In this document: piece after piece, positions 1 to 22,106 of the stretch | Layout of the letters: every line of letters starts with the position of its first letter | Position numbering within the stretch: the stretch's first letter is position 1 | Source: Candidatus Eiseniibacteriota bacterium | GTDB taxonomy: Bacteria; Eisenbacteria; RBG-16-71-46 | Length of the DNA: 22,106 nucleotides | Assembly (NCBI GenBank): GCA_044222065.1 | Contig: JBGAOA010000070.1 | Coordinates: forward strand, 1-22,106 | Reading direction: 5' to 3' | Notes under the pieces: generated by a model | Databases searched by the model: none | Told to the model about the DNA's origin: nothing | The model's input: the letters and a program-made list of their open reading frames with translations, nothing else | Program-made: the position numbers and the translations under genes

Positions 1-354
1 GGCTGCCGCCGTCGCGTGCTCGGCGCGTTCGTGAACGCGAGTGCGGTCGCCGAGGCGGTCGCGGCCTGCGAGGCCGTGCTCGTGGTGTGCGCCGGGAAGC
101 TCGGCGAGTTCGCGCTCGAGGACGCGGCGTTCGCGGGCTGGCTCGTGAACGCGCTCGTTGCGCGCGGTCACCGCGCCGTCGGCGCCGCCGCGCGGCTCGT
201 CGCGGCGATGGCGCCGGCGACGCCGGCCGCCGTGCGCGCGCTCGTCGAGGGCTCGCAGCACGGGCGCTACCTCGCGTCCCTCGGCCCGGCATTCGCGCGC
301 GACGTGGACTTCTGCGCCGCGCTCGATTCGCTGCCGCGCGCGCACGCCGCGTGA
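1..354 (+). CDS. comB: 2-phosphosulfolactate phosphatase (ComB family), 5'-truncated by the window edge
   Basis: Frame is open from base 1 to TGA at 352-354. Motifs LGAFVNASAVA, VVCAG..G.FALED and D..FCA.LD match the C-terminal half of ComB-family proteins. Confidence 0.75.
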   Translation, partial: GCRRRVLGAFVNASAVAEAVAACEAVLVVCAGKLGEFALEDAAFAGWLVNALVARGHRAVGAAARLVAAMAPATPAAVRALVEGSQHGRYLASLGPAFARDVDFCAALDSLPRAHAA

Positions 355-365
355 GGCGCGCGCCC

Positions 366-527
366 AGGCTCCTCTTGAATACCCGATTGTGGGACCCGCA
401 TTCGGCGAGTGCCCGGCTCGGTCATTCGTCACTGCGGAGCATCCCGCGGATACACCTCCGGGGTACCCACGCGAAGCGTGGGTCGCACTCCCTCGCCGCC
501 TTGCACTCAGGTGTTCAAACGGAGCCT
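366..527. repeat. ~162-bp intergenic element with imperfect terminal inverted repeats (MITE/ERIC-like element or structured RNA)
   Basis: Left arm 366-386 AGGCTCCTCTTGAATACCCGA matches the reverse complement of 507-527 (AGGCTCCGTTTGAACACCTGA) at 17/21. Internal hairpins include ACCCACGC-GAA-GCGTGGGT (465-483). It lies between the convergent comB and lptG stops and is less GC-rich than the flanking genes. Confidence 0.6.
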
Positions 528-1605
528 AGCGCCGCTGCGCGTCCGCGAGCATGAACGCCCCGATCGTTCCGAACAGCACGTCGCCGAACCACGCCGCGAC
601 GTAGGGGGGCAGCGCGCCGTTGTGCCCGAGCGCCTGGCCGGTGCGCATGATCGCGACGAACAGGAACGCGATCGCGACCGACAGTCCGAAGCCGACCGCC
701 GCGCTCTGAAGGCGGAGCCGCGTCGCGATCGAGGCGCCGAACAGGATCACGACGATGTTCACGAGCGGCATCGACAGCTTGAGGTGCAGGTCCACGAGGT
801 AGTTCGCGACCCGCGCGCCGCTCGCGCGCAGCCGCACGATGTACTCGCGCAGCGAGAAGTAGTCCATCTCGTTCGGCTGGACGCTCTCCTTGGCGAAGTC
901 GGCGGGCACCTCGGCCAGCTCCGGCATCGGAAGGCGGTCGAACGGGCGCGCGCGCTCGACGCCGCGCTGGAACGAGCGCTCGTAGCCCGACACGAACACC
1001 CACTGGCGGCCGTCCCAGTGCGCTTCGGCCGCGTCCACGCGGCGCGCGAGTTCGCCGCGCCGGAACTCCTGAAGCGACACCTCGTGCATGCGCTGCTGGC
1101 GCACGAGGTAGAGGCGCACGACGTAGATGCGGCCGCCCTCGCCGAGGTACGTGACGTCGGCGCGCTCGGTCGCCTCGTCGCGGCGCAGCTGCTGGATGCG
1201 CTGCTCGTAGATGTGGTCGCGCTCGCGATTCGCGGCCGGCACGACCCATTCGCCGAGCAGCAGCGAGACGGCGACGCATGCGAACGAGATCACGAACACG
1301 GGCCGCAGGATACGGACGAGCGACACGCCCGACGCCCGCATCGCAGTCAGCTCGCCGAACTTGTTGAGCTGGCCGAGGCCGAGGAACGTCGCGAGCAGCA
1401 GCGCGACGGGCAGCACCTGCACGATCACCTCGGGCGCGCGGAACAGGTAGAAGCGCGCGATCAGGTCCCACGGCGCGTGGTGGTCGAGGAACACGTCGAT
1501 CTTCTCGAACACGTCCACGACGATGAACAGCACGACGAAGCCGCCGAGTCCGAGCGCGAGGTAGCCCGAGAACTCCCGCAGCACGTGGCGGTCGAGGATC
1601 CTCAC
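526..1605 (-). CDS. lptG: LPS export ABC transporter permease LptG (359 aa)
   Basis: GTG start (VRILDRHVLREF) overlaps the lptF stop by 4 nt. Three TM segments, LptF/G motif GELTAMRASGVS, periplasmic domain, QPNEMDYFSL, HLKLSMP, then three C-terminal TMs ending in LPPYVAAW. Confidence 0.88.
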   Translation of the reverse strand: MRILDRHVLREFSGYLALGLGGFVVLFIVVDVFEKIDVFLDHHAPWDLIARFYLFRAPEVIVQVLPVALLLATFLGLGQLNKFGELTAMRASGVSLVRILRPVFVISFACVAVSLLLGEWVVPAANRERDHIYEQRIQQLRRDEATERADVTYLGEGGRIYVVRLYLVRQQRMHEVSLQEFRRGELARRVDAAEAHWDGRQWVFVSGYERSFQRGVERARPFDRLPMPELAEVPADFAKESVQPNEMDYFSLREYIVRLRASGARVANYLVDLHLKLSMPLVNIVVILFGASIATRLRLQSAAVGFGLSVAIAFLFVAIMRTGQALGHNGALPPYVAAWFGDVLFGTIGAFMLADAQRR

Positions 1606-2990
1606 GCGACCGCTCCGCGCCGGTCGCCCGGACGGGGCGCGCGCGGCGGGCGCTGCGGCAGCAGGTCGCACGCCCGCAGCGTCTGCGCGACGCCCCACGC
1701 ACCGAGCACGAGGTTCGCGAGCCACATCGAGAGCCACGGCGGCAGCAGCAGCCGGTTCGCGAGTTCCTCGCCGCCGACGAGGCACAGGTAGTAGAAGAGG
1801 AAGAACCCGATCGAGACGAACGCCACGGCGGGGCCCGCGCGTCGCACGCGCATGCCGAGCGGCGCGCCGATCAGCACGAACACGAGGCAGGCGGCCGGGA
1901 GCGAGAACTTCTTGTGGATCTCGACGGACAGGCCGGCGACGCGCCGCTCGAGCGACTGGCGCTCGAGCGTCCACAACTCGGTCTCGGTCTGGAGCCACGG
2001 CATCTTGCGCGTCGCGTGCTCGAGCACGTCCTCGCCGTTCACGACTTCGTTCCAGAGCGCGCGGATCCGGTCGACGGGGCCGCGCGGGGGCGCGAGCATC
2101 GCCGCGTCGGCCGGCGTCGGCGCGCCCGCGACGCGCAGGCGGTCGATCGCGCGCTGCCGCGCCGCGCGGTACTGGCGCTCCACGCTGTCGCGCACCGCGA
2201 TCCGGTCGCGCGCGCTCATCTCGCGATCGGAGCGCACGTCGCGCACGGTGCGCTCGAGCAGGTTGCCGGCGCCGGCGAGGTACAGGTCGTGCGTGCGGAA
2301 CACCATGCGACGGTAGAGGCGCGAGCCGCCTTCCGTCGCCGGGATCTCGTGGATCTCGCCGTCCTTGAGCCGGAACACCGCCGTGCGTCCGTCGCGCGTG
2401 TACTCGAGCGTGCCGCGCTTGGCGAGGATCGTCGTCGGGGGCCCGCCGGGATTGAGCTTGTAGATCGTGACGCCGCGCATCTCGTTCGTGCGCCCGTTCA
2501 CCGACTGGACGAGCAGGTTGTAGCCCGGGAAGTCGGTGATGAACTCGCCCTCGTGCAGCTTCACGGTCGGCCGCATGCGCCCGATGTCCACGAGCAGGTT
2601 CGCGAACGCGTGGTTCGTCTCGGGCAGGACGTGGTTGTTGAACAGCGTGAGGCCGACGGTGAGCGCCGCGGCCGCGACGAGCGGCCCCACGAGCACGGTC
2701 GCGAGGTTGACGCCGCTCGCGCGCAACGCGGTGATCTCGTTGTCCTGCGAGAGCCGGCCGAACGTCATGAGCACCGCGACGAGCACGGCGCACGGGGCCG
2801 AGAGCGCGACGATGTAGCCGAGGGACAGGACGAACAGTTGCGCCACGACTCCGACCGGAACTCCGCGGTTCACGACCAGGTCGAGGTAGTCGAACAGCAC
2901 GTCCATCTCGAGGATGAACGTGATGACGCCGAAGCCCAGCAGGAACGGAACCAGGTGGAGCTTGAGGATGTACGAACGGAGGAGTCCCAC
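1602..2990 (-). CDS. lptF: LPS export ABC transporter permease LptF (462 aa, extended periplasmic region)
   Basis: LLRSYILK N-terminus, FGRLSQDNEITALRASGV, VEIHKKFSLPAACLVFVLIGAPLG and SMWLAN are YjgP/YjgQ (LptF/G) hallmarks. It is the first gene of a tandem pair. Confidence 0.88.
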   Translation of the reverse strand: MGLLRSYILKLHLVPFLLGFGVITFILEMDVLFDYLDLVVNRGVPVGVVAQLFVLSLGYIVALSAPCAVLVAVLMTFGRLSQDNEITALRASGVNLATVLVGPLVAAAALTVGLTLFNNHVLPETNHAFANLLVDIGRMRPTVKLHEGEFITDFPGYNLLVQSVNGRTNEMRGVTIYKLNPGGPPTTILAKRGTLEYTRDGRTAVFRLKDGEIHEIPATEGGSRLYRRMVFRTHDLYLAGAGNLLERTVRDVRSDREMSARDRIAVRDSVERQYRAARQRAIDRLRVAGAPTPADAAMLAPPRGPVDRIRALWNEVVNGEDVLEHATRKMPWLQTETELWTLERQSLERRVAGLSVEIHKKFSLPAACLVFVLIGAPLGMRVRRAGPAVAFVSIGFFLFYYLCLVGGEELANRLLLPPWLSMWLANLVLGAWGVAQTLRACDLLPQRPPRAPRPGDRRGAVA

Positions 2991-3046
2991 GGGCCGCAGC
3001 CTACCTTACGCGCCGGATCCCGCGAAGCCTCTGGCCCACTGCGACT

Positions 3047-3075
3047 TTGACCCGCTCCCCAGCGCTTGATACGGT
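3047..3075 (+). promoter_or_regulatory. Putative sigma70 promoter for sprA
   Basis: TTGACC (3047-3052), 17-bp spacer, TACGGT (3070-3075) with extended -10 TG (3067-3068). Followed by a 9-bp GC hairpin (3084-3105) and GAGG (3115-3118) before ATG 3124. Confidence 0.5.
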
Positions 3076-3123
3076 CCGCCGCGGCGCCGCCAGCCCTGGC
3101 GGCGCGAGCCATTTGAGGCCCGG

Positions 3124-6100
3124 ATGTCGCCACTGCTGACCCTTCCTTTGCTGGCCATCAGCCTCGCTTTCCCCTGGTTCGGAAAGCTCCCGGCATGGAA
3201 GTCGAAGCCCCGCGCGACCACGGTGGCGGCGGACACGCTGCCTCCGGTCTGGCGGCCCGCCTCCCGCCTCGCGCTCCAGAGCGAACTCGTGCGCCCGACC
3301 CTGCCCGCGCTGCGGCGCTTCTACGTCGGGCTGCAACTGCGCGAGGACCCGCGGCGGCTGCGCGTGAGCTTCGACGCCGACTCCGCGACGCTCAGCACCG
3401 GCGTCGAAATGGGCTCGATCCCGCTCGGCGGCGCCTCGCGCCTGCCGCTCGGGGAGTTCGCGCGCGACCTGCCGGCGACATCGTTCGAGAAGCAGTGGCT
3501 CCAGAGCAACCGCGAGCGGCTCAATTCGCTCGGCCAGTACAGCTCCGCGAACGTGCCGCAGAGCGGCATGGGCCTCTCGGTGCACTTCCCGTCGCCGCTG
3601 CCCCAGCGATTCCGCAGCATCCTCGGACCCGGGAGCCCGGCGCTGACGCTGCGCGGCACCGAGAGCATCCGGCTCTCGGGGCAGAGCAACTGGACGAACC
3701 AGCAGATCGGCCCGCTCGGCCGAAAGCAGTCGCTGTTCCCGTCGCTCGACATGCAGCAGGACCTCGACATTCAGCTCGAGGGCCAGCTCTCGGACCGCAT
3801 CAAGGTCAACCTGCTCCAGAACACCGGCATCCAGGTGCCGCTCGCGAACCGCATCGCGATCAACTACAAGGGCGACGAGGACGACCTCGTCCAGGCGCTC
3901 GACCTCGGGAACACGAACCTCACGCTGCCGGGCACGCAGTACGTGTCGTACAGCGGCAAGAACGAGGGTCTGTTCGGCGCGAAGGCGACGACGCGCATCG
4001 GCCCGCTCGACTTCACGATGCTCGCGAGCAAGCAGGAGGGACGCAGCGAGCGCGCGGCGTACGCGGGCGGCGCCTCGTCCCAGAAGCAGTCCATCTCGGA
4101 CCACGACTGGATCCACGGCCGCTTCTTCTTCCTGTACGAGCCGAACGGGCCCTCGCTGTACATCCCGCCCGACAGCGTGCAGGTCTACCTCGACGACGCG
4201 AACGCGTACAACGACGTCGCGACCGGCGCGCGGACGGGGCGCGCGTACGTGGATCCGTCCACGACGCCCGTGGACACGCTCAACACGATTTCGGTGCGGG
4301 GCTCGTTCGCCGTGCTCAACTACGGCGCCGACCTCGACTACGAGATCAACCGCACGCTGTACGGCCCCTTGTTCCCGGTGCTGCACCTCGCGCGCGACGT
4401 CACGTACAACCAGGCGATCGCGGTGAGCTACTACGCGTACCCCGTGCTCGGCGTGGACGGGCAGGGCCGCCCGATCCTCGGCGATCGCTTCCGCGTCGGC
4501 GGCACGATCGGAACCGAGAGTCCGACGGACACGACGTCGATCCTGCAGCTCAAGCTCGTCCGGCCCCCGGCGAACAAGCTCAAGCAGTCGGGAATCGGCT
4601 TCGACACGACCGACGTGTTCGTGCAGGCGCGCGAGCTCGAGCTTAAGAACGTCTACCAGCTGCCGGGACAGCGGATCGATCCGCAGACGTTCAAGCTCTC
4701 GATCCGCAAGGGGCGCGACGATCCGCCGGTCACGACGTTCCGGACGGCGGCGACCGGCGACACGGCGCTCACGTTCCTCGAGGCCGTCGGCCTCGACAAC
4801 TTCGACGAGACGACGGGGCAGAGCCTCGAGGGCCACGACGGCCGCGTGGACGGCACGCTGCCGAGCCAGCAGAACCGCTACTTCGTGGACTTCGAGAACG
4901 GGCTGCTGATGTTCTACGACCTGCGCCCCTTCGCGCCGCGTCTCTACAAGCCGTTCGAGTCCTCGGTCGCGAACGTGCTGTTCCGCCGCGCGCGCCTCGA
5001 CGGCCCGGTGGACTCGCCGAACGAGGCGAACCCCGCGCCGTACGACGTCTACACACCGCTGCGCGACGTCAACACGAAGTACCTGATCGACGTGGAGCTG
5101 AGCGCGCAGCGCGCGACCGGCGAGATCAATCTCGGGCGCACGAACATCCTCGAGGGGTCCGAGAAGGTCACCGTCAGCGGCGTCGAGTGGGTGCGCAACC
5201 GCGACTACGAGATCGACTACGACCTCGGGCGCCTCACGCTCAAGAAGCAGCTCGGCGCGACGGAGAACCTGAGCGTGGACTACTCCTACGCGCCGCTGTT
5301 CGCGCAGGCCGGGCGCACGCTCGTCGGCAGCGCGTTCAAGCTCGAGGGCCGCGACAAGCTGTTCGGCGGCGCGTTCATGTACGAGAGCAAGGGCGCGCAG
5401 GACCTGCGGCCGCGACTCGGCGAAGAGCCGTCGCGCAGCGTGATCGGCGACCTCAACACCGACTGGACGTTCCGCCCCGACTGGGTGACGCGACTCGTGG
5501 ACGCGCTGCCCGGACTGCGCACGACGGCGCAGTCCGAGTTCCGCTTCCAGGGCGAGGTCGGCGCGTCGTTCCCGAATCCGAACACGCGCAACGAAGTGTA
5601 CGTGGACGACATGGAGGGCGTGCGCGACGCCGTGTCCGTGTCGCTCGACCGCGGCCGCTGGCGCTACGCGGCGCCGCCGCGCGTTCGCTCGGGCGGCATC
5701 GAGCGGCGCATCGACGAGGTCTCAGGCCGCAAGCTCGCTGAGCTTCACTGGTATTCGCCGGCCTCCACCGTTCTCGAGAGCGACCTCAAGCCGAAGCTCA
5801 CGGAGGCGCAGGGCTCCAAGAACCGCCGGCTCGTGCTCGCGATGTCGGTGCCGCGCCGCCCGCTCACCGCACTCCCGACCGACACGCTGTGGACGGGCCT
5901 GACGTACGTGCTCGACCAGCAGGGCTTCGACCTCTCTCGCTCGCAGTTCATCGAGCTGTGGGTCAGCGACTGGGCCGACTACCACTCGGGCGTCTCGCAG
6001 CCGCGTGTGCGCGGGCGGAACGTGCGGCTCAATATCGACCTCGGCGTCGTGAGCGAGGACCAGCAGCGCGTGCCGAATCGCCCCGCGAACAACAAGCTCG

Positions 6101-9100
6101 ACACCGAGGATCAGGGCAATCCCCCGGACGGCCAGCTGACGATCGCGGAAGGCAACAACGAGGACACGGGCTTCGACGGCGTGGATCCCGACACCGCGGT
6201 GTTCAACGGCGCGAATCCGCTCGATCCCCGCAACCTGGACCTCGTCACCGCGAACGGCGACGACCCGGCCGGCGACCGCTTCGAGACGATCCAGGATTCG
6301 CCGAACAAGGAGGACATCGACCCGCGGCGCTACGTGCGCGTGAACGGCACCGAGGAGAACCACAACCTCGATCCGCTGCCCGACACCGAGGACATGAACC
6401 TGAACGGCACGCTCGATCGCGACGAGGACTTCTTCCGCTACACGATCGACCTCGGCGATCCGAACCAGCGCTACCTGATCACCGACGTGCAGCGCGACTT
6501 CCCGGACGCCGTTCCGCCGCCGGCGGCCGACAACGGCTGGCGTCGCTACCGCATCCCGCTCACGGACTCGCTGCGGACCGCGTTCGGAAATCCGAACCTG
6601 TCGCTCACGCGGCACGTGCGCGTGTGGCTCGACGGCCTCTACGACGGCGACGGCGCTCCGGACTCGCGCGGCGTCGTGAAGCCGCTCGTCATGCTCGGCG
6701 GGCTCGAGATCGTGGGCAGCCGCTGGCAGTCGGTCGCGCTCACCGACTCGCAGAAGACCGCCGGCACGACGCAGACGCTGAACTCGGTCAACAGCGTGGA
6801 CAACGCGGAGCGCTACGTCGCGCCGTTCGATCCCGGCCGCACGCGCAGCGGCAGCCAGGAACTGGCGCGGCGCGAGCAGTCCGTGGCGCTCGAGTTCACG
6901 CGCTTCCAGCCGGGCGACACGCTCGAGGCGTACAAGACGTTCTCGATCGACGAGAACTACAGCCGCTACGGGACGCTCAACTGGTACGCCGCGGCGTTCG
7001 ACGTGGACGGCTACATCGCCGGCGCCGACACGCTCTACTACTTCGTGCGCTTCGCCTCCGACGAGCAGGGGCGGAACTACTACGAGTACAAGTCGCTGCT
7101 GCCGCCGTCCTCGCAGGCGCTCGCGATCGCGTGGCGTGAGGTGCGGCTCGCGCTCACGGAACTCTCGAACGTGAAACTGCGTTCCGACTTCCCGACGACC
7201 GGCGACATCCTCTACCGCGTCGCGGCCGAAACCCCCGGCGATTCGATCGTGATTCGCGGACGCCCGTCGTTCACGCGGCTGCGGCGCGTGTCGTTCGGGC
7301 TCCTCAATCCGTTGAACTCGCGCGTCTACGACCGTGGCGAGCTGTGGTTCGACGAACTGCGCGCGACCGACGTCGCGAAGGACCGCGGCACCGCGCAGCG
7401 CATCACGACGAGCGGCCGGTTCGCGAACCTCGCGAACTACAACATCAGCTGGGACGCGCGCGACGCCGACTTCATCACGGTCGGCCAGAGCCGCGGGTCG
7501 GGCACGAGCAACGACCAGTTCAACTTCACGGGCGGGCTCGATCCGTCCCGCTTCGTCGAAGGCACCGGCATCGCCCTGCCGCTCAACTTCACGTACTCGC
7601 GCAACACGCAGAAGCCGCGGTTCACGGCGGGCGACGACGTCGTGCGCACGGGCGCGCTCGCGGACGCGAGCGTGACGCGCACCGAGACGCGCGGCTTCAG
7701 CACGAACTACGCGCGCACGTGGGGGCCGAGGTCGAATCCGTTCCTCAAGTACACGGTCGGCGGCGTGACCGCGAACTTCAGCCGCAACGAATCCGAGAGC
7801 GTCTCGCCGTCGGGCGCCTCGAACAGCCGTACGACGAACCTGAACGTCGCGTACGCGATCGCGCCGCGCGAACTCGTCGCGATCGGCCTGCCGCTCACGA
7901 AGGCGCGCCTGCGGCCGCTGCCGGAGCGGTTGTTCTGGAACTACTCCTCGACCCGTTCCGACGCGAAGAACTACACGCGCTCGGACGACGGCAGCGCGCT
8001 GTTCCTCACGAGCGCGCCGAGCGGGCGCACCGGCACGCTCGCGTTCGGCGCGGACACGCGCCCGCTCGACTTCTTCCACCATCACGTGGACGCGCTTCGC
8101 AACCTGGAACTCGACGAGCCGCTGCGCGAGAAGGTCGCCGGCGTGAACCTCGGCCGCGTCGTGAACTGGCGGCAGAACATGGACGCGGCGTTCGGACTCA
8201 ACAAGGGCGACTGGCTGACGCCGCGCTTCAGCTGGAACTCGAGCTACGCGCAGGACAACCGCCCCGAACTGTCGCCGCGGCGTGACCTCAGCGTGCGGGC
8301 CGTCTCGAACACGCAGAGCATGAGCGTGAGCTGGTCGCTGCCCTTCGATCGGCTCGCGGCGCCGCCGAAGACCGCGCCGGGCGGCCAGCGCTTCAGTCCC
8401 GGCGGCCGGCCGATCGGCGGTCCGGTCCCGTCCCCGGGTGCGACCGGTTCGCCGCCGCGAGCGGGGACGCTCGCCGGTGCGGGCGTCAATCCGGCCGCGC
8501 CCGGCGGCGCGCCGGCCGTGACGCCCGGGGGGCCGCCGCCCGGCGGAACCGGAGCCGATCCGTCGCAGCCGGCGGGGGGCCCCGAGCCCTCCGAGAGCGA
8601 GGACGTGCCGCGCGAACTTCCGGGGCTCACCCCGCCGCAGGCCGCGCCGGCGCCGCCGATCGCGGCGGCGGACTCGGCCGCGGCCGACACGACGCGGCGG
8701 GCCGTGAAGCCGGCGCGTCCGCCCATCACGATCGACTGGCGCTCGATCGTCTCGCGGCTCGGCCGCGTGAGCTGGGACGCGTCGTGGGACCGTAACTCCA
8801 ACTTCTCGCGCCTCACGGGCACGCCGAGCCTCGGCTACCTGTTCGGCCTGTCCGACGATCCGGGCCTCGCCTCCGATTCGACCGGCCGCGTGCGCGAGGA
8901 GTTCGGGAACGTCGCGTCGTTCGGCACGAACTGGCGGACGTCGGCGCGCACGCGCGTCACGCTGCCGTGGGACGCGTCGGTGAACACGAACGCCGAATGG
9001 ACGTCGCGGCGCTCCGAGAGCAACCGCGTCCTCACGAAGAACGCCTCGTCGCGCTTCCCGAACTTCGAGATCACGTACGGACGGCTGCCGCAGGCGCTGC

Positions 9101-9675
9101 GGCTGCAGCGCTTCTTCACGAACCCGCAGATGCGCACGTCGTACTCGCGCTCGATCACGAAGGACTACCGCAACGGCCAGAGCACGCCGACGGGCATCGC
9201 GACGAGCAGCCAGTGGCAGCCGCTGCTGAGCCTCGACGGCGACCTCAAGAACCAGACGCGCGTCTCGTTCAAGGTCGAACGCCGCGTGACGCAGCGCGAC
9301 AACCTTCAGCTCAACGCGTCGCGCACGACCGACCGCAACACCGACGTGAACCTGAACCTGTCGCGGTCGTACTCGCGCGGGCAGAAGGTGAAGTTCCTGA
9401 ACAAGGAGACGACCGTGAAGACGGCGGTCTCGCTGTCGCTCGCGGCCGTCTACTCGCGCCAGAGCGGCGAGACGGTCGCGCTCGAGGGCAAGGACAAGAA
9501 GCCGAGCAATCCACAGTTGCGCGACCGCTTGTCCGTCAACGGCCGCGGGTCGTATTCCTTCAGCAACAACGTCACGGGCAACGTGTCGCTCGGCTTCGGC
9601 CAGACGCGCAACGTGCTGCAGAAGTCGGTCAACCGGAACGTGCGCGTCGAGGTGAGCGCCTCGTTCACGTTCTGA
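3124..9675 (+). CDS. sprA: SprA/Sov-like giant outer-membrane beta-barrel protein (type IX secretion translocon family), 2183 aa
   Basis: SprA-family motifs in the expected order: YKGDEDDLVQALDLGNTNLTLP, GLFGAK, GSEKVTVSG...DYEIDYDLG, GEEP, YVDDMEG, LHWY, IDLGVVSED, PDTEDMN.NGTLD, WRRYRIPL, WFDELR. Hydrophobic N-terminus, amphipathic beta-strands, C-terminal Phe beta-signal (EVSASFTF). Confidence 0.88.
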   Translation: MSPLLTLPLLAISLAFPWFGKLPAWKSKPRATTVAADTLPPVWRPASRLALQSELVRPTLPALRRFYVGLQLREDPRRLRVSFDADSATLSTGVEMGSIPLGGASRLPLGEFARDLPATSFEKQWLQSNRERLNSLGQYSSANVPQSGMGLSVHFPSPLPQRFRSILGPGSPALTLRGTESIRLSGQSNWTNQQIGPLGRKQSLFPSLDMQQDLDIQLEGQLSDRIKVNLLQNTGIQVPLANRIAINYKGDEDDLVQALDLGNTNLTLPGTQYVSYSGKNEGLFGAKATTRIGPLDFTMLASKQEGRSERAAYAGGASSQKQSISDHDWIHGRFFFLYEPNGPSLYIPPDSVQVYLDDANAYNDVATGARTGRAYVDPSTTPVDTLNTISVRGSFAVLNYGADLDYEINRTLYGPLFPVLHLARDVTYNQAIAVSYYAYPVLGVDGQGRPILGDRFRVGGTIGTESPTDTTSILQLKLVRPPANKLKQSGIGFDTTDVFVQARELELKNVYQLPGQRIDPQTFKLSIRKGRDDPPVTTFRTAATGDTALTFLEAVGLDNFDETTGQSLEGHDGRVDGTLPSQQNRYFVDFENGLLMFYDLRPFAPRLYKPFESSVANVLFRRARLDGPVDSPNEANPAPYDVYTPLRDVNTKYLIDVELSAQRATGEINLGRTNILEGSEKVTVSGVEWVRNRDYEIDYDLGRLTLKKQLGATENLSVDYSYAPLFAQAGRTLVGSAFKLEGRDKLFGGAFMYESKGAQDLRPRLGEEPSRSVIGDLNTDWTFRPDWVTRLVDALPGLRTTAQSEFRFQGEVGASFPNPNTRNEVYVDDMEGVRDAVSVSLDRGRWRYAAPPRVRSGGIERRIDEVSGRKLAELHWYSPASTVLESDLKPKLTEAQGSKNRRLVLAMSVPRRPLTALPTDTLWTGLTYVLDQQGFDLSRSQFIELWVSDWADYHSGVSQPRVRGRNVRLNIDLGVVSEDQQRVPNRPANNKLDTEDQGNPPDGQLTIAEGNNEDTGFDGVDPDTAVFNGANPLDPRNLDLVTANGDDPAGDRFETIQDSPNKEDIDPRRYVRVNGTEENHNLDPLPDTEDMNLNGTLDRDEDFFRYTIDLGDPNQRYLITDVQRDFPDAVPPPAADNGWRRYRIPLTDSLRTAFGNPNLSLTRHVRVWLDGLYDGDGAPDSRGVVKPLVMLGGLEIVGSRWQSVALTDSQKTAGTTQTLNSVNSVDNAERYVAPFDPGRTRSGSQELARREQSVALEFTRFQPGDTLEAYKTFSIDENYSRYGTLNWYAAAFDVDGYIAGADTLYYFVRFASDEQGRNYYEYKSLLPPSSQALAIAWREVRLALTELSNVKLRSDFPTTGDILYRVAAETPGDSIVIRGRPSFTRLRRVSFGLLNPLNSRVYDRGELWFDELRATDVAKDRGTAQRITTSGRFANLANYNISWDARDADFITVGQSRGSGTSNDQFNFTGGLDPSRFVEGTGIALPLNFTYSRNTQKPRFTAGDDVVRTGALADASVTRTETRGFSTNYARTWGPRSNPFLKYTVGGVTANFSRNESESVSPSGASNSRTTNLNVAYAIAPRELVAIGLPLTKARLRPLPERLFWNYSSTRSDAKNYTRSDDGSALFLTSAPSGRTGTLAFGADTRPLDFFHHHVDALRNLELDEPLREKVAGVNLGRVVNWRQNMDAAFGLNKGDWLTPRFSWNSSYAQDNRPELSPRRDLSVRAVSNTQSMSVSWSLPFDRLAAPPKTAPGGQRFSPGGRPIGGPVPSPGATGSPPRAGTLAGAGVNPAAPGGAPAVTPGGPPPGGTGADPSQPAGGPEPSESEDVPRELPGLTPPQAAPAPPIAAADSAAADTTRRAVKPARPPITIDWRSIVSRLGRVSWDASWDRNSNFSRLTGTPSLGYLFGLSDDPGLASDSTGRVREEFGNVASFGTNWRTSARTRVTLPWDASVNTNAEWTSRRSESNRVLTKNASSRFPNFEITYGRLPQALRLQRFFTNPQMRTSYSRSITKDYRNGQSTPTGIATSSQWQPLLSLDGDLKNQTRVSFKVERRVTQRDNLQLNASRTTDRNTDVNLNLSRSYSRGQKVKFLNKETTVKTAVSLSLAAVYSRQSGETVALEGKDKKPSNPQLRDRLSVNGRGSYSFSNNVTGNVSLGFGQTRNVLQKSVNRNVRVEVSASFTF

Positions 9676-9688
9676 TCGGGGAGGAACG

Positions 9689-10609
9689 GTGCGGACGAAG
9701 AACCTCTGGCTGCTGGTCGCGGTGGCGCTCGCGGGGCTCGCCTCGTGCTCGGCGGGGCTTCCGGCCCCGGACGGCGCGCGCGCGCACGCGCGCGTCGTGA
9801 AGCAGGTCGGGTTCGGTCCGCGTACGCCGGGCTCGCCGGGCCACGCGGCCTGCCGCGAGTGGATCGAGTCCGAACTGAAGCGTCTCGGGGCGACGGTGGA
9901 GATCCAGCGCGGCGAGGACTCGCTGCGCGGCGAGCCGCTGCCGATCGTGAACGTGATCGGCCGCTTCGGCCCCGAGTCCGGGCCGCCGCTCCTGCTGTGC
10001 GCGCACTACGACACGCGGCCCTGGTGCGACCGCGACCCCGATCCCGCGCTCCGGCAGCAGCCGCTCGCGGGCGCGAACGACGCCGGCTCGGGGGTCGCCG
10101 TGCTGCTCGAGGTCGCCGAGGCGTTCGCGAAGCGCCCGCCGCGCGTGCCCGTGCACCTCGTCTTCTTCGACGCCGAGGACCAGGGCCGCTCGGACCTCCC
10201 GCAGGAGTTCAGCCGCGGCTCGGCCTACTTCGCCTCGAAGCTGCCCGCCCGTGGCGCCCCCGGGCGGCCACGCGCCGGCATCGTGTTCGACATGATCGGC
10301 GACAAGGACCTGCGCATCCCGGTCGAGCAGAATTCGGCCGCCCGCGCGGGCAACCTCGTCGCGATCGTCCGGGCCGCGGCGCGCGCGACGGGCGCCCGGC
10401 ACTTCGTGGACGAGGCCGGCTTCAACGTCGCCGACGACCACCTGCCGCTGCTGGACGCCGGCGTCCCGGCCGTGGACCTGATCGACATCGAATACGACGC
10501 CTGGCACACGACCCGGGACCTGCCCGACCAGGTGAGCCCAGAGAGCCTCGCCGAGGTCTCCCGGGTCGCGATCTGGCTCGCGCTCGCGAGCGATCTCGCC
10601 CGTCCCTGA
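9689..10609 (+). CDS. M28-family zinc lipoprotein, probable glutaminyl cyclase (glutaminyl-peptide cyclotransferase), 306 aa
   Basis: GTG start with GGGGAGGA SD, 13 nt after the sprA stop. Lipobox LASC (Cys20). Motifs GPRTPGS.GH, LLCAHYDTRP, GANDAGSG, FFDAEDQG, FDMIGD, DDHLP, WHT..D. M28 family is clear; cyclase versus aminopeptidase is inferred. Confidence 0.75.
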   Translation: MRTKNLWLLVAVALAGLASCSAGLPAPDGARAHARVVKQVGFGPRTPGSPGHAACREWIESELKRLGATVEIQRGEDSLRGEPLPIVNVIGRFGPESGPPLLLCAHYDTRPWCDRDPDPALRQQPLAGANDAGSGVAVLLEVAEAFAKRPPRVPVHLVFFDAEDQGRSDLPQEFSRGSAYFASKLPARGAPGRPRAGIVFDMIGDKDLRIPVEQNSAARAGNLVAIVRAAARATGARHFVDEAGFNVADDHLPLLDAGVPAVDLIDIEYDAWHTTRDLPDQVSPESLAEVSRVAIWLALASDLARP

Positions 10610-10657
10610 ACGCGCGGACGACCGCGGCCGTTCGACCCCGTCGAACCCCCAGCCGAC

Positions 10658-10687
10658 TTGCCCGGGGCGTCGCGGCTGGAGTAGTGT
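10658..10687 (+). promoter_or_regulatory. Putative sigma70 promoter of the rimP operon
   Basis: TTGCCC (10658-10663), 18-bp spacer, TAGTGT (10682-10687), just upstream of the leader hairpin. Same -35 hexamer as upstream of rpsO. Confidence 0.45.
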
Positions 10688-10697
10688 GCGGCTCCGA

Positions 10698-10728
10698 GGA
10701 GTGGGGAAGGCGCGACCACTCCATTTTT
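10698..10728 (+). promoter_or_regulatory. rimP leader (terminator-like attenuator hairpin)
   Basis: GGAGTGG (10698-10704) pairs with CCACTCC (10716-10722), followed by ATTTTT. Matches the GAGTGGG...CCACTC-U-tract motif widely conserved upstream of rimP-nusA operons. Confidence 0.65.
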
Positions 10729-10748
10729 CATCCCTGCCTGGAGTGCAA

Positions 10749-11234
10749 TTGGAAGTCCGAGAAGAGGTTCGCCAGTTGGCGCAGCCGCTTGCGGACGAGG
10801 CCGGCTTCGAGCTCGTGGACGTCGAGTTCACGTCCGCGGGGCGTCATCGGATCGTCCGCGTGCTGCTCGACCGACCCGGCGGCATCACGGTCGGCGAGTG
10901 TCAGGCGTTCAGCCGGCGGCTCTCGGATTGTCTGGACATGAATCAGATGCTCAGCGGCGCGTACTTCCTCGAGGTCAGCTCGCCCGGGGTGGATCGTCCG
11001 CTGCGCACGTTGGATTCGATCTCGAGGTTTGCCGGCAAGCCGGCGGTCGTCACGCTGCACGACGCGAAGGACGGCCGGCGGAAGTTCGACGGCGTGCTGC
11101 TGGGCCCCGACGGGACGCGCGTCGGGGTGCGGGGCGAGGAAGGCGAGTTCTGGTTCGAGTGGGTCGAGGTTCGCTCGGCCCGACTGAACGAGGATCCGTG
11201 GAGCGTGGTCCGTTCCCGGGGAGAGAACCGATGA
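10749..11234 (+). CDS. rimP: Ribosome maturation factor RimP (161 aa)
   Basis: TTG start after GGAG (10740-10743). GFELVDVE, GGITVGEC..FSR, YFLEVSSPGVDRPL. Directly upstream of nusA. Confidence 0.93.
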   Translation: MEVREEVRQLAQPLADEAGFELVDVEFTSAGRHRIVRVLLDRPGGITVGECQAFSRRLSDCLDMNQMLSGAYFLEVSSPGVDRPLRTLDSISRFAGKPAVVTLHDAKDGRRKFDGVLLGPDGTRVGVRGEEGEFWFEWVEVRSARLNEDPWSVVRSRGENR

Positions 11235-12624
11235 ACAGCGAAATCCTGGATGCGTTGAGTCAGATCACCCGCGAGAAGAGCGTCGATCGGGCATTGCTCA
11301 TCGAAACGCTCGAGCAGGGCCTGGCCAGCGCCGTGCGGCGCAAGTACGGCGCGACCGCCGACGTCGAGGTCAAGTTCGCTGTGGACTCGGGCTCGATCAC
11401 CATGGCCCTCCGCCGCACCGTCGTGGAGACCGTCGAGGATCCGGCGCTGCAGATGACCGTCGAGGAGGCGCGCGCGCACCGTCGCGACGCGAAGGTCGGC
11501 GACGTGCTCACGTTCCCGCTCTCGATCGCGGAGTTCGGACGCAACGCGATCCAGACGGCGAAGCAGGTGCTGATCCAGCGCGTGCGCGAGGCGGAGCGCG
11601 AGCGCGTGTTCCAGGAGTACTCCGACAAGATCGGCGTGCTCGTGCGCGGCGTCGTCCAGCAGGTGGACCGCGGAAACGTCATCGTGAAGCTCGACCATTC
11701 CGAGGGCTTCCTGCCGGCGCGCGAGCAGATCGCGCGTTCGTACCACCGACAGGGCGACTACGTGCGCGCGGTCGTCATCAACGTGGACAAGTCGGTCAAG
11801 GGGCCGCAGGTGATCCTGTCGCGCACGCATCCCGACTTCCTGCGGCGGCTGTTCGAGACCGAAGTGCCCGAGATCGCCGACAGCATCGTCGAGATCAAGG
11901 CGGTCGCCCGCGAGGCGGGCGCGCGCTCGAAGATCTCGGTGTTCTCGACCGACCCGCGCGTGGACGCGGTCGGGTCGTGCGTAGGCCTCAAGGGCTCGCG
12001 CGTTCAGAGCATCGTGCGCGAACTCGGCGGCGAGCGCATCGACATCGTGCCGTGGTCGAGCGACCCGTCGGTGTTCGTGTCGCGCGCGCTGTCGCCGGCG
12101 CGGGTGATGGACGTGAAGGTGAACGAGCCCGAACGCCGCATGATGGTGATCGTGGCCGACGACCAGCTGTCGCTCGCGATCGGCAAGGGCGGCCAGAACG
12201 CCCGCCTCGCGGCGCGGCTCACGGGCTGGAAGATCGACCTCGTTTCGAAGACCGAGCAGAAGAAGCGCGAGGAGCTCGACAAGGCGTCGCGCATCGAGGT
12301 CGAGAAGCTCGGCCTCGGCGAGTCGACGACCGAGAAGCTGATCTCGGGCGGCATCGAGACGGTGCAGGAACTCATCGTCACGCCGTTCGAGAAGCTCGTG
12401 GAGATTCCCGGCATCGGCGAGAAGACCGCCGAGAAGATCATGGGCGTCGCCCGCGAGTACCTCGAAGCTCACCCGCCCGCCGCGCCGGCCCCGGCCGCGG
12501 CGGCGGAACTGGAATTCGCGCCCGAGATGGAAGCGGCGCCGGTGGACGGCGCGGAGGCGGCCGAGGCCGCACCCGCAGACGAATCGGCGAACGCGGCCGA
12601 AGGCGTGTCGGAGGACAAGGCTCA

Positions 12625-12628
<4 letters not shown>
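11231..12628 (+). CDS. nusA: Transcription termination/antitermination factor NusA (465 aa)
   Basis: ATG overlaps the rimP stop (ATGA). FGRNAIQTAKQV, S1 domain, ILSRTHP, EVPEI, AREAGARSKI, VGSCVG.KGSRV, LSLAIGKGGQNARLAARLTGWKID, C-terminal HhH (IPGIGEKTAEKI). Confidence 0.97.
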
Positions 12629-15108
<2,480 letters not shown>

Positions 15109-15136
15109 GCCGGCGCGCCGCGCCGCGGACGGTCTC

Positions 15137-15418
15137 GTGTTCGTCGGAATCGTGCGCATCGAACTGCACATTCCCGCCGCCGGTTCGCTCAAGGCGAAGC
15201 GTCAGGTCGTGCGCAGCCTGAAGGAGCGCATCCAGGCGCGCGTGCACGCCGCCGTGGCCGAAGTGGACCACCAGGACCTGTGGCAGCGCGCCGCGCTCGG
15301 AGTCGCCGTCGTCTCCGCCGACGGCGGCCACGTTCGCGAGATGCTGCAGGCCGTGCGCGGGCTCGTGGAGGCGCAGTACGACGCCGTCCTCACGGACTGG
15401 CAGGAGCAGATCCAATGA
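15137..15418 (+). CDS. DUF503 (YlxP-like) protein, 93 aa
   Basis: MFVGIVRIELHIP..SLKAKRQVV, AVAEVDHQDLWQRA.LG. Canonical position between infB and rbfA. Confidence 0.9.
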   Translation: MFVGIVRIELHIPAAGSLKAKRQVVRSLKERIQARVHAAVAEVDHQDLWQRAALGVAVVSADGGHVREMLQAVRGLVEAQYDAVLTDWQEQIQ

Positions 15419-15783
15419 GAATCCGTCCCGAACGCGTCGCGCAGCTCATGCGCCGCGAGATCGCCCAGCTGCTCGAACACGAGATGCGCGACCCGCGCCT
15501 CTCGACGATGGTGAGCGTCACCGACGTCGAGGTGACGAACGACCTGTCTTCCGCGAAGGTGTGGGTCAGCACGCTCGGAGAGGCGCGCGAGCGCGCGTCG
15601 CTGCTCGAAGGACTCGCGAGCGCGGCGGGCTTCATCCGCCGCGAACTCGGCCCGCGGCTCGGCCTGCGCGAGGTGCCCGAGATCCGCTTCCTGTTCGACG
15701 AGTCGCTCGAGCGGGGCGCGCGCGTGGACTCCATCCTCAAGAAGCTCCACGACGGCGAGCCGATCGAGGACGACGAGGCGTGA
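15415..15783 (+). CDS. rbfA: 30S ribosome-binding factor RbfA (122 aa)
   Basis: ATG overlaps the DUF503 stop. RPERVAQLMRREI, DPRL, VTDVEVTNDLSSAKV, AAGFIR, LREVPEIRFLFDES. Confidence 0.95.
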   Translation: MRIRPERVAQLMRREIAQLLEHEMRDPRLSTMVSVTDVEVTNDLSSAKVWVSTLGEARERASLLEGLASAAGFIRRELGPRLGLREVPEIRFLFDESLERGARVDSILKKLHDGEPIEDDEA

Positions 15784-16772
15784 GCGCAGTGGCGTCCGCC
15801 GATCCGCCGCGCACGCCCCGCGCTCCCGGCGCGCTCGCGGGGCTGCTGCTCACGGACAAGCCGACGGGCGTCACGTCGCACGACCTCGTCGCGCGCGCGC
15901 GACGCGCGCTCGGCGTGCGGGCGATCGGCCACCTCGGCACGCTCGACCCCGACGCGAGCGGGCTGCTCGTGCTCGTGATCGGACCCGCGACGCGCTGCGC
16001 CCCCGTGTGGCAGGGCGGCACGAAGACGTACGAGGCCTCGGCCCGGCTCGGGATCACGACGACGACGCAGGATCTCTCCGGCGAGACGCTCGCGACGCGC
16101 GACGTGCGCGTCGGCGAGGACGACGTGCGGCGCGCGGCGCTCGCGCTCACGGGAGAGATCGAGCAGGTGCCGCCGATGGTCTCGGCGCTCAAGCACCGCG
16201 GCGAGCGGCTGCACGCGATCGCGCGCCGCGGCGAGACCGTCGAGCGCGCGCCGCGCCGCGTGCGCGTCGAGTCGTGGGAATGGCTCGGCTTCGCGCTCCC
16301 GGAAGTGCGCTTCCGCGTGCGCGTCTCGGGCGGCACCTACGTTCGCACGCTCGCCCACGATCTCGGCGAATCACTCGGCTGTGGCGCCGCGCTCTCGGCG
16401 CTGCGGCGCACGCGCAGCGAACCGCTCGGACTCGATCGCGCCGTGTCGTGGACCGACCTCGCGACGCTCGACGCCGGCGCGTTGTGGGCGAAGGGCGGAA
16501 TCGGCCTCGATCGCGCGCTCGACGTGCTGCCGGCGGCTACGCTCGACGACGCGGAGGCGCTCGCGATCGGCGCGGGCGGACGTCCGCGCCGGCCCGCCGC
16601 GGCGTGCGCGGGCCTTCCGCTCGCCGCCGGGCCGCGGTCGCTCGTGATGCGCGACCTCGCGGGCGCGGCGCTCGCGCTCGGCGAACTCGTGCCCGTTCCC
16701 GAGGACGGCGGCACGCTCGCGCTCGCGCCGCACGTCGTGTTCCCGTGGGCGGTGCGGGAGGGACGTCCGTGA
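15780..16772 (+). CDS. truB: tRNA pseudouridine(55) synthase TruB (~330 aa)
   Basis: [54 protein letters not shown] start overlaps the rbfA stop (alternative GTG at 15789). Confidence 0.93.
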
Positions 16773-17671
16773 GCATCGTCTCGGTCGGCGTCTTCGACGG
16801 CCTGCACCTCGGGCACCTCGAGATCCTGCACGTCGGCGCGCGCCGCGCCCGCGGGGCGCCGCGCGCCGTCGTGTCGTTCGATCCGCATCCCGACGTCGTG
16901 CTGGCGAAGACGTTCGCGCCGCTCGCGCCGCTCACGCCGCTCACCGAGAAGCGCCGGCGGCTCGAAGCGCTCGGCGTCGAGCGATTCGAGGTGCTGCCGT
17001 TCACGCGCGAACTCGCCGCGCTCGAACCCGAGACGTTCGTCGAGCGCCACCTGCTCGCGCCCTTCGGCATGACGACGCTCGTCGTCGGCGCGAACTTCGC
17101 GCTCGGCCGCGGCCGGAGCGGGAACCTCGAGCGGCTGCGCGCGATCGGGCGCGAGCGCGGCTTCGACGTCGAGGCCGTGCCGCTGCTGCGCATGGACGGC
17201 GACGTCGTGAGCAGTTCGCGCGTGCGCGCACGGCTCTCGGAGGGGCGCGTGGCCGAAGCGGCGCGGTTGCTCGGACGCCGCTACGAACTCGCGGGGCGGG
17301 TCGTGACGGGCGAGGCGATCGGCCGCACGCTCGGCGTGCCGACCGCGAACCTGCGGCTCCACGAGGAGAAGTTCCTGCCGTCGGACGGCGTGTACGCGGC
17401 CCGCGCGCGGCTCGAAGGGGAGTCGCTGTGGCGGCCGGCGGTCACGAGCCTCGGCATGCGTCCGGTCTTCGACGGGCGCGAGCGCGCGCTCGAAGTCCAC
17501 CTGCTGGACTGGAGCGGGGAACTGGTCGGACGGGAACTCGACGTCGAACTCGTCGAATGGATCCGGGGTCAGGTGAAGTTCCCCTCTCGCGAGGCGCTCG
17601 CGGAAGCCATGTCCGGCGACCTCGCCGAGACCCGGCGCCTGCTCGGACTCGAGACCGCCCGGCGCGGCTGA
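16769..17671 (+). CDS. ribF: Bifunctional riboflavin kinase / FAD synthetase (300 aa)
   Basis: [54 protein letters not shown] overlaps the truB stop. Confidence 0.93.
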
Positions 17672-17778
17672 ACGTCGCGATTCCCGCCGCCGGAGCCCGC
17701 CAGGATCGGCCCCTCCCGAGGTCCGGCGGCGCCGCCACCCGGGCGGCGGAAATCCAAGCGCGGCTTGAACCTCCGTCC

Positions 17779-17807
17779 TTGCCCGACCCCCGGCACGATG
17801 CTATGTT
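17779..17807 (+). promoter_or_regulatory. Putative sigma70 promoter for rpsO-pnp
   Basis: TTGCCC (17779-17784), 17-bp spacer, TATGTT (17802-17807) with extended -10 TG at 17799-17800. Confidence 0.55.
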
Positions 17808-17822
17808 CCCGCGTCCTTTCTC

Positions 17823-17916
17823 ACGGGGTCTCCCGACCCCGTCGCTCGGCCTCTCGAGAACTTGCACTCGAAGGCGCGGGCTTTGGCGACTCCACCCCAT
17901 GCAAGAGGTGACCGGC
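17823..17916 (+). promoter_or_regulatory. Candidate structured rpsO (S15) leader RNA
   Basis: Hairpin ACGGGGTC-TCCC-GACCCCGT (17823-17842). Bulged stem 17844-17858/17867-17881 whose loop CTTGCA is complementary to TGCAAG (17900-17905) abutting the SD. Confidence 0.45.
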
Positions 17917-18186
17917 GTGACGCTCTCCAAGGAGCAGAAGCAGGGCATCATCGTGAAGTACAAGATCCACGACGCGGACTCGGGCTCGCCCGAGGTGCAG
18001 ATCGCGCTCCTCACCGAGAAGATCGTGTACCTCACCGAGCACTTCAAGATTCACAAGCGCGACCACGCGTCCCGCCGCGGGCTGCTCCGCATGGTGGGGC
18101 AGCGTCGCCGTCTCCTCGACTACCTCAAGGCGACGAAGGTGGAGCGCTATCGCAAGGTCGTGAAGGACCTGGGCCTGCGCCGCTAG
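17917..18186 (+). CDS. rpsO: 30S ribosomal protein S15 (89 aa)
   Basis: GTG start after [51 protein letters not shown]. Confidence 0.97.
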
Positions 18187-18199
18187 GCGCGGACCCACC

Positions 18200-18322
18200 G
18201 GAGCGTTGGGACGCCCCCGCGTGGGGGCGTCACGCTCCAACCGGCGGGTAGGCTAACCCGCACGGCCGTCCGCAGGCATCGCTACCCGGGACGGCGAAGA
18301 GTGGTCCGGCGTGGGCCGGACC
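18200..18322 (+). other. Four tandem hairpins in the rpsO-pnp spacer
   Basis: Stems at 18200-18238 (7 bp + 9 bp with a 3-nt bulge), 18244-18261, 18265-18295 and 18303-18322. No U-tract. Confidence 0.5.
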
Positions 18323-18349
18323 GGCAGGCGAGAGGATCGGACGAACCGA

Positions 18350-20533
18350 ATGGAACAGAAAGTTTCGCTGGACCTGGGCGGTCAGACGCTCACCCTCAGC
18401 ACCGGAAAGTGGGCGAAGCTCGCGGGCGGCTCGGCCGTCGTGCAGCTCGGAGGCACCGTCGTGCTGGTGGCCGCGAGCGCGGCCAAGAGCGCGAAGCCGG
18501 GACTCGATTTCGTGCCGCTCACCGTGGACTACCGGGAGCGCACGTACGCCGCCGGCAAGATTCCGGGCGGCTTCTTCAAGCGTGAAGGGCGCCCGACCGA
18601 GAAGGAGACGCTGAGCTCGCGCCTCATCGACCGTCCGATCCGGCCGCTGTTCTCGAAGCAGTTCCCGTACGAGACGCAGATCATGGCGACGGTCGTGTCG
18701 TCGGATCAGGAGAACGACGCCGACGTGCTCGCGCTCATCGGCGCGTCCGCGGCGCTCACGCTGTCGGACATTCCGTTCCCCGAGCCCGTCGCCGGCGTGC
18801 GCGTCGGCCGCGTGGAAGGCCAGCTCGTCGTGAACCCGACGTTCGCCCAGCTCGACGAGAGCGACATCGACATGGTCGTCGCGGGCACGGCGGACAACAT
18901 CATCATGGTCGAAGGCGGCTGCCGCGAGATCCCCGAGTCGGACATCATCGCCGCGCTCGAATTCGCGATGAGCCACATCCGCCGCATCGTCCAGCTCCAG
19001 CTGGAACTCGTCGCGGGACGCGCCAAGACGAAGCGCCCGCTGATCGAGAAGGTGGACGTCTCCGAGCTCGAGCGCGATCTGCGCGATCGCTACACCGAGC
19101 GCCTCAAGGCGGCGATCCGCATTCCGGGCAAGGAGCAGCGCCAGGAAGAGATCGACAACACCGGCGCCGAAGCGGTGGCCGCGCTCACCGAGAAGTACGG
19201 CGACAAGGCCGTGTACATCGGCAAGATCCTGCACGAGATCGAGCGCGACCTGCTGCGCGCGATGATCCTCGACGAGGGCGTGCGCGCGGACGGCCGCAAC
19301 CCGGACCAGATCCGTCCGATCACGATCGAGGTCGGCGTGCTGCCCCGCACCCACGGTTCGTGCCTGTTCACGCGCGGCGAGACGCAGGCGCTCGTCGTGA
19401 CGACGCTCGGCACGAAGAGCGACGAGCAGCGCATCGAGGAGCTCGAGGGCCAGTCGTGGAAGTCGTACATGCTCCACTACAACTTCCCGCCGTTCTCTGT
19501 CGGCGAGGTGCGCCCGATCCGCGGGCCGGGCCGTCGCGAGATCGGCCACGGTGCGCTCGCCGAGCGCTCGATCGAGCCCGTGATCCCGTCGGACTCGAAC
19601 TTCCCGTACACGATCCGCATCGTGAGCGACATCCTCGAGTCGAACGGCTCGAGCTCGATGGCCTCGGTGTGCGGCGGCTCGATGGCGCTCATGGACGCCG
19701 GCGTTCCGGTGAAGGCGCCGGTCGCGGGCATCGCGATGGGCCTCATCAAGGAAGGCGAGCGCGTCGCCGTCCTCACCGACATCCTCGGCGTCGAAGATCA
19801 CCTCGGCGACATGGACTTCAAGGTGACGGGCACGCGCGAGGGCGTCACGGCCTTCCAGATGGACACGAAGATCGGCGGCATCTCGTTCCAGGTGCTGACG
19901 AACGCGCTCGAGCGCGCGCGCCTCGGCCGCGTGCACATCCTCGACAAGATGCACGCGACGCTGCCCGCTCCGCGCACGGAGATGTCGCCGTACGCGCCGC
20001 GCATCATCATCCTGCACATCCACCCGGACAAGATCCGCGAGGTCATCGGACCGGGCGGCAAGGTGATCAAGCGCATCACCGAAGAGACCGGCACGCAGAT
20101 CGACATCGAGGACTCGGGCGAGGTGCGGGTCGCGGCGGTGAACGGCGAAGGCGGCCGTCGCGCCGAGGAAATGATCCGCAACATCGTCGAGGACCCGGAG
20201 CCGGGCCGCATCTACAACGGCAAGGTCCGCAGCGTCGTGACGTTCGGCGCATTCGTCGAGATCGTGCCGGGCCGCGACGGGCTGCTCCACATCTCCGAGA
20301 TCGAACACCATCGCGTCGCGCGGACGGAGGACGTGCTGAACGTCGGCGACACCGTGATGGTGAAGGTGATCGGCGTGGACAAGGACGGGAAGATCCGGCT
20401 GTCGCGCAAGGCGCTGCTCCCCGAGCCCGAGGGCGCGGCCGCGGCGAGCGGCGGCGGCGGACGGGAACGGGAATACGATCGCGGACACGACCGCGGCCGC
20501 GACCGAGATCGCGATCGCGGGCGCCGGCGCTGA
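18350..20533 (+). CDS. pnp: Polyribonucleotide nucleotidyltransferase (PNPase), 727 aa
   Basis: DFVPLTVDYRE..YAAGKIPGGFFKREG, HGSCLFTRGETQ, RREIGHG.LAER, LESNGSSSMASVC, DILG.ED..GDMDFKV, then KH (IGPGGKVI) and S1 domains. ATG 18350 is preferred over GTG 18311. Confidence 0.97.
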   Translation: MEQKVSLDLGGQTLTLSTGKWAKLAGGSAVVQLGGTVVLVAASAAKSAKPGLDFVPLTVDYRERTYAAGKIPGGFFKREGRPTEKETLSSRLIDRPIRPLFSKQFPYETQIMATVVSSDQENDADVLALIGASAALTLSDIPFPEPVAGVRVGRVEGQLVVNPTFAQLDESDIDMVVAGTADNIIMVEGGCREIPESDIIAALEFAMSHIRRIVQLQLELVAGRAKTKRPLIEKVDVSELERDLRDRYTERLKAAIRIPGKEQRQEEIDNTGAEAVAALTEKYGDKAVYIGKILHEIERDLLRAMILDEGVRADGRNPDQIRPITIEVGVLPRTHGSCLFTRGETQALVVTTLGTKSDEQRIEELEGQSWKSYMLHYNFPPFSVGEVRPIRGPGRREIGHGALAERSIEPVIPSDSNFPYTIRIVSDILESNGSSSMASVCGGSMALMDAGVPVKAPVAGIAMGLIKEGERVAVLTDILGVEDHLGDMDFKVTGTREGVTAFQMDTKIGGISFQVLTNALERARLGRVHILDKMHATLPAPRTEMSPYAPRIIILHIHPDKIREVIGPGGKVIKRITEETGTQIDIEDSGEVRVAAVNGEGGRRAEEMIRNIVEDPEPGRIYNGKVRSVVTFGAFVEIVPGRDGLLHISEIEHHRVARTEDVLNVGDTVMVKVIGVDKDGKIRLSRKALLPEPEGAAAASGGGGREREYDRGHDRGRDRDRDRGRRR

Positions 20534-20560
20534 GCCGGCCACCCCGCATCGGGAAGGCGT

Positions 20561-20593
20561 GCGAGTGGCAGGGCGACCTGCCACTCGCCGTTT
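20561..20593 (+). terminator. Strong hairpin after pnp (weak terminator or mRNA-stabilising stem)
   Basis: Perfect 12-bp stem GCGAGTGGCAGG / CCTGCCACTCGC with a GCGA tetraloop, followed only by CGTTT and then the next gene's GGAGG. Confidence 0.45.
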
Positions 20594-20605
20594 GGAGGCG
20601 ATCCG

Positions 20606-21892
20606 TTGAGCGCTGATCCGCAGTTCCGCCGCAGCGTGCTGCCGTCGGGACTGGCCGTGGTCACGGAGCGGCTGCCGCACCGGCAATCGCTCTCGTTCGG
20701 CGTGTGGTGCCGCAGCGGCGCACGCGACGAGCCGGTCGAACGCCTCGGCATCTCGCACTTCATCGAGCACATGATGTTCAAGGGCACCGCGACGCGCGAC
20801 GCGCGCGCGATCGCCGCGAGCCTCGAGTCGGTCGGCGGGCACCTCGACGCGTTCACCTCGCGCGAGCAGGTCTGCTACTACGCGCGCACGCTGTCCGAGT
20901 ACCTGCCCGAAGTCGTGGACGTGCTCTCGGACATCGTGTGCCGCTCCGCGTTCGCCGACGGCGAGATCGCGCGCGAGAAGTCCGTCGTGCGCGAAGAGAT
21001 CTTCCAGTGCGCGGACGATCCCGACGACCGCGTCACGGAGCTGTTCGCCGAGCAGCTGTGGGGCGCGCACGGGCTCGGGCGTCCGATCCTCGGCACCGTC
21101 GAGACCGTCGAGGGCCTCGATCGCGACGGCCTGTGCGACTACTTCCGCGCCCGTTACCGCGCCGACCAGCTCGTCGTCTCCGCGGCCGGCGACGTCGAGC
21201 ACGACCGCGTGCTCGAACGCCTCGCCGTGCTGTTCGATCCGCCGGCGGGCGAGCCGCGCGAACTCTCGCAGGCCCCCGGCGCGTTCGCCCCGTACGTGCG
21301 CCACGAGGCGAACGAGGACCTGCAGCAGCTGTACCTGGCGCTCGGCACGCGCGGCATCGCCTACGGCGACGCGGACCGCTTCGCGCTCGTGCTGCTGCAC
21401 ACGCTGCTCGGCGGCGGCATGAGCTCGCGCCTGTTCCAGAGCGTGCGCGAAGAGGCGGGGCTCGCCTACTCCGTGTACTCGAACGTGGATTTCCACCGCG
21501 ACTGCGGCGGCATTTCGATCCACCTCGGCGTTTCGCCGGCACGCGGTCGGGAGTCGCTCGCCCGAGTGCGCGACGAACTCGAACGGCTCGCGGCCGAGGG
21601 CCCCGCGGCGGACGAAGTCGAGGCCGCACGCGCCCAGGTGCGCGGCAACCTGCTGATGGGGCAGGAGAGCGTGTCGAATCGCATGTACCAGCTCGCGCAC
21701 GACGAGATCTATGCGGGGCGTTACGTCCCCGCCGAAGAGCACCTCGAGCGCGTGCTCGCCGTGACGCACGCCGACGTCGCGCGCATCGCATCGCGCTTCC
21801 TCGTTCCCGGACGCTTCACGCTGACCGCGCTGGGGCCGACGCCGGGAGGCGCGCTGACCGAACGCGACTGGGCGGCCCCGATCGCCGACTGA
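20606..21892 (+). CDS. M16 (pitrilysin/insulinase) family zinc metallopeptidase, 428 aa
   Basis: TTG start after GGAGG (20594-20598). Inverted zinc motif GISHFIEHMMFKGT, AFTSRE, EKSVVREEI, LGGGMSSRLFQ.VRE..GLAYSV. Common position downstream of pnp. Confidence 0.92.
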   Translation: MSADPQFRRSVLPSGLAVVTERLPHRQSLSFGVWCRSGARDEPVERLGISHFIEHMMFKGTATRDARAIAASLESVGGHLDAFTSREQVCYYARTLSEYLPEVVDVLSDIVCRSAFADGEIAREKSVVREEIFQCADDPDDRVTELFAEQLWGAHGLGRPILGTVETVEGLDRDGLCDYFRARYRADQLVVSAAGDVEHDRVLERLAVLFDPPAGEPRELSQAPGAFAPYVRHEANEDLQQLYLALGTRGIAYGDADRFALVLLHTLLGGGMSSRLFQSVREEAGLAYSVYSNVDFHRDCGGISIHLGVSPARGRESLARVRDELERLAAEGPAADEVEAARAQVRGNLLMGQESVSNRMYQLAHDEIYAGRYVPAEEHLERVLAVTHADVARIASRFLVPGRFTLTALGPTPGGALTERDWAAPIAD

Positions 21893-22106
21893 CCCGGCGG
21901 CCGGACCGGGGTCGAAGGGGGCCCGCGCTTCGTGAGACAATCGCCCGGTTCGACACACCCGTCCGGCCCTCGACCGGTCTCGCCGCGCCAATCGCCGTGC
22001 GTCCACGGGGTTGTGCGACCGAGGCCGGGCGATCACTCGGCGCACTCACGGTCATGACCCTTCCCCCGAATCCCCCGACCGAAACTCCGTCGCGCGCCGA
22101 GCGCGC

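What the first reader, a model, noticed from the sequence alone, without database searches (positions are those of the whole stretch)
3124..9675. Full-length SprA-type (T9SS translocon) barrel in a genome that does not look like Bacteroidota
Seen: a 2183-aa ORF with an ordered series of SprA-family motifs and a terminal Phe beta-signal. Established: SprA/Sov is the 36-stranded translocon of the type IX secretion system, characterised in Bacteroidota. Seen: the context (very high GC, GGAG/GAGG SD sites, TTGxxx-17-TAnnnT promoters, DUF503 in the infB operon) is unlike typical Bacteroidota, and no porK/L/M/N, porV, porU or gld gene lies in these 22 kb. Inference: this is a divergent or minimal T9SS-related export channel in an FCB-related lineage with unknown motor and cargo. 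SprA homologues are annotated in some such lineages, but I know of no functional characterisation.
Basis: partly seen in the sequence, partly recalled or inferred. Interest (0 to 1): 0.75.

Follow-up and report, generated by a model that had tools for sequence, protein, structure and literature searches.

The report
Type IX secretion pore without known motor
This gene encodes a genuine SprA, the giant outer-membrane pore of type IX secretion, in an uncultured Eisenbacteria bacterium that has the pore's carrier, its sortase and well over a hundred tagged cargo proteins, but no detectable copy of the motor and ring thought to power the system.

Summary
The 2183-aa ORF (3124-9675, +) is real and is an SprA/Sov orthologue. 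It scores 530 bits against TIGR04189 (cut-off 200). Models of its two halves match only SprA chains strongly and line up with F. johnsoniae SprA residues 137-2401.

The genome is Candidatus Eisenbacteria. SprA was found in 120 of 121 sampled genomes of the phylum and always sits in lptG-lptF <> sprA-glutaminyl cyclase-rimP-nusA.

Elsewhere the same genome has PorU, PorV and 133-206 proteins with a T9SS C-terminal tail. So cargo and attachment parts are not missing.

No GldK, L, M or N passed its family cut-off. This holds for this genome, a closed relative, the 121 sampled genomes, and (GldL only) 18 genomes of a second phylum. Bacteroidales controls scored strongly for GldL and GldM.

This is a reduced T9SS whose energy source is unknown, but a cryptic, very divergent motor is not excluded.

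NCBI already names relatives SprA. The scan noted a motor-less SprA in Elusimicrobiota (e1-5259224) and the SprA-cyclase pair (e1-1380876) on other DNA.

The parts
3124..9675 (+). sprA: 2183-aa SprA/Sov-type T9SS outer-membrane translocon
   Evidence: TIGR04189 530.2 bits (cut-off 200), PF14349 85.6 bits. Fold matches to SprA chains only.
3115..3118 (+). GAGG Shine-Dalgarno-like site, 5 nt before the ATG
   Evidence: Read directly from the sequence.
3124..3210 (+). N-terminal hydrophobic segment, a presumed Sec signal peptide, conserved in homologues
   Evidence: No signal-peptide predictor was run.
8365..8679 (+). Pro/Gly/Ala-rich low-complexity insert of about 105 aa (residues about 1748-1852), private to this genome
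   Evidence: In the 13 aligned homologues, 96% of the cells at these positions are gaps. pLDDT is about 30-34 in the model. The GC peak of 0.748 falls at 8001-9000.
9643..9672 (+). C-terminal beta-signal-like strand ending in Phe
   Evidence: All 13 homologues read to an intact C-terminus also end in F.
9689..10609 (+). M28-family type II glutaminyl-cyclase homologue, 13 nt after sprA
   Evidence: PF04389 109.9 bits. PDB 3tc8 2.3e-49, 6qql 2.3e-45. Present in 16 of 17 loci that reach beyond sprA.
1602..2990 (-). lptF-like LPS export permease, divergent from sprA
   Evidence: PF03739 260.7 bits. Conserved upstream in 20 of the 20 loci that extend upstream of sprA.
526..1599 (-). lptG-like LPS export permease
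   Evidence: TIGR04408 226.9 bits, just under its cut-off of 240. Synteny.
10686..12628 (+). rimP and nusA, the start of the nusA-infB operon downstream
   Evidence: Synteny in 17 of 17 loci that reach that far.

Best explanation
The ORF encodes the SprA/Sov orthologue of an uncultured Candidatus Eisenbacteria bacterium. SprA is the giant single-chain outer-membrane barrel through which type IX secretion cargo leaves the periplasm. Inferred mechanism, by analogy with F. johnsoniae: Sec exports proteins that carry a type A C-terminal domain (CTD). A PorV-type carrier docked at the SprA lateral opening binds the CTD. The carrier-cargo pair then leaves the pore, and the PorU sortase removes the CTD and fixes the cargo to the surface. 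Shown here: SprA, PorV, PorU and 133-206 CTD proteins are all encoded in this genome. SprA and PorU are nearly universal in the phylum sample. What differs from the described system: GldL/M (PorL/M, the proton motor) and GldK/N (PorK/N, the ring or hub) are undetectable, and PorP/SprF is mostly absent. The step that needs motor energy in Flavobacterium, pulling PorV-cargo out of SprA, must therefore be driven by something unrecognised or not need a dedicated motor. My split is about 45% an unrecognised non-homologous or extremely divergent coupling module, about 30% no dedicated motor, and about 25% a cryptic true GldLM.
For: Identity: TIGR04189 530 bits against a cut-off of 200. phmmer to 6h3i_A gives 1.4e-28. 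With Foldseek, the four SprA chains score 8e-37 to 6e-28 for the C half and 2e-40 to 4e-25 for the N half; the next hits are 2e-6 and 3e-3. With VIA-align, Z is 24.0 (675 aligned, rmsd 5.6) and 19.5 (819 aligned, rmsd 10.8), covering SprA residues 137-2401 collinearly. Conservation: SprA in 120 of 121 sampled phylum genomes, 113 over cut-off. 511 homologues at E<=1e-10, the top 120 at 48-59% identity. Fixed synteny. Partners: PorU 468 bits (cut-off 420) and PorV_fam 176 bits (cut-off 90) on C77. PorU in 61 of 61 genomes, 52 over cut-off. Cargo: 133 TIGR04183 matches, of which I count 123 over cut-off, with only 150 of 186 candidates scored. 206 ORFs have a CTD at the very C-terminus by jackhmmer. 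Many cargo ORFs show N-terminal signal-peptide-like segments. Missing parts: GldL, M and N have 0 hits in G000. GldL and GldM have 0 hits in 3 further Eisenbacteria genomes, one with a closed chromosome, while 2 Bacteroidales controls score 140-387 bits. GldL_N and GldM_1st have 0 hits in 4 Eisenbacteria genomes at E<=0.1. In the phylum sample of 121, none is over cut-off for TIGR03513, PF22827, PF12081, PF19841 or TIGR03525. An unfiltered phmmer over all 24,503 six-frame ORFs gives nothing better than E 0.64. A second phylum of 18 genomes has SprA in 18 of 18 and GldL_N in 0 of 18. The requirement for motor energy comes from passages of PMC10994853.
Against: Absence is inferred from sequence models trained mostly on Bacteroidota. 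SprA here is only 13-21% identical to F. johnsoniae SprA in structural alignment, so small membrane proteins such as GldL could have drifted beyond detection. G000 is 94% complete in 131 contigs. No whole-genome fold-based search for GldLM-like proteins was possible. SprE/PorW, SkpA, PorD, PPI and Plug were not tested. The barrel was modelled only in two halves (pLDDT 73 and 69), so neither a closed 36-strand barrel nor the lateral opening was verified. Expression evidence is weak: only short, low-depth contigs in RNA libraries. No experiment exists for any Eisenbacteria.
Confidence: 0.8

Rival explanations
1. The system is a canonical T9SS. GldLM, and perhaps GldKN, are present but so divergent that the TIGRFAM and Pfam models and phmmer miss them, so the mechanism is the same as in Bacteroidota.
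For: SprA itself is only 13-21% identical to the solved SprA. GldL_N is a 62-position model. An earlier, unchecked AI note (e1-3631018) describes a GldLM-like pair in Kapabacteria that fails the family tests.
Against: Bacteroidota-derived models still detect SprA, PorU, PorV and the CTD above their cut-offs in the same genomes. All four of K, L, M and N fail in 121 genomes, and GldL_N also fails in 18 genomes of a second phylum, even at E 0.01. With filters off, nothing appears in G000.
Confidence: 0.22
2. The pore is energised by a general proton-driven motor of the cell (Ton or Tol) in place of GldLM.
For: G000 has only three MotA/ExbB-family stators. They are Tol, a Ton cluster with two ExbD and two TonB genes, and MotAB. 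Earlier unchecked AI notes describe Ton-type motors in operons with PorV-like carriers in other phyla (e1-7215277, e1-7192370, e1-5219049, e1-7408762).
Against: In G000 the Ton cluster lies in an ordinary PBP-like/TPR-ExbB-ExbD-ExbD-TonB-TonB context beside TolC/HlyD-type genes. No PorV-like barrel or CTD cargo is next to it. No TonB box or plug domain was examined in SprA or PorV. MotAB goes with a flagellum: FliG is present in G000 but in only 8 of 31 family genomes. It therefore cannot be the general motor.
Confidence: 0.15
3. The full-length SprA is not the working secretion pore here. The working pore would be the 1347-aa 'half-size SprA-like' barrel in the porU-porV operon, and SprA would serve another envelope role, for example one linked to LPS export given its lptFG neighbours.
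For: The 1347-aa protein lies three genes downstream of porU-porV on C77. Earlier unchecked AI notes propose it as a pore (e1-1360220, e1-3334670, e1-944934). sprA is fixed next to lptFG in two phyla.
Against: The half-size protein scores only 29 bits on TIGR04189 and shares one 59-aa motif with SprA. The full-length SprA is intact, nearly universal and collinear with the solved translocon over its whole length.
Confidence: 0.05

Closest known systems
SprA (Flavobacterium johnsoniae; PDB 6H3I, 6H3J, 8GL6, 8GL8) / Sov (Porphyromonas gingivalis), family TIGR04189
   Same: It passes the equivalog model. The fold is collinear from SprA residue 137 to 2401. It has a similar size, an N-terminal export segment and a terminal Phe. 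It is encoded together with PorV, PorU and type A CTD cargo.
   Different: Identity is 13-21% in structural alignment. The protein is 2183 aa against 2403 aa and has a private 105-aa disordered insert. The lineage is outside Bacteroidota. No GldKLMN was detected. The lptFG/glutaminyl-cyclase/rimP-nusA neighbourhood is fixed here but was not seen in 4 Bacteroidales loci.
Canonical Bacteroidota T9SS (PorKLMN/GldKLMN core, Sov/SprA, PorV, PorU, PorW/SprE)
   Same: The translocon, the carrier, the sortase and the CTD signal are present.
   Different: The motor (L, M) and ring (K, N) were not detected. PorP/SprF is over cut-off in only 9 of 121 genomes and in none of the 45 genomes of the window's own family, G000 included. 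Abby et al. 2016, whose model requires the full set, found T9SS only in Bacteroidetes (PMC4793230, passages).
Proposed T9SS of other FCB phyla (Fibrobacter succinogenes CTD cargo, PMC6851124; list of phyla in PMC11285876)
   Same: These are non-Bacteroidota lineages with TIGR04183-type tails. T9SS is considered possible in several FCB phyla (passages).
   Different: Eisenbacteria is not in that list. The passages I read do not say which machine parts are present or absent in those phyla.

Membership tests
SprA/Sov (TIGR04189, PF14349) | Scores above the curated equivalog cut-off | tested here: met
   530.2 bits against 200. PF14349 85.6 bits against 27.
SprA/Sov (TIGR04189, PF14349) | Giant single-chain outer-membrane barrel with inserted cap domains, superposable on solved SprA | tested here: met
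   Two half models were made. Only SprA chains match strongly: Foldseek E 1.7e-40 to 5.6e-28, VIA-align Z 16-24. Together they cover SprA residues 137-2401.
SprA/Sov (TIGR04189, PF14349) | Closed 36-strand barrel with a lateral opening | not testable with these tools
   The protein exceeds the 1200-residue folding limit. The halves cannot close into a barrel, and strands were not counted on a closed barrel.
SprA/Sov (TIGR04189, PF14349) | Exported outer-membrane protein: N-terminal signal and C-terminal aromatic beta-signal | tested here: met
   The hydrophobic N-terminus is conserved in homologues. The protein and all 13 homologues read to an intact C-terminus end in Phe. No signal-peptide predictor was run.
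Type IX secretion system | PorV carrier and PorU sortase encoded in the genome | tested here: met
   NF033707 468 bits against 420. NF033709 176 bits against 90. PorU in 61 of 61 phylum genomes.
Type IX secretion system | Cargo with type A C-terminal domain (TIGR04183) | tested here: met
   133 matches at E<=1e-3. 206 ORFs with a terminal CTD by jackhmmer.
Type IX secretion system | GldL/PorL-GldM/PorM proton motor | tested here: not met
   0 hits in G000, in the relative with a closed chromosome (G001) and in the single-contig relatives G037 and G059. 0 of 121 over cut-off. Controls were positive.
Type IX secretion system | GldK/PorK-GldN/PorN ring | tested here: not met
   GldN 0 of 121. GldK 0 of 121 over cut-off, with only generic FGE-sulfatase hits.
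Type IX secretion system | Extended-translocon partners SprE/PorW, SkpA, PorD, PPI and Plug | not tested
   I had no model accession for them. One TPR protein near porUV gave only generic TPR matches.
Type IX secretion system | CTD-dependent secretion demonstrated | not testable with these tools
   The lineage is uncultured and no experiment exists.

The most novel reading that the evidence does not exclude
SprA, PorV and PorU form a self-sufficient, ancestral type IX export pathway that works without any dedicated rotary motor. It is the main secretion route of whole non-Bacteroidota phyla, with about 130-200 cargo proteins per genome here. GldKLMN would then be a later Bacteroidota addition that coupled the pore to gliding. 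If so, release of the carrier from the pore is driven by something else, such as cargo folding, sortase and LPS attachment, or a general Ton/Tol motor.
Probability: 0.3. Interest if true: 0.85.

Novelty: new variant of a known kind. Interest (0 to 1): 0.6.

Why it matters
Current models hold that the GldLM/PorLM motor is essential for type IX secretion, because energy is needed to pull the PorV-cargo complex out of SprA (PMC10994853, passages). Here is a whole phylum, and at least one neighbouring phylum, that keeps SprA. The Eisenbacteria also keep PorU and, in this genome, PorV and a very large CTD secretome. None of them shows a detectable motor or ring. That gives a natural test of which parts are the minimal secretion core. 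It also bears on how the system arose and whether another energy source can replace GldLM. Finally, it matters for annotating secretion in abundant uncultured sludge, soil and groundwater bacteria, because tools that demand the full Bacteroidota gene set report no T9SS there.

Tried and rejected
1. Orphan MotAB as an alternative motor. G000 has a MotA-MotB pair on C103. FliG is also present in G000, yet in only 8 of 31 family genomes. MotAB is therefore flagellar and not general.

2. Ton cluster as a T9SS-linked motor. The only ExbB-ExbD-ExbD-TonB-TonB cluster (C106) has PBP-like, TPR, TolC-like and HlyD-like neighbours. No PorV-like barrel or CTD cargo is next to it. There is no specific link, so this stays a speculation.

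3. GldK candidate on C75. It is a 742-aa FGE-sulfatase protein next to a fumarase gene, and only the generic domain matches.

4. TPR protein on C77 as SprE/PorW. It gave only designed or generic TPR matches in the PDB.

5. 'Q-rule' test, prompted by the glutaminyl cyclase gene. With a crude cleavage-site heuristic, 24 of 158 cargo ORFs had small-x-small-Q. No enrichment is evident, but the heuristic is weak.

6. Promoter consensus upstream of sprA: 0 sites.

7. RNA evidence. Three metatranscriptome runs (two studies) hold short, low-depth pieces identical to sprA. As contigs they cannot show transcription, strand or ends. Parts without cover mean nothing.

8. Literature. No paper holds both 'Eisenbacteria' and 'type IX secretion'. 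No paper holds at least five of the six terms T9SS, PorV, metagenome-assembled genomes, candidate phyla, lack and GldL. Searches for T9SS outside Bacteroidetes gave only general statements.

9. Naming other phyla to compare was not possible. Only the phylum of L034/G134 could be reached.
Full report
**Observation**

The window is 68-76% GC. Long open frames therefore occur by chance on several frames. The frame 3124-9675 (+) stands out because its GC by codon position is 0.64/0.49/0.95, the pattern of the window's other real genes. It starts at the first possible start codon, preceded by GAGG at 3115-3118. It encodes 2183 residues ending in ...SASFTF. The NCBIfam equivalog model for the T9SS translocon, TIGR04189, scores 530.2 bits against a cut-off of 200, in four stretches. 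The three stretches that the genome search lists are collinear. Pfam SprA_N scores 85.6 bits. phmmer against the PDB finds only F. johnsoniae SprA (6h3i_A, 1.4e-28).

**Fold**

The protein exceeds the 1200-residue folding limit, so I folded residues 1-1200 and 984-2183. Each used a 50-row alignment of homologues. Mean pLDDT was 69.2 for the N half and 73.1 for the C half.

| Model | Foldseek, the four SprA chains | Next best hit | VIA-align best | Range aligned on SprA |
|---|---|---|---|---|
| N half (1-1200) | 1.7e-40 to 4.3e-25 | 2.7e-3 | Z 24.0, 675 aligned, rmsd 5.6 Å | 137/264 to 1263 |
| C half (984-2183) | 8.1e-37 to 5.6e-28 | 2e-6 | Z 19.5, 819 aligned, rmsd 10.8 Å | 1167/1215 to 2401 |

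The Foldseek results are, and the VIA-align results. The high rmsd of the C half is expected, because half a barrel cannot close. The homology is therefore end to end. I could not check the strand count, the cap or the lateral opening on a closed barrel.

Residues about 1748-1852 form a Pro/Gly/Ala-rich insert. In the 13 aligned homologues, 96% of the cells at these positions are gaps, and the insert is modelled as disordered.

**Who carries it**

All full-length homologues at 48-59% identity come from records named Candidatus Eisenbacteria, or from unnamed or evidently mislabelled MAGs with the same gene order. NCBI already names several of them 'cell surface protein SprA'. In a sample of 121 genomes of the phylum, 120 have a match and 113 pass the cut-off.

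The neighbourhood is fixed:
- lptG-lptF lies divergently upstream in all 20 loci that extend upstream of sprA.
- An M28 gene follows sprA in 16 of the 17 loci that extend beyond it.
- rimP-nusA comes next in 17 of 17.
- The exception for the M28 gene is L034, whose SprA is 29% identical. It belongs to another GTDB phylum of 18 genomes but keeps lptFG and rimP-nusA.
- Four Bacteroidales loci show none of these neighbours.

**The rest of the system**

Contig C77 of the same genome carries these genes in order:
- a subtilase with a CTD;
- an M23 peptidase and dnaE;
- PorU (468 bits, cut-off 420; C25 peptidase domain plus CTD);
- PorV (PorV_fam 176 bits, cut-off 90);
- an M6-like cargo protein;
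- a 561-aa protein with no family match;
- a 1347-aa protein that scores only 29 bits on the SprA model.

That last protein shares just one 59-aa motif with SprA. The full-length protein in the window is therefore the true orthologue.

PorU is present in 61 of 61 sampled genomes, 52 of them over cut-off. The curated type A CTD model finds 133 matches in G000; I count 123 over cut-off, and only 150 of 186 candidates were scored. A jackhmmer search started from two CTDs finds 206 ORFs with the domain within 8 residues of the stop codon, plus 6 with the domain further from the end. Many of these ORFs begin with signal-peptide-like segments. Several further PorV/PorQ-like barrels lie directly after CTD proteins. 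This organism appears to be a heavy user of the pathway.

**What is missing**

| Component (model) | G000 | Other Eisenbacteria genomes | Phylum sample of 121 | Bacteroidales controls |
|---|---|---|---|---|
| GldL (TIGR03513) | 0 hits | 0 in 3, one with a closed chromosome | 0 over cut-off; 7 weak hits to the low-complexity tail of the model | 140-189 bits |
| GldL_N (PF22827) | 0 at E<=0.1 | 0 in 3 | 0 | 96.7 bits |
| GldM (TIGR03517) | 0 hits | 0 in 3 | not run | 365-387 bits |
| GldM_1st (PF12081) | 0 at E<=0.1 | 0 in 3 | 0 over cut-off; one hit at E 0.008 | 150.8 bits |
| GldN (TIGR03523, PF19841) | 0 hits | not run | 0 | 149 bits, hmmscan of the G004 protein |
| GldK (TIGR03525) | only a generic FGE-sulfatase domain | not run | 0 over cut-off; 28 genomes with hits of at most 111 bits to the domain half | not run |
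| PorP/SprF (PF11751) | 0 | not run | 9 over cut-off, none in the window's own family | 199 bits, hmmscan of the G004 protein |

With all filters off, phmmer with the Bacteroidales GldK/L/M/N/PorP against all 24,503 six-frame ORFs of G000 gave the following:
- nothing for GldM or GldN at E<10;
- E 0.64 at best for GldL;
- E 6.3 at best for PorP;
- only the FGE-sulfatase ORF for GldK.

The second phylum shows the same picture: SprA in 18 of 18 genomes and GldL_N in 0 of 18.

**Alternative motors**

G000 has only three MotA/ExbB-family stators:
- a Tol cluster;
- one Ton cluster (ExbB-ExbD-ExbD-TonB-TonB) in an ordinary context;
- a MotAB pair.

FliG is present in G000 but in only 8 of 31 family genomes, so MotAB serves a patchy flagellum. 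None of the three lies next to T9SS genes.

**Interpretation**

[quoted passage not shown] The authors deduce that energy is needed to extract the PorV-substrate complex (PMC10994853, passages).

In Eisenbacteria, the Bacteroidota-derived models still detect the translocon, the carrier, the sortase and the cargo signal, while the motor and ring are not detected at any threshold. The best reading is a reduced type IX system whose energy coupling is unknown. I cannot exclude a cryptic GldLM. SprA itself is only 13-21% identical to the solved protein, and GldL is a small membrane protein.

Evidence of expression is weak. Short, low-depth contigs identical to parts of sprA occur in three metatranscriptome runs from two studies.

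**Known or new**

What I read in the papers:
- Several abstracts and search listings call the T9SS specific to Bacteroidetes or to the FCB superphylum.
- Abby et al. found complete systems only in Bacteroidetes (PMC4793230, passages).
- CTD tails were proposed for Fibrobacter enzymes (PMC6851124, passages).
- BLAST hints of T9SS in Chlorobi, Fibrobacteres and Ignavibacteriae are mentioned in PMC5837995 (passages).

No paper in the library holds both 'Eisenbacteria' and 'type IX secretion'. None of my searches turned up a description of a T9SS that lacks PorKLMN. I did not open supplementary files.

Within this scan, earlier unchecked AI notes report the following on other DNA:
- a motor-less SprA in Elusimicrobiota;
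- the SprA-glutaminyl cyclase pair in several phyla;
- the half-size barrel next to porUV;
- Ton-type motors next to PorV-like carriers.

The gene is an already annotated member of a known family. The system-level picture is a new variant of a known kind.

Noticed in passing
window 9689-10609 (+): The gene 13 nt after sprA is a close homologue of the type II glutaminyl cyclases of Bacteroidota (PDB 3tc8 2.3e-49, 6qql 2.3e-45, 6qro 4.5e-44). It follows sprA in 16 of 17 loci. An earlier scan note (e1-1380876) reports the same pair in other phyla. A crude test found no clear excess of Gln after cleavage sites in cargo (24 of 158).
   Followed up: partly
window 8365-8679 (+): A 105-aa Pro/Gly/Ala-rich insert lies inside SprA. 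It is absent from nearly all aligned homologues, is modelled as disordered and coincides with the local GC maximum. Whether it faces the periplasm or the outside was not determined.
   Followed up: partly
window 526-2990 (-) and loci L015-L035: lptF-lptG lie divergently upstream of sprA in every locus that reaches that far, including the 29%-identical SprA of a second phylum. This hints at shared regulation of LPS export and the pore whose cargo is anchored to LPS in Bacteroidota.
   Followed up: no
G000 contigs C55, C80, C84, C12 (for example L058:5645-9599): Several PorV/PorQ-like barrels lie immediately after large CTD proteins. On C55 the set is TonB-dependent-receptor-like protein, CTD protein, PorV-like barrel, GWxTD-domain protein.
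   Followed up: partly
G000:C38:54336-58856 (-) and G000:C112:2953-4206 (+): There are further PorU-related proteins. A 1507-aa ORF scores 153.9 bits on the N-terminal half of the PorU model and has a CTD-like domain near its end. A weaker hit lies on C112.
   Followed up: no
G000:C103 (L060:1733-5261) and G000:C100:20143-20460: A MotA-MotB pair is flanked by HDOD and HD-domain genes, and FliG is present. FliG was found in only 8 of 31 genomes of the family, so flagella seem patchy in this lineage.
   Followed up: partly
loci L026, L027, L035: The sprA reading frame is interrupted or shifted in three MAG records, among them the closed chromosome behind L035. This looks like assembly indel error rather than gene decay, but I did not check.
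   Followed up: no
loci L019 and L032: Records labelled Verrucomicrobiia and Saccharimonadaceae carry the Eisenbacteria-type sprA-cyclase-rimP-nusA block, with SprA 48-52% and NusA 84-85% identical to the window's. They are probably mislabelled or mis-binned.
   Followed up: no
   Followed up: no
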